The translations under genes and the position numbers were made by a program. Under the pieces are notes generated by a model. The model searched no databases, was not told the DNA's origin, and was given only the letters and a program-made list of their open reading frames with translations. A stretch of 64,000 bases of DNA, from assembly GCA_964617645.1 (NCBI GenBank), contig CAZTYE010000002.1, positions 374,648-438,647 on the forward strand. The letters are read 5' to 3'. The stretch comes from an uncultured Ignavibacteria bacterium. Its GTDB lineage: Bacteria; Zixibacteria; MSB-5A5; CAIYYT01. This document shows, piece by piece, positions 1-64,000 of the stretch (positions are counted from its first letter, which is position 1; each line of letters opens with the position of its first letter).

Positions 1-883
1 AGGTAATGTTGCCGATAATGATGAAGGCGACGATCACGACATGCGCCATCGTCTGCGGCCCCATCATTTGGAGTGCCGGAGTATCGATGTCCTTGAAGCG
101 TGGGTAGCGGTGAATCAGCTCGGCTTCATATTCCGCTGCGCCTTTAGTTCCACCCAAGAGCCCGACCAACTGCCGTGGGTAGTACGGGTACAGGAGCGGA
201 GTCGAAACGGCCGCCGCGCCGCCGCCGGTCGGCACGTTAGCGCGATCGCGGGCAAACAGCACCCATTCTTTGACACCGGGCTGGCCGCCGCCGATCGAAA
301 TCAGCAGATCCATGTCTTTGAGTGAGCGCACACCGGACATCATCGGAATCGAATCAAGCGACTTGCCGTTGATGTCGAAGGGGAACATCTTGCGAATGTC
401 AGTCACGATCACATTGAGCACGCCTTCATTACCGGCCTTATAGCCGAAGTTGATCCAGTCGACGCCGTACTGCGCGTCCGGAAATTCCGGCTTGAGGATT
501 TTCTCAATCGTCTCGCGCTGAAGCAGAGATTGACCGGTCGCCCAGAGCGAGAAGAAGTACACTTTATGACCTTTCGCCAGAGTGTGGCGCACGAAGGAAT
601 TGGCCATCGGCAGTACTTCCGGCGCCATTGCCGGATCGAAATCATAGGAGATGACGATCTTGGAACCGCTGGGGAGATCCTCAATTTTATCGAAGAGCGC
701 CTTGACAATCGGCGTCGCTTTCTCCCCGAACTTAAGTTGGAACAGCACCGCCAACGCCACCGTCAGGCCGATGAAGAGGAAGATGATCCGGCGGTCAACA
801 TCCTGCCCCCGCCATGAACGCAGAAAGACCCAAAATACGCCACCGCCGACAACGAAAGCTGAGACAATGAATCCAATGTTCAT
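1..883 (-). CDS. Cassette component C, second copy: protein with N- and C-terminal TM helices and a large periplasmic domain. Partial; the 3' end lies beyond the window start.
   Basis: Not in the ORF track because there is no stop in the window. Manual minus-strand translation from the ATG at 883..881 gives MNIGFIVSAFVVGGGVFWVF...LPSGSKIVISYDFDPAMAPEVLPMANSF...GVKEWVLFARDRANV...VVIVAFIIIGNIT. This aligns along its length with ORF 3434..4429 (LPPGSKVLMAYDYDPPSAPELQPMADAA...GTKEWVQIAVDRFNV...IVIWFIIVGNV). The start overlaps the stop of 880..1554 as ATGA. Confidence 0.6.
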   Translation of the reverse strand, partial: MNIGFIVSAFVVGGGVFWVFLRSWRGQDVDRRIIFLFIGLTVALAVLFQLKFGEKATPIVKALFDKIEDLPSGSKIVISYDFDPAMAPEVLPMANSFVRHTLAKGHKVYFFSLWATGQSLLQRETIEKILKPEFPDAQYGVDWINFGYKAGNEGVLNVIVTDIRKMFPFDINGKSLDSIPMMSGVRSLKDMDLLISIGGGQPGVKEWVLFARDRANVPTGGGAAAVSTPLLYPYYPRQLVGLLGGTKGAAEYEAELIHRYPRFKDIDTPALQMMGPQTMAHVVIVAFIIIGNIT

Positions 884-1554
884 TTATCCTGCCCCAGATA
901 ACTGCGTTCAATGCCCAAGAGCAGTCGCAAGCTCATCGATATCACGCCGAGCGCAATGCCGATCATGATTGCTCGCTGTCCGGCCAGATTGGGGGCGTTC
1001 ATAATCCAGATCGCCATATTGGGAATCTCCGCGAGCGACAGGCTCGGCGGCATCCAGGAGGTCATGATCATTCCGAGCGGCGTGCGTCCGAGCAGAATCA
1101 CGAAAGCCGCGATTAGCAGAATCGTTGCTTCAACGTTTTTGGCGCGAAACGCGCGATACGAGGCGGACGCGACGTAGAATGCCAGCAGTGAGTACATCGT
1201 CGCCTGCAGCGGCGAGATCATGTAGCGGAACAGCAGCTCGAAGTACGAGCCCGGCGCATCAACCGCGCCTTTGATGCCGATGGGATTGCCGATCTTAAAC
1301 AAGCCCACGGCCAGCACCGCGGCAAACCCGATCAATGTGACAACGGAGTATCCCCAATTCGGAGCCTGGCGGCCGATCTTGTCGGAGTGAACACGGATCA
1401 GATTCCCACCGCCAAGGAAGAATGCAAACACGGCGATGATGTCGAAGAACAAGGACGCTTCCTCGCCCCAACTCTCCAACGGCGGGATAAACACCGAGAA
1501 GATCAACACCCAGCCGACGACAATTGTGATTAGAAGCGGTATCTGTCTGCGCAT
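880..1554 (-). CDS. Cassette component B, second copy: polytopic integral membrane protein of unknown function.
   Basis: 224 aa, multiple hydrophobic helices. Clear paralog of 4431..5102; shared block LLAFYVASASYRAFRAKN / ILAFYVASASYRAFRARN and AGQRAIMIGIALGVISMSLRLLLGIERS / AGQRAIKIGIALGIVSTSLRIILGIERS. Confidence 0.6.
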   Translation of the reverse strand: MRRQIPLLITIVVGWVLIFSVFIPPLESWGEEASLFFDIIAVFAFFLGGGNLIRVHSDKIGRQAPNWGYSVVTLIGFAAVLAVGLFKIGNPIGIKGAVDAPGSYFELLFRYMISPLQATMYSLLAFYVASASYRAFRAKNVEATILLIAAFVILLGRTPLGMIMTSWMPPSLSLAEIPNMAIWIMNAPNLAGQRAIMIGIALGVISMSLRLLLGIERSYLGQDK

Positions 1555-1559
1555 AAACT

Positions 1560-2789
1560 CTAATTAATCGAGAAGATGCGGTGCATCCACTCTTCCAGCC
1601 GTTGCATTGAACCGATGTCCCAAGCTTGTCCAATCGTCGCCACCGTAGTGCCGACCAATATGGCAACCATGGCAATCGCTTTGCCCACGTCCTGCCCTTT
1701 GAGCGAACCCAACTGCTTCGGCTCTTCCGAGAGATAGGCCGATGCCGCGAATAGCTCTTCGCCGATCAGAGTGTAATCACAGGCTGCTACAAAGAACGGC
1801 AACTGCGCCGGCATCGCGGTGCCGGCGATCTGAATCGCTTCAATCGAGTTTCCGGTTTCCGCCAAGATCAGCGACTCGGCAAAAAACGCCCCTAAATAAA
1901 AGCAAGTAGCGGGTCTTTCGCGCACCATAATGCCGTTAGTCGCCGCGACAAAGCCGAACTGCTCGTCAGTGGTATAGTGCACCATGTCATCCGAGTAGCC
2001 ATCCGGCCGGCCAGCCGCCGCGTAGGCTTCCTTGATTATCTCACGCCCGGCCGTCATCACCAGTGACGCGCGACACGGCATATTGATCTTGGAATCGTAC
2101 TGCGCGATCGTACGCGCCACTCTGCTCAGCAGCGTCAAACCGGCCAATGTTTGGACATTATCCATATCTTGCGTGCCTGCGACGAACAACACCGGCCGCC
2201 CCATTTCGGTAGCGCGACCGACGGCCTCGTCAATCGCCTGCAATCCGGCAATCTGGCGCAGAAATAGTCTGCGGCCGCGTTTGGCGGTTTCGATGAACAG
2301 GATCACTGCGCCGCAGATGATCAGTCCGATGACGACCACCGACGTCTTGGATTTCTTGAACCACTGGCGGACAGATTGAACGGGCGCGCTCTCACCGGAG
2401 GCCAAGCGCCGATCGCCTAACACTGCGACAATCTGGTAAGTGAACGTTTCGCCGGTTTTGGCGTGGTCATCTTCAAAGTCGTAGGTCGCGCGGTCCACTC
2501 GGCCTACGGTATCGACAGCGCCGGTTGCCACGTTGCGCCGCAACACCTCGTAACTGGTAAACTCCGGCAGCTCGCCGTAGCCCGAGTCGACCCAGTTAAC
2601 CTGAATGTGATTTCCGTTGTCATCCGGAACGTCTTGTGCTGTAACGGTAATTGGCGGGAGATTCGCAATCACCGAATAGTCTTCAGCGACGGCAGATTGT
2701 GCCAGAAGCTTTGAGCAGTTTGCTGAAACGAGAAACCCAACTGCCAGAATGACAAGAACCGATATCGGCAGCCCGGGTCTCTTGATCAT
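1560..2789 (-). CDS. Cassette component A, second copy: signal/anchor, extracytoplasmic Fn3/Ig-like region, TM helix, roughly 230 aa conserved cytoplasmic domain, C-terminal TM. Function unknown.
   Basis: 409 aa; paralog of 5116..6348 (RRIAGLQAIDEAVGRATEMGRPV / RRIAGIEAVEEAIGRATEMGRKV; AFFAESLILAETGN identical; EELFAASAYL identical). 5-nt gap to the downstream gene. Confidence 0.6.
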   Translation of the reverse strand: MIKRPGLPISVLVILAVGFLVSANCSKLLAQSAVAEDYSVIANLPPITVTAQDVPDDNGNHIQVNWVDSGYGELPEFTSYEVLRRNVATGAVDTVGRVDRATYDFEDDHAKTGETFTYQIVAVLGDRRLASGESAPVQSVRQWFKKSKTSVVVIGLIICGAVILFIETAKRGRRLFLRQIAGLQAIDEAVGRATEMGRPVLFVAGTQDMDNVQTLAGLTLLSRVARTIAQYDSKINMPCRASLVMTAGREIIKEAYAAAGRPDGYSDDMVHYTTDEQFGFVAATNGIMVRERPATCFYLGAFFAESLILAETGNSIEAIQIAGTAMPAQLPFFVAACDYTLIGEELFAASAYLSEEPKQLGSLKGQDVGKAIAMVAILVGTTVATIGQAWDIGSMQRLEEWMHRIFSIN

Positions 2790-2794
2790 AAAAA

Positions 2795-3430
2795 TTATCG
2801 AATCAGTTTCAGCCAGTCGGTGAGCAGGAAATCGACGCGCCCGATCAGCAGCGACATACGGCTCATCACCGTATAGCCAAATGACGCGCCGAAAGTAATC
2901 ATCAGAATCCAGGTACCGAGTTTCGCGGCAAAGCCGAACGCGCCGCGATGTTCTTTAGAGAAGAAAAAGTAAATCAGCGCTGCGATGGTGCCAATCAGCA
3001 CCACCGACTGGCCAATGATCATCCCGACCGCGTCGAGCCCGATCATATTGCGCACCGAGGCATCCACCTGCGCGATCGCGTCGGTCACCAAATACACCAT
3101 GAGCTTGAGGCCGGCCGTCGCGCCGACGATAAATGCAATCGGCCATCGGGCAATCCAGCCGATCTTGTTGGACAGCCGCAGCAACATCATTACGCCCAGA
3201 ACTACACCCACCAGCAGCGTCAGATCACCTTCGTGGAAAATTCCGACGTACGCTTTGCGGTAAATATTATCCCAGAAATAAGTGATGAACCAGTAACCGG
3301 CGGAAATGCCGACAAATACCGCTTCAGCGATCTTGTACAGATAGTTGTCTTTATATAAGAAAGAGAAAATCCCCAGCGTCAATAGCGCGCCGATCCAAAT
3401 GCCGAGGGTTTGCATCGTCAGATGTTCCAT
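2795..3430 (-). CDS. Cassette component D: polytopic integral membrane protein of unknown function.
   Basis: 211 aa, about 6 hydrophobic segments. 3-nt gap to upstream C and 5-nt gap to downstream A', so it is embedded in the operon. Confidence 0.5.
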   Translation of the reverse strand: MEHLTMQTLGIWIGALLTLGIFSFLYKDNYLYKIAEAVFVGISAGYWFITYFWDNIYRKAYVGIFHEGDLTLLVGVVLGVMMLLRLSNKIGWIARWPIAFIVGATAGLKLMVYLVTDAIAQVDASVRNMIGLDAVGMIIGQSVVLIGTIAALIYFFFSKEHRGAFGFAAKLGTWILMITFGASFGYTVMSRMSLLIGRVDFLLTDWLKLIR

Positions 3431-3433
3431 CGC

Positions 3434-4429
3434 CTAACCCTTCCGCTCCTGGCGCCCAAGGAAGAATGCGACGTTGCCGACGATGATAAACCAGATGACG
3501 ATCGCATGCGAGAAAAGCTGCGACAGCAGCGCCACCGTTGCCCGTCCCGTCTCGTTGGTCGCGTTCTCGAATTCGGCGGCGCCGGTCATACCACCCACCA
3601 AACCATAGAGCTGCCCGGCATTGAGATAGGCATACATTTCCGGAGCTTGCACCGCCGTATTACCGGCCCCGACTTTGACATTAAATCGATCGACCGCGAT
3701 CTGCACCCACTCCTTGGTGCCGGGATATCCGGAAGACCAATTGGCGACGAAATCCACGTTGGAAAAATTCTCGACGCCGTTAAGCAGCGGGATTTGCTCA
3801 TAAGGGGTGTTGTTGACATCGCGGGGAAACATCGAGCGGAAACTTGAACCCATGCTCTGAATAACGAACTCGTTCCCCGACTGGAATCCGAGATTCACGT
3901 AGTCTACACCGTACTTGAGATTTTTGGCAGCGACTTCCGGCTCGGCCAGCGCGCGCGCGAGGGACAGATTCGCCTGCTGCGGACCCTGCGGCCAGAGTCC
4001 CATGACGATCACCTTCAGATCGTTCTTGAATGCAAACGCCATCGCCGCGTCCGCCATCGGCTGAAGTTCCGGCGCGGAGGGCGGGTCATAATCGTAGGCC
4101 ATCAATACCTTTGACCCCGGCGGCAGCGAATCAAGCGCATTGTAGAGACCGGCCACCTCTGGCGAGACTTTCGTTTCAAGGGAGATGCTCATGAAGTAAG
4201 GCAGCACCAACCCCACGGCGACAAACACGAACACCCAACGACGCTCGACAAACGTGCCGCGAATTGTGAGCATCAGCACACCCAAGACCGCCAGCGCCAA
4301 TAGGGCGATGACGATGTAGGACACCGTGGGCGAGAACTCGAGCGGCTGCGGATCGGACATGAAAGTGCGAATCGCCGCAATCAGGCAGATGAGGACCATG
4401 ATGATGTTAAACAGATGCTTCTTCATCAT
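3434..4429 (-). CDS. Cassette component C, first copy: bitopic protein (N- and C-terminal TM) with a periplasmic domain.
   Basis: 331 aa. N-terminal TM (IIMVLICLIAAI), second TM (IVIALLALAVLGVLML), C-terminal TM (AIVIWFIIVGNVAFFL). Paralog of the partial CDS at 1..883. Confidence 0.6.
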   Translation of the reverse strand: MMKKHLFNIIMVLICLIAAIRTFMSDPQPLEFSPTVSYIVIALLALAVLGVLMLTIRGTFVERRWVFVFVAVGLVLPYFMSISLETKVSPEVAGLYNALDSLPPGSKVLMAYDYDPPSAPELQPMADAAMAFAFKNDLKVIVMGLWPQGPQQANLSLARALAEPEVAAKNLKYGVDYVNLGFQSGNEFVIQSMGSSFRSMFPRDVNNTPYEQIPLLNGVENFSNVDFVANWSSGYPGTKEWVQIAVDRFNVKVGAGNTAVQAPEMYAYLNAGQLYGLVGGMTGAAEFENATNETGRATVALLSQLFSHAIVIWFIIVGNVAFFLGRQERKG

Positions 4430-4430
4430 C

Positions 4431-5102
4431 CTATCCCTCGAGATGCGACCTTTCGATGCCGAGAATGATGCGCAGCGATGTCGACACGATACCGAGCGCG
4501 ATTCCGATCTTGATGGCGCGCTGTCCGGCGGTGTGCGGGAAGTTCATAATCCAACTCGCCCAGTCGGAAGACTGAAAGCCTTGCGGCATCCACGAAGTGA
4601 GCATATCTCCAAGCGGCACGCGGCCCAGCATCACCAAGAAACCGGCGATTAGCAGTAGCGTGGCCTGCAAGTTGCGCGCCCGGAACGCGCGATACGACGC
4701 GGACGCCACATAGAACGCCAGAATCGCGAACATTGTCGCCGACAACGGTGTGTAAACGAAAGTATATAGCCAGTCGAAATGCGTGCCCGGATCGCGGAAC
4801 GATGTCGGCGGTTCGTTTTGCAGACCATTGTAGCCGTCAATGAACCCGACGATAACCATCAAAAGGAAGCACACCACGACGACAATCGCCAACTGCCACT
4901 CGTGAGACTTCCGCGAAATCTTGGTGAACGACATCTTCATCAGGTTGAGCGCGCCCAACCAGATCGCGAACGACGCGACTATCGTAAACCACTCGTTGTA
5001 GTAGCCCTCGAGTTCACTGAACGGAGTATGCGGAATGAAGTACGAAAGGACGAAAACCAGACCAACAACGAGGGTGATAATGATTGGGACTTCGCGCCGC
5101 AT
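4431..5102 (-). CDS. Cassette component B, first copy: polytopic membrane protein.
   Basis: 223 aa; paralog of 880..1554. 1-nt gap to the C gene. Confidence 0.6.
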   Translation of the reverse strand: MRREVPIIITLVVGLVFVLSYFIPHTPFSELEGYYNEWFTIVASFAIWLGALNLMKMSFTKISRKSHEWQLAIVVVVCFLLMVIVGFIDGYNGLQNEPPTSFRDPGTHFDWLYTFVYTPLSATMFAILAFYVASASYRAFRARNLQATLLLIAGFLVMLGRVPLGDMLTSWMPQGFQSSDWASWIMNFPHTAGQRAIKIGIALGIVSTSLRIILGIERSHLEG

Positions 5103-5115
5103 TCTCTATCGCTTC

Positions 5116-6348
5116 CTACTGAACCTGAACAATTTTTAGGATCTCATGCCAGCCAAATCCAACAGCCACGATCATGGCCAATATTATGTAGATCAGAAAC
5201 GCAGCTTTGGCGAAGTCCTGCCCTTTGAGCGAACCGAGCAATTTCGGCTCGCGCGCCAGATACGCCGACGCCGCGAAGAGTTCCTCGCCAATCAACGTGT
5301 AGTCGCAAGACGCCACAAAGAACGGCAATTGCGACGGCTGACCGGTACCGGCGATTTGAATCGCGCCGGCGGCATTGCCGGTTTCGGCGAGAATCAGCGA
5401 TTCGGCAAAGAAGGCGCCCATGTAAAACATCGTCGCAGGCTTGTCGCGCACGACCATGCCGTCGATGGCGGCGGCATAACCGAATTGGTCGTCGGTGACA
5501 TAGTGCACTTGATCTTCGCGGAAGGCATCCGGTCGGCCGGCCTTCTGGTAGGCCTCGCGAACAGCCTCCCGTCCGGTCACCATTACCAGCGACTTGCAGA
5601 CCGGCACATCGAGCATCGTGTCGTTCTCAGCGGCGATTTTCGCGACGCGACCAAGAATCGTAATTGCGGCGATTGTCTGCACATCGTCCATATCCTGAAT
5701 GCCAGGAATGAACATCACCTTGCGACCCATTTCGGTCGCGCGTCCGATGGCTTCTTCAACCGCCTCGATGCCGGCGATCCTGCGAACGTATAGCTCCTTG
5801 CCCGACTTGGCAATCTGGATGTAGATCAGAATTGCGCCGCAGATGATCAGTGTCCACAGGAAGATCCAAATTCGATTGAGATTAAACCACTGCGCGCTCG
5901 GCGCCACCGGACCAACAACCACTGATGCCGCAGCCGAGCTTAAGGCGCCGTCGGCTTTGTCCGGTGCGAATACCGCAACCACCTTATAGAAATAACTCTG
6001 TCCATCAACTAAATCGCCGTTCGTGAAACTATTCTGCCCCTGGGTCGTCTCCCCGATCACTGTGAAATCGCTATCGGCGGAATTGGCGCGCATGACCTGA
6101 TACTTGGTCACAGCGGATACGTCGTCCGGCGACAAGTCCCAGCGAATCTCCAAGCTCGTCCCATTGTCGTAGGGAGTGTCTTTAACGATAACATTCGCCG
6201 GCGGCGCCGGAACGGGAATAGTCGGAATCGCCGTTGTGACTGCTGTTGTGTCGTTGGCTGGTGGGGTATCTACTTGACCAAAAACGGAAAGATAATGAAC
6301 GAGGACGATGGCAAAGCTCAGGCTGATCAGCGATTTCAAGCCGCGCAC
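5116..6348 (-). CDS. Cassette component A, first copy: signal peptide, Fn3/Ig-like domain, TM, conserved cytoplasmic domain, C-terminal TM.
   Basis: 410 aa. N-terminal hydrophobic leader, Thr/Pro-rich linker, beta-rich segment (YQVMRANSADSDFTVIGETT...YFYKVVAV), TM (IWIFLWTLIICGAILIYI), then the domain shared with 1560..2789. Confidence 0.6.
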   Translation of the reverse strand: MRGLKSLISLSFAIVLVHYLSVFGQVDTPPANDTTAVTTAIPTIPVPAPPANVIVKDTPYDNGTSLEIRWDLSPDDVSAVTKYQVMRANSADSDFTVIGETTQGQNSFTNGDLVDGQSYFYKVVAVFAPDKADGALSSAAASVVVGPVAPSAQWFNLNRIWIFLWTLIICGAILIYIQIAKSGKELYVRRIAGIEAVEEAIGRATEMGRKVMFIPGIQDMDDVQTIAAITILGRVAKIAAENDTMLDVPVCKSLVMVTGREAVREAYQKAGRPDAFREDQVHYVTDDQFGYAAAIDGMVVRDKPATMFYMGAFFAESLILAETGNAAGAIQIAGTGQPSQLPFFVASCDYTLIGEELFAASAYLAREPKLLGSLKGQDFAKAAFLIYIILAMIVAVGFGWHEILKIVQVQ

Positions 6349-6475
6349 ATTCCTCCCAAAGTCCTCCGTCGCGAAGGGCTGATTCGTTGAGCAAACCGTG
6401 TCAATAATTAAGACGAGACAGCGTTCGGTTTGTCCAACGAAAATCGCGCCGGGAATTCAATACCGAATTGCGCGC

Positions 6476-6504
6476 AACTTAGGGCGACCCGCAGTGAGTG
6501 TCAA
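6476..6504 (-). promoter_or_regulatory. Candidate sigma-70-type promoter for the cassette operon.
   Basis: On the minus strand: TTGACA (6504..6499), 17-nt spacer, TAAGTT (6481..6476), about 125 nt upstream of the start at 6348. Confidence 0.25.
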
Positions 6505-6664
6505 GCCTAAAATCGGGAACGACTGCTCAAGCAGCGTGGCGTCTGCTCCCGTTGAATGGAGCGCTGCCGGGCGGTTAACCCGGAAGCGCTGGATTTGAGA
6601 CGTTTTGGACTAAGAGATTCGTCTCCCAATTGACACATCGAGCGCAAAAAGCGAAACAACGCCG

Positions 6665-9418
6665 CTACTTGAGCAGTACCATCTTGCGCGACGATTCGAA
6701 GGACCCAGCACGCATTCGAACAAAGTATACGCCCGAACTGATCTCGCGGCCATCGACACCCCGGCCATCCCAACTTAGGGTATAGATACCCGGAGGTCGG
6801 GGCGAGTCAGCAAGCGTTGTGACTAATTCACCCAGGCTGTTGTGAATTGTCACCGCTACATCTGCATTGTGCGGTACCTCAAAAGTGACCGCCGTTGATA
6901 GGTTGAACGGGTTCGGATAGTTCTGTCGCAGTTCAAAGTCCGTCGGCAGCGATTGCTGCGCCAGAGTACCTTTCGCCGGATCATGCACTGGCATCGTATC
7001 AGAGTAACAGCAGACATCCATGCGCCCGCTCGTCGTCGATACGGGCGCCGAAGGTCGCCCGGTGCGATCCCAAGGATCGACCGAGAACATCGTCACTACC
7101 ACCGGTTCGAACAAGTACTTGGCACAGAATCTTATAGAGTAACCCGTCAACTCCCGAAACCAGAACGTCTCGTTGTGCGAAGGATAATAGATGCGCGCAT
7201 CATATGTCAGATCGAAGTTGTTCTGGTTGAGGGGATATTGCCAGCTCAGATTCAGAACCTGCGTTGGATCGCTCCCGGATAGTTCCGGGGCGATTGCAAC
7301 ATTTCGCGGCGGATTCGGGCCGTTAACGAATGAAGCCTCCGGTGAATACTGCGGCATCCATTGGGTTTCAATGTAAGGATATACCTTATAGTAGATCCGT
7401 TCCGTTCCCGTGAGCGCTGCCAAGGCATCGTCTGTCCATGTGATGATATTTGGGCCGACAGTATCGACAATCGCGTAGATGCCATTGAGCCCTACTTTCC
7501 TTATAATAACGGTGCCCTGCTCGTTCGGATTCTTGTCGTCCCAGTTGAGCACGCAGTTGTCGGCAGCATAGTTAGGCGTAACCGTCAGCGAGGCGGGATT
7601 GTCCAACTCAACTTCACCAGCTACCGCATAGCTAAAAACAACCTCTTCGGCCCGGCATGGGTAATGGTTATCGCCACCGTCGATGTGGTAGACGTAACTC
7701 ACTAATTCGCACCCGGTCTCTGTAACGCTGCCCTCGACAACTCCTGTCCAGTACAATTCGTAGTTTGGATTTGTGGGAGCCGCGCCTGTCGATCCGGCGT
7801 GCCGTCCCCAAACAAGCGGCGGATCATAGTAGCGGCGGGGGAACGTGATTTGTTTTCGTACCTCGACACGGTCCACCCGACGGTAGACGTTCGAGATAAT
7901 GAAGCGCCACGTTTGATCCTCAATGCCGCCTATCGCCGTACCGTTGGCAGCCGTGTAGAAATCAACGGCATTGGGAAAAGTAATCGCTTTCATTGCTGCT
8001 CCCACATCGATGATTCCGTGGCCGGTGTAGATGTCGTATCCAATTGATGCCTCAGCATCAATCGTCGGAGTCACATCCGTCGCCGTCAATTTCAGCAGGT
8101 TTTCCACGTCTCTCATTTGAAGCGATTGATTGAGAGAATACAATAGAGCAGCCGAACCGGAGACCATCGGCGCGGAGCAGGAAGTACCGGAAAAATAACC
8201 AGATGTCGATTCGTCCCAAAGGGCTCGGTGAGACGTTCCGGGAGCAACCGCGTCGATGTGGAAACCAACGGCCGACTCCCAATTGTAGTTTAACGATCTA
8301 CGAACCCGCTGTCCTAGCCCGTCCGTGGCACCAACGGCGAAAACTATGTCCTTGTATCCAGCCGGGTACTGGGTGTCAAGCGGATCGCCTTCCTCGCAAC
8401 CGTCGATGTCGGTATTCCCCATTGCAGCGACGAACAACACGTCATTGATATAAGCCTCCCACACGGCCTCGATGAAACTGTGATTCAGGCCAAAGATGTC
8501 GCAGAAACCGTTACTGTAATTGACAACTCTTACATTGGATCCAATTAGATTGTACAGCGAACCAATGTCCTCCCACGAATGGTGATCAGTCTTATAAAGC
8601 CAGAGGCGACAACCTTTGTTGCCAGTTCCGCCAATCGGATCATAGGACCAACCCCCGGCTATACCGGCAGAAAGGCCGCTAAAATTCGGATTGGGCAGGT
8701 GATAGTTGTTGGTCAACCCAGCGGCAATACCAGCGACAGAAGTGCCGTGGTTTCGGCTTGGTTCACCGGCTGGCGGTTGAATGGGACTGGCATTGACGTA
8801 TTGAACCTTTCCGTATGGCCCCGCATCGCCGAAGTCGTCATTCTGAATATAGAAGCCATTATCCAGAACGGCGATGGCCACATTCGGATCGCCGGTCTCG
8901 ATCGACCAAGCGACTTCCGCGCCAATGCCATAGTAATTTGAACTCCTGAACCCCCAATTGAAACCGCTCACGTAGTCATAGTCATTTGGGGCTATGTTTG
9001 GCTTCGTAATGAAGCCCGGTGTGAATGAGACAACTTTCGACACGGTGTCGAGCGCGGCGCGCACGTCGGTTGAACCGCGCGCGGTCGGCCATTTCGCGAT
9101 CACCATATTGGCCATCGTGATTGGCGGCAATCCCAAAATGTCGCGAACAGTAAGCTGTTTGTCGCGATAGTCGGGTATCGGTCGGTCGCCAAGTCTCCGA
9201 ATGCTGTCGATGCCGGCGCTGATTAGCGCGGCCCGCAGCGACTCATCCATGTGATCGACTTGGAGAATACCCGTGAAGGAAACGGGGACGCCTTCTATCA
9301 GGCGTGCGTCTTCAACGGCAATGATTCCGATGCCCGGCACCTCCTGTGCGAATACAACCGAGCAAAGAAGAAGATAGATGCCCCCAATACTGAGCAATAC
9401 GATCTTGAGTGATTGCAT
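6665..9418 (-). CDS. Subtilisin-like serine peptidase (S8 family) with T9SS C-terminal sorting domain.
   Basis: 917 aa. Signal peptide; catalytic triad motifs AVLDNGF (Asp), HGTSVAGIAAG (His), GTSCSAPMVSGSAALL (Ser); C-terminus LRQNYPNPFNLSTAVTFEV...VYFVRMRAGSFESSRKMVLLK matches the Por/T9SS secretion tail. Confidence 0.8.
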   Translation of the reverse strand: MQSLKIVLLSIGGIYLLLCSVVFAQEVPGIGIIAVEDARLIEGVPVSFTGILQVDHMDESLRAALISAGIDSIRRLGDRPIPDYRDKQLTVRDILGLPPITMANMVIAKWPTARGSTDVRAALDTVSKVVSFTPGFITKPNIAPNDYDYVSGFNWGFRSSNYYGIGAEVAWSIETGDPNVAIAVLDNGFYIQNDDFGDAGPYGKVQYVNASPIQPPAGEPSRNHGTSVAGIAAGLTNNYHLPNPNFSGLSAGIAGGWSYDPIGGTGNKGCRLWLYKTDHHSWEDIGSLYNLIGSNVRVVNYSNGFCDIFGLNHSFIEAVWEAYINDVLFVAAMGNTDIDGCEEGDPLDTQYPAGYKDIVFAVGATDGLGQRVRRSLNYNWESAVGFHIDAVAPGTSHRALWDESTSGYFSGTSCSAPMVSGSAALLYSLNQSLQMRDVENLLKLTATDVTPTIDAEASIGYDIYTGHGIIDVGAAMKAITFPNAVDFYTAANGTAIGGIEDQTWRFIISNVYRRVDRVEVRKQITFPRRYYDPPLVWGRHAGSTGAAPTNPNYELYWTGVVEGSVTETGCELVSYVYHIDGGDNHYPCRAEEVVFSYAVAGEVELDNPASLTVTPNYAADNCVLNWDDKNPNEQGTVIIRKVGLNGIYAIVDTVGPNIITWTDDALAALTGTERIYYKVYPYIETQWMPQYSPEASFVNGPNPPRNVAIAPELSGSDPTQVLNLSWQYPLNQNNFDLTYDARIYYPSHNETFWFRELTGYSIRFCAKYLFEPVVVTMFSVDPWDRTGRPSAPVSTTSGRMDVCCYSDTMPVHDPAKGTLAQQSLPTDFELRQNYPNPFNLSTAVTFEVPHNADVAVTIHNSLGELVTTLADSPRPPGIYTLSWDGRGVDGREISSGVYFVRMRAGSFESSRKMVLLK

Positions 9419-9436
9419 TATTCCCCCGAAACTAAC

Positions 9437-10363
9437 TTACCGAGTTAGTTGTACATCTCTGCCTGTTTTCAAATCATAAGTGAACAAAAAGTACTTGTCT
9501 TTCGGAATTCCGCCGGATACGACGCGTCTTGGGCTTGAATGGATAACGTTCATGCCATCCCGCGAGAAGCACTCAACGAGTCTTTGCCCAATTCTAACCT
9601 CCTTTCCTGAACTAAGGCTGAGTACGATGGTTTGGAACTGTCCGACGACGACTCGGAAGCAGACACTATCGCCACCTGCCGAGACAGCGGGAAAAGCACA
9701 TCCGGAACGAAGCTCGGTTAACTCCTGAGTTAAGGCGTCAACGAAATACAGCGACCCCGACAACTCGAACACCAATCTTGGCTCATTGGGCATCCATCGC
9801 GGCCGAGTCCAATTGTATGCCGCGTACGGCGTGCTACCACCGATTCGGACAAGTGTAACGGATGAGATATCGATGAGAAATATGCGTGAAGGGAGCGTAA
9901 GTTGACTTCTCGTTGATACTGCGATAGTCTTACCGTCTGTCGAGAAACTAGTGTATTGCAATTCACCGATGCTTGTAAGCCGAGTATCAGCCCCAGTCGC
10001 AACAGATCGAATGTAGAGATCTCCGTCGACTTGCGAGATGTACGCAATCGTATCACCCGAAGGACTCCAGGAGGGGTAGCTGCCGCCATAGATGACGAGA
10101 CTGTCGTTCGTTCCATCAGCGTTGATGACGTAGATCCCCGGCAATTTGCTATGACTGTCGACGGGATCATAGAAGGTTACAGGAGTATGTTCATATGCGA
10201 TTACATCGCGGACGGGATTCCAAGCTGCTCGCCAGTCACGGATCGGGACCGGCACGACCGGCACCGGGTTGGTGTCACCGCCCCCGAGGAAATTATCCCC
10301 GCATCCGAGCGCGACGACAACCGCCACGCCCAAGCACACACCACAATACCGGAACTTTCCCAT
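9437..10363 (-). CDS. TolB-like beta-propeller lipoprotein (PD40/WD40-like repeats).
   Basis: Likely start at the internal Met (MGKFRYCGVCLGVAVVVALGCGD, lipobox LGC). Repeated SWSPSGDTIAY / SFSTDGKTIAV motifs typical of TolB-type propellers. Confidence 0.5.
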   Translation of the reverse strand: MGKFRYCGVCLGVAVVVALGCGDNFLGGGDTNPVPVVPVPIRDWRAAWNPVRDVIAYEHTPVTFYDPVDSHSKLPGIYVINADGTNDSLVIYGGSYPSWSPSGDTIAYISQVDGDLYIRSVATGADTRLTSIGELQYTSFSTDGKTIAVSTRSQLTLPSRIFLIDISSVTLVRIGGSTPYAAYNWTRPRWMPNEPRLVFELSGSLYFVDALTQELTELRSGCAFPAVSAGGDSVCFRVVVGQFQTIVLSLSSGKEVRIGQRLVECFSRDGMNVIHSSPRRVVSGGIPKDKYFLFTYDLKTGRDVQLTR

Positions 10364-10534
10364 TTCCGCCTCTTCCGTTGTGGAACCAGAGTACAATTCG
10401 ACAGCAATAGAATTGACGCGGCGATTGTCAGATTGTCAAACGGTTTTTTGACTTTTTAATCTTCTTTAATATCGGATACGTCTATCCAACTCGGCGAACA
10501 GACGTATCCTATTGATTTGCAACAGCGTGAAGAC

Positions 10535-11461
10535 CTAATACCCCAGCACCTTGAGATGCTCTTTGTAGGTCGCGGCCGATTTCTGCAACGCCGCCAATTC
10601 CGGCGCGTCGAGTTTGAGTTCGATGATCTTCTCGACACCGCCGTTACCAAGCACCACCGGCACGCCGATGTAAATGTCGTTGATGCCGTATTGTCCGGTC
10701 AGCAACGCCGAACACGGGAACACTTTTTTCGTATCGGAGAGAACGGCCTTGACCATCTCGACCGAAGCCGCCGCCGGTGCATAGTACGCCGATCCGGTCT
10801 TGAGCAGCGCGACGATCTCGGCGCCGCCGTCGATGGTGCGCTTGGCGAGTGCGTCGATCCGCTCTTTGGGCATCAACTCGGTAATCGGCACGCCGCCGAC
10901 GGTCGTGTAGCGCGGCAGCGGCACCATCGTGTCGCCGTGACCGCCGAGCACCATCGCCTCCGTGCCGGTTTGCGCGATACCAAGCTCCCAACCGACGAAT
11001 GTGCGAAAGCGCACCGAGTCGAGTATTCCCGCCTGCCCGAAAATGCGGTTGGCCGGAAAGCCGGTGACTTTGTAGGCATGATAGGTCATTAGATCGAGCG
11101 GATTGGCAACCATGATAATCATCGCCTGATCGGCATATTGTTTGACACTCTTGGCAACCGAGCCGATGATCTCGGCGTTCTTGATCAACAGATCTTCGCG
11201 CGACATTCCCGGTTTGCGCGCCAGACCCGCAGTGTGAACTACGATGTCAGAGCCTTTGAGCATCGAGAAATCGTTGGTGCCGCTGATCTGGACGTCGTAG
11301 CCGCGCACCGGGCCGGCTTGCATCAAATCCAGCGCTTTGCCCTGAGGTAGGCCTTCGACAACATCGAATAGCGTGATGTCGCAAACGTTATCTTCGGCCA
11401 AGTACTGCGCGACCGCCGCGCCGACATTTCCCGCTCCGATGACTGAAACCTTCTTACGCAT
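10535..11461 (-). CDS. mdh: Malate dehydrogenase (LDH-like MDH family).
   Basis: MRKKVSVIGAGNVGAAVA Rossmann motif. Strong family resemblance throughout (IVVHTAGLARKPGMSREDLL, MVLGGHGDTMVPL). Start taken at the Met that gives the canonical N-terminus. Confidence 0.85.
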   Translation of the reverse strand: MRKKVSVIGAGNVGAAVAQYLAEDNVCDITLFDVVEGLPQGKALDLMQAGPVRGYDVQISGTNDFSMLKGSDIVVHTAGLARKPGMSREDLLIKNAEIIGSVAKSVKQYADQAMIIMVANPLDLMTYHAYKVTGFPANRIFGQAGILDSVRFRTFVGWELGIAQTGTEAMVLGGHGDTMVPLPRYTTVGGVPITELMPKERIDALAKRTIDGGAEIVALLKTGSAYYAPAAASVEMVKAVLSDTKKVFPCSALLTGQYGINDIYIGVPVVLGNGGVEKIIELKLDAPELAALQKSAATYKEHLKVLGY

Positions 11462-11478
11462 AGTGTCCTCCCACTTCA

Positions 11479-12726
11479 TCACACCCGGGCTTGCGGCCGA
11501 CCGGCGAACGAAAGCGTCTGCGCGGCGGCATCAAGCACGACTGCGATTTTGGCGTTTTGTCCATATTGATCAATCAAATCGTCCAATGTATTTTGCGCAT
11601 CCGCCGTCGGCCGAATCGGCAGATCCAGCAGGACGCGCGAATCAAGCTTTGAGCATAGCACAAGGCGTAGGCGCTTGGCAAGAGCGATTGTGCGATGGAC
11701 TTTGTGGATGCCCATCATCCCTCTTTCGCCCGTTGCTGATGCTGGAATTTTGCCGGTTGCGATCTGAGCGGCGATCTTCAGGAATCGATCATCCCCGATT
11801 CCCTCCGCACAAGCCGAGATCAGCAGGATCGTCCCCCCCTCGCGAACCGCCGCGGCGACGTTCTCGTATGACTTCTGCAACTGGTACAGGTTGCGATCCA
11901 ATGGCGGGTAGACGACGCTGATTACGACATCGAACGGCTCGCGGACTTCATGCCCGAAGTTCGTCGCGACGTACTCGCAACACCGGTCGTAAGTCTGATC
12001 CCAGTCGCCGCTGGCCGCAAAGTATACCCGCTGCTTGTGATCACAGACGACCTGAATCGCGAGGCGATCTTTGCCATTGAGAGACTGCGTTCGCGCGAAG
12101 ATGTCTTCCCAAACCGGATTGCCGCTTCGTTTCAGCGGTTGGCTCTCAGCGCTGACGGCGCAAGCATGATTGCGCTCGACATCACGGAATGAAGCGCAGC
12201 CCGGCAGGATGATTTTGCGGCCACCGGTAAACCCGGCAAAGTAGTGCGGCTCGACCGAGCCGATGATCAGAATCGCTTCCGCCCAAGCGAGCCAGTCGTT
12301 GAGCCGCACGGCGTCTTCGCCCGATCCGAAGTCCGCCAGCTCGATTTCGTTGAATGCATCATGGACGCGAATCCGCTTGCCGATGCGATCCGCCCAGGCC
12401 CCGAAGATCTTCTGCGGATTCGAGACCTGTGCGCCTTGGTGCAATCCTGTCGCGACGAGGAATCGCAAATGCGACATGTCCATGCCCGGCAAAATGCGGT
12501 CGAGAATCGCCGCCGTCGGCGTCGGGCGGAAGGCATCATTGACGACGATTAACGTCCGGCCTGACGAGCGAAGAAAGTCGTGAATAGCATGCGGGAGAGT
12601 TCCCTGCTTGAGCCAATGCGAATCATCGATCGGCCGCAGGCGTTTGGCTGGTAGATCGAAGACCACCGCCGCATCAGGAATCGACAGGGGAATTGATGTG
12701 TCATCGTAGTGGACTTGGATGATCAT
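11479..12726 (-). CDS. LarA-family (nickel-pincer-nucleotide-dependent) 2-hydroxyacid racemase/epimerase-like protein (DUF2088).
   Basis: 415 aa with the LarA-like GFTGGRK-type motif (HYFAGFTGGRKIILPG). Length and architecture match lactate racemase homologs. Assignment by family resemblance only. Confidence 0.5.
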   Translation of the reverse strand: MIIQVHYDDTSIPLSIPDAAVVFDLPAKRLRPIDDSHWLKQGTLPHAIHDFLRSSGRTLIVVNDAFRPTPTAAILDRILPGMDMSHLRFLVATGLHQGAQVSNPQKIFGAWADRIGKRIRVHDAFNEIELADFGSGEDAVRLNDWLAWAEAILIIGSVEPHYFAGFTGGRKIILPGCASFRDVERNHACAVSAESQPLKRSGNPVWEDIFARTQSLNGKDRLAIQVVCDHKQRVYFAASGDWDQTYDRCCEYVATNFGHEVREPFDVVISVVYPPLDRNLYQLQKSYENVAAAVREGGTILLISACAEGIGDDRFLKIAAQIATGKIPASATGERGMMGIHKVHRTIALAKRLRLVLCSKLDSRVLLDLPIRPTADAQNTLDDLIDQYGQNAKIAVVLDAAAQTLSFAGRPQARV

Positions 12727-12794
12727 ATCGCGAGAACCCGTTCACAGTCGTCAGTCCGGATCGCGCAATGTTCCAACTGGACGACAACGTCTCC

Positions 12795-12854
12795 ATTCCC
12801 CTCTTGAAAGGGGTGCTGTCCCGCGGCTTGTTGCGGGACGGCGGGCTGTGTCAT
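12795..12854. repeat. Short palindrome-rich element; a second copy lies at 55932..55992.
   Basis: attcccctcttgaaaggggtgctgtcccgcggcttgttgcgggacggcgggctgtgtcattc versus attcccctcttgagaggggtgctgtcccgcaccatcggtgcgggatggcggggtgtgtcactc. Two internal hairpins (cccctcttgaNagggg; gtcccgc...gcgggac). Confidence 0.7.
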
Positions 12855-12912
12855 TCAGCCTTCTCGCCCCGCCGCGGCCAAACAGTGCCCGCGTTCTGTA
12901 AGAATGCGTGAC

Positions 12913-13323
12913 CTACTTGACGTCGCCGAAATGAAAACGAATCTCGATCGCGCCGTTCTCGACCGAGTCCGAACCGTGCACCGAATTCTTGCCGAGATCG
13001 ATCGCAAAATTCTGCCGGATCGTACCGACTGCCGCCTTCTTGGGGTCGGTGGCGCCGATCAATTCGCGAAAGGCGTTGACCGCATTCTCGCGCTCCAAAG
13101 CGGCGACCACAATCGGCGACGACGACATAAACGCCACCAACTCATCGAGAAACGGTTTGCCTTCATGCACTCTGTAGAACTCGCGCGCTTGCGCCGTAGT
13201 CAAGTGAACCATTTTCAGCGCCACGATCTTGAAACCCGACGCTTCCACGCGTCCGAGAATCGTTCCGGTGAGATTGCGTTCCACCGCATCCGGCTTAATC
13301 ATCATTAATGTGCGTTCTTTCAC
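12913..13323 (-). CDS. ndk: Nucleoside diphosphate kinase.
   Basis: 136 aa. MIKPDAVERNL...NAVHGSDS-type Ndk signature (GKNSVHGSDSVENGAIEI). Confidence 0.9.
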   Translation of the reverse strand: MKERTLMMIKPDAVERNLTGTILGRVEASGFKIVALKMVHLTTAQAREFYRVHEGKPFLDELVAFMSSSPIVVAALERENAVNAFRELIGATDPKKAAVGTIRQNFAIDLGKNSVHGSDSVENGAIEIRFHFGDVK

Positions 13324-13928
13324 TATTTCAATCCTTGTCTGGCTTCTTTGCCGACCCTGAGACCAAGCTCAAGCGCCGCCATGTTCTTCTCTTCGGTGCC
13401 GCGTGGCGAGCGCTTCTGCACGATCTTGGTCAGCGCGCCGACCGTGATCACGTCCGTCACCGCGCAAATCGCGCCGAGGGAGATGACGTTGGCAACCATT
13501 GGCAGACCGATTTCATGGCGCGCCAGTTGGCTAAACGGGATTCCCACGGTGCGGGCGAACGGCGTCTGTGTGACCAGATGGGAATCGACAATCATGATGC
13601 CGTGATCTTTGAGCGCATGATGATACAGATCGCACGACTCTTGCGTCATCGCCAAGAGCAGGTCGAGCGCCATCGGCTTGGGATAGTAGATCTCGTTTGG
13701 TGATATCACCAAATCAGTGCGCGAGGCGCCGCCCCGCGCTTCGGGGCCGTAACTCTGCGTTTGCACGACATTCTTGCCGTCGATTGTCGCGGCGGCTTCG
13801 GCGAGAATCACTCCCGCCAGCACCAGCCCCTGACCGCCCGAACCCGAGAGGCGAATTTCATAGCGATCGAACGATTGCGCCGGTTCATGCTGCTCGGCAT
13901 GACCTTTGCCCTTGGTTTTGGTCGTCAT
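13323..13928 (-). CDS. korC: 2-oxoacid:ferredoxin oxidoreductase, gamma subunit.
   Basis: 201 aa. RLSGSGGQGLVLAGVILAEAA motif of the Por/Kor gamma family. Operon position after the beta subunit. Confidence 0.75.
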   Translation of the reverse strand: MTTKTKGKGHAEQHEPAQSFDRYEIRLSGSGGQGLVLAGVILAEAAATIDGKNVVQTQSYGPEARGGASRTDLVISPNEIYYPKPMALDLLLAMTQESCDLYHHALKDHGIMIVDSHLVTQTPFARTVGIPFSQLARHEIGLPMVANVISLGAICAVTDVITVGALTKIVQKRSPRGTEEKNMAALELGLRVGKEARQGLK

Positions 13929-14785
13929 GATTTCTTCCCTCCTACGCTCTCAATCAACTGGTCGTAACGGTCGCAGTACTCTTCCTTTTCCAGGTCGCAG
14001 AAAACTCCGGTGAGCATCTTGCCTTCGAGTTTTTCCGGCGGCATCTTGGCGGCGGCTTTAAGTGGAATTGCCAGTTTCTTCATGTCCTCGATCATCTTGA
14101 CGGCATCGCCGGCTCGATTGAGACGACCGAAATAAGTATGGCAATTCGAAAACGCCTCCACGACCGAAAACCCGCGTTTGGCAATCGCCTGCTCGATCAA
14201 GTCATCAAGCTGCGCAACGTGGTAGACCGTTCCGCGAGCGACATACGACGCGCCGGCGGCCATGGCTAATTTTGGAATATCAAACTGGTTCTCTTTGTTC
14301 CCGTACGGCGAAGTCGTCGCATAGGCATCGGAGGGCGTCGTCGGCGAAAACTGTCCGCCGGTCATGCCATAGATCATGTTATTGATCAGAATTGTCGTGA
14401 TGTCGATATTGCGCCGTGCGGCATGAATAAAGTGATTGCCGCCAATCGCCAGCGCGTCGCCGTCGCCGGTGATCACAATCACTTTAAGTCTGGGCTTGGC
14501 GAGCTTGACACCGGTCGCAAACGCCAACGCCCGGCCGTGCGTCGTGTGCAGCGTGTTGAAATCGAGGTACACCGGCAAGCGCGACGAGCAACCGATGCCG
14601 GAAACCAAGCACACGTCGTCCCGCTGAAGCTGAAGTTTGTCGATGGCGCGCACGAGGCAGCCCATGACAATACCGATGCCGCAGCCGGGGCACCAAACAT
14701 TGGGAAACGCCTTCTTGGGGCGCAGGTACTGGTGAACTACGTCAGATTTTTGCAGCATGTTATCTGGCCTCCTTGATCTTATCAA
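13925..14785 (-). CDS. korB: 2-oxoacid:ferredoxin oxidoreductase, beta subunit (TPP-binding).
   Basis: 286 aa. WCPGCGIGIV and GDGDALAIGGNHFIHAARRN TPP-binding motifs. 4-nt overlap with gamma. Confidence 0.8.
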   Translation of the reverse strand: MIRSRRPDNMLQKSDVVHQYLRPKKAFPNVWCPGCGIGIVMGCLVRAIDKLQLQRDDVCLVSGIGCSSRLPVYLDFNTLHTTHGRALAFATGVKLAKPRLKVIVITGDGDALAIGGNHFIHAARRNIDITTILINNMIYGMTGGQFSPTTPSDAYATTSPYGNKENQFDIPKLAMAAGASYVARGTVYHVAQLDDLIEQAIAKRGFSVVEAFSNCHTYFGRLNRAGDAVKMIEDMKKLAIPLKAAAKMPPEKLEGKMLTGVFCDLEKEEYCDRYDQLIESVGGKKS

Positions 14786-15896
14786 GGATCTGTTCGGGCG
14801 TGATTAGCTCCGAATCGTAGCGCGTCAGGCTCACGACTTTGACATGTTTCGGCGCGACGCGTTCGATCTCATTAACGTATTGCCCCTGGTTCAATTCGGC
14901 GACAATGATCGCCTCCAGCGACTTCGAGCCGAAGATCCGATGGTACTGCTTGTCGTGCGTCGGCCAGATTGTGATCGGCCGCACTTGCCCGACTTTCATC
15001 CGCCGATGCCGCGCCATCATCACAGCTTGCTTAGCGGCGCGAGCCACCGAACCGTAGGCGACGACGGCGACATGCGCGTCTTCCATGCCATCGGTTTCGA
15101 TTTCGCAAATATCGTCGAGGTAGCGCATGATCTTGCTCTGCAGCTTGTGCAGCTTGTCATGAATCTTTTTTGACTCGTTGGTCGGATAGCCTTCCTCATT
15201 GTGTGTCAGACCGGTGACATGATAGCGGTAGCCGTCGCCGAATGCCGCCATCGGTGATTTGAAGCTCGGCGTGATCTCGAACGGCTTGTACCAGTTCGCC
15301 GGCACGTCCGGTTTGGTTCGGTCGACAACCTTTAACGACCGGGACTCCGGCATCACCACCCGCTCGCGCATATGGCCAAGAACTTCGTCGAGCAAGAGAA
15401 TAGTCGGCGTGCGGTACTCTTCCGCTAAATTCATGCATCTTACGGTTAGCCTGATCGTCTCTTCGACCGACTGCGGTGCGAGCGCGATCGCGACATAATC
15501 GCCGTGCGTGCCCCAGCGCGCCTGCATTGTGTCGGCCTGTGACACCTTGGTCGGCAAACCCGTCGATGGCCCACCGCGCTGCACGTTGACAATCACGCAC
15601 GGGACTTCGGCCATGTAGGCGTAGCCGAGGTTTTCCTGCATCAACGAGAATCCCGGCCCCGAAGTTGCCGTCATCGATTTGGCTCCGGCACAGGAGGCGC
15701 CGATAATCGCCGCCATCGATGCAATCTCGTCTTCCATCTGGATGAACTTGCCACCCGTCTTGGGAAGCCGGCGCGCCAGTCCCTCGGCGACTTCCGTCGA
15801 CGGCGTAATCGGATAGCCGGCGAAAAAGCTCAGTCCGCCGATAAGCGCGCCTTCGACCACGGCTTCATTGCCTTGAATCAATCGTATATCAGCCAC
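14760..15896 (-). CDS. korA: 2-oxoacid:ferredoxin oxidoreductase, alpha subunit.
   Basis: 378 aa. Por/Kor alpha N-terminal domain (GNEAVVEGALIGG...FFAGYPITPSTE). Confidence 0.8.
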   Translation of the reverse strand: MADIRLIQGNEAVVEGALIGGLSFFAGYPITPSTEVAEGLARRLPKTGGKFIQMEDEIASMAAIIGASCAGAKSMTATSGPGFSLMQENLGYAYMAEVPCVIVNVQRGGPSTGLPTKVSQADTMQARWGTHGDYVAIALAPQSVEETIRLTVRCMNLAEEYRTPTILLLDEVLGHMRERVVMPESRSLKVVDRTKPDVPANWYKPFEITPSFKSPMAAFGDGYRYHVTGLTHNEEGYPTNESKKIHDKLHKLQSKIMRYLDDICEIETDGMEDAHVAVVAYGSVARAAKQAVMMARHRRMKVGQVRPITIWPTHDKQYHRIFGSKSLEAIIVAELNQGQYVNEIERVAPKHVKVVSLTRYDSELITPEQILDKIKEAR

Positions 15897-15907
15897 GTGT
15901 GTGTCTC

Positions 15908-16180
15908 CTACTTCTCATTCGATACGATCGCCAGATCGGGACAATGCAGCCAGCAAATCGCGCACTGCGTGCACTTGTCCGGATAGGTGATGATCGGTTT
16001 GCCGTCGCGGTCGGACGTGAATACCTGATGCGGACAAAAACTGATGCAAATGCCGCAAGCCTTGCACCAGTGCAGATAGATCGTAAGAGGATTTCGTCCG
16101 CTTGTCGGTGTGGTCGCAGTCGCTTGACCGCCGGTTGTGTCAGACATATCAGCCAACTCCTCGTCTTGCTGCCGCAGCAA
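15908..16180 (-). CDS. korD: 2x[4Fe-4S] ferredoxin, delta subunit of the oxidoreductase.
   Basis: 90 aa with two CxxCxxCxxxCP motifs (CKACGICISFCP, CTQCAICWLHCP). Confidence 0.75.
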   Translation of the reverse strand: MLRQQDEELADMSDTTGGQATATTPTSGRNPLTIYLHWCKACGICISFCPHQVFTSDRDGKPIITYPDKCTQCAICWLHCPDLAIVSNEK

Positions 16181-17263
16181 TTAACGCTTCTTCGTTTTGG
16201 CCTTGTTGTTCTTCGCCTTGGCGGCTTTGGCCGGTTTCATTTTAGTCACGGACGCCTTCAGCTTTTTGACCGGCGCTTTCTTAACCGGTTTCTTGGACGG
16301 CTTCTTGGCGGCTGGTTCTGCAGCCACCTTCTTAGCCGCCGGTCTGGCTTTGGTCGTCTTGGCGGCCAGTTTAGTTCCCGATGACTTTGCCAACTTCGCG
16401 AGCTTCTGCTCGATCAAGACCGCGACCTCGGATGGCGTCTTCGCGACCGGTACACCGACAGCATTGAACGCCGCGATCTTCTCCATCGCCGTGCCTTTAC
16501 CACCGGAAATGATCGCTCCCGCGTGACCCATCCGCTTGTCGGCCGGAGCCGTCAGGCCGGCGATAAACGCGACCACCGGCTTGTTCATGCGCTTCTTAAT
16601 GAACTGCGCCGCTTCTTCTTCGTCGGTGCCGCCGATTTCGCCAACCAGAACGACCGCCTTGGTCTGCGGATCCGCCTGAAACGCCGTCAGGCAGTCGATG
16701 AAATTGGTGCCGATGATCGGATCGCCGCCGATGCCGATGCAGCTCGACTGGCCGATATCTTTTCGTGTGAGATTATAGACGATCTCGTATGTCAATGTCC
16801 CGGAGCGCGAGACGAGGCCGACATTACCTTGTTTGTGAATGTGCCCCGGCATGATTCCGACCTTGGTGACACCCGGCGTAATGATGCCCGGACAGTTCGG
16901 CCCGATCAAGCGGACGCCCTTGAGCTTGAGATAATTGTATACCTTGAGCATGTCGACTGCCGGAACGCCTTCACTGATGCAGACAATCAGGTCAACGCCG
17001 CCGTCGGCGGCCTCGTAAATCGCATCCACTGCGAACTGCGCTGGCACATAAATCACTGAGGTATTCGCGCCGGTCTTGGCGACGGCTTCGCGCACTGTGT
17101 TGAAAATCGGCGTGCCTTCGAATGCCGTGCCGCCCTTGCCCGGCGTGACACCGGCGACAACATTCGCGCCATACTCTTTCATCTGGCGCGCGTGGAATGA
17201 ACCGTCGCGCCCGGTGATGCCCTGCACGACGATCTTCGTTTTCTTATCTACAAAAATTCCCAT
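16181..17263 (-). CDS. sucD: Succinyl-CoA synthetase alpha subunit with about 70 aa Lys/Ala/Pro-rich C-terminal extension.
   Basis: [27 protein letters not shown]... canonical SucD to about residue 290. This is followed by [71 protein letters not shown]. Confidence 0.85.
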
Positions 17264-17283
17264 GACTTCTCATCCTTTCCCGG

Positions 17284-18420
17284 TTATGCGACCTGCGCGA
17301 GTTCGATCGCCTTCTGAACAACGCCGTCCATCGTATCGGACGAAGCCAGCTTCGAGTCGGCCAAAATCTGCCGCGCAGCCTCCTCGTTGGTGCCGGTCAG
17401 GCGTACGACAATCGGTACCGACGGATTGAACTCCGCGACCGCTTTGACGATACCGTGCGCGACATCATCGCAGCGAGTGATACCGCCGAAGATGTTGAAC
17501 AAAATCGCCTTCACGTTCGGATCGCGCAGAATGATGCGCATCGCCGTCACGACCTTATCGGGATTCGACGATCCGCCGATATCAAGGAAATTCGCCGGTT
17601 CGCCGCCGTAGTGTTTGACCAAGTCCATCGTCGCCATTGCCAGACCGGCGCCGTTGACCACGCAACCGATATTGCCGTTGAGACCCACGAATGAGAGGCC
17701 TTTTTCACGTGCTTCGTTCTCCGCTTCCTCGGACGGCGCGACATCGCGCAGTCCTTCGAAATCCTTGTGCCGATAGAGCGCGTTGTCGTCGAGATTGATC
17801 TTGGCGTCCAGCGCCACAACTTCGCCGCTCGGTGTCGTCACTAACGGATTGATCTCCGCCAACGAACAGTCGCTTGCCATGAAACATTCATAGAGCTTTT
17901 GGATGATCCGCGCGGCTTGATTGGCGGTGTGAATATCGCCGTAGATCTTGAATGCCAATTCGCGCGCCTGAAAGAACTGAATCCCCAGCAACGGATCGAT
18001 GTGCAGCTTGTGAATCTTCTCCGGCGTTTTGGCGGCGACGTCTTCAATGTCAATGCCGCCTTCGGCTGATACCATGATCACCGGCTTCTTGGCGGCGCGG
18101 TCAATTATGATACCGACATAGGCCTCATGGGCGATATCACTGGCCTCGGTGACCAGCACCTTGCGGACAGTCAGCCCTTTGATGTTCATGCCGAGGATCT
18201 GTTGCGCGTGCGTGAAAGCTTCTTCGACATTGGCGGCGTACTTGATCCCGCCCGCCTTGCCGCGACCGCCGACATGCACTTGCGATTTGATCATGACCGG
18301 ACGGCCGTAATCGGCGGCGATTTCGCGCGCCTCCTCCGGCGTTGTGGCGACGCGCCCTTTCGGCACCGGAATGCCGAAGCGGGCGAATATCTCCTTGGCC
18401 TGATACTCATGTATTTTCAT
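17284..18420 (-). CDS. sucC: Succinyl-CoA synthetase beta subunit (ATP-grasp).
   Basis: 378 aa. MKIHEYQAKEIFARFGIPVPKG N-terminus typical of SucC. Confidence 0.85.
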   Translation of the reverse strand: MKIHEYQAKEIFARFGIPVPKGRVATTPEEAREIAADYGRPVMIKSQVHVGGRGKAGGIKYAANVEEAFTHAQQILGMNIKGLTVRKVLVTEASDIAHEAYVGIIIDRAAKKPVIMVSAEGGIDIEDVAAKTPEKIHKLHIDPLLGIQFFQARELAFKIYGDIHTANQAARIIQKLYECFMASDCSLAEINPLVTTPSGEVVALDAKINLDDNALYRHKDFEGLRDVAPSEEAENEAREKGLSFVGLNGNIGCVVNGAGLAMATMDLVKHYGGEPANFLDIGGSSNPDKVVTAMRIILRDPNVKAILFNIFGGITRCDDVAHGIVKAVAEFNPSVPIVVRLTGTNEEAARQILADSKLASSDTMDGVVQKAIELAQVA

Positions 18421-19806
18421 TTACGACTCCTCCGACGGCGCCGCCGCCGAGTTCTGTAGGAAGTTTTTAGCCTCATGTATCAATGTCTCGAATTCGTTTT
18501 TCTCGGGATAATCGAGAACGACTTCAAGCAGATGGTCCAATGTTTGTCCGACCCGTTTGCCGGGTTCCAGAGCAAAAATGCGCATGAGATCGTTGCCGTT
18601 AACGGCCAGATCCTTCAGCCCAAACGGCGGTCGTTTGTCGATCTCTTCGCGGATGCGCCGTTCAAAGAAGTCGACGTCGTCGTTGGTCTGCCCCATGCCC
18701 TGACCGATCGTGTCGGCCCGGCGCAACTCAAGCAGCTCAAAAATCATCTCCGTGCCCGTGCGCCGCACCAATCGCCGCAAGCCCTTGTCGGTGACTTCGG
18801 TGTTGAACATGTGCCGGTCGACAAGCAGACAAACATCGTCGACAAAGTCATTAGGGTAGCGCAGTCGTTCAAGCAGGCCGCGAGTGATCCTTGTTCCGAG
18901 CGCGTCGTGCCCATAAAACGACGCGCCGCCTTCATCTTTGATACGTTTCGTGGCGGGTTTGCCAAGGTCGTGGCAAAGCGCCGCCATTCGCAGCAACAAT
19001 CGCGGCGGCGCCGCATCGATGACTTCGAGGGTATGCTCGAACACCGGCCAGCGATGATACGGCCCCGGTTGCTCGACCCCGACTGTGGCTTCGAGTTCCG
19101 GTAGCACATGCTGCAGCAGCCCGGATTCTTGCATCAGCTTGAACCCGATTGAGGGTTTTGCGGCCTTCACCAACAGCTTGTTCAGTTCTTCGGCAATGCG
19201 TTCCGGCGAGACGGTTTTGATCAACCCGGCTTCGCGGCGCAACGCGGCAAGCGTCTCCGGTTCGATGGCAAATTCAAAGCGCGCCGCAAACTGAATCGCC
19301 CGCAGCATCCGCAGCGGATCTTCGCGGAACGACTCCGGCGTAGTGATTCGGATCAGTCGGCTCTCGATGTCGGCGCGACCGTTGAGCGGATCAACATAAA
19401 CACCGGAAACGACTTCACGGGCAATCGCATTGATCGTGAAATCGCGGCGATACAAGTCTTGCTCGACTGGAAGTTCATGATCGAACGCGACCTCAAAGTC
19501 ACGATGACCGGCACCTGTCGAAGTTTCTTTCCGGGGAAGCGCAAAATCAAACTGCGTCTCTGCTGGATCGGCGCCGCGCGGCGTGAACTTGATCACCCCA
19601 AAAACGCGCCCCACCAGGTCAACGCGGCCAAACCCGCGGAGTATCTCCATCAAACCCCGAAACGGCAACCCGGTGACCAGATAGTCGGCATCCTTTGGTT
19701 CCGGTTGCCCGGTCAGAAGCCGGTCGCGCACAGTGCCGCCAACTTCGTACAGTTTGCCGTGAGCGGTAATCGCGTCGATCACCGCCTGCCCTAACTGAAT
19801 TGCCAT
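18421..19806 (-). CDS. cca: tRNA nucleotidyltransferase (CCA-adding enzyme/poly(A) polymerase family) with C-terminal HD domain.
   Basis: GGTVRDRLLG nucleotidyltransferase motif; LCHDLGKP HD motif. Start placed at the internal Met (MAIQLGQ...) to avoid a 59-nt overlap with the upstream gene. Confidence 0.7.
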   Translation of the reverse strand: MAIQLGQAVIDAITAHGKLYEVGGTVRDRLLTGQPEPKDADYLVTGLPFRGLMEILRGFGRVDLVGRVFGVIKFTPRGADPAETQFDFALPRKETSTGAGHRDFEVAFDHELPVEQDLYRRDFTINAIAREVVSGVYVDPLNGRADIESRLIRITTPESFREDPLRMLRAIQFAARFEFAIEPETLAALRREAGLIKTVSPERIAEELNKLLVKAAKPSIGFKLMQESGLLQHVLPELEATVGVEQPGPYHRWPVFEHTLEVIDAAPPRLLLRMAALCHDLGKPATKRIKDEGGASFYGHDALGTRITRGLLERLRYPNDFVDDVCLLVDRHMFNTEVTDKGLRRLVRRTGTEMIFELLELRRADTIGQGMGQTNDDVDFFERRIREEIDKRPPFGLKDLAVNGNDLMRIFALEPGKRVGQTLDHLLEVVLDYPEKNEFETLIHEAKNFLQNSAAAPSEES

Positions 19807-19807
19807 T

Positions 19808-20752
19808 TCATCCGCGTTCGATAACGGTACCGGCACCGCCGAATACTGCATCCGCCGCTCTCTCAATCGATGTTATCACCACGGTTTGTCCGCCGCGTTT
19901 CAGAAAGTCAATCGCGGCCTCGATCTTTGGGCCCATGCTCCCGCTCGGAAAGTGTCCGTCGCGCAAGTACTGCTCAGCTTGCGTGATCGTGATGCGATCC
20001 AGCAATTGTTGATTTGGTTTGCCGTAATCCAGCGCCACTTTTTCCGTGCCGGTCAAGATAATCAGCATCTCGGCGCCGATCTCGTGCGCCAAAAGCGCGG
20101 AAGCGCGATCTTTGTCGATCACGGCATCGACGCCTTCGAGCGTGCCATCTTTTTCAACGTACACCGGAATCCCGCCGCCACCGGCCGCGATCACGATGAC
20201 ATCCGCTTCGATCAGACGCTTGATGATTGAGCCTTCCACGATGCGCCTCGGAATCGGCGAACCGACGACCCGTCGCCAGCCGCGGCTGGAATCCTCTTTC
20301 ATCGTCCAGCCACGCTCCGTCTGGAACAGCACTGCCTCCTGCTCGGTATAGAATTGCCCGATGAATTTGCTCGGGTTGTTCAATTCCGGATCGTGTTGAT
20401 CGACCTCGATCTGCGTAATGATCGTCATCACTTCGCGCCTGATCCCGTCGCGATGCAGGCGGTTGTACAGCGATTGGCCGATCATATAGCCCATGCCGCC
20501 TTCGGTGTCGGCGACACAGATCCCCAGCGGCAGAATCGGCGCCTTGCTGCGCGCGAGTTCAACCCGCAGGATCGCATTTCCGACCTGCGGGCCATTGCCG
20601 TGCGTGATCGCCAGCTTGTAGCCGCGGCGAATCAGCTCGACAATGCCGTGCAGCGAATGGCGCGTATTCGCAAATTGATTGGCGATCGTGTCTTCGACTT
20701 CCTTGCGGGTGATCGCATTTCCACCCAGCGCCACGACAGCAGTTTTGCCCAT
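19808..20752 (-). CDS. arcC: Carbamate kinase.
   Basis: 314 aa. MGKTAVVALGGNAI...HGNGPQVG carbamate kinase N-terminal signature. Confidence 0.7.
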   Translation of the reverse strand: MGKTAVVALGGNAITRKEVEDTIANQFANTRHSLHGIVELIRRGYKLAITHGNGPQVGNAILRVELARSKAPILPLGICVADTEGGMGYMIGQSLYNRLHRDGIRREVMTIITQIEVDQHDPELNNPSKFIGQFYTEQEAVLFQTERGWTMKEDSSRGWRRVVGSPIPRRIVEGSIIKRLIEADVIVIAAGGGGIPVYVEKDGTLEGVDAVIDKDRASALLAHEIGAEMLIILTGTEKVALDYGKPNQQLLDRITITQAEQYLRDGHFPSGSMGPKIEAAIDFLKRGGQTVVITSIERAADAVFGGAGTVIERG

Positions 20753-20755
20753 CGG

Positions 20756-22111
20756 CTATTTTCTTCGGCCTTTCTTCAGCTTGCCGACGAAGTCGGTCAA
20801 AAGCTCGCGCAACGTGGGCGAACCGATTTCCTGCAATTCGTAACCGACGCGCGTTGATTTCTGCTTGATCTTGCAGATTCGGCGCAAGTCTATGGGCGTG
20901 CCGATAATTACGCCGTCACACGGCGTCGCGGCAATTGTCGCCTCAAGGTCCTTGATCTGCTTGCCACCATAACCCATCGCCGGCAGCACTTTGCCGATGT
21001 TCGGGTACTTCTCGAAAGTGTCGACCAAAGTGCCTTTGAGGTACGGCCGCGGATCGACGATCTCCGCCGCGCCGAACTTGTGCGCCGCGACCGTGCCGGC
21101 GCCATACTGCATCTCGCCGTGCGTCGCCGTCGGACCGTCTTCGATCACCAGCACCCGCTTGCCGCGAATCACCGCGGCGTCTTCGACATTGATTGGCGAC
21201 GCGCCATCGACGATTACGGCATCGGGGTTGTATTGCTGGATGTTGGCGCGCACGTATTCGATGTACTCGCCGTCGGCGGTATCGATTTTGTTAATCACCA
21301 CGACATCCGCCCAGCGCAGATTGGTTTCGCCGGGATGGTACTGGATTTCGTGACCGGGGCGATGCGGATCGGCGACGGTTATCCACATGTCGGGGCTGTA
21401 GAACGGCATGTCGTTATTGCCGCCGTCCCAGACCACCACGTCGGCTTCCTTTTCCGCCTGACGCAGAATCATCTCATAATCCACGCCCGCATAGATCACC
21501 TGCCCGCGTGAAATGTGCGGCTCGTATTCTTCCATCTCCTCGATCGTGCACTTGTGAAATTCCAAGTCCTTGACCGACGCAAACCGCTGGCAGGCTTGTT
21601 TGGCGATATCTCCATACGGCATCGGATGGCGTACAGCCACAACCTTCATTCCCAGCGCCTTAAGCTCTTCACAAACTTTGCGCGTCGTCTGACTCTTGCC
21701 GGCGCCGGTGCGAACCGCTGCAATCGCAACGACCGGCTTGCTCGATTTGATCATCGTCGCTTTGCCGCCGAGCAAACTGAAATTCGCGCCCGCAGCGAGC
21801 ACCATCGACGCTTTGTGCATCACGTACTCGTGCGACACGTCGGAATACGAGAAGATCACCTCGTCGATGTCGTGTTCCTCGATCAAATCCATCAGATCGT
21901 CTTCGGCATAAATCGGTATCCCCTTCGGGTACAGCGGTCCGGCCAGTTCCTTCGGATATTTGCGGCCTTCGATATCCGGAATCTGCGTGGCCGTAAAACA
22001 CACGACTTCGACTGACCTGTTCCTGCGATAGTAGGTGTTGAAATTATGGAAATCACGTCCGGCTGCCCCCATGATCAGAATTTTCTTCTTCGCCATATCG
22101 TTACTCCTCAA
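20756..22111 (-). CDS. P-loop protein with N-terminal Rossmann-like domain; resembles cyclic 2,3-diphosphoglycerate synthetase/DUF1611-type proteins (tentative).
   Basis: 451 aa. N-terminus KKILIMGAAGRDFHNFN; Walker A VRTGAGKSQTT. Family call from memory of the motif only. Confidence 0.35.
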   Translation of the reverse strand: MRSNDMAKKKILIMGAAGRDFHNFNTYYRRNRSVEVVCFTATQIPDIEGRKYPKELAGPLYPKGIPIYAEDDLMDLIEEHDIDEVIFSYSDVSHEYVMHKASMVLAAGANFSLLGGKATMIKSSKPVVAIAAVRTGAGKSQTTRKVCEELKALGMKVVAVRHPMPYGDIAKQACQRFASVKDLEFHKCTIEEMEEYEPHISRGQVIYAGVDYEMILRQAEKEADVVVWDGGNNDMPFYSPDMWITVADPHRPGHEIQYHPGETNLRWADVVVINKIDTADGEYIEYVRANIQQYNPDAVIVDGASPINVEDAAVIRGKRVLVIEDGPTATHGEMQYGAGTVAAHKFGAAEIVDPRPYLKGTLVDTFEKYPNIGKVLPAMGYGGKQIKDLEATIAATPCDGVIIGTPIDLRRICKIKQKSTRVGYELQEIGSPTLRELLTDFVGKLKKGRRK

Positions 22112-22376
22112 TAAGCCTCATGATTCTTGTCCAAAACAAACGTGCGTCTGGTAAGTCGTCATGAGTGGAGTCAGACAGCGGATGCCAGCCAAATGATGTA
22201 GAGGAAATAAGACATCACTCGCTGGCGCGGGCAGTATGGTTTTGTGTGAAGCAACATAGTCTTGTCTCGGCCGCTATTCCCGAGTTGTCTTGCTCATCAT
22301 TCCGGCAAGAACCGGAATCCGGAATCGTGAGCGCAAATCTACTCGCCCAGTGCCCCATCCGTCAGGGTGGGACTCG

Positions 22377-23861
22377 TCACGCGTCTATCTGCGCGCGCTG
22401 CAGCGTCCCGGAGAAGTCGACATAGACCGACTTCCACTCGGAAAACACATCCAGCGCCTGATGACCGGCTTCGCGGTGGCCGTTCCCGGTCGCTTTCGTT
22501 CCGCCAAACGGAAGATGCACTTCCGCGCCGATCGTCGGGCTGTTCACATAGAAAATACCGGTATAAACATCCCGCATCGCCGTGAATGCCTCGTTGATGT
22601 CCTGAGTATAGATCGAAGCCGACAACCCGTAGTCAGAGTCGTTAGCCATCTCAATCGCATTGGTTAGCGACTCGCACATCGCGATTGACAGCACCGGCCC
22701 AAACACCTCTTCTTGCCACAAGCGCATCGACTGGGTGACATCCGCGAAGATCGTCGGCTGGACAAAGAAACCCTTGTCATAGGCGCCACCAGTCAAGCGT
22801 TCACCACCACACATCAACTTGGCGCCACCCTGCTTGCCGATCTCGATGTACTTCAGATCAGTTTCAAGTTGGCTTTGATTGACCGCCGGCCCCATGTCAA
22901 CGTTCGGATCAAGCCCGTTGCCGACCCGCAGCTTCTTGGCGCGCTCAACCAGACCGTCGATGAATTTGTTGTACACATCCTTATGCACGATAATCCGCGA
23001 CGTCGCCGTGCAACGCTGGCCTGTGGTGCCGAATGCGCCCCAAAGCGCGCCATCGATCGCCAAATCGAGCTTTGCCGAAGGCATGATCATCATGGCATTC
23101 TTGCCGCCCATCTCCAGCGAACAATGCTTGAAATCGGGCGCACAGGCCTTAGAAACTACTTGCCCGATCTCCGAAGAACCGGTGAAAGACACCACCTTGA
23201 TCTCCGGGTGGTGCATCAACGGATCACCGACTCCGGAGCCGGTGCCGGTCACCATGTTCACCACACCCTTGGGCATGCCGGCCTCTTCCATTGTCTTGAC
23301 GAAGTTGACCACACTCAGGGGGGTATCAGTAGCCGGTTTGATAACCACCGTGTTACCACAAACGAGAGCCGGGATCATCTTCCATGAGGGGATCGCCATC
23401 GGGAAGTTCCAGGGGGTAATCATCGCGCAAACTCCGAGGGGCTGGCGTACCGACATCTGGAACTTGTTGGGCAGCTCGGACGGCGTAGTCTGGCCGTGCA
23501 ATCTGCGACCCTCGCCGGCAGTGAAATAGGAAATATCAATCGCCTCCTGGACGTCACCTCGCGTCTCGTTGAGCACCTTGCCCATTTCGCGCGTCATGTC
23601 GTTCGCGTACTTTTCCTTGCGTTCGACGAGAAGTTGAGCGACGCGGTAGAGAATTTCCGCCCGTTTTGGCGCCGGCACCAGGCGCCACTTCTTGAAGGCC
23701 TGTTTGGCGGCCAAAACGGCTGCTTCAACATCGGACTTGTCGGATTTCTGGAACACCCCGACTACTTCATCGGTATTTGCCGGGTTACGGTTTTCGAATG
23801 TCTGACCGGTGCGCGAAGCCACCCACTCCCCGTTTATGTAGTTCTTGTAAACTTCAGCCAC
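22377..23861 (-). CDS. NAD(P)+-dependent aldehyde dehydrogenase family protein.
   Basis: 494 aa. EMGGKNA (ELGGKSP-type) and catalytic-Cys block [13 protein letters not shown]. Confidence 0.8.
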
Positions 23862-24241
23862 AATTCCTCCCGAAGTGAATTTCTCAGATCCCGGTGGTGA
23901 TTCGTGAATTTTTTCACTTCACCCGACCCGTAGAATGTTGAAAAATAAAGCGATAATGACCTAAACGTCAACCGGTTTTGTTATGAATGTGCACTTTTCG
24001 GAGCCTCAGGGTCGAAAAATCGGCGGGTGCAAGCAATCACGATCTGCAGGTAGCGAACCACCAGGGCATTCTGGTAGTTATCTTCACCTGAGACATCTGG
24101 GTACCAATGACTTCTTGATCTCGGTTGCCATCTCGATAAGTCACTAAGAGAGAACGAATTATGAAGTCGTTCCTTCGGATAGTGAGGAGCACTAACTTGA
24201 ATTCAGGCGGTGCCTTCACCGAACGGTGAGTCAAGCCGTTT

Positions 24242-24778
24242 TCATTCAAACCCGACGGCCAGTGGTTTGAGCAAGCGGCGGTCGAGGTCCCGCGGGAAAC
24301 CGATCGGAAATCTCGCGTAGCGTGACAGCTCACGAATCTTCCCGGAATCGGCGCGTTCATGTCCTGATTTCGATTGCGCGCTGGCCGAAACCGATCCCAC
24401 GAGAATCCAAACCGGCGCCGAGACCAGCAGGATGAATCCGTGCGAGATGGTGGAGGCGGTGCCGAGGATTGTCCAGGTCATCGGCATTCCATAATTGGAA
24501 TCAAACCATTGCAGGTGCAACTTACTGACCTCGCTCACCGCCATCGACTGCAATCCATCTGCTGTTAGCACGTGAATCGAATCAGCGTTGACTGCGATGA
24601 GTTCGCCTTCCAGCTCCATGGCGTCGCCGCTGTCCGGTGTCCACACTTGCGTCCAAGCACCGAAGGCCGTTCGTTCAGAATTTTCGAGATTTTTTCGCCA
24701 ACCGCTCGGTGCGATCGTCGCGGTGCAGGATGCCAGCACAACCGCCAGCACGAGACTAATGAGTGCTTGTGCGCGCAT
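24242..24778 (-). CDS. Hypothetical lipoprotein.
   Basis: 178 aa. Signal with lipobox (VVLASCT). 23-nt overlap with the upstream ORF. No recognisable domain. Confidence 0.4.
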   Translation of the reverse strand: MRAQALISLVLAVVLASCTATIAPSGWRKNLENSERTAFGAWTQVWTPDSGDAMELEGELIAVNADSIHVLTADGLQSMAVSEVSKLHLQWFDSNYGMPMTWTILGTASTISHGFILLVSAPVWILVGSVSASAQSKSGHERADSGKIRELSRYARFPIGFPRDLDRRLLKPLAVGFE

Positions 24779-26303
24779 AGCGACTGCTCCAGAAATATCT
24801 TTCTAAATCGGCTTCGACTCGTTTGTAGCGCGGCGCCATCAGCCGCAGCGCAACTTCCGGCTGGCGCAGCATGGCGATGGCCATCTGCTGATCGTCCTCT
24901 TGCAGCCAGTCTTCACGCATCCACTCAAGGTAATACCCGCGGCTCTCGAGAAAGTATTCGTAGCTTCCGGCCGGTTGGGGCAGTGCATAGATAAGTTCGA
25001 CGGTGTCGCCGGGCAGCGTGACCAGAGTTTTGTTCGAGTCGCAGAGGCTCTGCAGATCGACCTCAGATTCAACGCCATTGCGCAAGACTTTCGACGGATT
25101 GATTCTCACCGGAGATACGCGGTTGCCCAACTCAACCAGCTCGACTTGGTCGAAGCGGTAGTAGCCTTTGGTGAAACGCAGCATCACCCGCTGAACCGGA
25201 CGGTCAATGGCGCCCAAGCACACCAGATGCATGTCGGTTGCCAGCGGCCCCGTCTCACGCACGACGCCAACACTCAACCACCCGGTTGCCGAGTCCGGAA
25301 TACATACTTCGATATTTCCCAGTCTCTCGCCGGACGATTCGAACCCCGCCAGCGAGCTTCGGCCCTGCCGCTGCAGTGCGGCGAAATAGTCTCCGACATT
25401 GTTCCCCATGTAGGCCAGCGTCTGGTAAAACAGAAAGGTGGAAAGCAACGTCTGCCGGCAAGCCATCGCCACGCCCAGGTTTCCGCTGCGGGGAGTTTCA
25501 AACTCGACGATGACCGAATCGCGCGCCCCCAGATCGATCGAGTCGGCCGAAGTGAACCACTCGCTGCCGTCGAATGAAGCGATCTTCGCGGCTGCGCCGG
25601 GATCGCTCCCGAATCGGGAGCAGCTCGAGTGGGCTTGGGTCGTCCAGAATTCGCCGGCCGCCGTCGCGAGAACGCGTTGACCTTGCGGTTTCGGCGCAGC
25701 CAGAAGATCAGCGTAGCGCACGACATGCGTCTCGTAGGCCTCGTTCGTCATCACCAGCTTTGCTTCTTGACCATCGAAGCCGGCCCGGTGCAGCGCATCA
25801 ATGTCTGCGCGTTCAAGAACCGGCGCGACACTCGAAGAGAACCCCTCCGCTTGCAGCAGCAGCGAATCGCCATCCTCGGTATAAAACGTCGGGCACGAAC
25901 CAAAGCAGGCCTTGGGATCGGCGATGCACACGATCGTCACCGCCAGTGAAGCGATGGTCACGAGCGAGAGCGCGGCAACGGCTCCGGACGGAACGCGTCT
26001 ATTTGTCTCGAAAATCGCCACCGAGTCGATTCCGAGAACGTAGCTGCCGGAGTCCAGTAGTTCGCGATCAAAATCGAGGTGAACGCCATTCCCTTCAACT
26101 TGTGTTTCGCCTGCGACAACGCTCCAATTCTGGAGGATGAACACATCACCGGCCACCATATGAACCTTCAAATATGTCGATCTGCCGTCCAGATGTCGGG
26201 CATCGTTACGCAGCGTTAACGTGCGTTCGTAATTACTGAAGCAGCCGTAGGCAAAAGCAAGCAGTGCAAGCAGCGGCAGTCCGCGAACGAAAGTAGAGAG
26301 CAT
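24756..26303 (-). CDS. Hypothetical exported/lipoprotein.
   Basis: 515 aa. N-terminal signal with possible lipobox (AFAYGCF). No recognisable family. Confidence 0.45.
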   Translation of the reverse strand: MLSTFVRGLPLLALLAFAYGCFSNYERTLTLRNDARHLDGRSTYLKVHMVAGDVFILQNWSVVAGETQVEGNGVHLDFDRELLDSGSYVLGIDSVAIFETNRRVPSGAVAALSLVTIASLAVTIVCIADPKACFGSCPTFYTEDGDSLLLQAEGFSSSVAPVLERADIDALHRAGFDGQEAKLVMTNEAYETHVVRYADLLAAPKPQGQRVLATAAGEFWTTQAHSSCSRFGSDPGAAAKIASFDGSEWFTSADSIDLGARDSVIVEFETPRSGNLGVAMACRQTLLSTFLFYQTLAYMGNNVGDYFAALQRQGRSSLAGFESSGERLGNIEVCIPDSATGWLSVGVVRETGPLATDMHLVCLGAIDRPVQRVMLRFTKGYYRFDQVELVELGNRVSPVRINPSKVLRNGVESEVDLQSLCDSNKTLVTLPGDTVELIYALPQPAGSYEYFLESRGYYLEWMREDWLQEDDQQMAIAMLRQPEVALRLMAPRYKRVEADLERYFWSSRYARTSTH

Positions 26304-26399
26304 TCGGCGCCTCCGGGAATCAACGACCTCGAAATCACCGGGAGATGTCGGGTTAACTACTCTAATCTATACATAATCATCAACAATGCAAACTAAATT

Positions 26400-26560
26400 C
26401 AGCGTCGCCACCGCGAAAGGAGCATGTAGGGTCGCCGGCGTCCGCAGCTAGCCACTGGTTGCGGCATGCGATCTTGACGGTGCCCAAGCGGCAAAAACCG
26501 ATTGACCTTAATCACCCGCGTTGATACCATGAAAGAAATGGTTATTACTTTCGCAATCGA
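26400..26560 (+). promoter_or_regulatory. Candidate glycine riboswitch fragment in the gcvT leader (low confidence).
   Basis: Located about 150 nt upstream of gcvT. ccaccgcgaaaggagca resembles the conserved CACCGAAGGAGCA core of glycine aptamers. No full two-aptamer consensus was confirmed. Confidence 0.2.
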
Positions 26561-26568
26561 GATTCATC

Positions 26569-27666
26569 ATGAGTAACGTCAAATACACTCCGTTCCGGAA
26601 ATGTCACGAAGCTGTCGGCGCCAAGATCGTCGAATTCGCCGGCTATTGGATGCCGATTCAATACCATTCGATCAACAACGAACATCTCAGGGTTCGCCAA
26701 AGCGTTGGCATTTTCGATCTCTCCCACATGGGCGAGTTCTTCGTTCGCGGCGCCGGCGCTCTGGACTTTATCCAGAGGGTGACAACCAACGATGCCGCCG
26801 CGCTGAAGATGCACCAAGTGCAATACTCCGCCCTTTGTTATCCGCATGGTGGTATCGTCGATGACCTGTTGGTCTATCGGCTGCCCGATGAGTACATGCT
26901 GGTCGTCAATGCCGCTAACATCGATAAAGACTTCAGTTGGCTGCTGAAGCACAAACCGGCGGGTGTCGAACTGGTTAATCGTTCCGACGAAATCGGGCTG
27001 CTGGCGATACAGGGTCCGAAAGCGGAAGCCGTCATCCGCAAACTCGCCCCATTCGATTACGACAAGCTCGGCTACTATGAATCGGCTCACGCCGTGTTCT
27101 GCGGCAAAGAAACTCTCTTCAGCCGCACTGGTTATACCGGCGAGGACGGCTTCGAAATCTACTGCGAACCGTCTATTGCCGAGGCGCTCTGGGACCAAAC
27201 CATGGAAGCCGGAAAAGAATTCGGCATCGAACCGATCGGCCTCGGCGCGCGCGACAGCCTGCGTCTGGAAATGCGTTATATGCTCTATGGCAACGACATC
27301 GATCAGACGACGAACCCAATCGAAGCCTCATTAGGCTGGATTTGCAAGCTTGAGAAAGGCGACTTCGTCGGCAAGGCTCCGATTCAGGCGATGAAGGACG
27401 GCAAGCCGCCGCGGCGGCTTCAGTCATTGGTATTGAAAGATAAAGCCATACCCCGTCACGGTTACGATATCTTCGTTGCCGATACCAAAGTTGGTGCGGT
27501 TACTTCCGGCTGCTTCAGTCCGTCGGTCGGACAGGGTATCGCACTCGGCTACATTGACCGCGACTATGGCAAAGTCGGTGACACCGTCGAAATCGACGTT
27601 CGCGGCAAGCGCGTCGCCGCCGAAGTCATCAAAGGCGCATTTTACAGAAACGCTACCCACAAATAG
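26569..27666 (+). CDS. gcvT: Glycine cleavage system T protein (aminomethyltransferase).
   Basis: 365 aa. Canonical GcvT N-terminus (YTPFRKCHEAVGAKIVEFAGYWMPIQY) and length. Confidence 0.85.
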   Translation: MSNVKYTPFRKCHEAVGAKIVEFAGYWMPIQYHSINNEHLRVRQSVGIFDLSHMGEFFVRGAGALDFIQRVTTNDAAALKMHQVQYSALCYPHGGIVDDLLVYRLPDEYMLVVNAANIDKDFSWLLKHKPAGVELVNRSDEIGLLAIQGPKAEAVIRKLAPFDYDKLGYYESAHAVFCGKETLFSRTGYTGEDGFEIYCEPSIAEALWDQTMEAGKEFGIEPIGLGARDSLRLEMRYMLYGNDIDQTTNPIEASLGWICKLEKGDFVGKAPIQAMKDGKPPRRLQSLVLKDKAIPRHGYDIFVADTKVGAVTSGCFSPSVGQGIALGYIDRDYGKVGDTVEIDVRGKRVAAEVIKGAFYRNATHK

Positions 27667-27677
27667 GAGGGGGACAG

Positions 27678-28424
27678 GTGATCGTTAAGTTGTACTTTAC
27701 ACCCACGCCGGTTACCGAGGCGAAAATCCGCGGCCGGATTGCGGTGATGATTGATGTGCTGCGCGCATCGACTTCGATCTGCACGGCGATTGCCTCCGGC
27801 TGCCGAGAAATCGTGCCGGTGGCGGCCAGCGGCGATGCCGCCGCGCTGCGCGCCACCATCGGGCGCGGCGTCGTGCTGCTCTGCGGCGAGCGCGACGGCC
27901 ACAAGATCGAAGGTTTCGACCTCGGCAACTCGCCCTCGGAATACACCGAGGATGTCGTGCGCGACAAGGCCCTGATTTTTTCCTCGACGAACGGTTCGCG
28001 CGCTCTGCTCAAATGCGCCGCCGCCGCGCAGGTGTTTGTCTGTGGATTTGTCAATCTCTCGACTATTGCCGAGAAGATTCTTGCTGCACAAAAGGACGTC
28101 GCCATCGTCTGTGCCGGTAGACAGGGCAACTTCTCGTTGGAAGACACCTTTGCCGGTGGCGCCCTGATCGAGAAGCTCATTGCTTCCGGGAGCTTTCAGG
28201 CCGACAACGATGCGGCGCAATTGGCGCACATGGTGTATAAGAATCGCGACGACGACATCGAAACGGTGATAAGCCGCACCGACCATGCACGCTACCTGCG
28301 CGAATTGGGTTATGCGGCCGACATCATCGCCGCCGCCGCGGTCGACACGATTCCGGTTGCGCCGGTCTTGCACGGCAGCAAGATAGTCGATCTCGAGAAA
28401 CAGAAAGTCGAGGGAGTTGTTTGA
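27678..28424 (+). CDS. 2-phosphosulfolactate phosphatase (ComB) family protein.
   Basis: 248 aa. IAVMIDVLRASTSI motif typical of the ComB family. Confidence 0.55.
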   Translation: MIVKLYFTPTPVTEAKIRGRIAVMIDVLRASTSICTAIASGCREIVPVAASGDAAALRATIGRGVVLLCGERDGHKIEGFDLGNSPSEYTEDVVRDKALIFSSTNGSRALLKCAAAAQVFVCGFVNLSTIAEKILAAQKDVAIVCAGRQGNFSLEDTFAGGALIEKLIASGSFQADNDAAQLAHMVYKNRDDDIETVISRTDHARYLRELGYAADIIAAAAVDTIPVAPVLHGSKIVDLEKQKVEGVV

Positions 28425-30307
28425 AGTTTGTTCACGGATTGATTTTCGTCTTACTATTCGACTTCCTACTCACCGCACAATCATTACCGGCTTCCTCCAA
28501 GGCGATCCACTTTACGTGCTCATTTTTGGAGCGCGTAGCAGGAAGCTCGTGGCAGACGGCCGACGAGCGTCGGTTTCTCGCGCCGATCGACTCTCATTTC
28601 TATTTCTCGATGGGAAATTTCAGCTACCGACTGCAGGCTGCCGTCGTACAAGACACCGTCATCCAACTAAGCTCGCAGGTTAACTGTCTTGATGATCGTC
28701 CCCGCAATTTCTTCCAACAGAATATCGTCTTTCGCGGCGCATCGGTGTTTTTCGACTCGGCCCTCACGCGTGGGCAGTCGGTCTACCGCATCAAGCTCAC
28801 CTTTGATTCGTTGTCGGCCTGGCGCAGCGATTGTGATCTCGCGTTTGGCGGCGACAATTTTGCCTCCGATCCGTCGGGCGATTTTGATTTTTACTACGTC
28901 AAGCGCTCGCTCGGCGATTTCCGCTGGAATGAAATTCGCGACGCCTTCGAAAACGACCTCAACGGCTTTATCGAACGCTATGCCGTGAGCGACCGCACCA
29001 AGACTAATTTTTACATTTGCCCCTGCCCGGTCACTGATGTCGGTTGGGATCCGCGCTGGAACAACGCCTACGACTACTCGCGCCAGAATGTGTTCGCACA
29101 CTTTGAACACGGCGTCAACGACTTGCATCCCGAGGTCGTGTACATGACGCGCTTGATGCGGATTCACGGTTACGCGCCGGCGTTCCTTCTCGAAGGCCTG
29201 TGTTCAAGTTTGGATTACGCCGAGATCTTCATCCGCGACGCTCTCCGTAAGAACAAGCTTCCCGATATTGCGTCACTCGGAGTCTCCCGCCAGTATCGTG
29301 CGGTGGCGCGCGACACGTCGCTCTACATCTCGGGCTCGTTCGTGAATTACCTGTTCAATACTTTCGGCCGGGGCAAGCTGCTCCAATGGTATCAAACGGC
29401 GACCGATCTGACCTTTGCCGAGAGCTTCACCGCTGTCTACGGCAAGCCGTTGGCCGAGGTGACGGCGGACTGGAAGAAGTACGTCCTCGCTACGCCTCCG
29501 AAACTCGGCGCGCTTTCGTATTTCGCGACGCGCGCGCAGACTTTCCTGAAGCTCCCCGAGCAGCTCATCTACGCCAATACGGGGTATGCAGAACTGAAAG
29601 ACACGGCTTGGGCCCCGCGCCTGCTTACCAGCCTGCATTTCACTTTTGGCGATTTCAAGAAAGCCGCGCAGTATGCGGGCGAGTTGGCGCGGCTCAACCC
29701 GCAAGATGCGGGAATGCGCCAAATGTACGCCAACATGCTCTTCGCCGCCGGCAATCTCGACAGCGCCGCACTCCTGTACAGCGACGTAATCGAAAATGAC
29801 ACCGCCAGCTATCAATCGGCGGCGCGGCTGGCGCAAATTGACCAGATCCGCGGTCGCCATGAGCGGGCCATCGAGTTGCTTCGCCGGGCGCGCGAGAGTA
29901 CCGGCAACCCCGGCTTCCAAGTCGATTACGATATCGCCATCGGCGACAGTTATGCCGCTCTCGGACAGCGCGACACCTCATGGAGCTACTACCAGCGCGC
30001 GCTGGACATGGGCAAGCAGCTTGCCGCGGCGTACAACAACAATCCGCTGCACCACCTCCGCACCGGCCGCGCCGCGCTGCGGTTGGGTTCACTGGAGGTC
30101 GCGCAGGAATATCTCAATACGGCGCTATTTCTCGAAGAGCGGATGTTCTATATCGGCCAGATTTTGCTCGCTTCCGCTCAAGTCGCCGACTTGCGCAAGG
30201 ACCGCAAGGAAGCCATCGCGCTCTACAAGGAACTCTTGACCTTGCCGACCGCGTACGCCGACCGACAACAGGCGCAAGCCTATCTAAAAAAGCCGTACCA
30301 GAACTAA
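28421..30307 (+). CDS. Secreted TPR-repeat protein, hypothetical.
   Basis: 628 aa. TTG start overlapping the comB stop. Signal peptide. C-terminal half with TPR-like repeats (AAQYAGELARLNPQDAG..., AIELLRRARE...). Confidence 0.5.
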   Translation: MKFVHGLIFVLLFDFLLTAQSLPASSKAIHFTCSFLERVAGSSWQTADERRFLAPIDSHFYFSMGNFSYRLQAAVVQDTVIQLSSQVNCLDDRPRNFFQQNIVFRGASVFFDSALTRGQSVYRIKLTFDSLSAWRSDCDLAFGGDNFASDPSGDFDFYYVKRSLGDFRWNEIRDAFENDLNGFIERYAVSDRTKTNFYICPCPVTDVGWDPRWNNAYDYSRQNVFAHFEHGVNDLHPEVVYMTRLMRIHGYAPAFLLEGLCSSLDYAEIFIRDALRKNKLPDIASLGVSRQYRAVARDTSLYISGSFVNYLFNTFGRGKLLQWYQTATDLTFAESFTAVYGKPLAEVTADWKKYVLATPPKLGALSYFATRAQTFLKLPEQLIYANTGYAELKDTAWAPRLLTSLHFTFGDFKKAAQYAGELARLNPQDAGMRQMYANMLFAAGNLDSAALLYSDVIENDTASYQSAARLAQIDQIRGRHERAIELLRRARESTGNPGFQVDYDIAIGDSYAALGQRDTSWSYYQRALDMGKQLAAAYNNNPLHHLRTGRAALRLGSLEVAQEYLNTALFLEERMFYIGQILLASAQVADLRKDRKEAIALYKELLTLPTAYADRQQAQAYLKKPYQN

Positions 30308-30395
30308 TCAGCAGTTGCATCGTACAAGCTCTTGGCTTAATTGAGACGCGCTTCGCTGCGCCGGTCGACCCTTTAACCGAGAGAATGCCGACGAA

Positions 30396-32495
30396 ATGAA
30401 CTTCATCAACCCGTTTTTGCTGCTCTTCGCCGCTGCGGCCTCGATTCCCCTGCTGCTGCACCTGTTCAACAAGCAGCGCGTCAAGATCGTCGAATTCTCC
30501 ACCGTTCGCTATTTGCTATCGCTGCAGAAAACGCGAATGCGGCAGATTAAGCTGCGGCAGATTCTGCTGCTGATTCTGCGCACCCTCGCGCTGCTCGCGA
30601 TTGCGTTTGCGTTCGCGCGTCCGGCTATCGAAGGCGGCTATCTGCCGGCTCTCGGCGGCAAAACCACCACGACAGCGGTCATGATGATCGATCTGTCCGG
30701 ATCGACACAAACCGAAACGAACGCCGGCTCTTTCTTCGAACGCAGCATCGAGAAAGCGCAGAGTATCCTCGCGAATTTCACGGAGAAAGAGAAAGCGACT
30801 TTGCTTGGCTTTGCCGACGGCGTCATTTACGACTCCGGAGATCCGACGACCGACTTCGCCCGCCTGCAGGAGTTGCTCAAATCGATGCGTCCGACCGCGG
30901 CAACCGCCGACCCGGCGGCGGCGTTCGCGCGGGCGCTGGAAATCCTGAAAGCCGCCACCGACCCGAATCTTGAGGTTTATTTGCTCAGCGATTTTCAGGG
31001 CGATGTCTGGCGTGATCTCGAATTTAACGGCTTCGAATCCGAGCGATTGAAAGTCAGCCTCTTCGTCACGTCTACGGCTTTGCCCGAGCGCGGCAATGCC
31101 GCCGTCGAGCAGGTCGTATTTCCCAATCAGATTATCACGGCCAACCGTGCTTTCGCCGTTCAGGGCGAGGTTCGCAACTACAACGATGACGAACCCTCCG
31201 AATTGCTCGTCGCCCTCGATATCAACGGCCGCCGCGTCGCTCAGACCGATCTGTCGATCCCGCCGCAAGGCGCAAGCCGCGTTGCGTTCGAACACACACC
31301 GGCCGAACCGGGCTACCTCTACGGCGAAATCGCCATCGACGATGATGACCTGCTCGCCGACAATCGGGGCTACTTTGCGATGCGCATTCCCTCGGGCAGC
31401 CGCATCGCCCTGCTTTCGGATAACGACCGCGAAGCCTTCTATATCAAGAGCGCGCTCGCGCCGGGAGAATCGCAAAATCTTGCCAAGCAGGTCGAAGTCA
31501 TTGGCGCCTTGCAGGCCGCAACCGCAAACCTGCTCGAGTACGACGCCGTTATCGTCAATCTCACCGGCCGAGCGCCGCAGGCACTGGTGTCATCGCTGCG
31601 CAACTATCTCAACACCGGTGGCGCCGTGTTGTTGATGATGCGACCAGAACTTGATATCGCCGACTTTTCCGAGAAACTTTCCGAGCCGTTCTTCGGTCTG
31701 CAGATTCTCGAAACGCCCCCGCTGGCTGCTACCGGCGGCAAGTATCTTCTCGACAATCTGGATTTTGCCCATCCGCTGTTTTCGCCCTACAAGTCGATGC
31801 CCAAGGACAAACTGCCGCAGGCCGAGTTTGACGGTCATTTCAAGCTCCGGGAATCGGCGCGCTCAACGATCGTGGCCCGCTTTTCGGACCACTCTCCGGC
31901 GGTTCTCGAGGCCGGGGTCGGCAAGGGCAAGGCGATGTTGTTCACGTTCAGCATGAACGAGCAACTCTCGGACATCGTTTTTCGACCGCTCTCGGTGATC
32001 ATGCTCAACCGCGCCGTCGAATATCTGGTTTCCGAGCCGCTCAATCAGCGCGAGCGCCTCTCCGCCGGATCGGAAATCACCCGCGAATTGGGGCCACAAA
32101 CCGCGCGGGCCTTTGCGCTGGTTACGCCGCGCGGAGACACGACCCAAATCGATGCCTCATTGCGCGCCGGGGCGGTCGTCTTCAATCTGGGCGCATTGCA
32201 GCAGACCGGAATCTATCGCCTCGTCGGCGACAACAATGTCATCGACATGTTCGCGGTCAATTTCCCGATTGCCGAGTCATCGCCAGGATTTACCGACTCC
32301 GAGACGGTCGGCAAGCGTATCATTGGGGCGCGCGTCGTCGTGCTACCCTACGACAGTGATCCTGCCGGCGCGATTTCTTCGGCGCGCTTTGGCACTGAAC
32401 TCTGGAAACTGTTTCTCCTGCTCGGATTCCTCTTCTTGCTCGCCGAGATGGCGGTTGCATATACCGCCCGGCAACCGGAGGTGAGCGCCGGTTGA
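30396..32495 (+). CDS. BatA-like membrane protein: aerotolerance-regulator N-terminal double-TM domain plus vWA domain.
   Basis: 699 aa. MNFINPFLLLFAAAASIPLLLHLFNKQRVKIVEFSTVRYLL matches the BatA N-terminal domain. vWA MIDAS VMMIDLSGST (DxSxS). Confidence 0.6.
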   Translation: MNFINPFLLLFAAAASIPLLLHLFNKQRVKIVEFSTVRYLLSLQKTRMRQIKLRQILLLILRTLALLAIAFAFARPAIEGGYLPALGGKTTTTAVMMIDLSGSTQTETNAGSFFERSIEKAQSILANFTEKEKATLLGFADGVIYDSGDPTTDFARLQELLKSMRPTAATADPAAAFARALEILKAATDPNLEVYLLSDFQGDVWRDLEFNGFESERLKVSLFVTSTALPERGNAAVEQVVFPNQIITANRAFAVQGEVRNYNDDEPSELLVALDINGRRVAQTDLSIPPQGASRVAFEHTPAEPGYLYGEIAIDDDDLLADNRGYFAMRIPSGSRIALLSDNDREAFYIKSALAPGESQNLAKQVEVIGALQAATANLLEYDAVIVNLTGRAPQALVSSLRNYLNTGGAVLLMMRPELDIADFSEKLSEPFFGLQILETPPLAATGGKYLLDNLDFAHPLFSPYKSMPKDKLPQAEFDGHFKLRESARSTIVARFSDHSPAVLEAGVGKGKAMLFTFSMNEQLSDIVFRPLSVIMLNRAVEYLVSEPLNQRERLSAGSEITRELGPQTARAFALVTPRGDTTQIDASLRAGAVVFNLGALQQTGIYRLVGDNNVIDMFAVNFPIAESSPGFTDSETVGKRIIGARVVVLPYDSDPAGAISSARFGTELWKLFLLLGFLFLLAEMAVAYTARQPEVSAG

Positions 32496-34387
32496 TTTTT
32501 CTGCAATTGGCGGGGATCACCAAGACTTTCAACGAAGATCAAATTCTGCGCGGCGTCGACCTGCAAATCGTGCGCGGAGAGCGTTACGGCTTGGTCGGTC
32601 CCAACGGCGCCGGCAAGACGACGATTCTCAAAATCGCCCTCGGTCAGGTTTTGCCCGACTTCGGATCCGTCATGACGAGTCCCCAGATCAAAGTTGGATA
32701 TGTTTCTCAGGAAGACGACCTCGAATCGAATTACTCTCTATTTCTGGCGATGCTCGAATCCTACGCCGAACTACTGGAACTCCGCAGCCGCATGGAGGCC
32801 ATGGAGAGCGCTATCGCCCTTGGCGATGAATCGCTGCTGCCGGGCTACGGCGAACTCCAGCACGAATGGGAGGTTCGCGGCGGCTACACGCTCGATACCA
32901 CGATCGAAAACACGCTACTGGGACTGGGCTTCAGCAAGGATGATCTCCACCGGCCACTCTCGAGTTTTTCCGGTGGCGAACGCAACCGCGCGGCGCTGGC
33001 GCGTGTTCTGTTGCGTCAGCCCGATTTGCTGCTGCTTGATGAACCGACCAACCACCTCGATATCGAGTCGACGATTTGGCTCGAGGAATACCTCAAGACA
33101 TTTCCCGGCGCCGTTGTCGTTGTCTCGCACGATCGCGTCTTTCTGGATCACGTCGTCAACCGCGTCGTCGAACTCGATCAGGGCAAACTCGATCTCTACC
33201 ACGGCAACTTCACTGCCTATTGTGAAGAGCGCGCCGAACGGCGACGGCTGCAACTTAAGAAGTACCTGCATCAACAAGAGGAGATTGCCCGCATCGAAGA
33301 TTTCATCGTTCGCAATATCGCCGGCCAAAAGACCAAACAAGCCCAGTCACGACGTCTGGCGCTCTCCAAACTCGAACGCTTGACGGCGCCGTCCGGCGAT
33401 GCCCGCAAAGCCAGTATCCAAATGGAGGCTTCGCGGCGCGCCTATCAATCCGTCTTGCGTGTCGAAGACCTCGCCTTCGCCTACGGTCATCGCGTCCTCT
33501 TCTCCGATGTCGAGTTCGAGATTGAACGCGGCGACAAAGTCGCTCTGATCGGCCGCAACGGTACCGGCAAGACCACGCTGATTCGGGCGCTGATGGGCGA
33601 ACTCGATGGCGTCAACGGCCAGATCGCGTTGGGTCGCAACGTCGATGTCGAGTATTTCGATCAAGATCTGGCGATGCTCAATCCGGATGAGACGGTGCTC
33701 GACACCGTTTGGAATATTCAACCGCAGTGGGATGCCTTTCGCCTGCGCAGCCATCTGGCGCGGTTTCTCTTCTTTGGCGAGGATGTCTTCAAGCAGGTGA
33801 GAATGCTCTCCGGCGGCGAGAAGAAAAAACTCGCGCTGGCGTGGCTGTTAGCGTTGCCCGCCAATTTTCTGATTCTTGACGAACCAACCAATCATCTTGA
33901 CCTCGGCTCGCGCGAAGTCCTCGAGGAAGCCTTGCGCGAGTTCGACGGCACGGTGCTTGTCGTCAGCCACGACCGCTTCTTCCTCGATTCAGTGGCGACG
34001 CGAGTCTTGGCGCTGCAGAACACTCGGGTCATCGACTTCCGTGGCCGTTACCGGGATTTTGTCGAGAAACAGAATCTATCGCAGTTGGAAACCGGCGAGT
34101 ATGGCGCCGATAAGCAGCAGAAACGCGACTCTTGGCGCGAGGATCGCCGCCTGAAGAACCTTGCGACCACCCGCCGGCGGCGATTGAGAGAACTTGAAGA
34201 GAAAATCGCGCTTCTGGAGTCCGAAGTCGAACAGCTCAAATCCGATCAGGCCGAAGAGCAACACGCCTCAGACTGGAAAAAATTGGGGGAACTGGCTCTG
34301 ACCCAAAAGCAGAAGCAAGAGCTGCTTGATCAATCGGTTTGGGAATACTATCAATTGCTGGATGAAGAAGAAGCTGCTGATCGTTAA
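32492..34387 (+). CDS. ABC-F family ATPase (tandem ABC domains, no TMD).
   Basis: 631 aa. Two Walker A motifs (GPNGAGKTT, GRNGTGKTT), two signature motifs (LSGGERNR, LSGGEKKK), C-terminal coiled-coil tail. Confidence 0.8.
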   Translation: MIFLQLAGITKTFNEDQILRGVDLQIVRGERYGLVGPNGAGKTTILKIALGQVLPDFGSVMTSPQIKVGYVSQEDDLESNYSLFLAMLESYAELLELRSRMEAMESAIALGDESLLPGYGELQHEWEVRGGYTLDTTIENTLLGLGFSKDDLHRPLSSFSGGERNRAALARVLLRQPDLLLLDEPTNHLDIESTIWLEEYLKTFPGAVVVVSHDRVFLDHVVNRVVELDQGKLDLYHGNFTAYCEERAERRRLQLKKYLHQQEEIARIEDFIVRNIAGQKTKQAQSRRLALSKLERLTAPSGDARKASIQMEASRRAYQSVLRVEDLAFAYGHRVLFSDVEFEIERGDKVALIGRNGTGKTTLIRALMGELDGVNGQIALGRNVDVEYFDQDLAMLNPDETVLDTVWNIQPQWDAFRLRSHLARFLFFGEDVFKQVRMLSGGEKKKLALAWLLALPANFLILDEPTNHLDLGSREVLEEALREFDGTVLVVSHDRFFLDSVATRVLALQNTRVIDFRGRYRDFVEKQNLSQLETGEYGADKQQKRDSWREDRRLKNLATTRRRRLRELEEKIALLESEVEQLKSDQAEEQHASDWKKLGELALTQKQKQELLDQSVWEYYQLLDEEEAADR

Positions 34388-34955
34388 CGGCTCGCCGCGG
34401 GTCGGTTCCTCTACGGAAATACTGGCCGCCGAGTTTGAGCGCGGATTCCTCTCTCAATGTCCCAACACTGAAATTGTCACCGTACGTCTGAACGACCTCG
34501 ATATCATTCCCTGCCAGGCCTGCGGTATCGACCCGACGCCGCTGGTCTGCATCTACAAAGACGAACTCTACCCCTATTTGCTCCACCTCAAAGACGCCGA
34601 CTTTGTGCTGATTGCCTCACCGATCTACTTTGACTCGGTGTCCGCGCAAACCAAGTTGTTTATCGACCGCTGTAACTGCTTCCGGCCGCCGCATTTTGTC
34701 AACGGTCGCGCTCAATTTGCCGAGCACGGAATCCTCAGCTGCAAAGGCGCCTACATCCTCGTCGGCGGCGAGCGGGAAAAATACGACGCCGCCGATCGCG
34801 TCATTGGCGGCTTCTTTATCTGGTGCGGAATCGAAAAGGTCGGCCGGCTGGTTCATGCCCACGATGAAGACGTGCTCGGTGGGGTGGCCGGCAATCGCGA
34901 GCGCCTGGCTGAAGCCTTCGCGCTCGGCACTAATTGTGCCCGCAAGATAAGCTGA
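34362..34955 (+). CDS. NAD(P)H-dependent FMN reductase / iron-sulfur flavoprotein-like.
   Basis: Start at MKKKLLIVNGSPRVGSSTE (flavodoxin-like fold motif). 26-nt out-of-frame overlap with the ABC-F 3' end. Confidence 0.55.
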   Translation: MKKKLLIVNGSPRVGSSTEILAAEFERGFLSQCPNTEIVTVRLNDLDIIPCQACGIDPTPLVCIYKDELYPYLLHLKDADFVLIASPIYFDSVSAQTKLFIDRCNCFRPPHFVNGRAQFAEHGILSCKGAYILVGGEREKYDAADRVIGGFFIWCGIEKVGRLVHAHDEDVLGGVAGNRERLAEAFALGTNCARKIS

Positions 34956-34974
34956 TCCGAGAACTAAACCGAAC

Positions 34975-37218
34975 TCACGGGCATCCAGCGCACGGCGCCG
35001 GACCCGACGCAAAGATGAAGTTGATCAAGTACACGGCGTCGGCAATCGATATCGCGCCGCTGCAGTCGCCATCGCCGCGCTCCAGCGATGGAGCCGGACC
35101 GCCGGCAAAAATGTAATTGATGAGAAACACGGCGTCCGCGATGGATACGCTGCCCGACGAGTCGGCATCGCCGCACGCGTTGTTGGCCGGTCCAACAGTA
35201 ATTGAGTAGCCGAAGAGCTTCTCCTGTGGCGGAGTGCTGGAATCCTGGCAGCGCAGCGTAAAGTAGAATGTCGCCATAAACGTCGGCACGCCGCTGACCA
35301 CGGCCTGCTCGCCGCCGCTGAAACTCAGCCCAAACGGCAGGTCCCCGCCCCAGTGAGTCCAGTTGTAAGGCGCTACGCCACCGACCGCCTCGAATGATTG
35401 ACTATAGAACACACCCAGTTCGCCGTCAGCACAAGTAATGGTTGTCGTCTGGATTCCAAACGGAACCAGCGTCGCCTCGCGCAAGATCCACTCTTGCGGG
35501 TCGAATTGGATGTTCGTTATCGAATCCGGCGCATGGAGCTGGAAATACTGACCTCGTTGCGTGCTCGAAACCACCGTATCACGAATTCCTCCGGTCGTCA
35601 CCAACCGCAAGCGGATCGGCATCTGGAAGTTGCTGTAACTCGATTGAACTTGATCCACAAAGAAATCGGCCAGATATCCGCCCCCGACCGTGTCGGGACG
35701 GCACTGGAACGAGTACTCGTACTCCGGGTGACCGTCGCCGTAAATCCACTGCTGGAAAAACTGATGAAGGTCGACCCCCGATGCCGCCGACCAGAAATCC
35801 GCGATACTCTCAGTCGTCGCCGAGCCGTAGCGATAACTCGATGCTGACCACTCCCTGACCACGCGGAAAAACGTCGAATCGCCGAGCACGCCGCGAAGCA
35901 TGTGCACTACCCAGGCGCCCTTGTTGTAAGAGAGATTGCCGTCGAAAATCACCTGCGTCTGCGGATCCTCAACATAAATCGTTCCCGACCCCATGTATTT
36001 CACCGTCTGCATGTGTCCCAGATATGCCGCCAACGATCCGCCATATGCCGCCTCCCAGAAAATCGCCTCTGCCCACGTGCCGAAGCCTTCGTTAATCCAA
36101 ATATGGTGGAACGTCCGGCAGGTGATCATATCGCCCCACCACTGATGAGCGTTTTCGTGAATGAGCAGGTAAACGAAATCGTAGTAATACGCGAACGGAT
36201 CATGGAACGAACAGGTTTGGTGCTCCATCGTACCCCACTCGCCGCAATTGACGTTTGCCAGCTTTTCCGTGACGAACGGATAGATGCCAAAAGCGTCACT
36301 ATAATAATTCAGCATCGGTATTGTCAGCGTGTCGAACACCGCTTTCGAATCATAGGCATTCGGATAGTTATAGGCGTATACCGGCATCGAGTGGCCGTCG
36401 TAGTTCCAGGTTTTCTGCGTGATCTCGAAATTCGCAACCGAGAGCGCAATCAAGTAGGTGGTAATGCGGTAGCGACTGATCCAATGATAAACCTTGCGCC
36501 CGCTGGGCAGAGTCGTCGTCGACTGAAGTACCCCGTTCGCGGCGGCCTGCATATTTCCCGGGCACTCGATCCAGAATTTTACCGAATCGGCCTTGTCTTC
36601 CGGCGTGTCCTTGCAGGGAAACCAGTTGCGCGAAGCGTAAGGTTCGGTCGACGTCCAACAAATCTCGTTGCCGTAGTGCGTTGTGAAAGCCATCCCGCCG
36701 TCGGTGTAACCCATCCCCGAATATGGTGTCCCATGGTAATAGACGCTGAATACGATCTTCTCGCCGGCTGTGTACGTGCGCGGCAGCGTCACCGTGGCCA
36801 CGAAACCCGGATGCGACACATTGACGCGGTTCGGGCCCACATAGGCCGAATCGGCGTTAAGATAATACCAGATCAAGTCAAGGTCGATCGAGTTGATCGT
36901 CGGCGCAACCACGGTAACCTGATAGTCGATCTGCCCGACAATCGACTTGGTGGGAAACAGCAAATTGATGCGGATGCCATAATAGTTGACATCATAATCG
37001 GATTGGTTGGCATTGTGCTTAAGCGCTTGTTCCAGGAGACCCCGTTTGATCGACTCTTCCCGCCCGGCCGATTCGTACCGGTAGAATTCCAGACGTCGAG
37101 ATTTGATTTCCTCGATCTCGGAAGCGCTCAGATTACGATAATCGTAGTTTTTCCGTTGTCCGAAAACGGCTGGAACGATTACTATCGTGAGGAGCAGAGC
37201 GATAAACAGGGTACGCAT
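34975..37218 (-). CDS. M1-family zinc aminopeptidase with C-terminal putative-Ig and dockerin-like repeat pair.
   Basis: Signal peptide from MRTLFIALLLTIVIVPAVFG. Gluzincin motif HENAHQWWGDMITCRTFHHIWINEGFGTWAE (HExxH-18-E). C-terminus GDADSSGSVSIADAVFLINYIF...GDGDCSGAISIADAVYLINFIF has two dockerin-type Ca-binding repeats. Confidence 0.75.
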   Translation of the reverse strand: MRTLFIALLLTIVIVPAVFGQRKNYDYRNLSASEIEEIKSRRLEFYRYESAGREESIKRGLLEQALKHNANQSDYDVNYYGIRINLLFPTKSIVGQIDYQVTVVAPTINSIDLDLIWYYLNADSAYVGPNRVNVSHPGFVATVTLPRTYTAGEKIVFSVYYHGTPYSGMGYTDGGMAFTTHYGNEICWTSTEPYASRNWFPCKDTPEDKADSVKFWIECPGNMQAAANGVLQSTTTLPSGRKVYHWISRYRITTYLIALSVANFEITQKTWNYDGHSMPVYAYNYPNAYDSKAVFDTLTIPMLNYYSDAFGIYPFVTEKLANVNCGEWGTMEHQTCSFHDPFAYYYDFVYLLIHENAHQWWGDMITCRTFHHIWINEGFGTWAEAIFWEAAYGGSLAAYLGHMQTVKYMGSGTIYVEDPQTQVIFDGNLSYNKGAWVVHMLRGVLGDSTFFRVVREWSASSYRYGSATTESIADFWSAASGVDLHQFFQQWIYGDGHPEYEYSFQCRPDTVGGGYLADFFVDQVQSSYSNFQMPIRLRLVTTGGIRDTVVSSTQRGQYFQLHAPDSITNIQFDPQEWILREATLVPFGIQTTTITCADGELGVFYSQSFEAVGGVAPYNWTHWGGDLPFGLSFSGGEQAVVSGVPTFMATFYFTLRCQDSSTPPQEKLFGYSITVGPANNACGDADSSGSVSIADAVFLINYIFAGGPAPSLERGDGDCSGAISIADAVYLINFIFASGPAPCAGCP

Positions 37219-37335
37219 ATAGCCTCCGCAAGTAACAAAGCCAATATACACCACTTCGTCGAAATTAGTAGCCCTTTTTCGCAAATGGCATTGGCGCTTT
37301 GGTGGTGATGTTTCGTCCTATCTCAAGGGTGAAAG

Positions 37336-39381
37336 ATGCAAAGGCGTGAGCCTCTGGACAGTTGCCGCGTTTTTCTTCGGGTTGTTGCGGTCATCGTGAC
37401 CCTCGGCATCTTCCTGTTGTCATGTTCGCAGCGGAAGATGAGCGACTTCGAGTTAAACTACCTCACCATGTCGGTTGACCGGATGGTTGTACTCGACGAT
37501 CTCGACTCCGCAGCGCTGCTGATCAATGACCTGGCGCTGCAGCACCCGCGTGATACGGCGATCTTGATGCGCCAGGGCCTGATCAATCGTGAACTGGGCA
37601 GCGTTGAAGGCCGCCGCAAGTCGGAGTTGGCGTTTCGGCGTCTCGTGCAACTTGAGCCGAAAAGCGCCTTGTACCATCTTGAATTGGGCAAGACCCTCGT
37701 CGCGCAGACTTTCGAGATGGAAGGTCGTGGCGAATTGGCGCGATCTATTGACCTCGATCCGGAAAACGAAGAGCCATACCTGATCATGGCCGACCTCTAT
37801 CGCCGGCCTTACTTTATCAACGACTATGCGGACTTCGCCGACTCCGCGCTTGAGGTCCTGCATTCCCTGCTCCGCGAAGACAGCGACAATGTCTCGGCGC
37901 TGGTTCGATTGTCGGAAATCTCTGCGGTGCGCGGCTGGGTCGATAGTTGCCGCTACTTCGCCGATCAAGCCCTCTCCGTCGATTCCTCTTCGCTTCGCAG
38001 CCGGCTGGCGAAGGCCTATTCTGCATATCGCCAAAGCGATCCGGTCGCGGCAACGCGACATTTCGACTACGCTCTCAGTCGCCTCGACTCGGCCGGCCGC
38101 GCCGGCTACGAATCACTCGCCTATCTGATTCGCCCTGACGAGATTTCGGCTTACAACAAGCTGCCTCTTGCCCGCCGCGATTCTCTCAAGTTGCAGCTCT
38201 GGCTCGATTTGGACAACGATCCAACAACCGCCGTTAACGAACGTCAGGTCGAACACTTCGCGCGCGTCTGGATGGCAAACTTAATTTTCTCCGATGAGCG
38301 CTATGACCGCGACGGCTGGAAAACCGACATGGGCGAAACGCTGATTCGGCTGGGGCTGCCGGACGACCGCCGCCGCCAGCGCATCCATTCCAGCAGCGTG
38401 AGTGGGATTCCGGCATGGTACTGGTACTACACGACGACCACCTATCCGTGCACTCTCGCCTTCGTCGATCACATGCTTTCCGGCGAATTCCGCTTTCCCT
38501 TCTCGTACAGCGACAACACCGGCTCGCTGCGCACCAATGAGAGCAAACGCGTCGCCTACTTCAACAATCTGCAAGTTCCCCAGGAATCGGAATTGTCGCG
38601 GGAAACGGCGCCGGTGCAGTTTGACTACGACGTCTATCAGTTTCGCGGCGAGCGCAGCTACACTGATCTGGAGCTAATTGTTTACTCAGCCGGAAACCAG
38701 TTTCGCTCGGGTGAAATAGCTTTTCGCGCCGCGATCCAGGACTTGCGCGGCCGCTTATTCTGGCGCGACGAATCACGACTCGATTATGAATCGACTCGCG
38801 GTGGGTCGGTGGTGACTCGCTTCTCGACCGCTCAACTTCCGGGGGCGAGGCGTCTCGGGATCGTGCTCGACCAATCGGATTCGGGTCTCTATCGCTATCA
38901 AATCGACTCGCTGGCGATTCGGAGCTTTGCGATCACCGGTATCAGTATGTCGGACATCGTTCTCACCGCGCCCGCCAGTGTCCAGCCGAACTCCGTGCGT
39001 ATCGTTCGCGGTGAAACGGAACTGCCGATTGTCGTCGATCGAGCTTACGCGCTCGAAGACACCGTGCGCGTTTACTTCGAGGTCTACGGACTGCCCTTCG
39101 ATCTCACCGGTCGCACCCGCTTCGACGTCACCTACTCGCTTCAGTTCGTCAAGGGCAGCGACAAGGGTCTGAAAGGCCTCTTGGGCAAAGTCTTCCCCGG
39201 CAAACGCGAGTCGATCTCCTACACTTATCGCGAGGGTGGCATCGCCCACGATATCACCCGCGACCTGCAACTCACTGTCGGCGATCTTCGTCCCGGACGT
39301 TACCAACTGACTATCTCTGTAGATGAACTCGTACTCGGAAGCCAGGCTTCGGCCTCGACCGAGCTGATACTGCTGGAGTAG
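37336..39381 (+). CDS. TPR-repeat lipoprotein, hypothetical.
   Basis: 681 aa. Lipobox FLLSCSQ. N-terminal half TPR-like. Confidence 0.5.
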   Translation: MQRREPLDSCRVFLRVVAVIVTLGIFLLSCSQRKMSDFELNYLTMSVDRMVVLDDLDSAALLINDLALQHPRDTAILMRQGLINRELGSVEGRRKSELAFRRLVQLEPKSALYHLELGKTLVAQTFEMEGRGELARSIDLDPENEEPYLIMADLYRRPYFINDYADFADSALEVLHSLLREDSDNVSALVRLSEISAVRGWVDSCRYFADQALSVDSSSLRSRLAKAYSAYRQSDPVAATRHFDYALSRLDSAGRAGYESLAYLIRPDEISAYNKLPLARRDSLKLQLWLDLDNDPTTAVNERQVEHFARVWMANLIFSDERYDRDGWKTDMGETLIRLGLPDDRRRQRIHSSSVSGIPAWYWYYTTTTYPCTLAFVDHMLSGEFRFPFSYSDNTGSLRTNESKRVAYFNNLQVPQESELSRETAPVQFDYDVYQFRGERSYTDLELIVYSAGNQFRSGEIAFRAAIQDLRGRLFWRDESRLDYESTRGGSVVTRFSTAQLPGARRLGIVLDQSDSGLYRYQIDSLAIRSFAITGISMSDIVLTAPASVQPNSVRIVRGETELPIVVDRAYALEDTVRVYFEVYGLPFDLTGRTRFDVTYSLQFVKGSDKGLKGLLGKVFPGKRESISYTYREGGIAHDITRDLQLTVGDLRPGRYQLTISVDELVLGSQASASTELILLE

Positions 39382-39509
39382 CCCAATCCGACTGCTCGAC
39401 TCGCCACACGACGAATGCGATTCTCCGCAGAGGTTTCGCGCCGTGCCATGCCCACGCTTCGAGGGACAATGCGCCCGTCGACTCTCCCGGTAAGGGTAGC
39501 CCACAGCTT

Positions 39510-39640
39510 GAGGGCTGTTGAAAAGCCCTATGAGCTGTCACCCTGAGCGGAGCGAAGGGTCTGTTATCCTTGTGTCGCATCGGAAAACAGATTCTTCGCT
39601 TCGCTCAGAATGACATGAATATGGCTTTTTCAACAGTCCC
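39510..39640. repeat. Dispersed ~135-bp imperfect-hairpin element, copy a (MITE/REP-like).
   Basis: ctgttgaaaagccctatgagctgtcaccctgagcg...gaagggtctgtt...aacagattcttcgcttcgctcagaatgacatgaat...tttttcaacagtc. Termini and internal segments are mutually complementary. Lies in the convergent intergenic region between 37336..39381 and mscL. Confidence 0.75.
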
Positions 39641-39709
39641 CTTGCTGTGGGTGAGTCAAGCAGCTTGAGCCGTCTCGCGAACTGACAACCCCGATCCCCG
39701 CCGGAGCGC

Positions 39710-40105
39710 CTATCGCGAGCGCAAGGTGTCGCGGATTTCGGTCAGAAGTATCTCTTCTTTCGTCGGCGCCGGCGGCGCAGCCGGAGCTTCTTCCTTCTTA
39801 CGCTTCAGCGAATTCATGGCCTTAACTACCATGAAGATCGCGAAGGCGACGATTACAAAGTCAACGACAGTCTGGATGAACTTGCCATATGAGAGCACTA
39901 CGGGCGCCCCTTCGGCAGTTGCGCTCCTGAGCGTGACGGCCAAATTCGAGAAGTCAACGCCACCGAGCATCATGCCGATTGGCGGCATGATGACATCTCC
40001 GACCAGCGACGACACGATTTTTCCGAAAGCGGCGCCGATCACGATACCGACCGCCATATCGACAACGTTTCCGCGCATCGCAAATTCTTTGAATTCCTTG
40101 AGCAT
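39710..40105 (-). CDS. mscL: Large-conductance mechanosensitive channel.
   Basis: 131 aa. [31 protein letters not shown] matches the MscL N-terminus. Confidence 0.9.
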
Positions 40106-40207
40106 GAGCTTTCCCTCCGTGGATAACGGGTTCTCCGATTTCGGTCCGATCGAGTTTTTTCCGGTTGTTTCCGGCGCAGTCTGGTGAAACGCCGCTTGTC
40201 TGTCAAC

Positions 40208-41920
40208 TTAGAATTTGTTCGTGATCGGCCAGCGACGATCTTTGCCGAACGCGCGCGGTGTGATTCGCGCCCCCGGTGGCGATTGGCGGCGTTTGTATTC
40301 GGCATTGCCCACCATGCGAATAACCCGCCGCACCGTCTTGGGGTCAAAACCCGCCGCAATGATTTCGCGCTCGTCGGTGTCGAGCTCCACATACAGCCTG
40401 AGGATCTCGTCGAGAATCTCATAGGGAGGCAGCGAATCGGTATCGAGTTGGTCTTCCTTCAATTCCGCCGTCGGCGGCCGCTTGATAATCGTCCTGGCAA
40501 TGACCTCTCGCCGGCGCGATTTGTTCAGGTGCCGGCAAATTCGGTACACCAGCGTCTTGGGAATGTCTTTTAGCACGGCGAAGCCGCCGACCATGTCGCC
40601 GTAGAGCGTCGTGTATCCGACAGCCGCTTCCGATTTGTTCGAGGTATTCAGCACCAGCGCGCCGAACTTGTTGGAATAGGCCATCAGCAAATTGCCGCGA
40701 ATGCGCGCCTGCAGATTTTCGCCGGTGAGTCCGGTCGTGCAGTCACCGTAAGCCGGATTGAGTAACTCGGCGTAATCTTCAAAGAGATCGACGATCGGGA
40801 GATCGTCCATCTTGAGCTTGAGAAGTTTCGCTTGATGAGCCGCCGCGCGATGCGATAGCTCCGAAGTAAATCGCGAAGGCATGAAGAGCAAGTGCACGTT
40901 CTTGCTGCCAAGCGCATCCGTCGCCACCGCCGCCGTCAATGCCGAGTCGATTCCGCCGGACATGCCGATGACGACCTGCGTGAATCTGTTTTTGCCCACA
41001 TAGTCGCGGGTCGCCTGCACGATGGCCTGGTAGACTTCCTCCGTCGGGTCCAGCAGGCTGGCGACTTGATTCTTGTGCTCGCGCGCCGGTGGTCGTGATT
41101 GCTGGTCAAGCTCCGCGTACCGAACCGGAAATTGCGAATTTCCCATCGTGCCGGCGCGCTTGAGCAAATCGAATGTCGACTGATTCGCGCCTTTCGTCTC
41201 GGGAATGTCAACGATCAGCAGCTCTTCTCGAAATTGCGCAGCCCGCGCGATCACTTTCCCCTTCGGATCGATCGCGACCGAGGCGCCGTCGAAGATCAGC
41301 TCGTCCTGGCCGCCGACCATGTTGCAGTACAACACATGAATCTTGTTGCGAATCGCGCGATCGCGCAGCATGGCGATGCGTTCATCGGCTTTGTGGTGGT
41401 GGTACGGCGACGCGGAGATGTTCATCACAATCGCGGCGCCGAATGTCGCTTGCTGCTCGGTGATGCCGGGACACATCCAGATGTCTTCGCAGATATTGAT
41501 CCCCAGCAGCGTGTCGCGGATTCGCAGTAGCGGCATCTCATTGCCCGGCTGGAAATAGCGCTTCTCATCGAACACGCCGTAATTCGGAAGCGCCACCTTT
41601 TCGTACGAAAGTTGCAGTTTCTTGCCCGCGATCAGTGCCGCCGAATTGAAGACGCTCAATCCCTCGGAACCGGTATAGCCGCAGATAATCGCCCGCCCGT
41701 CCGATTTGGCGATGAGCTTCTGCAGGTAAATCTGATTAGCTTCGACGAAGCTCCGATTAAGCAGGAGGTCTTCCGGCGGATAGCCGCACAACGACAGCTC
41801 CGGAAAGAGGACCAAATCGCAGGCTTGCGCGCGGGTTTGCTGCAGGGCAGCGAGGATTTTGGCAAGATTGCCGTCAAAGTCCCCGACCGTCGGGTTGATT
41901 TGTCCGAGGGCGATCCGCAA
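40208..41920 (-). CDS. nadE: Glutamine-dependent NAD+ synthetase (nitrilase domain + NAD synthase domain).
   Basis: 570 aa. N-terminal CN-hydrolase domain (MRIALGQINPTVGDFDGN...FPELSLCGYPPEDLL); C-terminal PP-loop SGGIDS. Confidence 0.85.
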   Translation of the reverse strand: MRIALGQINPTVGDFDGNLAKILAALQQTRAQACDLVLFPELSLCGYPPEDLLLNRSFVEANQIYLQKLIAKSDGRAIICGYTGSEGLSVFNSAALIAGKKLQLSYEKVALPNYGVFDEKRYFQPGNEMPLLRIRDTLLGINICEDIWMCPGITEQQATFGAAIVMNISASPYHHHKADERIAMLRDRAIRNKIHVLYCNMVGGQDELIFDGASVAIDPKGKVIARAAQFREELLIVDIPETKGANQSTFDLLKRAGTMGNSQFPVRYAELDQQSRPPAREHKNQVASLLDPTEEVYQAIVQATRDYVGKNRFTQVVIGMSGGIDSALTAAVATDALGSKNVHLLFMPSRFTSELSHRAAAHQAKLLKLKMDDLPIVDLFEDYAELLNPAYGDCTTGLTGENLQARIRGNLLMAYSNKFGALVLNTSNKSEAAVGYTTLYGDMVGGFAVLKDIPKTLVYRICRHLNKSRRREVIARTIIKRPPTAELKEDQLDTDSLPPYEILDEILRLYVELDTDEREIIAAGFDPKTVRRVIRMVGNAEYKRRQSPPGARITPRAFGKDRRWPITNKF

Positions 41921-42041
41921 TTCAGATTCCTTGGTTAGCCGGCCGTCATCCGTTCATTGGCGACAACAATTAACCATTCGCCGGTATGATTGCAAGCGGC
42001 AAAGTGTTTCGCCGAATCGCGGAGTTCGCATTGCGTGGCGC

Positions 42042-42431
42042 TTAGCGGTACGCGATGACTTCGATCTCGACCAGCACATCTAATGGCAACTTGGCCACTT
42101 GCACGGTCGACCGCGCCGGATAGTCACCGCTGAAATACGAGGCATAGACTTCGTTCATCGCCTTGAAATCGTCCATGCTCTTGAGAAAGACCGTCGTCTT
42201 GAGCACGTTGTTCAGACTCGATCCGGCGGCAATGAGCAAACCGGAGATATTCTTGAAAACCTGATGCGTCTGTGCGGCGATCTCGCCGTCAACGACCTTG
42301 CCGGCAGCGGGATCGATCGGAATCTGCCCCGAGCAGAAAATCAGGGTTCGGCAATCGGCGTGCACGACGGCCTGCGAATACGGCCCGATCGCCTGTGGTG
42401 CATTGGTGGTGGCGATAACCTGCTTTGACAT
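42042..42431 (-). CDS. ridA: RidA/YjgF family reactive-intermediate deaminase.
   Basis: 129 aa. APQAIGPYSQAV...family signature. C-terminal PxxVEIEVIA. Confidence 0.85.
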   Translation of the reverse strand: MSKQVIATTNAPQAIGPYSQAVVHADCRTLIFCSGQIPIDPAAGKVVDGEIAAQTHQVFKNISGLLIAAGSSLNNVLKTTVFLKSMDDFKAMNEVYASYFSGDYPARSTVQVAKLPLDVLVEIEVIAYR

Positions 42432-42526
42432 GAATAACCCTCGCTTGATTAACTATACAACCTGCAGAGAATATAGAAGCGCTCGCCCCAGAAGTCACGC
42501 CCATCTTTGGCTGCGGCATAGGCCGG

Positions 42527-42559
42527 AAATAAAAACGGGGCGGGAGCAGAGCCCGCCCC
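42527..42559 (-). terminator. Rho-independent terminator (minus strand).
   Basis: Minus-strand reading: ggggcgggctctgctcccgcccc (8-bp GC stem) followed by gtttttatttcc. Downstream of the 42829..43221 ORF and the vWA gene. Confidence 0.55.
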
Positions 42560-42828
42560 GGCGCAATTCCGATCACGACGGACGTCCTCACAACGCCGGA
42601 TCGGAATATCCTTCTGCGGCGGCGAGGGTCGTGCCGCCCCGGAAGATTCATTCGAAGCGTTTTGGCGCGACTTTTCTTCGCGTCGGGCGAGCATGCACCA
42701 GTTCGATTTCCCAACGCGAGAATTTTGCGTAATCGCTTACGTTATTTACGCGCCGGACACGAAACTGTTCAGTTGATAGACGAAAAAGACGCCCCGATGA
42801 TGACTACAATTTCGTGAACGGTATTTCG

Positions 42829-43221
42829 CTACGCGGAGTCGCCGGGAAAGATCTGCGCCAGTGCGGCTCGGAGCTGGCCGGCCGATCGCGCGGCGATGAA
42901 CTCGACTCTCAGCCCGGCTTTTTCGAAGTGGCGGCGTTTCTCCTCGACGCGATCATTGTAATACGGCATATGGCCGAAACCGCAGATTTCGACAAACAAC
43001 TCGAGTTGCGGCAAGTAGAAGTCCGGCCGGTACTGCCTGCTGCCGAGAACGATCAGCGGCTCGTACTGAAAATCCAGCCTCCGCTCGCGAAACCACTCGA
43101 TCGCCGCCTGCTCCAACTTGGAGCGAATCGGGCGCTCGCCGGCGGCAATCTTCGGCTGTTTCCGCAGTTCCCCGCGCGGTATCTGCAGCGGCATGCCGGT
43201 TTTCCTGCGCAACGGTCGCAT
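42829..43221 (-). CDS. Hypothetical protein, possibly PD-(D/E)xK nuclease-like.
   Basis: 130 aa. Segment QYRPDFYLPQLELFVEICGF resembles restriction-endonuclease-like core strands. Weak. Confidence 0.3.
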   Translation of the reverse strand: MRPLRRKTGMPLQIPRGELRKQPKIAAGERPIRSKLEQAAIEWFRERRLDFQYEPLIVLGSRQYRPDFYLPQLELFVEICGFGHMPYYNDRVEEKRRHFEKAGLRVEFIAARSAGQLRAALAQIFPGDSA

Positions 43222-43313
43222 AAGCGAATTTGCTTCGCCGGTTGCTGAATGTCAAGTTTCCCACTGCGAAAAGCGCCGTCCCGCGCTTGTACGAGGGACG
43301 GCGCTGATATTCC

Positions 43314-45239
43314 CTATTCTTCCCAGCCGAGCGGCTCGGTGCCCGGCTCAGGCGTTTCCTTGGACTTGAGCATCTTATCCGCCTGCGCAATCAGATGCAT
43401 CAACTCCGTAACTTGCTCGTTCGACTTCTCCATCTCGACGCCGCGCACGACTTCCAGCACGTCGCTCAGGCGACTCTTCTTCGCCCAGTACGATCCGCGC
43501 AAGATCTCGGAGAATTCCGCCGCCGCAGCCGCCAGGCGAAAATCACTCGAAGTCTGCGAAAACCGCCCGCGAACCAATTCCCGCGTCAGTGTCTCGGAAA
43601 CTTCGCGGACGGCGCCAGTTTCCGGATGCTTATAGCGAATGAAAATCGTGCCGATATCGCCGGTCGCTTCCGGCCGAAGCTTGATCTCGTAGAGCGCCGT
43701 CGTCATGTGTCCCGAGCCGATCTCGCCACCGTCGACGGCGTCATTGCGGAAGTCCTCGTCGGCAACGTCGCGGTTTTCGTAAACCAGCAGCCGATAGCGT
43801 TCGACCACCGCCGGATCGAAATCGACCTGAATCTTCACGTCGCGGGCGATCACCTGGAGCGTACCCGTGAGATTTTCCATGAACACCCGCTGCGCTTCGG
43901 TCCAGCTGTCGACGTAGGCGTAGTGCCCGTTGCCCTTGTTGCCAAGCTGTTCCATGAGCACATCATTGTAGTTGCCCATGCCAAAACCGACTGCCGTCAG
44001 CGTGATACCGCGGTCGGCATAGCCTTTGATGAACGTCATGAACTCGTCGACCGACGTCTGCCCGACATTCGCGACACCGTCCGAGCAAAGAATCAGCCGG
44101 TTGATCGCGCCGTGCTGAAAATTGCGGTCGGCCATCTGGTAAGCCAGCCGCAAACCGGCCTCGGCATTGGTCGCACCATCGGGAATCAGGCTCTCGATGG
44201 CATTGATGATTCGTTCCTTGTCGCGAATCGAGGTCGGATCCAGCAGCACGCGTGCCGTGCTGCCGTAGATCACGATTCCGACCTGATCGCGCGGCGTAAG
44301 CTGATCTACCAGCATCCGCAACGCCCGCCGCACCGTGCCCAGACGATCCTCGCGATTCATTGAGCCGGAAACATCGACGACAAACACCAGTCGCGCGTCG
44401 CGCCGCTGGGTGTCGGCGATCTTCTGCCCGGCAATGCCGATCCGCAGCAGGTGATACTTCTCGCCGAACCGGGATGGCGCCCCTTCCAGATGCACCGTAA
44501 ACGCCTTGTCGCGCGGGCAGGCGTAGTCGTACTTGAAATTATTCACGAATTCTTCGACGCGCACTGCGTCCTGCGGCGGCAGGTTGCCCGAGTTGATATA
44601 CGAACGCGCCATCGCATAGGAGGCATTATCGACATCGATTGCGAAGGTTGAGAAGTGATCGTCTTCAGTATCGATGATGGGATTCACGCCATAGTGCTTG
44701 AAGAACATGGCGTCGAACGGCTCGCCATTCGGCGGCCGATTGCCTCCGTGCGCCGGCGGCGGTGAGGATGGCGGATAGCAACCACCGATAGCGACTCGAC
44801 TGCCGCGCATCTGAATCTTGCCATATTCCTCCTGCCGCATGTTCTTGGTCTCTACCATTTGTATTGCCCCCGGCGCTGCAAGGACAATCTGCGCCTCCGT
44901 TTCAATCAGGCTCTCTTCGAGTGTGAAGTTGACCTCTGCCGTCGAATCCGAAACGACCTTAACATTCTGTATCAACACCGGCGTATAGCCGGTGACCGAC
45001 GCTCGCAGCGTGTAAACGCCCGGCGGCACATTCACGATCAGGAAATTCCCGTTGCCGTCCGCTTGCGCGCCCATTGTCGTGCCGGTAATTTCGACAACCG
45101 CAAACCCAATCGGAGCTTTGGTTTTGAGATTGATGATTTGACCTTTGATTTTTCCGGTCGATGCCGACTCCAAATCGGCGCAGATCGCGGCCAGCAAGCC
45201 GACAGCCGCCACGATCACCAGCAGGGAATACCGTTTCAT
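43314..45239 (-). CDS. Secreted vWA-domain protein with N-terminal carboxypeptidase-regulatory-like beta-sandwich domain.
   Basis: Start at MKRYSLLVIVAAVGLLAAICAD. CarboxypepD_reg-like segment (GKIKGQIINLKTKAPIGFAVVEITGTTMGAQADGNGNFLIVNVPPGVYTLRASVTGYTP). vWA MIDAS LVFVVDVSGSM. Confidence 0.65.
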   Translation of the reverse strand: MKRYSLLVIVAAVGLLAAICADLESASTGKIKGQIINLKTKAPIGFAVVEITGTTMGAQADGNGNFLIVNVPPGVYTLRASVTGYTPVLIQNVKVVSDSTAEVNFTLEESLIETEAQIVLAAPGAIQMVETKNMRQEEYGKIQMRGSRVAIGGCYPPSSPPPAHGGNRPPNGEPFDAMFFKHYGVNPIIDTEDDHFSTFAIDVDNASYAMARSYINSGNLPPQDAVRVEEFVNNFKYDYACPRDKAFTVHLEGAPSRFGEKYHLLRIGIAGQKIADTQRRDARLVFVVDVSGSMNREDRLGTVRRALRMLVDQLTPRDQVGIVIYGSTARVLLDPTSIRDKERIINAIESLIPDGATNAEAGLRLAYQMADRNFQHGAINRLILCSDGVANVGQTSVDEFMTFIKGYADRGITLTAVGFGMGNYNDVLMEQLGNKGNGHYAYVDSWTEAQRVFMENLTGTLQVIARDVKIQVDFDPAVVERYRLLVYENRDVADEDFRNDAVDGGEIGSGHMTTALYEIKLRPEATGDIGTIFIRYKHPETGAVREVSETLTRELVRGRFSQTSSDFRLAAAAAEFSEILRGSYWAKKSRLSDVLEVVRGVEMEKSNEQVTELMHLIAQADKMLKSKETPEPGTEPLGWEE

Positions 45240-45583
45240 CGCTTCCTCCGCGATAGAAGTTCTCGGTTTCATGTCGCCGGAATTACAAGCGGGCGGTACG
45301 CTTTATTCCCGACGGCGTTGTTTCGTTAGCTCGGAATTTGTCGTGAGGTTCACCGATTGCGCGTGGCCGGCGGGGCTTCGGCGCGCTGCGCAATCAGCGA
45401 GGGAACTACTGAGGCCGTGGCGAGCGTGCGCGCGACATGCCGCCATTCACAATCGTGATCTTCAGAGTGCTGGCAGATAATCCGCCAACGAGTGCTTCCC
45501 GAGATTACGACGGTGAATGATCCAAAGTGTTCAATTAAATGTTGCCTTGCCGATCAAAGATCGCCCCGCTAACTTGATATCGA

Positions 45584-45787
45584 ATGCTAAAGCCCACCAA
45601 ACTCGCCAACATCGACGCACGCGAGTGCCGCAAGCGCGAGATCATCTCACTCCTGGCGTTCATCGCCACCGTGTTTGTGTTTCTGGCTTTGAAAGTCTAC
45701 GATGTCGGCCGCTTGTGGTACGTGTTATTGTTCGCGACCAGCTTCGCCGCGGTGCTGGGTCTGCTTCAGGCCCGAGAAAAAACCTGA
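45584..45787 (+). CDS. Small hydrophobic ORF, hypothetical; continues in-frame after a TGA to 45910.
   Basis: 67 aa with two hydrophobic helices. See findings for the in-frame stop. Confidence 0.25.
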   Translation: MLKPTKLANIDARECRKREIISLLAFIATVFVFLALKVYDVGRLWYVLLFATSFAAVLGLLQAREKT

Positions 45788-46177
45788 ACCCGACTCGCGG
45801 CGCTGGGTCGGCGCAAACTGAATGACGTCGAAGAGACGATCAACAATCCCACTGAAATCGCCCAATTGCGCCTGCAGGCGCGCTGGATTCTCATTCGCGC
45901 GACACTCGTCGCCGGAGTCTTCACGGCGCTGGCGGTGGTCTTCGGCTGAGACTATGGCACGCATCCGAAACGGTGCCCCACAGACCTGTCCCGTTCTGCG
46001 GGATTGCTGTGGGTTCCCCACTCGCCGGGCACCACACCGGCTCGGTGGGCTCAGTCCGCTCTCCCATCGGGTTAAACACAGCGGGTCAGCCAGTCGTGTC
46101 CAATCGCTAAAGCGACACCACACTCCAACAACGATCTATCCTTGCCTTGCCAACCTTGATCGTGTAGCTTCAGCGAC

Positions 46178-46621
46178 ATGATCATCAAACTGATCAAGTT
46201 CAACACCTGGCTCGCCTACGCTTGCGGGATTTTCGCTCTGCTGCTCGCGCCGCAAATCGTCGACACCATGGCCGTCGCAATGGGGGCGCGCGCCGACCGG
46301 ATTCTCACGAATCAGGTTTACTTCATCGCCGTCGCGCTGGTTCGTGTTGTCGGTGTCATGATGTTTGCCTACGCGTTCTTGATTCGTATGCTCCTGAAGC
46401 GGGAATTTCAGATCGACAACCTGCGGCAAACCGGAATGTTGCTCGCCATCGGCGCGCTCGTGTGGACGGCGGCGTTCCTCTTTCTGCTCCCGACTCGAAG
46501 CGCCACCGTGCTCGCGGCAGTCGGCGTCGGCTTGCTGGAGTGGCTGGCGATTCCGGTGTTGCTGATCTTTGAATACAAAAAGACTGATTCGTGGCAGTCG
46601 GTCAAACCGCCGGAATCATAG
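46178..46621 (+). CDS. Hypothetical integral membrane protein.
   Basis: 147 aa, 4 hydrophobic segments. Confidence 0.35.
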   Translation: MIIKLIKFNTWLAYACGIFALLLAPQIVDTMAVAMGARADRILTNQVYFIAVALVRVVGVMMFAYAFLIRMLLKREFQIDNLRQTGMLLAIGALVWTAAFLFLLPTRSATVLAAVGVGLLEWLAIPVLLIFEYKKTDSWQSVKPPES

Positions 46622-46657
46622 TCGAATCGCTGCCGGCAAATTCGCTCTTGAGCTTGA

Positions 46658-46984
46658 CTACAGGCCCAGACTGCCTAACCCCGGAATACTCAAGCCGCCG
46701 GTCAGAGCGCTCATCGTCTCCTGCTGCATCCGCTGCGCGTCCTGTTGCGCCTGCGTAATCGCCGAGACAATCATCTCCTCGAGCATTTCGACATCGGCGT
46801 CTTTCAAAACCTCCGGATCGATCTTGACCTCCTTGAGATCGCCTTTGCCGCTGACGACGGCTTTCACCATGCCCCCGCCGGCTGAGGCCTCGACCCGCTT
46901 TTCATCCAGTTCGGCTTGCAGCTCCATCATCTTGGCCTGCATCTTCTGAACTTGCTTCATCATATCGCCAAAACCTTTGGCCAT
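46658..46984 (-). CDS. ybaB: Nucleoid-associated protein YbaB/EbfC.
   Basis: 108 aa. MAKGFGDMMKQVQKMQAKMMELQAEL...family signature. Located downstream of dnaX as in most bacteria. Confidence 0.85.
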   Translation of the reverse strand: MAKGFGDMMKQVQKMQAKMMELQAELDEKRVEASAGGGMVKAVVSGKGDLKEVKIDPEVLKDADVEMLEEMIVSAITQAQQDAQRMQQETMSALTGGLSIPGLGSLGL

Positions 46985-47020
46985 TACTCGCTCCTGTATG
47001 AATGCTCAGCTATTCGGAAG

Positions 47021-48691
47021 TTATACGTCGCGACGCGCGACAATCTCGGCGTCGAGAATCTCAATGGCCTGCGCCACCATCGGGTGCGCCGTTTTGTCGG
47101 CGTCGGTAAACAGAGCCGCCTTGCTGTCGGTCGCAGTCATCTGAACCTTTGGCGCCCAACCGGGATCAACAAAGAAGTGGAGTCGCAACTCGCGTCCCGC
47201 CACGTCGCGGATTACTTGCTCCAGCGTTTGTTGAATGCTGCGATCCTGGAAATAACGCACGTGAACCTCGCCCAGCCGGTCAAACGCGACGGAAAAGCGG
47301 TTGCCTTCGATGGACCGGGGCTGCGCCAATGTCAGCTTGATCTGCAGACTGCGGTGGCGAGGTTTGAGCGCCTGCAAAAATCGATCCCACAACGACGCGG
47401 CGCCTTCGTCGGAATCTGGTCCCGCCATTGTGCCGCCGTCTGCGGCGGCATTGTTCGAAGGAAGCGCTGCAACTGCGGCCGGCGCCGTAGTCGCCGGCGC
47501 TACAGGCGCCGATTTTTTTTTCGCTTCGGCCGCTTGCGCGTCGAAGGGCACCGCTGACGGTTGCGCACCGGAAAGCGTCTTCAGTATCGCTTCAACGCTG
47601 ACTGTCGCTTCCATCTGCACCAGTTTGAGCAATGTCAACTCGAGATTGATCACCGGTTCGAAACCGTCGCGGATTTTCCCCTCCAGATCGACCAGCACTT
47701 GCTGAATTCTCAGCAGATCCCCGATCTCGTAGTCGGCAGCGCGCGCTTTGTAATCGGCGGATTCTTCCGGCGTCACGCCGTAATCGGCGCCGATATCCGG
47801 CGCGGCTTTGAACACCAACAGAAACCTAACTTCTTCCTGAAATCCGCGGACAAACTCCGCCGCGCTGACTCCGGCGCGCAGGACTTCATCGACCCGCTGC
47901 AGGAGTGCGGCGGAATCCCGATCGCGAATCTTGATCAGCCAATCCCGATACTCGCTGCGCGGCAAAATTCCCAGCGCCTGCGTAATGAGCGCGAGATCGA
48001 TCTTGTCCTGTTGCCACGACGCCACCTGATCGAGAATCGACAGCGCGTCACGCAAACTGCCGTCGCCGCGTCGCGCCAATTCGGCAACGGCGTCGTCCGT
48101 AACCGTCAGATTCTCTTTTTCGGCTATCCCTTTGATCGCGCTGCGCAGTTCCGATTCCGATATCCGCCGGAAATCGTAACGTTGGCAGCGCGACAGAATC
48201 GTCTGCGGCACCTTCTGCGCCTCGGTTGTCGCAAAGACGAACACGGCGTGCGCCGGCGGTTCTTCGAGAGTCTTCAGCAGCGCGTCAAATGCCGAACCGC
48301 TCAAGCGATGCACTTCGTCGATAATGTAGACTTTGTATTTGCCGCCGACCGGTGAGTACTTGATCGCCTCGCGCAACTCGCGCACGTCATCGACCGAAGT
48401 ATGCGACGCGGCGTCGATTTCGAGAATGTCCAGCGAGCGGCCTTTGATAATGCCGAGGCACGATTCGCAGGCGTCGCACGGTTCCGCGCCTTGCGGGTTC
48501 GCGCAATTCAACCGCTTCGCCAGAATCCGCGCGACCGTCGTTTTGCCGGTCCCCCGAACGCCGCAAAACAAATAGGCCTGCGCGATGCGGTCATGTTCAA
48601 TCGCCCGCGTCAAAGTCTCGGTGATATGGCGCTGCGCCAGAACTTCCGCAAACTTTTGCGGCCGGTACTTGCGGGAAAAAACGTAATAGCT
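47021..48691 (-). CDS. dnaX: DNA polymerase III subunit gamma/tau.
   Basis: Start at MSYYVFSRKYRPQKFAEV. Walker A GVRGTGKTT, zinc module CANPQGAEPCDACESC, SRC box TILSRCQRYDF. Confidence 0.85.
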   Translation of the reverse strand, partial: SYYVFSRKYRPQKFAEVLAQRHITETLTRAIEHDRIAQAYLFCGVRGTGKTTVARILAKRLNCANPQGAEPCDACESCLGIIKGRSLDILEIDAASHTSVDDVRELREAIKYSPVGGKYKVYIIDEVHRLSGSAFDALLKTLEEPPAHAVFVFATTEAQKVPQTILSRCQRYDFRRISESELRSAIKGIAEKENLTVTDDAVAELARRGDGSLRDALSILDQVASWQQDKIDLALITQALGILPRSEYRDWLIKIRDRDSAALLQRVDEVLRAGVSAAEFVRGFQEEVRFLLVFKAAPDIGADYGVTPEESADYKARAADYEIGDLLRIQQVLVDLEGKIRDGFEPVINLELTLLKLVQMEATVSVEAILKTLSGAQPSAVPFDAQAAEAKKKSAPVAPATTAPAAVAALPSNNAAADGGTMAGPDSDEGAASLWDRFLQALKPRHRSLQIKLTLAQPRSIEGNRFSVAFDRLGEVHVRYFQDRSIQQTLEQVIRDVAGRELRLHFFVDPGWAPKVQMTATDSKAALFTDADKTAHPMVAQAIEILDAEIVARRDV

Positions 48692-48780
48692 CATGCGCTC
48701 TTTGATTGCCTCGGTGAACGGTAATCGCCGGGGAAGGAAACAGACCAGGCTTCCCCGCGGCACATGAAGACGATCACCTG

Positions 48781-48811
<31 letters not shown>

Positions 48812-48941
48812 GGCGCGTTTGCATTGCGCGGGACCTGGTCAGTTTCAGACTTCCCCGGCGCCAAGCGATAATACCGCGACGACGGCGGCGAGTCAATCGC
48901 CAAATTCCCCTTACTCCCGTATAGATGAAGATCATCTTGCG

Positions 48942-49007
48942 CACATACGGTGTAGCGGCAGGAATCACTCCGGCTCACACAGTGCGGCGGCAGGAATCAC
49001 TCCAGCA
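48942..49007. repeat. 32-bp head-to-tail tandem repeat, array 1 (2 units).
   Basis: Units cacaYagtgYRgcggcaggaatcactccRgcW directly abutting with no spacers. Confidence 0.8.
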
Positions 49008-49009
49008 CA

Positions 49010-49148
49010 CGGGACTGTTGAAAGAGTCCTATAGGCTGTCACCCTGAGCCGCTGCGCAGGCGAAGGGTCTGTTGGTATTGCTGCACAAGGCCAAGCAGAT
49101 TCTTTGCTGCGCGCAGAATGACATAAATTAGATTTTTCACCAGTCTCA
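49010..49148. repeat. ~135-bp imperfect-hairpin element, copy b.
   Basis: cgggactgttgaaagagtcctataggctgtcaccctgagccgctgcgcaggcgaagggtctgtt...agattctttgctgcgcgcagaatgacataaattagatttttcaccagtctc. About 97% identical to copy c. Confidence 0.75.
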
Positions 49149-49276
49149 CACACTGTGCAGCGGCAGGAATCACTCCGGCTCACACAGTGCAGCGGCAGGA
49201 ATCACTCCGGCTCACACAGTGCGGCGGCAGGAATCACTCCGGCTCACACAGTGCGGCGGCAGGAATCACTCCAGCA
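49149..49276. repeat. 32-bp tandem repeat, array 2 (4 units).
   Basis: cacactgtgcagcggcaggaatcactccggct repeated 4 times with point variants. Spurious ORFs 48965..49183(-) and 49234..49440(-) in the track are translations of these repeats. Confidence 0.85.
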
Positions 49277-49277
49277 C

Positions 49278-49416
49278 ACGGGACTGTTGAAAGAGTCCTA
49301 TAGGCTGTCACCCTGAGCCGCTGCGCAGGCGAAGGGTCTGTTGGTATTGCTGCACAAGGCCAAGCAGATTCTTTGCTGCGCGCAGAATGACATGAATTAG
49401 ATTTTTCAACAGTCTC
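49278..49416. repeat. ~135-bp imperfect-hairpin element, copy c.
   Basis: Near-identical to copy b. Confidence 0.75.
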
Positions 49417-49578
49417 ACACAGTGCGGCGGCAGGAACCACTCCGGCTCACACAGTGCAGCGGCAGGAACCACTCCGGCTCACACTGTGCGGCGGCAGGAA
49501 TCACTCCGGCTCACACAGTGTAGCGGCAGGAATCACTCCGGCTCACACAGTGCGGCGGCAGGAATCCCTTCCTGCCGC
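49416..49578. repeat. 32-bp tandem repeat, array 3 (about 5 units, last unit degenerates into a perfect 10-bp-stem hairpin).
   Basis: Units with aacc/aatc variants. Terminal gcggcaggaatcccttcctgccgc forms gcggcaggaa/ttcctgccgc. Confidence 0.85.
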
Positions 49579-49747
49579 GTTTCGGGCAGTCAGGAAAAGA
49601 TATCTAACCGCGCAGCATTGAACCGTCCAAAGCATTTCCATTGTTCTACTTTCGGCGAGCGAGTTAGTCCTTGATTTCCCTCGCTCCCCTTGATAATTTC
49701 TTCACTAACTTTCGCTCGGGGCGGCGAATGCACTTAAGGAGTCGAAG

Positions 49748-51265
49748 ATGTCTTCTGAACAACGTCGCTTGCCGAAATTGACATACAACTGGATCAGCGC
49801 GCTCGGCGCCTTCATCGCCGTCGCAATGGCGCTGGTGCTGGTCGTGATGTTGATCATCAATTTCACCCTCGAACAGACCGGCGCCTATTTCGGCATCTTC
49901 CTCTATATGGTGCTCCCGGCCATTCTGATTTTCGGCCTGCTTCTGATCCCGGTTGGCATGCTCCGCACCTGGCGGCGCTGGAAAAAGGGCGACAAAGTCG
50001 AAATCCCGACTTGGCCGCTGATCGACCTCAATCGCCGCGGTCATCGCAATGCGACCATTGTCTTCATCGCCGGCACCGTGCTCTTCTTGGTGATTACGGC
50101 GGTCGGCAGCTATGAGGCCTACCACTATTCCGAGTCAGTAGAATTCTGCGGCACGACTTGTCACACCGTAATGGAGCCGCAACATACCGCCTATCAGGGT
50201 TCGCCGCACGCGCGCGTCGCCTGTGTCGAGTGCCATGTCGGCACCGGCGCCGGCTGGTACGCCAAATCCAAGCTTTCCGGCGCCTATCAGGTCTACGCGA
50301 CCATCGCCAATGTCTACCCGCGTCCGATCCCGACTCCGATTCGCGATCTGCGTCCGGCGCGGGAAACCTGCGAAGAATGCCACTGGCCGCAGAAAACCTA
50401 CGGCATCGCGCTGCGCAGCTTCACCCATTATCAGTACGATGACGCCAACTCCAAGTGGACTACCGATATGCGAATCATCACCGATACCGGCGAACCGCAT
50501 GAAGGCCAGAAGGCCGGCATTCATTGGCATATCAATCCCGATGTCACGGTCGAGTACATCGCCCGCGACCGGCAGCGCCAGGACATCCCCTGGGTGCGGG
50601 TCACCGAAAAGTCCTCGGGCAAAGTTACCATCTACGAAGACGAATCCAACCCGCTCGATAAATCAGCTCTCGACACACTCGAGGTTCGCGTGATGGACTG
50701 CATCGATTGTCACAACCGCCCGAGCCACGTCTACCGGCCGCCGGATTACGCCGTCGACCGTGCGATTCAATCCGGATTCATCGATCGGTCACTGCCCGGC
50801 TTCAAAGCCGTCGCCGTCGAAGCGATGGCCGGCGAATACGAAACCAAAGATCAGGCGCTCTCGGCGATTTCGACGCGGATCAACGATCACTATCAGGCGG
50901 CCGGTTTGCTCGGCGACCCGGCCAAGCGCCAAGCGGTGCAGTCTTCAATCGCCGGCGTACAGGCGGCCTTCCGGCAGAACATCTTTCCGGAAATGAAAGG
51001 GATGTGGAAACACTACCCGAACAACATCGGCCACTTCTCCGACAAAGGCTGTATGCGCTGTCACATGGGCACGCACAAAAGCGCGGCCGGCGCGGTGATC
51101 ACTCACGATTGCAACGCCTGTCACACGATCCTGGCGCAAGGCCCCGAGGGCGCGATTGTCCGCGATTCGACCGGACAAGGCCTCGAGTTCAGGCATCCGG
51201 TCGACATCGACGAAGCCTGGCGCGAAACCGGCTGCTTCGACTGCCACACTGGCGTGCAACCGTAA
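49748..51265 (+). CDS. Inner-membrane multiheme c-type cytochrome, ImcH-like / NapC-NirT superfamily (7 heme-binding motifs).
   Basis: 505 aa. Two N-terminal TM helices. Six CxxCH (CVECH, CEECH, CIDCH, CMRCH, CNACH, CFDCH) plus one CX3CH (CGTTCH). Confidence 0.65.
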   Translation: MSSEQRRLPKLTYNWISALGAFIAVAMALVLVVMLIINFTLEQTGAYFGIFLYMVLPAILIFGLLLIPVGMLRTWRRWKKGDKVEIPTWPLIDLNRRGHRNATIVFIAGTVLFLVITAVGSYEAYHYSESVEFCGTTCHTVMEPQHTAYQGSPHARVACVECHVGTGAGWYAKSKLSGAYQVYATIANVYPRPIPTPIRDLRPARETCEECHWPQKTYGIALRSFTHYQYDDANSKWTTDMRIITDTGEPHEGQKAGIHWHINPDVTVEYIARDRQRQDIPWVRVTEKSSGKVTIYEDESNPLDKSALDTLEVRVMDCIDCHNRPSHVYRPPDYAVDRAIQSGFIDRSLPGFKAVAVEAMAGEYETKDQALSAISTRINDHYQAAGLLGDPAKRQAVQSSIAGVQAAFRQNIFPEMKGMWKHYPNNIGHFSDKGCMRCHMGTHKSAAGAVITHDCNACHTILAQGPEGAIVRDSTGQGLEFRHPVDIDEAWRETGCFDCHTGVQP

Positions 51266-51450
51266 ACGAGCGCTAGCACACCAGGATCTGCCGGACTCAC
51301 CGGTCGGGAATCTGGACTGACGCCCGCCTGTCAAGTCTGAAGTTGTCCCGGGTTTCGGCTCATACCCCCAATTCCGATCAGATTACGCTGAATAATCCAT
51401 TTTGAGGTGTATTCTTGTCCCCAAAATCTCCCCAACCGATCCCTAAAGTT

Positions 51451-51466
51451 TGTGATGTTTTTCACG
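51451..51466 (+). promoter_or_regulatory. CRP/FNR-family site, distal.
   Basis: tgtgatgtttttcacg = TGTGA-N6-TCACg (9/10 to CRP consensus TGTGA-N6-TCACA). Confidence 0.4.
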
Positions 51467-51568
51467 ATACTATTCAACAAGATGCGAATACATGACAATT
51501 TCATGACAGTTTTTGTTGACCGAGTGTCTGAAACACAATAGTATGCGCACGATATCATGGAGGACTTT

Positions 51569-51584
51569 TGTGACAGTTTTCACA
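51569..51584 (+). promoter_or_regulatory. CRP/FNR-family site, proximal (perfect consensus).
   Basis: tgtgacagttttcaca = TGTGA-N6-TCACA, about 60-75 nt upstream of the decaheme start codon. Consistent with a class-II activator position. Confidence 0.45.
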
Positions 51585-51645
51585 AACACGCTGGCGGCTG
51601 TCACAGATGACAAAGATGGACTTCATACTCTTTCACGGGGTTAGT

Positions 51646-52599
51646 ATGCATAGACACCTAACGAAACCAACCCCGCTAATTCTGTGCATCACCACGACAT
51701 TGCTGATCGCTTTTATCGCCCTTGCCGGCCCCCCATTGTGGGCCGAAAACGGCGAAAGCGACGCGCAGTGTCTCGAGTGCCATCAGGATATGGCGGACAA
51801 TCTGGTTGACGGCAAACACGCACTGACCAAACCCAAAGGCGGCGAACGAATCGCGGTGACCTGCATCGGCTGTCACGGCGACTGGGAGAAGCACATGGAC
51901 GACCCGGAAGCCCACAAGCCGATCGTGCCGTCCAAGCTGCCGATCATTAGGCAAGCCGATGCCTGTGCTTCGTGCCATCAGAACGAGCATCAAATGACGA
52001 TGATCACGACTGATCCGCACAGTCGCAGCGGCCTGCCCTGCTCAAGTTGCCATAAGATTCACGACAACGTCAATGCCGCATCGCTGATCGATGCCGAAGG
52101 CAACTTCTGCCTGACCTGCCACCAAACGGTCGGCGCGCAGTTTGCGTCCCGTTCGGCGCATCCGCTGCACGAGGGTAACGTGCAATGCAACGATTGCCAC
52201 CCGATGAACGACCGCAAGGATCACCAACTCGCGCTCGGATTCGACTGGACCTGTCAGACCTGTCACGCCGAAGTCGCCGGGCCGTTCGTTTACGAACACC
52301 CGGTCAGTTACAATCATCTCGTGCAGGGTGGCGGTTGTGTCGAGTGCCACAGTCCGCACGGATCGCCGAATGAACGGCTGCTGAATCAGCCGGGCAACGG
52401 CGTCTGCTTGCAGTGCCATGGCGTTCCGCCGGGGCATCGCACCGCCCATTCCGGCATGGCGGTCAAAGTCGACTGCGTCAATTGTCATACCGACATCCAC
52501 GGTTCAAATGACAATCGCCTCTTCCTTGACCCGATGCTGACGACCACCTTCTACGCCAACTGTTATGCCTCGGGCTGCCACGACAATTTGAAGAAATGA
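51646..52599 (+). CDS. Periplasmic decaheme c-type cytochrome (MtrA/DmsE-like).
   Basis: Signal peptide from MHRHLTKPTPLILCITTTLLIAFIALAGPPLWA. Ten CxxCH motifs (CLECH, CIGCH, CASCH, CSSCH, CLTCH, CNDCH, CQTCH, CVECH, CLQCH, CVNCH) plus a C-terminal CX4CH. About 320 aa like MtrA. Confidence 0.7.
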   Translation: MHRHLTKPTPLILCITTTLLIAFIALAGPPLWAENGESDAQCLECHQDMADNLVDGKHALTKPKGGERIAVTCIGCHGDWEKHMDDPEAHKPIVPSKLPIIRQADACASCHQNEHQMTMITTDPHSRSGLPCSSCHKIHDNVNAASLIDAEGNFCLTCHQTVGAQFASRSAHPLHEGNVQCNDCHPMNDRKDHQLALGFDWTCQTCHAEVAGPFVYEHPVSYNHLVQGGGCVECHSPHGSPNERLLNQPGNGVCLQCHGVPPGHRTAHSGMAVKVDCVNCHTDIHGSNDNRLFLDPMLTTTFYANCYASGCHDNLKK

Positions 52600-52610
52600 G
52601 GAGAACGATC

Positions 52611-54167
52611 ATGAAGACGCTTAAGCTATTCAGTATCGCGGCGATGATCCTTCTTCTCGGCGTATCCACTTCATTCGGAGCCGGCGGATCCGGCGAGGTC
52701 AAGATCGGATACGTCTATCTCGACGAAGAAGGCAACCAGTCGTCGTACCATCCGACATTCAACCTCTACGAAGGCCCGACCTTCTCGCTGGAAGGATTCC
52801 GCTATCGTTTCGATAACGGTCTCTTGCTGCGCGCCAATCTCGAGAATGTGATCATGAACAATCGCAACTTGAGCGCGTCGCTGTCCAAGCCGGGTCTTTT
52901 CGATCTGCGCGTTGGGCATGACCAGTTCCGCCGCATCTACAGTTTCGATGAGTCCGCCTACACGCGCCGTCACACCGAGCGCGCCTCGCTATCGGTGTAC
53001 GTGCTGCCGCAAATAGAAGTGTTCGGTGGCCTGTTGATGCAGGAACGCACCGGCAAGTCGGAGGATCTTTTCGACCCCAAACCGGTGGCGCGCACCGTCG
53101 AAGTCGACTACCAGCGCATGTTCTTCAATGCCGGTTTGCATGTCTTCCACCACGGCTCGACGATCACCGGCGAGTATCGCGGCGATCAGTTTACCGACAA
53201 CCGCTCCAGCGCTCGCGATCAAATGCGCAGCGAATTCCGTCTCGCCGGTCTGATTTCGATCCCGCGGTATAGCTGGATCAAAGCCGTCGGCGGCTTCCGT
53301 CATTACGAGACGAAATTCGACGAGAGCGACTTCGGCATCTCCAACAACCGCGGCTACGGCGGCGGTCTGGTGCTGCTGCCGCAGAATGTCTCGGTCAAGT
53401 ACGTCGGCGTGCTCGACCGCACCTCGTCCGATTCCGATTTCGTCGCCACTGATAACATGACGCATTCGGGTTATGTGTCCTGGGAAAAGCCGCAGAAATT
53501 CGGCTTCACCGCCGGATATCAATTCGATGTCAACGACGATTACGAAGACGAAGTTCGCGCTAACTCCAGCTACTTCAGCTTCTGGTCAAAACCGGCCAAG
53601 GGCTTCGAGTGGCGCGGCGAGTACGGCATGCGCAAGGAGGAAATCGAGGACGGCGTCCGCCTGACCGGCGACGAGGAATACAACCGTCATCGCACCAGCG
53701 CCAAGTATCGCCACGAAAAGTACGGTTCGATCGGCGTCAAGTGGGACAGCCGCGAGCGCGACAACGACCAGCTCGGCTCGTCGCTCGATATGAACCGTTT
53801 CGGCATCGACGGCGTGCTCTTGGTCGAGAAATACGGCCATATCAATGCCGGGTATGTTTACGGCAAAGGCGAATACGAAAACCGCGAGGCGATGTTCGAG
53901 TTCACCGATCATCTCGTCTTCGGCGATGTGACGACCAAGGAATACAAGGGCGTCACGCTCGGCGGCGGCGCTTTGTACTACCGCAGCAGGCGCGATCTCG
54001 ATGTCGAACACTTCAACGTGCGCTTGACCGGCGCGCTTCGCTTCTATCAGGACTATCGTCTCGAGGTCGAATACAACGCTTACAATTTCGATGACTTGCT
54101 GGTGCTGGATGAGTACTACACCGGCAATGTGGTTCAGATAAGTTTGATCAGAGGATTATCGTTCTAA
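52611..54167 (+). CDS. Outer-membrane beta-barrel porin (MtrB/PioB-like partner of the decaheme cytochrome).
   Basis: Signal peptide MKTLKLFSIAAMILLLGVSTSFGA. Alternating-hydrophobicity strands throughout. C-terminal ...VQISLIRGLSF with terminal Phe. Start overlaps the upstream stop. Confidence 0.6.
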   Translation: MKTLKLFSIAAMILLLGVSTSFGAGGSGEVKIGYVYLDEEGNQSSYHPTFNLYEGPTFSLEGFRYRFDNGLLLRANLENVIMNNRNLSASLSKPGLFDLRVGHDQFRRIYSFDESAYTRRHTERASLSVYVLPQIEVFGGLLMQERTGKSEDLFDPKPVARTVEVDYQRMFFNAGLHVFHHGSTITGEYRGDQFTDNRSSARDQMRSEFRLAGLISIPRYSWIKAVGGFRHYETKFDESDFGISNNRGYGGGLVLLPQNVSVKYVGVLDRTSSDSDFVATDNMTHSGYVSWEKPQKFGFTAGYQFDVNDDYEDEVRANSSYFSFWSKPAKGFEWRGEYGMRKEEIEDGVRLTGDEEYNRHRTSAKYRHEKYGSIGVKWDSRERDNDQLGSSLDMNRFGIDGVLLVEKYGHINAGYVYGKGEYENREAMFEFTDHLVFGDVTTKEYKGVTLGGGALYYRSRRDLDVEHFNVRLTGALRFYQDYRLEVEYNAYNFDDLLVLDEYYTGNVVQISLIRGLSF

Positions 54168-54179
54168 GAGGAGGTTAGT

Positions 54180-55265
54180 ATGAAAGTCCTTAACGCACTA
54201 TTAATCGTCATGTTGGTGGCCGGAATGGCGCTGCTCTCAGGATGCGAGCGCAAGATCGTCAATGAAGTCGCCAACAACGACCAGTCGCTGCTCGGTTGCT
54301 TCGGCTGCCACGGCGAAACCAGTTTCGACGGCGCTCTGCAGCAGGCGCGCGGCGAATGGGAAAACTCGTTCCATGCTTCGGGCATCAGTATCGACTACAC
54401 GAACCGCCCCGGTTCGGACTGTCAGCAATGCCACAACCATCAGGGCTTCCTCGATTGGCTGGCGACCGGCGAAGAAGACTCACTGGCGCTTGGCACGGTC
54501 AGCGCGATCCACTGCTTCACCTGCCACGCTCCGCATGAACGCGGCGATCTGACGCTGCGCGTAACTGAGCCGTACACGCTGAAGAATGGCGTCGTCTTCG
54601 ATCATGGCGCCGCCAATCTCTGCGTACAGTGTCACCATTCACGCACGAGCATCGCGACTGATATCGCCGGCGGCGACACGTTGCGCTTCATTCCGAGTTC
54701 AAGAATGGGCCCGCATCATGGACCGCAAGGCGACAATCTGCAGGGTACGCACGCCTTCCAATTCGGCGCTACGCCGTATGCAAGCTCGACCCACGCGACC
54801 GTCGTTCGTGACGGCTGTATCGGCTGCCACATGGGTAATCCAACTCAGCATGACGGTTACCAGATCGGTGGCCACAGTTTCAATATGCAATTCGAATCCC
54901 ATGACGGAACGACCTATACTCTCGTCGGCGTCTGTCAGTCCTGCCATGCCGGCTACGCCGGTAAGAGCACATTTGATGATGCGACCGTGTTCAATAAGGA
55001 CGTTGATGGCGACGGCGTAGTCGAAGGTATCCAGACCGAATTCGACGGTCTTCACGACTCGCTCGGCGTTTTGTTAGCCAAAGTGATCAACCCGGCGACC
55101 GGATTGTTCCGCACGAATGTGAAAGTCACTCGCGGACAGCAAGGCGCGGCGTACAACTGGAAGATCTACGACGAAGATCGCTCGCGCGGCATGCACAATC
55201 CGAAGTACTTTGAAGCAATGCTCAAGGCCTCGATTGCGCACATGGTTGCCAATCCGATTCCGTAG
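54180..55265 (+). CDS. Outer-membrane lipoprotein hexaheme c-type cytochrome.
   Basis: Lipobox LLSGCE. Six CxxCH (CFGCH, CQQCH, CFTCH, CVQCH, CIGCH, CQSCH). Confidence 0.65.
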   Translation: MKVLNALLIVMLVAGMALLSGCERKIVNEVANNDQSLLGCFGCHGETSFDGALQQARGEWENSFHASGISIDYTNRPGSDCQQCHNHQGFLDWLATGEEDSLALGTVSAIHCFTCHAPHERGDLTLRVTEPYTLKNGVVFDHGAANLCVQCHHSRTSIATDIAGGDTLRFIPSSRMGPHHGPQGDNLQGTHAFQFGATPYASSTHATVVRDGCIGCHMGNPTQHDGYQIGGHSFNMQFESHDGTTYTLVGVCQSCHAGYAGKSTFDDATVFNKDVDGDGVVEGIQTEFDGLHDSLGVLLAKVINPATGLFRTNVKVTRGQQGAAYNWKIYDEDRSRGMHNPKYFEAMLKASIAHMVANPIP

Positions 55266-55330
55266 ATTCGTCCCTCCCGGCGACGTAGCTTTCAGGTTGC
55301 GGCCGCCTTTTGTTAGAGCGTTTCAAGACA

Positions 55331-55367
55331 ACCCTTCGGGTCGCCCGACCCGAAGGGTTTTTGTTTG
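55331..55367 (+). terminator. Rho-independent terminator of the cytochrome operon.
   Basis: acccttcgggtcgcccgacccgaagggtttttgttt: 11-bp GC-rich stem plus T-tract, 66 nt after the stop at 55265. Confidence 0.7.
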
Positions 55368-55518
55368 CCCTACACTCGATCGGAACGGCGCGGCGCCCAA
55401 ATGATGGCTCCGGCAATTGCTGGAGTGCCACATCGGAAGGGACGCTTGAAAAAGTCAGTGAATCACTCAATGTGAGGCGGCAAGAGTCCTTTCCTGCCGC
55501 AACTGAAGCGGTCAGTCA

Positions 55519-55643
55519 AGTCAAGTAGGTCAGGAGCTCTGCGCTCCTGACATCACGCCGCAGGCGTGATAATCGTGGGCGCGAATTCACACCGTCCCCC
55601 GCTTTCGAGGCCGAAGGCCGCGCAATGCGCCAACGTCGCATTC
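55519..55643. repeat. ~125-bp direct repeat, copy 1 (copy 2 at 55786..55910, about 85% identical).
   Basis: agtcaagtaggtcaggagcYctgcgctcctgacatcacgccgcaggcgtgaYaatcgtgggcRcgaatt... Contains hairpins gtcaggagc/gctcctgac and tcacgcc/ggcgtga. Confidence 0.7.
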
Positions 55644-55785
55644 CCACTATTTCTGTTGCGCAGAGTCTTCCGAGTACCGCGTGCGGGACGAGGGCGACTC
55701 GGCGCCCTCACTCCCACCACTCTGGTGGGGCACCAAAAGGTCTCGACGACCCCCGATTCCGTCATTCCGGCGAAAGCCGGAATCC

Positions 55786-55910
55786 AGTCAAGTAGGTCAG
55801 GAGCCCTGCGCTCCTGACATCACGCCGCAGGCGTGACAATCGTGGGCACGAATTTACATCGTCCCGCGCTCCAGCGGCCGAATGCCGCGCAATGCGCCAT
55901 CGGCGCATTC
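55786..55910. repeat. ~125-bp direct repeat, copy 2.
   Basis: See copy 1. Confidence 0.7.
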
Positions 55911-55931
55911 TTCGGCGGCGCAGCCGCTTCA

Positions 55932-55992
55932 ATTCCCCTCTTGAGAGGGGTGCTGTCCCGCACCATCGGTGCGGGATGGCGGGGTGTGTCAC
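55932..55992. repeat. Palindrome-rich ~60-bp element, second copy of 12795..12854.
   Basis: attcccctcttgagaggggtgctgtcccgcaccatcggtgcgggatggcggggtgtgtcactc. Confidence 0.7.
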
Positions 55993-56114
55993 TCGCGGGC
56001 GCATCGTCCCGCAAAGCGCAGGTCCTTCGGCCATGTGCTCCCACGCGCCACACTGCCCGTCGCGCAGGGGCGCTTCGCGCCGTGCCTTGCCCTTGTCATC
56101 CGTGCCCCACCGGA

Positions 56115-56246
56115 AGGGACAGTTGAAAAAGCCCTATAGGCTGTCACCCTGAACGAAGTGAAGGGTCTGTTTTCCTTCTGGCACAACGGCAAACAGATTC
56201 TTCGCTGCGCTCAGAATGACATGAATCCGGTTTTTCAACAGTCCCG
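56115..56246. repeat. ~135-bp imperfect-hairpin element, copy d.
   Basis: gacagttgaaaaagccctataggctgtcaccctgaacgaagtgaagggtctgtt...aacagattcttcgctgcgctcagaatgacatgaatccggtttttcaacagtcc. Convergent intergenic region between the OM cytochrome and the CoA-binding gene. Confidence 0.75.
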
Positions 56247-56713
56247 GAACGGTGGGATTCCCCCTCTCCCTGTCAGGGAGAGGGGCAGGGGTGAGGGTCA
56301 TTTTCCTCCCCCAACCCCGTAAACTCGTAGCATTCCACTACAATTTTCCCCCATCGGACCCTTAGTAGAGGCACGATTGTAATCGCGGATGATTTCACCC
56401 GCCGATCTCGCCCTCGTACCTGACGTGTTCTTTGGCGGCCGCCATTGTCGTAAAAACGCGAACCGCGGCAGGACAAGGCGTCGAGATCAAATCCAAACTC
56501 CGGTGGCTTGCGACGCCGGTAACCGGATGCGAGAAGATCAACCGCAGTGCAATCGCTTCAGAACCGTCGTTCGGGATTTCCGGAAACGTGACGCTCACAC
56601 TGGGCGCGGCGCAACGTGAAAGTCCGATCAGGCACCTGATTAGCTCGAGCTATGCCCTATTTTTTGCGAAAGGACAAACTTAGCGAGAAACACGAGACTC
56701 AAAGAACCGACAC

Positions 56714-57178
56714 TTACTTCGGAACTCTCCCCGTAATCTTGGCGAACCACCAATGCAGATTATGCGGAAAACCCGGATTCGGGAGAAACATGAACGGACA
56801 GTGTCCTTCAATCACGTCGATATGATGTTCGCGGCAGTAGGCGACAGCGTTCGGGCTTACCGCGCCGGCTCCCACCGCGCGATACAGCCAGACACTCTTG
56901 ATTCCGGCCGCGTGACATTCGCGGACGATGTCTTCCGTGACTTCCGGCTTCGTCATGATCAGCGCTCCGGTGACGGGCGGAGTGATCTCTTTGACCGAGG
57001 CGAAACAATGCCGCTCGTCGATCAACGACACCATCGGATTGACCGGAACGACGTCATAGCCGCGCTTCCACAATTCGTGCATTAGCGAGCGCGAAAAATC
57101 CTTCGGTTCGCGCGCCACACCGATCATCGCGACGCGCTTTTGCGACAGGAACGATTCGATTTGTGATCGCTGGGTCAT
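56714..57178 (-). CDS. CoA-binding domain protein (YccU-like).
   Basis: Start at MTQRSQIESFLSQKRVAMIGVAREPKDFSRSLMHELWKRGYDVVPVNP (CoA_binding_2 signature). Confidence 0.6.
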   Translation of the reverse strand: MTQRSQIESFLSQKRVAMIGVAREPKDFSRSLMHELWKRGYDVVPVNPMVSLIDERHCFASVKEITPPVTGALIMTKPEVTEDIVRECHAAGIKSVWLYRAVGAGAVSPNAVAYCREHHIDVIEGHCPFMFLPNPGFPHNLHWWFAKITGRVPK

Positions 57179-57317
57179 AACTTCCTCCCGGCAGAACCAT
57201 CGGTCGGACAACTCTTCCATCCGAAGCTAAATACTTGATCGACTAATCTGTCAAGGAATAGTTTCGCCGTCCAAAACGCATTGCCCAATCACTTCGACTG
57301 CAATAAGTTCGCCAGCG

Positions 57318-58379
57318 ATGAGCGGCCTGCGAATCTATCAAATCGGCGCCGTGCCGCCGCCCTTTGGCGGCGTGGCGGTGCACGTGCAGCGCTTGCACGA
57401 ACGCTTGCTGCGCGACGGCTTCGACGCGCGGGTGCTCGATATTTCCGGAGTGCCGAAAACTCTTCACGGTGTTCGGAACATCTCCTTCAAGATCGCCGCG
57501 TTAAAGTTGTTTCTTGCCCGGCGCAGTCTCCTGCACTTTCACAATTTCTCGATTGCGGCGGCGCGAGCTTTTCATTGGCTCGCCAAACGGCATGAGACAG
57601 TTCTTTCATTCCACAATGAGCGATTCGGCGCCGAGATTGCTGCCGCTGCGAAATCCGATCGTTGCCGCGTCATTGCCGCACTGCGCTGCATGAAGTTCAT
57701 TGTTGTCGATGGCGAACACACCAAAGCGCAATTGGCTGCTCTCATCGGTGATTCGGATATTGTCAAAGTGATTCCGGAATTCATCCCGGCGACGTCGGAA
57801 CCGGACCCGGCCAAGACATTGCCTACGGAAATCAACGCGATCCGCGATCGCTATCGCTTCCTGCTGGCCACCAGCGCGTCGGATCTGGTGGTCGAACGCG
57901 GTCAGGATCGCTACGGCATCGATATCCTGATTCAGGCCGTCGCGCAGCTTCGCAAACTCGCCGTTGACGTTTGCGCGATCATAGTCGTCCCCAATTTGCG
58001 CAACGAAGCGCACCTCCGGGCACTGCAAGAGTTGGCCGCGTCGCTGCAAGTTTCGCAGTTTGTCTTTCTCGTTCGCGAACCGGTCGCCAGAATCGAACCG
58101 CTGTGGCAAATCGCCGATCTCGTCGTCCGCGCTACCAACACGGATGGCAATGCCCTGACGATCTGGGAGGCGCTGGCTTGCGGCACGCCGGTGATTGCGT
58201 CAGATTGCGTTCCCCGCCCGGCGGGAGTGATCCTCTTCCGCAATCGCGATATCGACGACTTGACCGAAAGAATCGCCGTAGCGCTGCGTAACATTCAAGC
58301 GGAGCGCATGAAAGTACGAAACTTGGCCATTCCCGATCACGCAGCGGAGATCATCGCCTTGTATCGATCCCTGATGTGA
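57318..58379 (+). CDS. Glycosyltransferase, GT4-like (family 1 fold).
   Basis: 353 aa. C-terminal EALACGTPVIASD motif typical of GT4 retaining glycosyltransferases. Confidence 0.65.
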   Translation: MSGLRIYQIGAVPPPFGGVAVHVQRLHERLLRDGFDARVLDISGVPKTLHGVRNISFKIAALKLFLARRSLLHFHNFSIAAARAFHWLAKRHETVLSFHNERFGAEIAAAAKSDRCRVIAALRCMKFIVVDGEHTKAQLAALIGDSDIVKVIPEFIPATSEPDPAKTLPTEINAIRDRYRFLLATSASDLVVERGQDRYGIDILIQAVAQLRKLAVDVCAIIVVPNLRNEAHLRALQELAASLQVSQFVFLVREPVARIEPLWQIADLVVRATNTDGNALTIWEALACGTPVIASDCVPRPAGVILFRNRDIDDLTERIAVALRNIQAERMKVRNLAIPDHAAEIIALYRSLM

Positions 58380-58412
58380 AGTTCATGACTTGGCGGGAAT
58401 TGCGGATCGCGT

Positions 58413-59120
58413 TTGAGCGCGCTACTATTCGACGAAATCGGAAGTGACGGCTCGACTAATATGGCAATCACCTGGCGGAAACTCTGGCGCTTCGCCTGTG
58501 ACAAATCTTGGCGCGCCTGCCTGCGCGTCGTCTATATCTTCAGCCCGGCGCAGTATTGGAACCTGCGCGGGCGCGAAATCCATGCGACATGGTTCGACGA
58601 TCATGCCGACTATCGAATCATGAAATCGACTATCGAACACGTCGGCGCCCGATCTTGCCTCGAGATCGGTTGTAACGGCGGACGCTTCTCTCGCTTCCTG
58701 ATCAGGGATCTCGATCACTTGGAGTGTCAGGACATTTCACAGCGTGCGCTCAAGCTCTGTGCCGCCAACTTGCCGCCGGAGTTCACAGCCCGCGCGACTC
58801 TTCGGCGCGGCGGCCTGATCGAACTCTACGGCCGGCAGACCCATCCGCAGTACGACCTCGTAATCAGTAATCGCGTCCTGTCGGCCATTCCGCCCAAGGC
58901 TATCGCCGCCAATCTTGCGGCGCTGGCCAATGTAAGTCGCGCCCTGCTGATCAACGAGATCTTGCCCGGTGAGCCGGGCGCAACCTATTACTGGTTTGCG
59001 CACGACTATGACGCCCTGCTTGCGCCCCTCAATTTTCGTATGACTGACGAGATCGTCTCCAATTCCGCGCCCTTTATCCAGCGATTTCGACTTTACGAAC
59101 GCTTTGGAAAGTCGCTGTGA
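58413..59120 (+). CDS. Class I SAM-dependent methyltransferase.
   Basis: Motif I CLEIGCNGGRFSRFL. Post-I acidic residue LECQDIS. Start uncertain; an internal Met lies at 58461. Confidence 0.55.
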   Translation: MSALLFDEIGSDGSTNMAITWRKLWRFACDKSWRACLRVVYIFSPAQYWNLRGREIHATWFDDHADYRIMKSTIEHVGARSCLEIGCNGGRFSRFLIRDLDHLECQDISQRALKLCAANLPPEFTARATLRRGGLIELYGRQTHPQYDLVISNRVLSAIPPKAIAANLAALANVSRALLINEILPGEPGATYYWFAHDYDALLAPLNFRMTDEIVSNSAPFIQRFRLYERFGKSL

Positions 59121-60394
59121 GCATCCTGCCGGAAATTCGCGGCTGGATTCGTGACGCCGCCACCAAGGGATTTTTCCATCTCTATGCCGCCAATTTGCTG
59201 GTGAATTTCATCGCCTTTGGCGCGCAATTGTTGGTGGTCAGATTCCTCAGCCCGGAAGAAATCGGCCACCTCAAGACGATTCAGTCCTTCATCGGTCTGG
59301 CCGCAATCGTGGCGGGATGCGGAATCAACACGGCGATTCTCAAACTTTGCGCCGAACCGCGTCCTGAATCGGAGAAGGCCGGTCTGCTGCGCTACTCTTT
59401 GCTGACGTCAATTGTTCCTGTAACCGCGACCCTGGTGATTCTCGTTGCCGCCTCAGGCTACGGTTGGTTTTCACCGATTGCCGCTGTCAACCGGTGGTTG
59501 CCGTACTATGCGCTTGTCATCCCCGGAACGATCGCGACCGCGATTGTGACCGCCTATCTGCAGGCCCACCGCGAAATCAAATTGATGGCCGCTATTCAGA
59601 GTTTGAGTCGCCTGGCCGTCGCTCTGGCGTTGGTTGCTCTCACCGCGAAATTCCTGGTTCCCGGCTATATCGCTGCCGTCATCGGCGTCACCACTCTGGC
59701 GGCGCTGCCGTTGCTTTGGCTGGTACGCCGCCAACTTCTCGATTCGCGCCGCGTCGAGATCCCCAAAGAGCCGCTGACTTCGCTGGCATTGTACAGTCTG
59801 GCCGCAAACCTGACCGGAGCCTTGATCGGCTATCTTGATATCCTGTTGCTTAACTACCTCGCCGCCGACCGCGTCAGCCTTGGATACTATTCCATTGCGA
59901 CGATTTTCATCCTCGGCCTCAGCCAGATCACTTCGACGATCCAGACGATTGCAACACCGTATTTCTCGCAATACTCATCTGACGCTGAAAATTTTCGGCG
60001 CGTTTTCTGGCGCTATCAAAGCCGCCTGATAATCTTGTCAGTCGTCGTCGCCGTGACCGCAATACTTCTCGTGCCGCCGTTGATCGTTTGGCTGTACGGC
60101 GAGTCTTACGCTCCGGCCGGCGACTACTTCCGCATTCTCGCCCTGCGCTACCTCATCTGGAGCAGCTACGCTCTGATTGGTGTTGCCTTGTTGGGTTTGG
60201 GTCTGGTGCGCTACAGTCTTTATGCAGTGCTCGTGTCGTTGGTCGCCACGGCGACCGCATCATGGATATTGATTAATGATTACCAGTTCACCGGCGCCGC
60301 CTGGGCGCAAGTTATCGGCGCGACGGTAACTCTGGTTACCGTCGCCTTTCTGATGCGCAAAGCCTTGAGAAAGCGCTTCACCGAGTCGCGCTAA
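59117..60394 (+). CDS. Polysaccharide biosynthesis/oligosaccharide flippase (Wzx/MOP superfamily).
   Basis: 425 aa, about 12 TM helices. 4-nt overlap with the methyltransferase gene. Confidence 0.6.
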   Translation: MSILPEIRGWIRDAATKGFFHLYAANLLVNFIAFGAQLLVVRFLSPEEIGHLKTIQSFIGLAAIVAGCGINTAILKLCAEPRPESEKAGLLRYSLLTSIVPVTATLVILVAASGYGWFSPIAAVNRWLPYYALVIPGTIATAIVTAYLQAHREIKLMAAIQSLSRLAVALALVALTAKFLVPGYIAAVIGVTTLAALPLLWLVRRQLLDSRRVEIPKEPLTSLALYSLAANLTGALIGYLDILLLNYLAADRVSLGYYSIATIFILGLSQITSTIQTIATPYFSQYSSDAENFRRVFWRYQSRLIILSVVVAVTAILLVPPLIVWLYGESYAPAGDYFRILALRYLIWSSYALIGVALLGLGLVRYSLYAVLVSLVATATASWILINDYQFTGAAWAQVIGATVTLVTVAFLMRKALRKRFTESR

Positions 60395-60765
60395 CGCGCA
60401 TTGGCGTCGGATTGCATGATCCCATGCACGTTTCCCTCGGTGTCCTTGAAGTACGCGAGCCACCCAACCCCGGGAATCGCCATCTTCGGCACGCAAATCA
60501 CTCCGCCGTGAACCTTGACCTTCTCGATGTACTCATCGATTGCCGGCACTTCGATCGTATTGTAGACCGCTCCGGCCGGGTCGAGCCGCTTCATCATGCC
60601 ACCGTCAATGCCGGGCGACTTCGGATCGCCGGTGGAGATCAGCCAGTATTCCTGCGGGCCATCCCACTTTTGGAAAGTCCAGCCGAAGACATCCCCGAAG
60701 AACTTGCTTGCCCGCTGCAAATCGTCTACGTGAATCTCGAAATGAATGACGCGATTCATCGCCAA
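60391..60765 (-). CDS. VOC (glyoxalase/bleomycin-resistance) family protein.
   Basis: 124 aa. MAMNRVIHFEIHVDDLQRASKFFGDVFGWTF typical VOC N-terminus. Confidence 0.7.
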   Translation of the reverse strand: MAMNRVIHFEIHVDDLQRASKFFGDVFGWTFQKWDGPQEYWLISTGDPKSPGIDGGMMKRLDPAGAVYNTIEVPAIDEYIEKVKVHGGVICVPKMAIPGVGWLAYFKDTEGNVHGIMQSDANAR

Positions 60766-61069
60766 TCCTCCTGTTGAATTATCCTGATTCTCGGTTTCGA
60801 TATCAAAGTAACGGTACGTGATTATGCGCGGCGGTCAATCACATCTTGGCACCGAGCAACCTGCTGTGTCATTCCACAGCGCGATCCTCATCTGTGCGAC
60901 TGCGCATCAATTATAGTCGCAGCGGTTTCATAATTCGACGAAAATGACCGCCGTATGGTTTGATGAATCGCACACTGCCACAGCGACGGAGTTCGTCAAT
61001 AGTTGCAGCGCCCATTGAACTCTTGCATTGTTCTTGCGTACAATTGCCAAACAAATTGCGAGGTTGGCC

Positions 61070-61966
61070 ATGATGAAAAGCCTTTGGATGATACTCGGTC
61101 TCGGCGTAGCTTGTGTGATGATGAGTCCACTCGAAGCCGCAAACCCTTCGGAAGCCGCCCTCTCCATGGTGAAGACCGAGCGCGCTTTCGCGCAGATGGC
61201 GCTGGATTCGGGCATGACACCGGCGTTTTTGCAGTACCTGCACGATGACGCCGTCGTCTTTCGTCCCGGACCAACCAATGGGAAGGCGTGGTACACAGAA
61301 AATCGCTCGGGCAGCAAGGCCGAGCTTCGCTGGCGACCGATTTTTGCCGAAATGTCAAGCTCCGGCGACTTGGGACTGAGCACCGGCCCGTGGGAATATC
61401 GATCACAGCCGGGCGACACCAATGTCTACTTCGGCCATTTCGTCTCGGTCTGGCGTCGGCTGGATGATGGTACGTTTCGCGTGATGATCGATCTTGGCAA
61501 TTCGCACGACAAAGCCGACCTGCCCTCGGACATTGCCTTCGGCAAACTCGCGACGGCCACGGTGAACAGCCCCGGCAGACCGCAGGCGCGCGAGTCGCTG
61601 GTGAATGAACTCATCGCTACCGAGACGCGCTTTTCCGCCAGCGCCGGCAAAGCGATGATCGGCAAAGCTTACGCCGTCTTTGCCGATGACGACATCAGGT
61701 TGTATCGTGATGGAGCACTGCCGTACCTTGGCAAGAAAGCGGCTGGCGCAGTTCTCATGCCGCTGCAAGAGCAAATGACTTCTGAGCCGATGGTCTTCGA
61801 CGTCTCAACCGCCGGCGATCTCGGATACTGTTATGGCTACCAAAAGAGTTGGTCGCCGGCGGATCCCGCTAAGACTTCACGCTCCAGCTATTTGCGCGTC
61901 TACCGCAAACTCCCCGGCGGCGAGTGGAAGATATTTCTCGACATCGTGCTGCCGATCGAAGAGTGA
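61070..61966 (+). CDS. Secreted hypothetical protein.
   Basis: Signal peptide MMKSLWMILGLGVACVMMSPLEAANP. No recognisable catalytic motif. Confidence 0.45.
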   Translation: MMKSLWMILGLGVACVMMSPLEAANPSEAALSMVKTERAFAQMALDSGMTPAFLQYLHDDAVVFRPGPTNGKAWYTENRSGSKAELRWRPIFAEMSSSGDLGLSTGPWEYRSQPGDTNVYFGHFVSVWRRLDDGTFRVMIDLGNSHDKADLPSDIAFGKLATATVNSPGRPQARESLVNELIATETRFSASAGKAMIGKAYAVFADDDIRLYRDGALPYLGKKAAGAVLMPLQEQMTSEPMVFDVSTAGDLGYCYGYQKSWSPADPAKTSRSSYLRVYRKLPGGEWKIFLDIVLPIEE

Positions 61967-62029
61967 GGTATTTGCTTTCTGCGGATGCAAATAGTCGAAT
62001 TTCAACGATTGAGCTCCGCCAATTCGATG

Positions 62030-62058
62030 TTGACTTTCCTGGAGCCGTCACGTAATAT
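62030..62058 (+). promoter_or_regulatory. Sigma-70-type promoter of rpmH.
   Basis: TTGACT (62030..62035), 17-nt spacer, TAATAT (62053..62058). RBS gaggaga 62081..62087; ATG 62091. Confidence 0.5.
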
Positions 62059-62090
62059 GTGCGGCTAAATTTCTGTGACTGAGGAGAACG

Positions 62091-62240
62091 ATGAAGCGAA
62101 CATATCAACCTTCGCGGCGGAAACGGAAAAACGATCATGGTTTCCGCGAGCGGATGTCAACCAAGAACGGCCGCAAAGTTCTGGCGCGTCGCCGCCGCAA
62201 AGGCCGTCACAAACTTACGGTTTCCGACGAGCGACATTAG
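62091..62240 (+). CDS. rpmH: 50S ribosomal protein L34.
   Basis: Not in the ORF track (49 aa). Manual translation [49 protein letters not shown] matches the L34 consensus MKRTFQPS..R.R.HGFR.RM.T..GR.VL..RR.KGR..L. Confidence 0.9.
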
Positions 62241-62259
62241 TTTTGGCCGCAATTGCCGT

Positions 62260-62565
62260 TTGGCGGATGACGCGCTCATTCGCCGGACGTTGCGCTATGG
62301 CAGCAAACGCGAAAGCGATAATCTTCGCCTGCAGATCCTCCCGACACCGGAATCGGAGTGTCGCTGGTGTCTTCGTGTTCCCAAACAACTGGGCAACTCC
62401 GTGGCCCGCAACCGCCTGCGCCGCCTGATGCGCGAGTTCCTGCGCCATCATCGGCGGCTCTGGCCGCAGAATTCTGCCGCCGTTCTCACGGCTAAGCCGG
62501 GGGCAAAGTTAATTGCCCCGGACGAATTGGCGCATGAACTGGGGACATTGTTAAGCAATGAATAA
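62260..62565 (+). CDS. rnpA: RNase P protein component.
   Basis: In frame with track ORF 62137..62565. Must start after the rpmH stop; the first candidate start is TTG at 62260. RnpA motif [23 protein letters not shown]. Confidence 0.6.
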
Positions 62566-62779
62566 CTTGATGGGGAAGGCGTGCGAGGTAATCGTACGAG
62601 GATATCAGCTTCTCATCTCGCCGCTACTGCCTAAGGTGTGTCGCTTCTATCCTTCGTGCTCACAGTATAGCCGTGAAGCTCTCGTGAAATATGGATTTTT
62701 CAAAGGCTCGGGGATGGCGATTCGCCGAATCGGCAAGTGTCATCCACTTCATCCGGGCGGGTATGATCCCGTGGAATAG
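62558..62779 (+). CDS. yidD: Membrane protein insertion efficiency factor.
   Basis: 73 aa. [30 protein letters not shown]...GKCHP conserved YidD Cys pattern. Confidence 0.85.
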
Positions 62780-62785
62780 GATTCT

Positions 62786-64000
62786 ATGTTCGACCGCAAC
62801 ACCGTTATCGCACTCATTCTGATCTTCGTCATTTTCCTTGGTTGGTCGTGGTACATGCAACTGACGGCCCCGCCACAGCCAGTTAATCAGACTGCGGCTG
62901 ACTCAATCCAAGTCAAACAAGACACGATCTCGAAGCCGGTGGTTCCTGTAGCAAGCACTCAGCAATCTGCCACAATGGCTGTTGACACTGGCGTTGTGGC
63001 AGTTGATACGATTCCGGTTCGTGAAATCTCGATCAAGACCAGGCGCTACAGAATGACCCTGACTAACCGGGGCGGCGGGATTTCCCGACTTGAATTCACG
63101 CAGTACAAGCACGGCAGCACCGGCATGGTTGAGATGGTTTCACCGGGTGGGGATGCGGTTCCGACCGTTATGTCCACAATCTCGGGATTCACCGACAAGG
63201 AGATTGTTTTCTCAAGCGACGATAGCGACTTCGAGCTTAGTGACAATGATGCGCCGCGCACAGTTTCTTTCAAGGCTACTATTGCCGGTCGGGGGGAGAT
63301 TACCAAGAGCTACACGTTTTATCCCGACAGGTACGATTTCGATCTTAAACTGACCATCAACGGCGCTCCGCAATTGGGGTTGGACAAAGAGTACGTGCTG
63401 GCTTGGATCCCCGGCATTCGCTCATCGGAAGCCAATCTTAACGACGACTATAGCAATTTCATGGGCGGCGCGCACATGGCCGACGAGATGTACAAGATCA
63501 ATGATTTCAGCGACGGCAAATTGAGTCAGGATCTGTCCGGTCAGGCCCGCTGGGTTGGCGCGCGCTCGAAGTACTTCATGTATGCTTTTATCCCCGGCGA
63601 TCATGAGAACAACGGCGGCTATTTCCGCGGCACCGAAAAGTCGCGCGTCGGACCTTCCGGCAACTACACACAGCGGGAAATCTCGACCGGCATCATCATG
63701 GCGTCGGGTGCGAATCAGTCGGTAAGTCATGGATTTAAGGTGTTCGTCGGACCGCTCGATTACAATTTGTTGAAGGGGTACAACGTCGGACTTCAGGATT
63801 TTATCTCCTGGGGCTGGAAGATCATTCATCCGTTCTCGATTGCGATCTACTGGGTCACGCACCAACTGGGGCGTCTGATACCGAATTACGGCATTGTGAT
63901 CATCATCATGGCGTTGCTGATCAAGGTGGTCACCTTCCCGCTGACGCGCAAGTCGCTAAAGTCGATGAACGCGATGCGGCGGCTGGCGCCGAAGATGGAC
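62786..64000 (+). CDS. yidC: Membrane protein insertase YidC (partial, continues beyond window end).
   Basis: Not in the track (no stop in window). ATG 62786; MFDRNTVIALILIFVIFLGWSWYM N-terminal TM, large periplasmic domain, then ...IAIYWVTHQLGRLIPNYGIVIIIMALLIKVVTFPLTRKSLKSMNAMRRLAPKM (YidC core). Confidence 0.8.
   Translation, partial: MFDRNTVIALILIFVIFLGWSWYMQLTAPPQPVNQTAADSIQVKQDTISKPVVPVASTQQSATMAVDTGVVAVDTIPVREISIKTRRYRMTLTNRGGGISRLEFTQYKHGSTGMVEMVSPGGDAVPTVMSTISGFTDKEIVFSSDDSDFELSDNDAPRTVSFKATIAGRGEITKSYTFYPDRYDFDLKLTINGAPQLGLDKEYVLAWIPGIRSSEANLNDDYSNFMGGAHMADEMYKINDFSDGKLSQDLSGQARWVGARSKYFMYAFIPGDHENNGGYFRGTEKSRVGPSGNYTQREISTGIIMASGANQSVSHGFKVFVGPLDYNLLKGYNVGLQDFISWGWKIIHPFSIAIYWVTHQLGRLIPNYGIVIIIMALLIKVVTFPLTRKSLKSMNAMRRLAPKMD

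Follow-up and report, generated by a model that had tools for sequence, protein, structure and literature searches.

What is encoded by a tandemly repeated set of four membrane-protein genes, and do its products form one machine? The question is raised by the first 6,348 nt of a 64,000-nt stretch of DNA (the whole of which is called the window here) from an uncultured Ignavibacteria bacterium (GCA_964617645.1, CAZTYE010000002.1:374648-438647). The original prediction, made from this sequence, saw in these genes an undescribed multi-subunit envelope complex present in two diverged versions within one operon.

Seven coupled genes and their paralogy

The seven minus-strand ORFs that had been predicted are all present, in the order A-B-C-D-A'-B'-C'. 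Gene A (5116-6348, 410 aa) has a GTG start with a GGGAGG Shine-Dalgarno sequence upstream and is followed by B (4431-5102, 223 aa), C (3434-4429, 331 aa) and D (2795-3430, 211 aa). The second set comprises A' (1560-2789, 409 aa), B' (880-1554, 224 aa) and C' (1-883), which also translates and of which 294 codons are visible before the window edge cuts its 3' end and truncates the array. The intergenic distances are 13 nt (A-B), 1 nt (B-C), 3 nt (C-D), 5 nt (D-A'), 5 nt (A'-B') and -4 nt (B'-C', an ATGA overlap); the claim that no gap or overlap exceeds 5 nt is right for every junction except A-B. Upstream of A on the same strand there is a non-coding leader of 316 nt (6349-6664), which is likely the promoter region of the operon. 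An RNA family search of the leader found no known RNA family, riboswitch or leader RNA, and a sigma-70 promoter scan upstream of A gave no match, which is uninformative since promoters of the FCB group differ.

The similarity between the two copies is far above chance. A and A' are 49% identical over 354 aa (E 6e-127), B and B' 47% identical (E 5e-69) and C and C' 33% identical over 295 aa (E 2e-59), and the identical blocks AFFAESLILAETGN and YVASASYRAFRA, on which the prediction had drawn, occur in both copies in the pairwise alignments of A/A' and B/B'. Could this similarity be confined to transmembrane (TM) segments? The alignments also cover the soluble domains, and the reading of the three pairs as paralogs stands. 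The cassette falls into three deep orthologous clades, with congruent A and B trees; A, B, C and D of the window belong to clade 1 and A', B' and C' to clade 2, in agreement with the proposal of an old duplication. All seven genes are under purifying selection (dN/dS ~0.04-0.13 for each against its closest orthologs, with dS saturated), and both copies are maintained, as had been suggested. A deep paralogy among A, B, C and D themselves was considered and rejected (hhalign probability <3% for all pairs).

Architecture and conservation of the four components

Component A contains a signal peptide, an Fn3 domain predicted to be periplasmic (5905-6204, aa 49-148), a TM helix, a cytoplasmic six-stranded α/β domain (5251-5799, aa 184-366 in the AF2 model) and a C-terminal TM helix. 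This is the architecture first proposed, here drawn from the AF2 model (pLDDT 87) and Pfam. The Fn3 domain, a seven-stranded β-sandwich matched by Pfam fn3, belongs to the fibronectin type III family. A and A' are full-length members of Pfam DUF6754 (PF20539; 402 bits, E 1.1e-120 for A and 401 bits for A', with a gathering threshold of 27 bits), the match spanning model positions 2-252 of 257 and covering the first TM helix, the α/β domain and the last TM helix. A planctomycete A (WP_238753885.1) is also a member, with 399 bits. The DUF6754 core of A is a catalogued “known unknown” in Pfam, not wholly unlisted, and the A family counts at least 8000 clusters at 90% identity. The entry as scanned gives a domain name only, and a search of the literature on DUF6754/PF20539 retrieved nothing relevant, with no function or structure on record for the family; the partners B, C and D, the triplication and the link to the Z-X-Y genes described below come from the locus maps of this work.

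The cytoplasmic domain of A is 61% identical between paralogs and 83% identical between orthologs, and carries the invariant motifs GRATEMG, AE..L..ETGN, Q..GT and CD.TL.GEEL.AAS.YL. Sequence and profile searches of PDB chains gave no relative for this domain, and Pfam holds none beyond DUF6754. Fold searches with A recognise the Fn3 domain only, as Fn3 matches filled both lists and masked the α/β domain.

No family was assigned to B, C or D by HMM searches (Pfam, NCBIfam), and profile searches of B and D against PDB sequences returned nothing significant. B and D are polytopic, as predicted, with ~6 TM helices each. B, which has at least 3086 homologs, carries the invariant FYVASASYRAFRA and GQRA...LGIER at its predicted cytoplasmic face. 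A lead from B to DUF373 (E 2.5e-4) concerned only 4 of 34 members, among scattered matches to hydrophobic families, and was set aside as noise. The D family (1998 representatives at the 50% clustering level) has the invariant motifs SFLYKDN..YK, YFFFSKEH.G and FGASFGYTVM.R, and its topology, with a periplasmic N-terminus, is fixed by natural C-D fusion proteins (P0370 and P0428). C had been described as bitopic with a periplasmic domain. The domain is present (3545-4171, aa 87-295), but the protein is not bitopic: three TM helices (two in C') lie at the N-terminus and another at the C-terminus. In this periplasmic α/β domain, a fold search recognises a generic Rossmann-like fold only, and DYDP, E121, W146, E240-W241 and GG..GAAEFE are invariant.

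In A, B and D, conservation is highest in the segments that face the cytoplasm, and the invariant residues of B and D lie mostly on the cytoplasmic face. The periplasmic decorations vary and include the Fn3 domain, EF-hand-like and coiled-coil-like insertions in D and a 390-aa insertion in B. Could the divergence of the paralogs be specific to their periplasmic side? As a specific claim the idea was rejected: the conservation gradient from cytoplasm to periplasm is the same in orthologs and paralogs, so that differing periplasmic specificities of the three copies found in relatives are not shown by the gradient alone. All three copies retain every invariant motif.

The cassette and its partner genes in other bacteria

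Locus maps built by tblastn cover 64 loci from genomes and 80 from metagenomes. In more than 100 loci from at least five phyla, the genes follow the invariant order A-B-C-D with tight spacing. Zixibacteria carry one, two or three cassettes; ~30 related loci from this group have the triplicate form, with 12 genes on the same strand. Across 18 complete 12-gene arrays the median intergenic gaps range from -4 to 18 nt, including those at the cassette junctions (4 and 18 nt). The seven genes of the window open an array that amounts to a 12-gene operon in its closest relatives; the two diverged versions of the prediction are indeed there, but the relatives carry three. Judging from relatives L001-L003 (73-90% identity), D' and a third cassette probably lie beyond position 1. 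The cassette is not specific to Zixibacteria and is found as a single copy in Cloacimonadota, Gemmatimonadota, Eiseniibacteriota and Planctomycetota, including the cultured Rubinisphaera margarita, where it is part of a single seven-gene operon with consecutive accessions (MCG6154681-687). Wherever the cassette is duplicated, it is duplicated as a whole unit. The invariant order and tight spacing, the C-D fusions and this duplication as a unit strengthen the case for a multi-subunit envelope complex, as the prediction had suggested from sequence.

Three further genes, Z, X and Y, accompany many of the cassettes. Of 77 informative loci, 40 have X or Y no more than 3 kb from the array; in 20 loci Z, X and Y precede A in the same orientation, and 17 loci combine three cassettes with a single X and a single Y. 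X (~615 aa, with a C-terminal extension of ~130 aa) is a GlmL-type ASKHA ATPase with a whole-model match to Pfam PF13941 (E 2e-128), and its phosphate-binding motifs, ATDCGSTTTKA and GVDIGGATTDVFSV, are invariant in 41 sequences. Y is a soluble protein of 375 aa with 72% mean column identity. It has sub-threshold matches to Biotin_lipoyl (15 of 19 members), RnfC_N (8 of 19) and NQRA_N (2 of 19), the rest of Y being unrelated by sequence; a weak alignment with RraA (E 0.23), without Pfam support, was discarded. Profile searches of X and Y against PDB sequences gave nothing significant, and no solved relative of X was found. Literature searches combining PF13941, GlmL/ASKHA, Planctomycetes and Zixibacteria retrieved nothing relevant. 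X, Y and Z are missing from the 64-kb window, and loci of the Cloacimonadota and Gemmatimonadota type lack them within 5-10 kb of the cassette, so that the partnership may be facultative or no more than synteny. No shared alternative partner was found in the Cloacimonadota-type loci.

How might these proteins work together? The explanation that we favour, and to which we give roughly even weight for and against, is an undescribed ABCD complex of the inner membrane that the X-Y module probably drives or services. Its four proteins would assemble 1:1:1:1, and soluble X-Y would dock on the conserved cytoplasmic face formed by the α/β domain of A and the loops of B and D. ATP turnover by X could then drive or service a conformational or transport cycle, whose output would appear on the fast-evolving periplasmic side, at the Fn3 domain, the domain of C and the loop insertions of B and D. 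The role of the cassette as a whole is most plausibly directed at the envelope. The three diverged membrane modules of Zixibacteria would share one X-Y and act either in parallel, as three complexes, or together in a single pseudo-symmetric hetero-assembly. The second arrangement, an obligate hetero-oligomeric super-complex with pseudo-threefold (ABCD)x3 organisation, of which the single-copy form would be a homo-oligomer, is possible but we lean towards doubting it. The 12 genes share one tightly coupled operon, the three clades have been kept together across deep divergence and each array has one X-Y, all of which would suit a super-complex. However, some Zixibacteria (L028, L040, L052 and L062) retain clades 1 and 2 only, the cassette order is altered in other lineages (L081, L083 and L108), and the preservation of every invariant motif in all copies fits three autonomous units equally well.

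Alternatively, ABCD may be no transporter but a platform linked to envelope morphogenesis or division, on which X, like a membrane-tethered actin/Hsp70-type ATPase (cf. FtsA, MreB, PilM), would organise periplasmic partners via the Fn3 and C domains. The ASKHA fold of X is consistent with such a role, as are the variable periplasmic decorations and the presence of the system in budding Planctomycetaceae. Furthermore, ~11 loci of one Zixibacteria lineage have X-N9-Y immediately ahead of tolQ-tolR-tolA-tolB-pal-cpoB in the same orientation, and the ABCD array is divergent from them. Tol-Pal and the cassette both combine an inner-membrane part with periplasm-facing domains, although A-D have no homology to TolQ, TolR, TolA or TolB. 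However, the synteny is confined to that lineage. Members of the GlmL/hydantoinase branch of ASKHA are enzymes or chaperone-like proteins not known to polymerise, and the invariant polar pockets in the cytoplasmic domain of A and in the C domain resemble ligand sites more than scaffold surfaces. We consider a scaffold unlikely.

Comparison with known systems

Does the cassette belong to a family that is already characterised? The prediction had found no motif of a known transporter, respiratory or secretion family, and HMM searches concur: they give A only DUF6754 and B, C and D nothing, and assign none of them to a characterised ABC, MotAB or Rnf-type complex. Sequence and profile searches of PDB chains with the cassette proteins found nothing, and PADLOC defence models do not match A, B, C, D, X, Y or Z. 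Among characterised systems for transport, respiration, secretion or defence, none matches the cassette.

It seems rather improbable that the cassette is a far-diverged and so far unrecognised representative of a known multi-subunit membrane family, be it Rnf/Nqr-like or an ABC-2- or PTS-like permease set. There is a superficial likeness to Rnf/Nqr in the two 6-TM subunits of ~210 aa (B and D resemble RnfA/E and NqrD/E in size and TM count), the TM-anchored subunit with a periplasmic domain and the soluble partner Y, whose weak matches hint at a possible N-terminal barrel-sandwich hybrid. B, D, X and Y were compared at the sequence and profile level, so a remote homology of fold could have escaped these searches. 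However, no sequence homology to Rnf/Nqr is detectable, the C domain is Rossmann-like and has no FMN_bind match, A-D contain no FMN-binding or Fe-S motif and no Pfam match to an Fe-S or flavin cofactor domain, and the partner is an ASKHA ATPase instead of a redox module. Among 34 B and 28 D sequences, no match to Rnf-Nqr, MotA_ExbB, ABC permease or PTS families was found at E <=0.1, barring scattered sub-threshold ABC TMD matches in B (ABC2_membrane_5 in 1 of 34, TMD0_ABC in 5 of 34). A-D have no match to MotA_ExbB or ExbD/MotB, whereas the same search readily detects two genuine members encoded nearby, TolQ (E 2e-31) and TolR (E 5e-25). Pfam and NCBIfam give no match to any PTS family, including the mannose-type permease, and the conserved neighbours in 144 loci include no ABC ATPase.

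The affinity of X to GlmL opens a further alternative. X is a member of the broader GlmL/MutL family of Pfam (PF13941) and keeps both of its phosphate-binding motifs. However, it has the C-terminal extension, scores far under the equivalog cutoffs of NCBIfam (229.7 bits against a cutoff of 475 for GlmL, 214 against 600 for the Or-4 model) and is linked to a membrane cassette, with no mutase genes (as in the glmS/glmE association) among the conserved neighbours. We know of no demonstrated mechanism for the GlmL family. By analogy with GlmL and the diol-dehydratase reactivases, the cassette might be a membrane-anchored enzyme complex in which the A or C domain binds a cofactor or substrate and X-Y acts as a reactivase-like chaperone that repairs or loads it with ATP. 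Besides the GlmL scores, this would suit the Rossmann-like A domain, whose strand ends carry invariant acidic, Cys and Thr residues, and the very high conservation of X, Y and the cytoplasmic domain of A, which is typical of enzymes. Nevertheless, no B12 mutase or other enzyme gene is conserved nearby, A-D carry no B12-binding, Fe-S or flavin motif or corresponding Pfam match, and a cobalamin riboswitch was looked for and not found; we judge such an enzyme complex improbable. That A-D are co-transcribed membrane proteins with independent roles, a view to which the gene-level nature of the evidence for their association leaves some room, is hardly credible in the face of an order invariant in all loci from at least five phyla, overlapping or abutting start and stop codons, duplication as a unit and natural C-D fusions.

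The ABCD complex served by X-Y remains our preferred explanation. Its arrangement, with one X-Y for up to three ABCD cassettes per array, recalls systems with a shared energiser (a shared ABC ATPase, PTS EI/HPr, TonB-ExbBD), but by analogy only, as the conserved set includes no P-loop ATPase, PTS or Ton component. More tentatively, Z-X-Y-A-B-C-D may represent a new class of trans-membrane machine, in which the ABCD core would be powered by a GlmL-type ATPase of the ASKHA fold through the DUF6754 domain and not by a P-loop ATPase or ion-motive force. Such a machine would perform periplasm- or envelope-directed transport or remodelling and be conserved from the FCB group to Planctomycetota, and in Zixibacteria it would form a three-module, 12-subunit array sharing one motor.

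At least four families to which no function, structure or literature is attached, A, B, C and D, make up a single conserved genetic unit, found in at least five phyla that figure prominently in sediments, the deep ocean and anaerobic digesters. In Zixibacteria, the triplication offers a clean natural example of a whole complex being duplicated and all of its copies retained long-term, and the seven-gene operon of Rubinisphaera margarita, a cultured planctomycete, makes genetics and biochemistry directly feasible. Should ABCD prove to be a genuine complex that is coupled to an ASKHA ATPase, it would constitute a new type of energised membrane machinery and would provide the first functional context for non-mutase GlmL-like proteins.

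Two diverged cassettes in the window

ORF calling, together with translation of C', places all seven minus-strand reading frames of the membrane cassettes where the original prediction had put them: A (5116-6348), B (4431-5102), C (3434-4429), D (2795-3430) and, in the second copy, A' (1560-2789), B' (880-1554) and C' (1-883, truncated at the edge of the window). The junctions from A to C' measure, in order, 13, 1, 3, 5, 5 and -4 nt. Translation of A starts at a GTG codon with a GGGAGG Shine-Dalgarno sequence ahead of it, and the leader upstream of A spans 316 nt; a riboswitch and leader RNA search found none. The claimed paralogy is strong and reaches through the soluble domains in the alignments of A with A' (49% identity, E 6e-127), B with B' (47%, E 5e-69) and C with C' (33%, E 2e-59). 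With dN/dS of about 0.04-0.13 against the nearest orthologs in all seven genes, both copies are indeed maintained, as had been proposed.

Directly upstream of the array lies the gene of a 917-aa subtilase (6665-9418, minus strand), a Peptidase_S8 protein with C-terminal FlgD_ig and Por_Secre_tail domains that, from its sequence, is likely a type IX secretion substrate. A PD40-like beta-propeller protein (319 aa), a malate dehydrogenase (Mdh) and a LarA-like lactate racemase homolog are encoded at 9437-12726 on the same strand. Related Zixibacteria loci, L006 and L012 among them, likewise have Mdh and LarA upstream of their arrays, and the placement of these two genes is therefore conserved lineage synteny, with no obvious functional link.

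Protein families, motifs and predicted topology

Profile-level comparison finds A, B, C and D to be mutually unrelated. A and A' belong to Pfam DUF6754 over their full length (E ~1e-120), and neither Pfam nor NCBIfam has a family match for B, C or D. Nothing consistent emerged when 34 B and 28 D sequences were scanned one by one against Pfam, when B and D profiles were searched against PDB sequences, or when the isolated soluble domains were put through the same kinds of search. Hydropathy and the positive-inside rule suggest that the Fn3 domain of A and the domain of C are periplasmic and that the DUF6754 domain is cytoplasmic. The A cytoplasmic domain is 61% identical between paralogs and 83% between orthologs. 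Motifs invariant in all paralogs are polar: GRATEMG, ETGN and CD.TL.GEEL in A; FYVASASYRAFRA, GQRA and LGIER in B; DYDP and GG..GAAEFE in C; and YFFFSKEH.G and FGASFGYTVM.R in D.

Several homologs carry additional segments. At planctomycete-type loci B has 614 aa (L126, 10775-12619), because the periplasmic loop that follows TM3 contains an insertion of ~390 aa without a Pfam match; a similar insertion (~1.1 kb) occurs in the third-cassette B of some Zixibacteria (L035-L038). Six D homologs (P0361, P0363, P0414, P0426, P0494 and P0495) have ~170-350 aa inserted in the loop after TM4. Some of these insertions are charged and helical in character, and repeats of an EF-hand-like DxDxDG motif are present in P0361 and P0363. 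Two other D-family proteins, P0429 and P0396, have an additional N-terminal TM and a periplasmic extension.

Triplicated arrays and the Z-X-Y module

Homologs number at least 8000 for A, 3086 for B and 1998 representatives (50% clustering level) for D. In 64 genome loci, mostly from Zixibacteria MAGs, A-B-C-D occurs three times over on one strand; the 12-gene call is perfect at 18 loci, and most others run off contig ends. Median intergenic gaps in these arrays are -4 to 18 nt, both cassette junctions included. The A and B trees are congruent and resolve three deep clades, with A-D of the window in clade 1 and A'-C' in clade 2. As the array of the relatives is triplicated and the window copies represent clades 1 and 2, D' and a third cassette very probably follow beyond the window edge. 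Some Zixibacteria have clades 1 and 2 alone; Eiseniibacteriota and other lineages have one cassette copy. In the three-cassette arrays of L081, L083 and L108, paralog types (by best hit) do not follow the Zixibacteria 1-2-3 order; the triplication may have a history of repeated origin or rearrangement.

By exact-sequence cluster look-ups, the single-copy system was assigned to Planctomycetaceae/Planctomycetales MAGs, Cloacimonadota, one Gemmatimonadota MAG, Eiseniibacteriota and Zixibacteria. It is also carried by the cultured Rubinisphaera margarita (Z, MCG6154681; Y, 683; A, 684; C, 686; D, 687).

Scanning metagenomes with the conserved domain of A gave 80 further loci, many with the one-strand order Z-X-Y-A-B-C-D, in which X, Y and Z form a partner module. 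Among 77 loci whose upstream flank is informative, 40 have X or Y no more than 3 kb away from the array, and single copies of X and Y accompany three cassettes at 17 loci. X (~615 aa) is an ASKHA protein of the MutL/GlmL family (PF13941, E 2e-128) that scores well under the NCBIfam GlmL equivalog cutoffs; both of its phosphate-binding motifs are invariant, and a profile search against PDB sequences found no solved relative. Y (375 aa, mean column identity 72%) matched no curated family and gives a weak N-terminal barrel-sandwich hybrid signal, with a KOW-like tail. None of the three genes is present in the 64-kb window, and Cloacimonadota- and Gemmatimonadota-type loci have neither X, Y or Z nor any other common partner nearby. 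One lineage of Zixibacteria has a complete Tol-Pal cluster downstream of X-N9-Y and on the same strand, with the ABCD array running divergently.

In L104 (4041-8900) and L114 (894-5600), Z is the immediate upstream neighbour of A and neither X nor Y separates the two, which suggests that Z may be tied more closely than X and Y to the membrane cassette. In L079, the Z-X-Y-ABCD module is preceded, at a distance of 66 nt, by a 147-aa hydrophobic ORF without a Pfam family (1778-2221, plus strand); five other loci also have this ORF in their upstream flank, and it may be an eighth component.

A putative membrane complex

Gene arrangement supports a physical complex of the four proteins: the A-B-C-D order does not vary across loci, and the cassette is duplicated only as a whole unit. 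Natural fusions of C with D, seen in two representatives of the D family, also support it. One of these, P0370, aligns with C' over residues 6-269 (E 5e-77) and with D over residues 366-597 (E 7e-61), and one additional TM helix links the two parts. The fusion also puts the D N-terminus on the periplasmic side.

What might such an assembly be? One alternative is an envelope or division scaffold, and another is a membrane-bound enzyme served by a chaperone of the reactivase type. The system could also belong, very remotely, to a known family, comparison of B, D, X and Y having been at the sequence level. Tests for the features that define MotAB/ExbBD/TolQR, ABC transporters and PTS were negative, as were those for the membrane subunits and cofactor motifs of Rnf/Nqr and for defence systems, for which a PADLOC scan gave no match. 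The only family memberships found were those of A in DUF6754 and Fn3 and of X in the broad MutL/GlmL Pfam family, and the literature searched does not mention DUF6754, PF20539 or PF13941. The system is rated as not assignable to any described kind, its largest family being already catalogued as a DUF.

The reading with the best support is that A-B-C-D forms a so far undescribed complex of four subunits in the inner membrane. The A domain and the cytoplasmic loops of B and D would make up its conserved cytoplasmic face and would cooperate with a soluble X-Y module that is shared and would use ATP, an ATP-driven mechanism being suggested by gene linkage. Output or specificity would be borne by the fast-evolving periplasmic face.

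Follow-up and report, generated by a model that had tools for sequence, protein, structure and literature searches.

A palindromic intergenic repeat composed of two inverted REP-type units in a shell, probably a mobile DNA element

Four intergenic copies of a palindromic element

The window analysed here, which is the whole 64,000-nucleotide stretch of DNA, carries four palindromic copies of about 135 bp, and the coordinates assigned to them in an earlier note, made from the sequence alone, were correct to within 1-3 nt (Table 1). Gene-context analysis placed all four between genes. Copy a occupies a convergent gap with a GWxTD/TPR gene and mscL on either side, the nearest relatives of the GWxTD gene being only about 50% identical and not syntenic. 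Copy d also occupies a convergent gap, with the last cytochrome gene and a CoA-binding gene on either side, while copies b and c lie together in a divergent gap. The earlier note was right about the divergent orientation of that gap but not about dnaX as its immediate neighbour, since the adjoining gene encodes the SRP RNA. Copies b and c form one 269-bp tandem duplication with 96% identity; thus the four copies represent only three independent insertions, with b/c counted once. Copy b is in addition embedded in a 32-bp tandem-repeat array.

The four copies share a mean column identity of 83% over about 135 alignment columns, and they have the same two ends. Each is composed of a shell with terminal inverted repeats (GGGACTGTTGAAAAAG) and two inverted 28-nt units; in copy a the order is shell arm, 5' unit (CC/GG), 24-nt spacer, inverted 3' unit (TT/AA) and shell arm. 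In the window, GGGACTGTTGAAAAAG matched 8 times where 0.4 matches were expected, and CGCTCAGAATGACAT 7 times against an expected 2.2, counts that none of 100 shuffles reached in either case. The elements, of 130-137 bp, are non-coding, as only spurious ORFs cross them, and their GC content is 0.49-0.51 compared with 0.568 window-wide. Two further pieces were found in the same region. One is a solo, truncated left shell end; the other is a classical CGTC-tagged REP unit, whose DNA fold reaches -9 kcal/mol (z -5) and which belongs to the same superfamily as the 28-nt unit but to a different family.

Table 1. Positions in the window of the element copies, their units and flanks, and associated features
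Feature	Position	Strand	Remarks
Copy a, complete composite	39511..39640	+	130 bp; alignment, fold, inverted-repeat analysis
Copy a, left flank	39500..39510		stem CCCACAG 39500-39506 + CTTG 39507-39510
Copy a, right flank	39641..39651		CTTG 39641-39644 + stem CTGTGGG 39645-39651
Copy a, unit a1 TGTCACCCTGAGCGGAGCGAAGGGTCTG	39536..39563	+
Copy a, unit a2 TGTCATTCTGAGCGAAGCGAAGAATCTG	39588..39615	-
SRP RNA gene	48740-48840		adjoins the b/c gap
Copy b	49011..49147	+	137 bp; alignment, inverted-repeat analysis
Copy b, direct repeats ACAC	49007-49010 and 49148-49151
Copy b, 5' unit	49037-49071		enlarged loop (7 nt)
Copy b, 3' unit	49096-49123	-
Copy c	49280..49416	+	137 bp; tandem duplicate of copy b
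Copy c, direct repeats ACAC	49276-49279 and 49417-49420
Canonical terminator	55330-55359		3' of cytochrome gene
Solo left shell end GGGACGCTTGAAAAAG, truncated	55439..55454	+	preceded by CGGAA, like copy d
Classical CGTC-tagged REP unit CGTCATTCCGGCGAAAGCCGGAATCCAG	55760..55787	+	8-bp stem, GAAA loop, CCA tail
Copy d	56116..56245	+	130 bp; alignment, fold, inverted-repeat analysis
Copy d, left flank	56106..56115		stem CCCACC + GGAA 56112-56115
Copy d, right flank	56246..56256		GGAA 56246-56249 + stem CGGTGGG 56250-56256
Copy d, 5' unit	56142-56169	+	GAAC..GTGA variant of mini-hairpin
Copy d, 3' unit	56194-56221	-

The unit hairpin and the long stem-loop

As the earlier note had described, each copy folds into one long hairpin (-58 to -86 kcal/mol, z -4.6 to -12.8, + strand), and its complementary segment pairs are real, with arms of 34, 25 and 11 nt that are 82-91% complementary. 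Both strands of the copies fold about equally well.

The 28-nt unit, with the consensus T-GTCA-YY-CT-GA-GC-GNA-GC-GA-AG-RR-T-CTG, is sharply bounded, and flank conservation analysis found no information in the sequence outside it. In the core dimer, the unit tags point outward and the tails inward. In the unit hairpin the stem combines 5 Watson-Crick pairs with a conserved tandem G.A/A.G and 2 G-C pairs, and it is capped by a GNA triloop or sometimes by GNNA. Its nine stacked positions begin with A-T and then T-A, and positions 6-7 are occupied by G.A/A.G rather than by Watson-Crick pairs. The hairpin is flanked by an unpaired TGTC tag and a CTG tail. Of 135 units, 119 have a T at position 0; the GTC that comes next was imposed by the search pattern, as was the 3-nt CTG tail; the reverse strand of the unit begins CAGA. 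We propose that the unit d(ATTCTGAGCGAAGCGAAGAAT) would form a sheared G.A/GNA hairpin. The isolated unit hairpin is weak by nearest-neighbour energies (-1.9 to -3.7 kcal/mol) and no better than shuffles, and the case for it consequently rests on covariation.

To follow the unit outside the window we scanned with the pattern GTCANNCTGAGCN{3,12}GAAGNNTCTG, in which the variable pair was left unconstrained. All 44 pattern matches in viral contigs (38 contigs) carried a complementary NN/NN pair, as did 130 of the 137 matches in metagenome contigs (120 contigs), with five pair types. A BLAST search with the consensus dimer revealed copies on plasmids of Planktothrix, Calothrix and Granulicella, whose sequences we read directly, and a match in Phocaeicola whose alignment was uninspected. 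The unit is thus present in several phyla (Cyanobacteria and Acidobacteria, and Bacteroidota by the uninspected BLAST match) and in viral contigs. The whole element gave no BLAST match against plasmids and cultured phages, and an exact subfamily-specific 20-mer had a single match in 185,579 species genomes, a palindrome in a Spirochaetes MAG attributable to chance, and was otherwise absent. Four loci (L078, L108, L127 and L042) hold full-length relatives that include the shell arms. Paired units were mostly inverted (63 '+-' vs 14 '-+' vs 32 tandem pairs).

We then applied a formal covariation test to 40 dimers from unrelated contigs, with 500 shuffles. The local unit hairpins were paired in 98.4% of cells, compared with 88.3% after shuffling, a level that 0 of 500 shuffles reached; their covariation score was 0.349 vs 0.143, and both-sided changes occurred at 9 of 14 pairs. 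For the long hairpin, 88.8% of cells were paired vs 89.2% after shuffling (405 of 500 shuffles reached the observed level), and the covariation score was 0.096 vs 0.103. The long stem-loop therefore covaries no more than two copies of one consensus would, and covariation backs the 21-nt unit hairpin alone, to the same degree on either strand. A further pair of the unit covaries from G-C to A-T, and the G.A and A.G positions are invariant. Heterodimers made up 40 of 57 dimers; the YY was the same in both units in 17 of 57, with 0.298 expected at random. The 'compensatory differences' between copies, which the earlier note had taken as a sign of selection on structure, account for no more than 2 of the 45 predicted pairs, and the long stem-loop gained no support from the dimers, in which the unit hairpins alone covary.

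These results bear on the proposal, made in the earlier note, that the copies belong to a family of small structured RNA genes. The strongly negative folding z-scores, the multiple conserved intergenic copies and the two compensatory pairs among them would fit such a family, which we nevertheless consider highly improbable. Searches of Rfam 15 returned no match for the elements, only spurious microRNA/snoRNA hairpin matches far below threshold at E <= 10, and the SRP RNA was the only feature of the window to pass the gathering threshold. No promoter-like site was found at the elements. Besides folding about equally well on both strands, with covariation confined to the unit hairpin and symmetrical, the units are found in either orientation, arrayed in tandem, nested in one another and within ORFs. 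The proposed RNA family thus lacks an Rfam match, an orientation bias, a recurrent neighbour and covariation of the long stem. Among 150 neighbouring proteins, with 175 Pfam families, no family was represented more than 3 times, and no recurrent protein clusters were found around the units. Small GIY-YIG nuclease genes, which we had presumed to be companions of such units, found no support from Pfam in these 150 proteins.

A second RNA-based alternative is that the hairpin was exapted by the host, being transcribed at gene 3' ends, where it would terminate transcription or shield the mRNA from 3' exonucleases. Such a 3'-end terminator or mRNA-protecting role has been shown for some E. coli REPs. 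Copies a and d do lie directly downstream of genes in convergent gaps, and the long hairpin is very stable as RNA; in addition, the 2013 survey of REPs places them mostly downstream of genes, where they are plausibly transcribed (PMC3733652). Against this, no T-run follows the stem (a T5 run lies within the 3' arm), a terminator scan flagged no copy, and a separate canonical terminator already stands 3' of the cytochrome gene. Copies b and c occupy a divergent promoter region, and the units in 158 loci were unbiased in orientation and position relative to genes (44 vs 40 downstream, by crude ORF calls). The long hairpin does not covary, and this explanation leaves the shell ends, the direct repeats and the nested insertions unaccounted for. 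We judge it improbable.

Taken together, the observations favor a reading of the element as a non-coding, non-autonomous dispersed DNA repeat, a REP-type dimer in a shell, rather than an RNA gene, and we regard this reading as probable. The 'MITE/REP-like' label of the earlier note agrees with it, as the element comprises an inverted REP-type dimer enclosed in a shell whose ends are inverted repeats, with direct repeats of 4 bp on either side. Should the element influence flanking genes, for example by providing hairpins at 3' ends in the two convergent gaps, that effect would be a secondary one.

Shell ends, insertion sites and the proposed moving enzyme

The shell contributes a palindromic arm of ~25 nt on each side, GGGACTGTTGAAAAAGCC...GGCTTTTTCAACAGTCCC, and these arms act as terminal inverted repeats. 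The repeats GGGACAGTTGAAAAA / TTTTTCAACAGTCCC are 15 nt long and 93% complementary, and extend to a 25-nt arm in copy a. A search for target-site duplications, which the earlier note had suggested, revealed 4-bp direct repeats flanking the shell ends at the three independent insertions: CTTG, GGAA and ACAC, each with a chance probability of about 1/256. The repeats are themselves enclosed by inverted flanks of 7, 7 and 4 bp, respectively. The empty site would have read CCCACAG-CTTG-CTGTGGG at copy a and CCCACCG-GAA-CGGTGGG at copy d, as judged from the flanking sequence, and the target of the b/c insertion is GCAC-ACA-GTGC; for the three loci we predict the empty sites CCCACAGCTTGCTGTGGG, CCCACCGGAACGGTGGG and GCACACAGTGC. 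The three insertions thus sit at the apex of small pre-existing hairpins. The flanking stems of copies a and d are alike (CCCACAG and CCCACCG). No vacant copy of the flanking-stem hairpin and no empty outer palindrome was found in the window. The solo end (55434-55454) has CGGAA-GGGAC in common with copy d, and since it also carries CGGAA, the GGAA at copy d could have been inherited rather than duplicated.

Outside the window, one full-length relative (L108) carries the direct repeat TAGT with a 1-nt offset. Flanking direct repeats did not exceed expectation at bare units and shell-less dimers. In one pair of loci (L138 and L087), which are 94% identical over 3.5 kb, the difference is an insert of 60 nt that carries a unit and lies within another unit, precisely at its GAA loop. 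Hairpins were nested several levels deep, with recurrent three-level 'Russian-doll' modules. A likely parallel is the work of Elhai et al. (2008), who reportedly described the nesting of very small mobile repeats in the genomes of cyanobacteria. The cases that bear on loop-specific integration are the shell in a small hairpin, the unit in a unit loop and the three-level modules.

The terminal inverted repeats resemble the ends of insertion sequences, and they may be similar to IS5-family or IS903-like ends. On this basis the copies could derive from a larger known insertion sequence, as pieces or ends of it. However, the four copies have two identical boundaries and no adjoining transposase ORF, the window has no partner end at a distance of 0.7-3 kb, and the end scan of viral contigs gave chance matches only. 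Of all the explanations weighed here, we consider this one the least probable, close to implausible.

Our searches for an enzyme that moves the element covered the window and the unit-bearing loci. A tblastn search with E. coli RayT yielded nothing below E = 0.08 in the window and 163 unit-bearing loci, and the weak match at E 0.08 is a phage ORF resembling a capsid gene, which lacks an HUH-Y motif. A regular expression for HUH...Y found 0 matches in the window and the unit-bearing loci, and no Y1 gene was found in the window or the roughly 1.1 Mb that these loci span. Likewise, neither the window nor the viral contigs yielded an autonomous element sharing these ends: the 114 shell-end matches in the viral-contig scan are about the number estimated from chance alone, and a recurrent 1,044-bp 'pair' of shell ends lay inside a long phage structural-gene ORF. 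Integron attC sites were dismissed by inspection, as the GTTGAAA / TTTCAAC boxes have the order opposite to R''...R'.

One would expect a Y1 gene somewhere in the genome if the element were a classical REPIN, in which the dimer and shell are excised and reinserted as ssDNA by a single-copy HUH-Y1 transposase (a RAYT, or one of the class 3 TnpA-Y1 / TIR-associated type) encoded elsewhere, the 4-bp flanking repeats being coincidental or inherited. The unit falls within the definition of a REP and has the inverted-dimer arrangement, and bare units and dimers occur that have no target duplication. A related Neisseria 21-mer, ATTCCCGCGCAGGCGGGAATC, builds REPINs linked to a Group 2 RAYT (Bertels & Rainey). 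In Acidobacteria and Planctomycetes, atypical hairpins with the 5' foot CnGA, present in about 600 copies in Solibacter, border class 3 Y1 genes, and the reverse strand of the unit here begins CAGA. The shell end GGGACAG also resembles the GGGGWSAS motif, repeats of which flank TIR-associated tyrosine transposases. Nonetheless, we think this explanation unlikely: the tag is TGTC, not GTAG, the searched loci contain no Y1 gene, exact 4-bp direct repeats of differing sequence stand at the shell ends of three independent insertions, and CGTC-type REPs were seen to 'lack a dedicated transposase' beside them (Di Nocera et al., PMC3733652).

In the favored reading, a mobile DNA repeat, the element has two layers. 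The first is a core of two inverted REP-type units, each preserved as its own compact hairpin; the second is the shell arms, serving as terminal inverted repeats. The composite may, with somewhat under an even chance in our estimation, have been moved in trans in the manner of a MITE, by a transposase that would recognize the shell ends, make a 4-bp staggered cut and target hairpin loops or palindrome centers. The units could in turn be substrates of an HUH-Y1 (RAYT/TnpA-Y1) ssDNA enzyme reading the 'clover' fold, not the long hairpin, a step that we propose with less confidence. HUH-Y1 transposition leaves no target duplication, and for this reason the 4-bp repeats conflict with the REP/RAYT analogy. 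A bolder possibility, which we hold to be doubtful, is that the 28-nt unit is an undescribed cross-phylum ssDNA module whose nested insertions reveal hairpin-loop-specific integration leaving 4-bp duplications; if true, such integration would differ from RAYT/IS200 and from sequence-targeted DDE transposition.

If the favored reading is right, the locus offers a clean small case of how CGTC/TGTC-tagged REPs spread without any tied transposase. It would further mean that evolution preserves the unit's own hairpin rather than the long stem-loop, that target duplications and hairpin-apex targets constrain the integration chemistry, and that the shell is conserved between a gammaproteobacterium (published consensus) and the distant lineage here. 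Sequence from soil, sediment and cyanobacteria commonly contains the unit, which is readily taken for an sRNA or rendered as spurious peptides on translation, e.g. V-I-L-S-E-A-K-D-L; a model of the unit would help annotation.

Comparison with known systems

The closest known kind is that of the CGTC/TGTC-tagged REP dimers (Di Nocera, De Gregorio & Rocco 2013, PMC3733652). These have A-T first pairs, 3-nt tails and mostly HH heterodimers, with units of 20-40 nt, an unpaired CGTC, TGTC or CCTC tag at one end, stems of 8-9 bp, loops of 4-5 nt and the tail consensus CCA. As in those repeats, of which many have CGTC 'changed to TGTC', the unit here has an unpaired 5' tag, a stem beginning with A-T pairs and an unpaired 3-nt tail; it is arranged mainly as inverted dimers, often heterodimers, which are multicopy (here 4 copies in 64 kb) and extragenic, with no transposase gene nearby. 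The window also contains the textbook CGTC unit itself. Both sets of dimers have an outer palindrome around them, and those authors likewise saw no empty outer palindromes (PMC3733652). In Halothiobacillus neapolitanus, the CGTC-1 dimers are nested in GGGaaGCTT-GAAAaACC...GGTaTTTCgAAGC-gCCC (PMC3733652), and the published left-arm consensus shares 14 of 17 bases with the shell here, a score that 0 of 20,000 random window 18-mers equaled. Consequently, the word 'novel' used in the earlier note is only partly right, as dimers of such REPs in a near-identical outer palindrome were published in 2013. In contrast to the published repeats, here a conserved tandem G.A/A.G breaks the unit stem, the loop consists of 3 nt (GNA), the tail reads CTG, and 4-bp direct repeats, unreported in PMC3733652, flank the element. 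The hosts here include Cyanobacteria, Acidobacteriota and viral contigs, outside the published CGTC host list, and the exact unit string was not found in the literature searched, about 8 million papers, nor in the PMC3733652 supplements that were covered.

With the REPIN-RAYT system (PMC3116915; bioRxiv 10.1101/2021.07.10.451892) the element shares two inverted REPs that, with a spacer, form a long hairpin, and it is likewise extragenic, multicopy and non-coding. RAYTs are proposed to read a 'clover' fold, in which each REP is folded singly and which is less stable than the long hairpin (Bertels & Rainey); this is the fold that has covariation support here. Unlike REPIN-RAYT, no RAYT was found in the window and 163 loci, the GT[AG]G guide tetranucleotide is absent (the tag is TGTC and the opposite strand reads CAGA), and the element has in addition a shell with inverted ends, and direct repeats of 4 bp flank it.

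Bacterial MITEs such as Correia/NEMIS, RUP and Nezha resemble the element in size (130-137 bp), absence of an ORF, terminal inverted repeats of 15-18 bp, short flanking direct repeats, intergenic location and long-hairpin fold. The element differs from them in having no known parent insertion sequence, in an interior that is a dimer of an independently dispersed REP unit rather than a deleted IS, and in a target that is a hairpin apex, not a sequence motif.

Finally, the insertion sequences IS1397 and ISKpn1 target REP loops. The GTAG-23 REPs of T. roseum are found inserted in CCGSSCC(n3,4)GGSSCGG (PMC3733652). In both of these, as here, insertion occurs at the center of small GC-rich hairpins with 3-4-nt loops; what distinguishes the present case is that the inserted element is itself palindromic and non-coding, and that the hairpins nest several levels deep.

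Anatomy and setting of the element

The element is real: all four copies (a to d) lie where the earlier note had placed them, and their alignment spans ~135 columns at a mean column identity of 83%. In the window, CGCTCAGAATGACAT (up to 3 mismatches) matched 7 times against 2.2 expected and GGGACTGTTGAAAAAG 8 times against 0.4, counts equalled in 0 of 100 shuffles in each case. The GC content of the element is 0.49-0.51, compared with 0.568 for the window.

Each copy is built of two layers. The inner one is an inverted pair of 28-nt units, TGTCA-CC-CTGAGCGGAGCGAAG-GG-TCTG on the plus strand and TGTCA-TT-CTGAGCGAAGCGAAG-AA-TCTG on the minus strand, with a spacer of 24-30 nt. The outer one is a shell of arms of ~25 nt on each side (GGGACTGTTGAAAAAGCCctat... 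/ ...atGGCTTTTTCAACAGTCCC). A unit folds by itself through A-YY-CT / AG-RR-T (5 Watson-Crick pairs), G.A and A.G, a G-C and a C-G pair, and a GNA triloop.

All copies are intergenic, as had been claimed. Copies b and c, inside a 32-bp tandem array, are both part of one 269-bp higher-order duplication (96% identity). They are thus not independent, and the window holds three insertion events.

Features of the window around the four copies
Feature	Position	Strand	Description
Copy a	39511-39640		Gap from GWxTD/TPR gene (end 39381) to mscL (39710-40105, minus strand); junction CCCACAG-CTTG / AGGGCTGTTG...CAACAGTCCC / CTTG-CTGTGGG; inferred empty site CCCACAG-CTTG-CTGTGGG
SRP RNA gene	48740-48840	-	Bacterial small type (Rfam RF00169, 65.5 bits), immediately upstream of dnaX; adjoins the repeat-rich gap of copies b and c
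32-bp tandem array	48950-49566		~11 copies of CTCACACAGTGCGGCGGCAGGAATCACTCCGG, broken up by copies b and c
Copies b and c	49011-49147; 49280-49416		Gap from SRP RNA gene to first cytochrome gene (49748); junction GC-ACAC / GGGACTGTTG...CAGTCTC / ACAC-AGTGC; inferred empty site GCAC-ACA-GTGC
Enlarged loop of b/c 5' unit	49048-49059 / 49153-49164		GCCGCTGCGCAG, with 92% complementarity to CTGTGCAGCGGC in the adjoining 32-bp repeat; suggests sequence exchange between element loop and surroundings
Hairpin ending the array	49555-49578		GCGGCAGGAA-tccc-TTCCTGCCGC, upstream of cytochrome operon
Cytochrome cluster	49748-55265		Multihaem c-type genes (NapC/NirT-like, paired CXXCH, MtrC/MtrF-like) and, by a weak match, an MtrB/PioB-like porin; copies b/c lie on one side and copy d on the other; possible outer-membrane electron-conduit module
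Repeat mosaic	55360-56100		Further repeat types in a 1.4-kb intergenic stretch; several hairpins likewise begin GTCA
Solo shell end	55439-55454		Truncated; within the mosaic
~120-bp direct repeat	about 55505-55620 and 55785-55900		Carries palindromes GTCAGGAGC-n5-GCTCCTGAC and ATCACGCC-gcag-GCGTGAT
Classical CGTC REP unit	55760-55787		Within the mosaic
Copy d	56116-56245		Gap from final gene of the multihaem-cytochrome/MtrB-like cluster (end 55265) to CoA-binding gene (56714-57220, minus strand); junction CCCACC-GGAA / GGGACAGTTG...CAACAGTCCC / GGAA-CGGTGGG; inferred empty site CCCACCG-GAA-CGGTGGG
Perfect 12-bp palindrome	56261-56285		CCCCTCTCCCTG-t-CAGGGAGAGGGG, then GGCAGGGGTGAGGG; directly after copy d; looks like another dispersed repeat type

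Conservation of the unit hairpin

The earlier note saw one long stem-loop, and every copy can be folded into a single long RNA hairpin (-58 to -86 kcal/mol, z -4.6 to -12.8); the RNA of the opposite strand folds almost equally well. Its further argument, that compensatory differences in this hairpin speak for selection on structure, as in an RNA, does not hold up. Among the four window copies a double change occurs at only 2 of 45 pairs, and the mismatches of the long hairpin (CC vs AA; GG vs TT as wobble) are the exact positions where each unit pairs perfectly with itself.

We then compared the two folds in 40 dimers from unrelated contigs, with spacers removed and 500 shuffles. The long inter-unit hairpin had 88.8% of cells paired against 89.2% when shuffled (covariation score 0.096 vs 0.103), a percentage reached by 405/500 shuffles. 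In contrast, the two local hairpins had 98.4% paired against 88.3% (0.349 vs 0.143), which 0/500 shuffles reached, with changes on both sides at 9 of 14 pairs. Among the units of 57 dimers, 106/114 were self-complementary, and both units shared the same YY in 17/57 dimers, exactly the random expectation of 0.298. The long stem-loop is physically present, but solely because the same consensus stands twice in inverted orientation. It is not the target of selection or copying fidelity; the conserved thing is the unit's own hairpin.

A caveat is that the unit hairpin, folded alone with standard nearest-neighbour parameters, is weak (-1.9 to -3.7 kcal/mol, no better than shuffles); such parameters give no credit to sheared G.A pairs or GNA triloops. 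Mini-hairpins of the d(GCGAAGC) type are stable.

Public collections were scanned with the pattern GTCANNCTGAGCN{3,12}GAAGNNTCTG, which leaves both variable pairs free. The free positions were complementary in 44/44 matches from 38 viral contigs (TT/AA, TC/GA, TA/TA, CC/GG). The unit also occurs in at least 120 metagenome contigs; among the matches listed there, 130 of 137 distinct units were complementary, with five pair types. A logo of 135 units revealed one extra conserved base, T before GTCA (119/135), and zero information outside the 28 nt, which gives the unit sharp boundaries. A sequence-only HMM search revealed covariation at a third pair, where the mini-hairpin has A-T in place of G-C (CTGAAC...GTGAAG); copy d has this variant. 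The G.A and A.G positions were invariant throughout. At two public loci (L042, 11440-11490; L146, minus strand, about 2290-2340) the GC-GNA-GC mini-hairpin is swapped for a longer GC-rich one, e.g. GTCATTCTGA-agccgggcgctttttccgggct-GATGAATCTG; here the sequence is replaced and the structure kept.

The alternative reading in the earlier note was a structured sRNA family. By a crude ORF call, units downstream of genes lay in the same and opposite orientation 44 and 40 times, those upstream were split 38 vs 34, and unit-bearing gaps were convergent (20), divergent (14) or tandem (44). All-against-all BLAST of 2,244 ORFs within 1.5 kb of units gave no recurrent neighbour family beyond redundant phage contigs, and Pfam assigned the 150 nearest neighbours to 175 different families of at most 3 members each, with no transposase. 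No Rfam family matched the elements, and no promoter- or terminator-like sites were called at them. Together, these findings speak against the element being cis-regulatory or an sRNA, and favour a dispersed DNA repeat.

One phage-like contig family (L009, L018, L023, L025, L037) carries at least three co-oriented units between genes, each followed by CGGTTGC, two of them 2,037 bp apart; these may be hairpins with a role in phage regulation or packaging, not mobile repeats. On Planktothrix agardhii plasmid p1 (L166, 1440-1640), a unit dimer and a run of half-units (CTCAGAATGACA repeated) fall within a coding sequence whose annotation is BREX PglX methyltransferase. The single reading frame translated, which may differ from the annotated one, contains stop codons in this stretch, which may point to a disrupted annotation or a disrupted gene.

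Insertion sites and signs of mobility

Inverted dimers with outward-facing tags were the commonest arrangement of units (63 pairs, vs 14 of the opposite kind and 32 tandem; spacer mode 13-14 nt), next to single units and tandem arrays. At the shell ends in the window, a 4-mer (CTTG, GGAA or ACAC) stands on both sides in direct orientation, where a palindrome would require an inverted one; the flanks outside it are inverted. The simplest reading is a 4-bp target duplication that arose when the element inserted at the apex of a small hairpin already in place, with the caveats that CGGAA-GGGAC is common to the solo shell end and copy d, that the flanking stems of copies a and d are alike, and that the window holds no empty target hairpin. 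The b/c site is within one unit of the 32-bp array. A metagenome member of this subfamily, L108, is bordered by TAGT at either end (1-nt offset). Direct repeats of the kind that the earlier note asked about flank the shell ends; bare units and shell-less dimers show none.

Contigs L087 and L138, which share 94% identity over 3.5 kb, are told apart by a 60-nt insert that carries a unit and is placed precisely at a unit's GAA loop. A three-level nested module, CAGAYYCTTCGC-g-GAGTYTACCCTGAGC-spacer-[complete reverse unit]-GCGAAGGGCTCAGRRTGACA (e.g. L114, 860-960; L138, 260-400), recurs in six unrelated contigs (L003, L039, L114, L138, L146, L151), with a unit in the loop of a unit in the loop of a unit and alternating orientation. 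The truncated solo shell end in the window and the GC content of the element, lower than that of the window, are further signs of mobility.

There are two candidate movers: a transposase making staggered cuts at the shell ends, favoured by the 4-bp duplications, and an HUH-Y1 enzyme working on single-stranded hairpins, favoured by the REP nature of the core. No Y1 gene was found in the window or the unit-bearing loci.

Relatives and known REP systems

An HMM of the four copies matched four loci in full length, shell arms included (L078, L108, L127, L042), and ~10 more in part. The arms vary between these elements (CAGGCTGCTGAAAAAA, CAGGTTGCGGAAAAAG, GGGAGTGTTGAAGAAG) and are matched within each; most other dimers lack a shell. 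One chance palindrome aside, the exact 20-mer CCTATRRGCTGTCACCCTGA is not in 185,579 species genomes, and the composite subfamily is therefore rare or lineage-specific. A consensus-dimer search found copies, whose sequences we inspected, on plasmids of Planktothrix agardhii, Calothrix sp. PCC 7716 and Granulicella tundricola, placing the unit in at least two phyla, Cyanobacteriota and Acidobacteriota; matches in Phocaeicola massiliensis (Bacteroidota) and the gammaproteobacterium Aquicella come from BLAST only.

Di Nocera et al. 2013 (PMC3733652) divided REPs into GTAG- and CGTC-tagged superfamilies. CGTC-type REPs have a 3-nt tail, dimers predominate and are often heterodimers, and a dedicated transposase was not found. 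In H. neapolitanus, all CGTC-1 dimers lie inside the palindrome GGGaaGCTT-GAAAaACC--attcacgGGTaTTTCgAAGC-gCCC, and empty palindromes were not found (PMC3733652). The left arm of that consensus is identical to the window shell at 14/17 positions, a score unmatched by 20,000 random window 18-mers. The exact unit string was not found in the literature searched (about 8 million papers), nor in the supplements of PMC3733652.

Bertels & Rainey connected a related 21-mer of Neisseria with a Group 2 RAYT; under an earlier proposal of theirs, RAYTs recognise a 'clover' fold, with each REP folded alone, and not the stable long hairpin, which agrees with the covariation of local unit hairpins here. Quentin et al. 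2018 described class 3 HUH-Y1 genes of Acidobacteria and Planctomycetes that have atypical hairpins, bearing a CnGA foot, at their flanks; the reverse strand of our unit starts CAGA, a likeness that serves as a lead only.

The MITE/REP-like reading of the earlier note is supported: the element is a composite built on a REP dimer of the CGTC/TGTC-tagged superfamily, and has MITE-like ends and 4-bp target duplications. It differs from the described families in its interrupted stem (tandem G.A), GNA loop, CTG tail and host range.

Follow-up and report, generated by a model that had tools for sequence, protein, structure and literature searches.

Between dnaX and a divergent cytochrome operon, in the stretch of DNA analysed here (64,000 nucleotides, hereafter the window), a repeat cluster spans ~640 bp in total and comprises 11 head-to-tail units of 32 bp, distributed in arrays of 2, 4 and 5 units, with two 137-bp hairpin elements between the arrays. 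Such an ordered tract in front of a respiratory operon raises the question of whether it acts upon the genes at its sides or is simply repeat DNA that accumulated between them. The second answer is in our opinion the probable one: a mosaic of non-coding repeats that is peculiar to one lineage, selfish or neutral, and built by slippage, insertion and unequal crossing-over.

Organization of the locus

The main features of the locus, including signals conserved in two relatives (L015 and L016, see below), are the following:

48740-48840, minus strand: SRP RNA gene ffs (Rfam RF00169, 65.5 bits, E = 3.1e-12, full-length model match)
48896-48868, minus strand: ffs promoter, TTGACT-17-TATTAT (consensus scan, 10/12)
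48943-49006, plus strand: array 1, two units (read directly in the sequence)
49007-49010, plus strand: ACAC, left target duplication of element b (ACAC again at 49148-49151, directly after the element)
49011-49147, plus strand: foldback element b, 137 bp, with terminal inverted repeats GGGACTGTTGAAAGAG / ATTTTTCACCAGTCTC
49038-49070 (plus) and 49097-49122 (minus): inverted modules of 26-33 nt in element b
49148-49275, plus strand: array 2, four 32-bp units (TRF 49149-49279, period 32, 4.1 copies, 95% matches)
49276-49279, plus strand: ACAC, left target duplication of element c (read in the sequence)
49280-49416, plus strand: foldback element c, 137 bp, 135/137 bases as in element b
49417-49554, plus strand: array 3, four full units and the start of a fifth (TRF 49414-49566, period 32, 4.8 copies, 92% matches)
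49555-49578, plus strand: terminal hairpin GCGGCAGGAA-TCCC-TTCCTGCCGC (predicted fold)
49667-49699, plus strand: conserved box GTCCTTGAT and putative cytochrome-operon promoter TTGATT-17-TAATTT (conservation in L015 and L016)

A preliminary description had placed the cluster in the divergent intergenic space between dnaX and the cytochrome gene. The space is not simply that, as the description overlooked the ffs gene, which lies between dnaX and the repeats and upstream of dnaX. The neighbouring genes are thus dnaX-ybaB on one side and cytochromes on the other, where the respiratory operon encodes a NapC/NirT-type cytochrome, a DmsE-family decahaem cytochrome, an MtrB/PioB-like porin and an MtrC-like cytochrome; no candidate regulator gene was found near the repeats among the ORFs of the window. 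The first array starts 46 bp beyond the -35 box of the ffs promoter, and the repeats stop 88 bp before the GTCCTTGAT box proper (49667-49675), upstream of the cytochrome gene. The TTGATT-17-TAATTT sequence, which scores below the threshold of the consensus scan, would be the promoter of the cytochrome operon. Both conserved promoter signals have the repeats on their upstream side, and the tract lies neither between a -35 and a -10 box nor in coding sequence. Besides the ffs promoter, scanning of 48650-49800 gave one weak plus-strand match (9/12) at 48844-48872, ~70 bp upstream of array 1.

The units of the arrays keep a constant period with no spacer (92-95% matches and 0% indels by TRF), and laid out in register they show the 2+4+5 arrangement originally proposed. 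A 26-mer of the unit occurs 8 times at ≤1 mismatch, versus 0 expected from shuffled sequences. Ten of the 11 units are distinct variants; the core GCGGCAGGAA.CACTCC is invariant in all of them, and it is only in the remaining half that they vary. The first unit of array 1 is degenerate, with 5 differences in the 32-bp register that by eye include a 2-nt insertion, and the second one is a CCAGC variant that abuts element b. In arrays 2 and 3, the initial 4 nt are at once part of the array and the right-hand ACAC of elements b and c, respectively. Folding of the arrays is weak (z = -1.0 to -2.2), and the unit shows no dyad symmetry. The 32-bp period is not divisible by 3, the array has all three plus-strand frames open, and its conceptual translation has no homologue among 5.8 billion proteins.

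Searches with an exact or degenerate 24-mer of the unit gave 0 matches in 185,579 species-representative genomes and 0 in the JGI metagenome contigs, and blastn of 48900-49700 against plasmid and phage collections found no match. A looser 20-mer retrieved five single-copy matches on viral contigs, in coding-looking sequence with no tandem structure, which is roughly the number that chance would give for 18 specified bases. Among all collections searched, the 32-bp unit is therefore known from one locus only. Several familiar classes of tandem repeats were also considered and rejected. A CRISPR array is at odds with units that follow each other without spacers and with window ORFs in which no Cas domain was found; an origin of replication, a set of iterons or a sopC-like plasmid centromere does not agree with a flat GC skew (negative throughout the 64 kb), the lack of rep, par or dnaA neighbours and the lack of plasmid or phage matches; and an integron attC site finds here no integrase and no fitting core sites.

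A dispersed foldback element

The hairpin element had been described as a local feature of 135 bp in two near-identical structured copies. The two copies stand (98.5% identity between b and c), but the element measures 137 bp in the cluster and is not local, as two more copies were found in the window:

39512-39640, plus strand: dispersed copy a, between convergent genes (GWxTD-domain protein and mscL), CTTG/CTTG flanks
56116-56245, plus strand: dispersed copy d, downstream of the porin-cytochrome operon, GGAA/GGAA flanks

Copies a and d share 74-83% identity with b and c. There are, then, four copies of 130-137 bp within 64 kb with differing flanks, located between convergent gene ends as well as between divergent promoters. 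Long hairpins are predicted for elements b and c (-58 kcal/mol, z = -4.4), and the fold of copy a reaches a z of about -10.4 to -11.6. All of them carry terminal inverted repeats of 15-16 bp, with GGGACWGTTGAAAAAG at both ends in 4/4 copies, and alignments of the flanks show that similarity among copies ends where the inverted repeats end. Duplications of 4 bp abut the element exactly in the case of ACAC (b and c) and GGAA (d), and CTTG (a) shows a 1-nt offset on the left side, so that target-site duplications are seen from three independent insertions only, one of them with this offset. When the empty sites were reconstructed, 3/3 independent insertions gave small hairpins whose loop holds the duplicated bases; unoccupied target sites of the form CCCACNG...CNGTGGG are absent from the window. 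Altogether, these features mark the hairpin element as a dispersed foldback of MITE/REPIN-like type.

No reading frame stays open in every copy of the element, and no transposase or RAYT (PF01797-type) was detected among the 51 window ORFs, from the 64 kb of the genome covered. A peptide from the element gave no candidate in a word-indexed protein search and 6 matches in an exhaustive phmmer search, and typical peptides of such spurious ORFs (LRCAQDD and similar) led to nothing relevant in the literature. The locus has in this regard some value for annotation: spurious ORFs are called over the elements, ffs was overlooked, and assemblies may be unreliable here.

An inverted pair of 26-nt modules

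The core of the element is an inverted pair of 26-nt hairpin modules, GTCAYYCTGAGCGNAGCGAAGRRTCT. The predicted hairpin of the module combines a covarying stem of 5 bp with tandem G·A pairs and, at its centre, a GCGNAGC 'mini-hairpin' with a GNA triloop. In all module-like matches the free NN/NN positions are complementary, with five pair types, and one further pair covaries from G-C to A-T. An inverted pair of one CC-type and one TT-type module is found in every window copy and in copies from Chloroflexia. Modules with identical anchors occur in metagenome-assembled genomes (MAGs) labelled Chloroflexia, Armatimonadetes, Pirellulales, Sedimentisphaerales, Christensenellaceae and Zixibacteria, and across these phyla it is the internal module pair that is conserved and not the termini of the element.

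As in REP sequences, the module is a short extragenic palindrome whose inverted pair forms a hairpin. REPs, on the other hand, are characterised by a conserved 5' tetranucleotide of the GTAG type that is recognised by the RAYT protein, and the module starts with GTCA; moreover, its presence in several phyla departs from the lineage-specific, vertically inherited families of the REPIN-RAYT kind. We found no description of the 26-nt module in the searchable literature. The presence of GUC and CUGA...GAA in the module prompted a comparison with hammerhead-like ribozymes, but by eye the module has neither the CUGANGA core nor stem I, and Rfam gave nothing.

A proposed path from a single hairpin to the present cluster

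The perfect hairpin with a 10-bp stem previously noticed at the close of array 3 was recovered, with 49555-49564 pairing with 49569-49578 around a TCCC loop. The last 32-bp unit runs straight into it, and the 5' arm of the hairpin is the final part of the unit. A related sequence was detected elsewhere in the window:

55476-55500, plus strand: paralogue of the terminal hairpin, GGCGGCAAGAGTCCTTTCCTGCCGC (3 mismatches, 0 such expected; similarity reaches the flanks)

As in the 32-bp unit, this paralogue has GAATCACTC upstream, in the order GAATCACTC, GTG.GGCGGCA.GA.TCC.TTCCTGCCGC and G.CAGTCA.G. The palindrome CAGGAA...TTCCTG is present again in the hairpin paralogues, and array-free single copies of the hairpin adjoin gene ends on three metagenome contigs. 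The terminal hairpin is thus likely the ancestral single-copy sequence from which the 32-bp unit was amplified, and, judging from one diverged paralogue, the unit appears to derive from the 5' flank and the 5' arm of the hairpin.

A later event is recorded at a larger scale. Positions 48941-49155 and 49210-49424, 269 bp apart, are 96% identical, which confirms that a higher-order unit of this cluster was duplicated; the duplicated 269-bp segment consists of four units, one element and the 4-bp duplication. Elements b and c share the same altered unit at their left flank (CCAGC-ACAC), and some unit variants are common to several arrays. This common left-flank variant, the variants spread across arrays and the 269-bp duplication argue for unequal exchange, and it is as history that the cluster deserves the term recombinogenic that it had received.

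The two relatives help to place these events. No closer relative is present in the collections than L015 and L016, whose DnaX proteins are 69% and 66% identical to that of the window, and in both of them synteny is kept, with a cytochrome gene (505 and 503 aa, respectively) divergent from ffs-dnaX. Between dnaX and the cytochrome gene they have 503 and 329 bp of intergenic sequence, versus 1053 bp here, and the 32-bp array is absent from the orthologous spacer in both. The GATAATA and GTCAATC motifs of the ffs promoter are invariant in L015 and L016, and so is GTCCTTGAT, at an equal position relative to the cytochrome start. Since these conserved promoter signals lie ~60 bp apart in the relatives and ~770 bp apart here, the repeats can be seen as a lineage-specific filling placed outside both divergent promoters.

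With these data, a history can be proposed. The starting point, seen in part, would be a terminator-like hairpin, GAATCACTC ... GTGCGGCGGCAGGAATC-CCTTCCTGCCGC, in a spacer of ~60 bp. GGAATC occurs twice, 32 bp apart, and replication slippage between both copies may have duplicated the 5' flank together with the 5' arm, after which the array would have grown by more slippage or unequal exchange. As read from the anatomy of the insertion, the 137-bp foldback then entered a small CAC-ACA-GTG hairpin at a unit junction, making the ACAC duplication; insertion in a small hairpin matches the other copies of the element, which sit in loops of small hairpins. Finally, unequal crossing-over between 32-bp units doubled the 269-bp block, with point mutations arising afterwards. 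As side effects, the promoters would have been pushed apart and substrates for more recombination provided. The locus would in this way offer a clean, datable case of repeat accretion in a poorly known phylum, where a minisatellite arose from a hairpin flank and was followed by loop insertion and unequal exchange.

Alternative explanations

The most likely function for the cluster is none, as expected for selfish or neutral DNA, because it lies outside both promoters and gives no coding, RNA-family or strong array self-structure signal. A regulatory role would nevertheless be compatible with some of its traits. A strict 32-bp period corresponds to about three helical turns, the GCGGCAGGAA.CACTCC core is invariant, the promoter boxes are 46 and 88 bp away, and CAGGAA...TTCCTG recurs in the hairpin paralogues, all of which could be accommodated by a phased protein-binding platform where each unit is a half-site (for example CAGGAA, an arm of the CAGGAA-N4-TTCCTG terminal hairpin) and a regulator or nucleoid protein controls, insulates or titrates the divergent promoters. 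We find this unlikely, as the spacer of L015 and L016 has no array, the unit was found nowhere else in the collections searched and has no dyad symmetry, there is no candidate regulator gene nearby, and recent amplification makes repeats look 'conserved' without any selection. A broader variant, where the module would be a functional motif across phyla (e.g., the hairpin recognised by a widely transferred HUH/Y1-type system of single-strand mobilisation, or by a conserved host protein) and the array a phased platform affecting the extracellular-electron-transfer operon, seems to us similarly doubtful. If the module has a dedicated mobilising enzyme or a host partner, it would belong to a broadly distributed system. 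That the tract might be a phase-variable or contingency locus, with gain or loss of units or of 269-bp blocks switching the porin-cytochrome operon, follows from its tandem structure and past unequal exchange, which show that length can change, and from its position upstream of a respiratory operon. Contingency loci typically use units of 1-7 bp, compared with the 32 bp found here, and the fact that 10/11 units differ indicates an array old enough to have collected mutations rather than one in rapid turnover. Moreover, the whole tract precedes the conserved promoter box and falls neither in the -35/-10 spacer nor in coding sequence, with distances of 46 bp to the ffs -35 and 88 bp to GTCCTTGAT. 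The preliminary suggestion of a phase-variable region next to the respiratory promoter thus finds no support, and we give it hardly any credence.

Two further readings, both of them very improbable in our opinion, concern the reality of the second block and the nature of the elements. The contig is apparently of metagenome style, with no close relative in the collections, and the longest exact internal repeat (170 bp) exceeds typical short-read k-mers, so that an error of assembly would affect the number of 269-bp blocks more readily than any other feature; the second block could then come from mis-joined repeats or strain variants. But the blocks differ at 2 element positions and at several unit positions, and are bounded by different unit variants, specific differences that an assembler loop would not invent. 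Moreover, the contig reaches 488 kb, and the tandem arrays and the copies of the element found elsewhere in the window do not depend on this join. As for the elements, and possibly the arrays, being structured RNA genes (either sRNAs or cis-regulatory RNAs), the very stable predicted folds and the base-pair covariation of the 26-nt module across phyla would fit, but the target duplications point to DNA transposition, and copies occur at convergent gene ends and divergent promoters alike. No Rfam family matches the elements either: the best hit in 48850-49750 is an animal miRNA model with E = 2.4, and in the whole window no family other than the SRP RNA reaches the gathering threshold. These results, together with the lack of any terminator-like site in 48650-49800 and with G·U-compatible positions that are split between strands and favour neither of them, speak against the small RNA that had been envisaged from the hairpin.

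Comparison with known repeat systems

The element shares with REPINs its dispersed extragenic copies and the two inverted short imperfect palindromes that make one long hairpin. REPINs also occur as ordered tandem repeats with flanking sequence, in clusters of >700 bp (Bertels & Rainey 2011, PMC3116915), and here too element and flank are tandemly repeated, with the 269-bp block doubled in a cluster of ~640 bp. Differences are found, besides the GTCA start and the spread over phyla already mentioned for the module, in the outer terminal inverted repeats and 4-bp duplications of the element and in a window with no RAYT gene. Bacterial MITEs such as Correia/NEMIS, RUP and ERIC are alike in size (130-137 bp here), lack of coding capacity, terminal inverted repeats, short direct repeats, dispersed copies and stable foldback. 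However, the 51 window ORFs gave no cognate autonomous IS, and for ends bound by a transposase one would expect the termini, and not the internal module pair, to be conserved across phyla.

The cluster as a whole recalls the BIMEs of E. coli and the NIMEs of Neisseria, where palindromes and other short motifs form ordered intergenic mosaics, often between operons, although its sequences are unrelated and its non-palindromic part is a spacer-less 32-bp tandem array instead of fixed linker motifs. Like minisatellites or VNTRs such as the mycobacterial MIRUs, the arrays consist of non-coding units of tens of bp, repeated head to tail between genes and differing by point variants, but MIRUs are dispersed over many loci and often translationally coupled in operons, whereas the 32-bp unit was seen at one locus only among the sequences searched. 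Mosaics of the BIME/NIME type are targets for the insertion of other elements, and five IS families target REP hairpins (PMC1525189). Insertion into small palindromes, as proposed for the foldback, has its counterpart in IS1397/ISKpn1 (IS3) and IS621/ISPpu9 (IS110) (PMC1525189), with the difference that the inserting element is in this case a non-autonomous foldback of 137 bp.

A repeat cluster in a divergent-promoter spacer

Reading of the sequence confirmed the repeat cluster at 48942-49578 as laid out in the preliminary description, which had placed it between dnaX and an ImcH-like cytochrome gene. The cytochrome side of this placement holds, but on the other side the SRP RNA gene (ffs), located upstream of dnaX, intervenes, which makes ffs and the cytochrome gene the actual neighbours of the repeats:

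48740-48840, minus strand, full-length bacterial small SRP RNA (ffs; Rfam, 65.5 bits, E = 3e-12)
48896-48868, minus strand, near-consensus promoter-like site of ffs, TTGACT-17-TATTAT
49149-49279, period-32 array, 4.1 copies, 95% matches, no indels (Tandem Repeats Finder)
49414-49566, period-32 array, 4.8 copies, 92% matches (Tandem Repeats Finder)
49748-51265, NapC/NirT-type cytochrome gene

Further products of the cytochrome operon are a DmsE-family decahaem cytochrome, an MtrB/PioB-like porin and an MtrC-like cytochrome, and together these downstream genes look like a porin-cytochrome electron conduit. The next-best homologue of DnaX is only 69% identical, and the homologues that carry names are Zixibacteria. 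Through DnaX homologues we found two relatives, L015 (GCA_964584025, 69% identity) and L016 (GCA_964268095, 66%), where a NapC/NirT-type cytochrome of 505 and 503 aa, respectively, is divergent from ffs-dnaX. Both also keep the gene order ffs-dnaX-ybaB as well as the promoter boxes. The dnaX-to-cytochrome intergenic region measures 503 bp in L015, 329 bp in L016 and 1053 bp here, and its alignment revealed two conserved blocks: GATAATA...GTCAATC, which corresponds to the ffs -10 and -35 on the other strand, and GTCCTTGAT, upstream of the cytochrome gene. These blocks are ~60 bp apart in both relatives, whereas here the first ends at 48897 and the second starts at 49667; the cluster and ~130 bp of unique sequence are therefore a lineage-specific filling of the divergent-promoter spacer. 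Judged from the aligned blocks, the cluster is outside both predicted promoters. The module of the interleaved element (see below) was not found at the L015 or L016 locus. A replication origin at the cluster was rejected, the GC skew being uniformly negative.

The 32-bp arrays and their origin

An in-register layout gives 11 units in the 2+4+5 arrangement already proposed: the pair of array 1 begins at 48943 and 48975, the set of four in array 2 at 49148 and the set of five in array 3 at 49415, and the final unit of array 3 runs on into the terminal hairpin. The latter has the perfect 10-bp stem attributed to it (49555-49564 pairing with 49569-49578) and a TCCC loop; the arrays show no convincing self-structure (folding z = -1.0 to -2.2). 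A unit-derived 26-mer occurs eight times at no more than one mismatch, versus none in 100 shuffles. Ten of the 11 unit sequences are distinct, their variation being confined to the CACAGTGCGGCGG half and a single T/C position, and the core GCGGCAGGAA.CACTCC is invariant. Most inter-unit differences (48943-49578, unit positions 11-12) are transitions at one CpG, from GTGCGGC to GTGCAGC or GTGTAGC, a pattern that would be expected from deamination of methylated cytosine and that could alternatively come from a simple hotspot or from a shared ancestral variant spread via exchange.

Searches with the 32-bp unit gave no match in genome contigs, metagenome contigs or plasmid and phage collections, no further copy elsewhere in the window and, after translation, no protein homologue; matches on viral contigs were single and due to chance only. 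A diverged paralogue of the terminal hairpin occurs at 55476-55500 (3 mismatches in 25 bases; 0 expected), keeping the motif order GAATCACTC, GTG.GGCGGCA.GA.TCC.TTCCTGCCGC and G.CAGTCA.G, and three array-free single copies of the hairpin adjoin gene ends on metagenome contigs. The single-copy ancestor that we infer held GGAATC twice at 32-bp distance (GGAATC-ACTCCGGCTCACACAGTGCGGCGGCA-GGAATC-CCTT), a pair that would have supplied the microhomology for slippage duplication of exactly the observed 32-bp unit.

A foldback element with probable insertion in hairpin loops

The near-identical elements between the arrays are indeed present, although each is 137 bp long and not 135 bp, with 135 of 137 bases in common. 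They are structured, as had been advanced, but not local to this region, since dispersed copies occur elsewhere:

39512-39640, copy a, between convergent genes for a GWxTD-domain protein and mscL; module pair at 39537-39614
49011-49147, copy b, in the cluster; module pair at 49038-49122
49280-49416, copy c, in the cluster; module pair at 49307-49391
56116-56245, copy d, downstream of the cytochrome operon; module pair at 56143-56220

Copies a and d are 74-83% identical to those of the cluster, and all copies fold as long hairpins (z = -4.4 to -11.6). Similarity between copies is bounded on both sides by a terminal inverted repeat of 15-16 bp, GGGACWGTTGAAAAAG. Immediately outside these termini we find the direct repeats ACAC/ACAC in b and c and GGAA/GGAA in d, as well as CTTG/CTTG in a, where the left side has an additional base. 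When empty sites were rebuilt by deleting the element and one copy of the flanking repeat, the three resulting sequences (CCCACAG-CTTG-CTGTGGG, CCCACCG-GAA-CGGTGGG and GCACA-CAC-TGTGC) all folded into small hairpins whose loop contains the duplicated bases. On this sequence anatomy, the element is a putative non-autonomous foldback transposable element inserting into hairpin loops, a preference with precedent in insertion sequences that target REP hairpins (PMC1525189). No transposase, RAYT, integrase, Cas, Rep or Par protein was found among the 51 window ORFs examined.

The claimed duplication of a ~270-bp higher-order unit is supported by a 215-nt stretch recurring at 269-bp spacing with 96% identity. 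Elements b and c both interrupt a unit altered in the same way (CCAGC-ACAC, shortened by one base relative to the consensus CCGGCTCACAC), and they share the ACAC duplication and differ at only two positions. The element therefore inserted once, after which unequal exchange between units duplicated a block of 269 bp (137 + 4 + 4 x 32). Variants common to several arrays (CA at positions 11-12 in 2 and 3, TA in 1 and 3, CTGTG in 2 and 3) point to further exchanges.

A recurrent 26-nt module

Each arm of the element contains one 26-nt module, GTCAYYCTGAGCGNAGCGAAGRRTCT, the left always of the CC/GG form and the right always TT/AA and inverted. The left-module pattern was found at 14 loci in species-representative genomes (L001-L014), nine of them from one Chloroflexia MAG and the rest labelled Armatimonadetes, Pirellulales, Sedimentisphaerales, Christensenellaceae and Zixibacteria. 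Chloroflexia copies repeat the CC plus TT inverted doublet, yet with different outer inverted repeats. With both dinucleotides left free, 41 of 44 matches were complementary (CC/GG 23, TT/AA 12, TG/CA 3, and GC/GC, TC/GA and CT/AG 1 each, the sole GC/GC match not being module-like); the three non-complementary ones were two chance matches in window coding sequence and one overlapping a true module. A further inner pair covaries, being G-C in 22 modules and A-T in 13. The implied hairpin has a 5-bp stem, two tandem G·A pairs (inferred by position), a 2-bp stem and a GNA loop, and the GCGNAGC at its centre is identical to the exceptionally stable DNA mini-hairpin (PMC13037366). The module has no name in Rfam, and no description of a cross-phylum 26-nt module with covariation was found in the searchable literature.

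The peptide read across copy d, used as query in an exhaustive phmmer search, gave six ORF calls. In two (P0122 and P0123) the complete doublet is present, together with its loop and the outer GTTGAAAAAG region, and three (P0121, P0124 and P0125; gene-caller ORFs of 194-318 aa with periods of roughly 30-90 aa) extend over related modules arrayed in tandem in other genomes. Together with locus L018 (1518-1600), where a sister module, CGTCATTGCGAGGAGCGTAAGCGACGTGGCAATCTCC, occurs as two directly adjoining copies, these arrays indicate that tandem amplification of hairpin modules is recurrent. Translation of the module yields recurrent spurious-ORF peptides (..VTLSEAKGL.., ..ILRCAQND.., ..RFFASLRMT..).

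The element matches the architecture of REPINs, where two inverted REPs form a hairpin as the module pair does here. Moreover, the repetition of element plus flank is exactly that of the ordered tandem REPIN clusters, including flanking sequence and exceeding 700 bp, reported by Bertels and Rainey (PMC3116915). Full membership fails, however, on three counts: the module lacks a GTAG-type 5' tetranucleotide, its family is not lineage-specific, and no RAYT gene was found among the 51 window ORFs.

Function and alternative explanations

No evidence of function was found for the cluster. Since it lies outside both promoters, is absent from relatives, is non-coding, matches no RNA family and is unique in sequence, we consider it probably selfish or neutral repeat DNA of the origin proposed here. 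A phased protein-binding array would agree with the 32-bp period (about three turns) and the invariant core; both, though, are explained equally well by recent amplification, and such a binding array is unlikely. Still less credible is an assembly artefact in block number, for which the longest exact internal repeat (170 bp) could be invoked and against which the block-specific differences speak; that the repeats are RNA genes deserves just as little credence. The phase-variable region envisaged in the preliminary description is disfavoured by its position and by the divergence between units, and is the least probable of these readings. Minisatellites, MITE/REPIN-like foldbacks, hairpin insertion and tandem clusters of element plus flank all belong to known types, to which this cluster adds a new example from an under-studied phylum.

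Other repeats and genes in the window

Downstream of the cytochrome operon, a non-coding, repeat-rich 1.45 kb (55266-56713) holds the terminal-hairpin paralogue, copy d and an isolated left end of the foldback element whose 14-nt flank is shared with copy d (55425-55454 versus 56102-56131, 87% identity), besides a 128-bp direct repeat composed of several small hairpins (55516-55643 and 55783-55910, 267-bp spacing, 89%) and a GTCATTCCGGCGAAAGCCGGAATCC module at about 55762-55786. The porin-cytochrome operon (49748-55265) is flanked on both sides (49280-49578 and 55425-56245), in the same orientation, by the foldback element and the GGCGGCA.GA.TCC.TTCCTGCCGC hairpin. In L015 and L016 synteny covers only its first gene (505-aa cytochrome), the three that follow being different; the Mtr-like genes may therefore have been acquired later or be prone to repeat-mediated loss.

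Elsewhere, 1047-2325 and 4583-5851 reveal the tandem duplication of a gene block about 3.5 kb long (about 73% DNA identity), with a pair of DUF6754 paralogues among the genes concerned (1560-2789 and 5116-6348, both minus strand). The gene rnpA (RNase P protein; 62137-62565, plus strand) lies near the window end, 13 kb from the repeat cluster and unrelated to it. The GC skew climbs towards zero by the window end (-0.008 in the last 4 kb), and a replication origin might be situated just past it.
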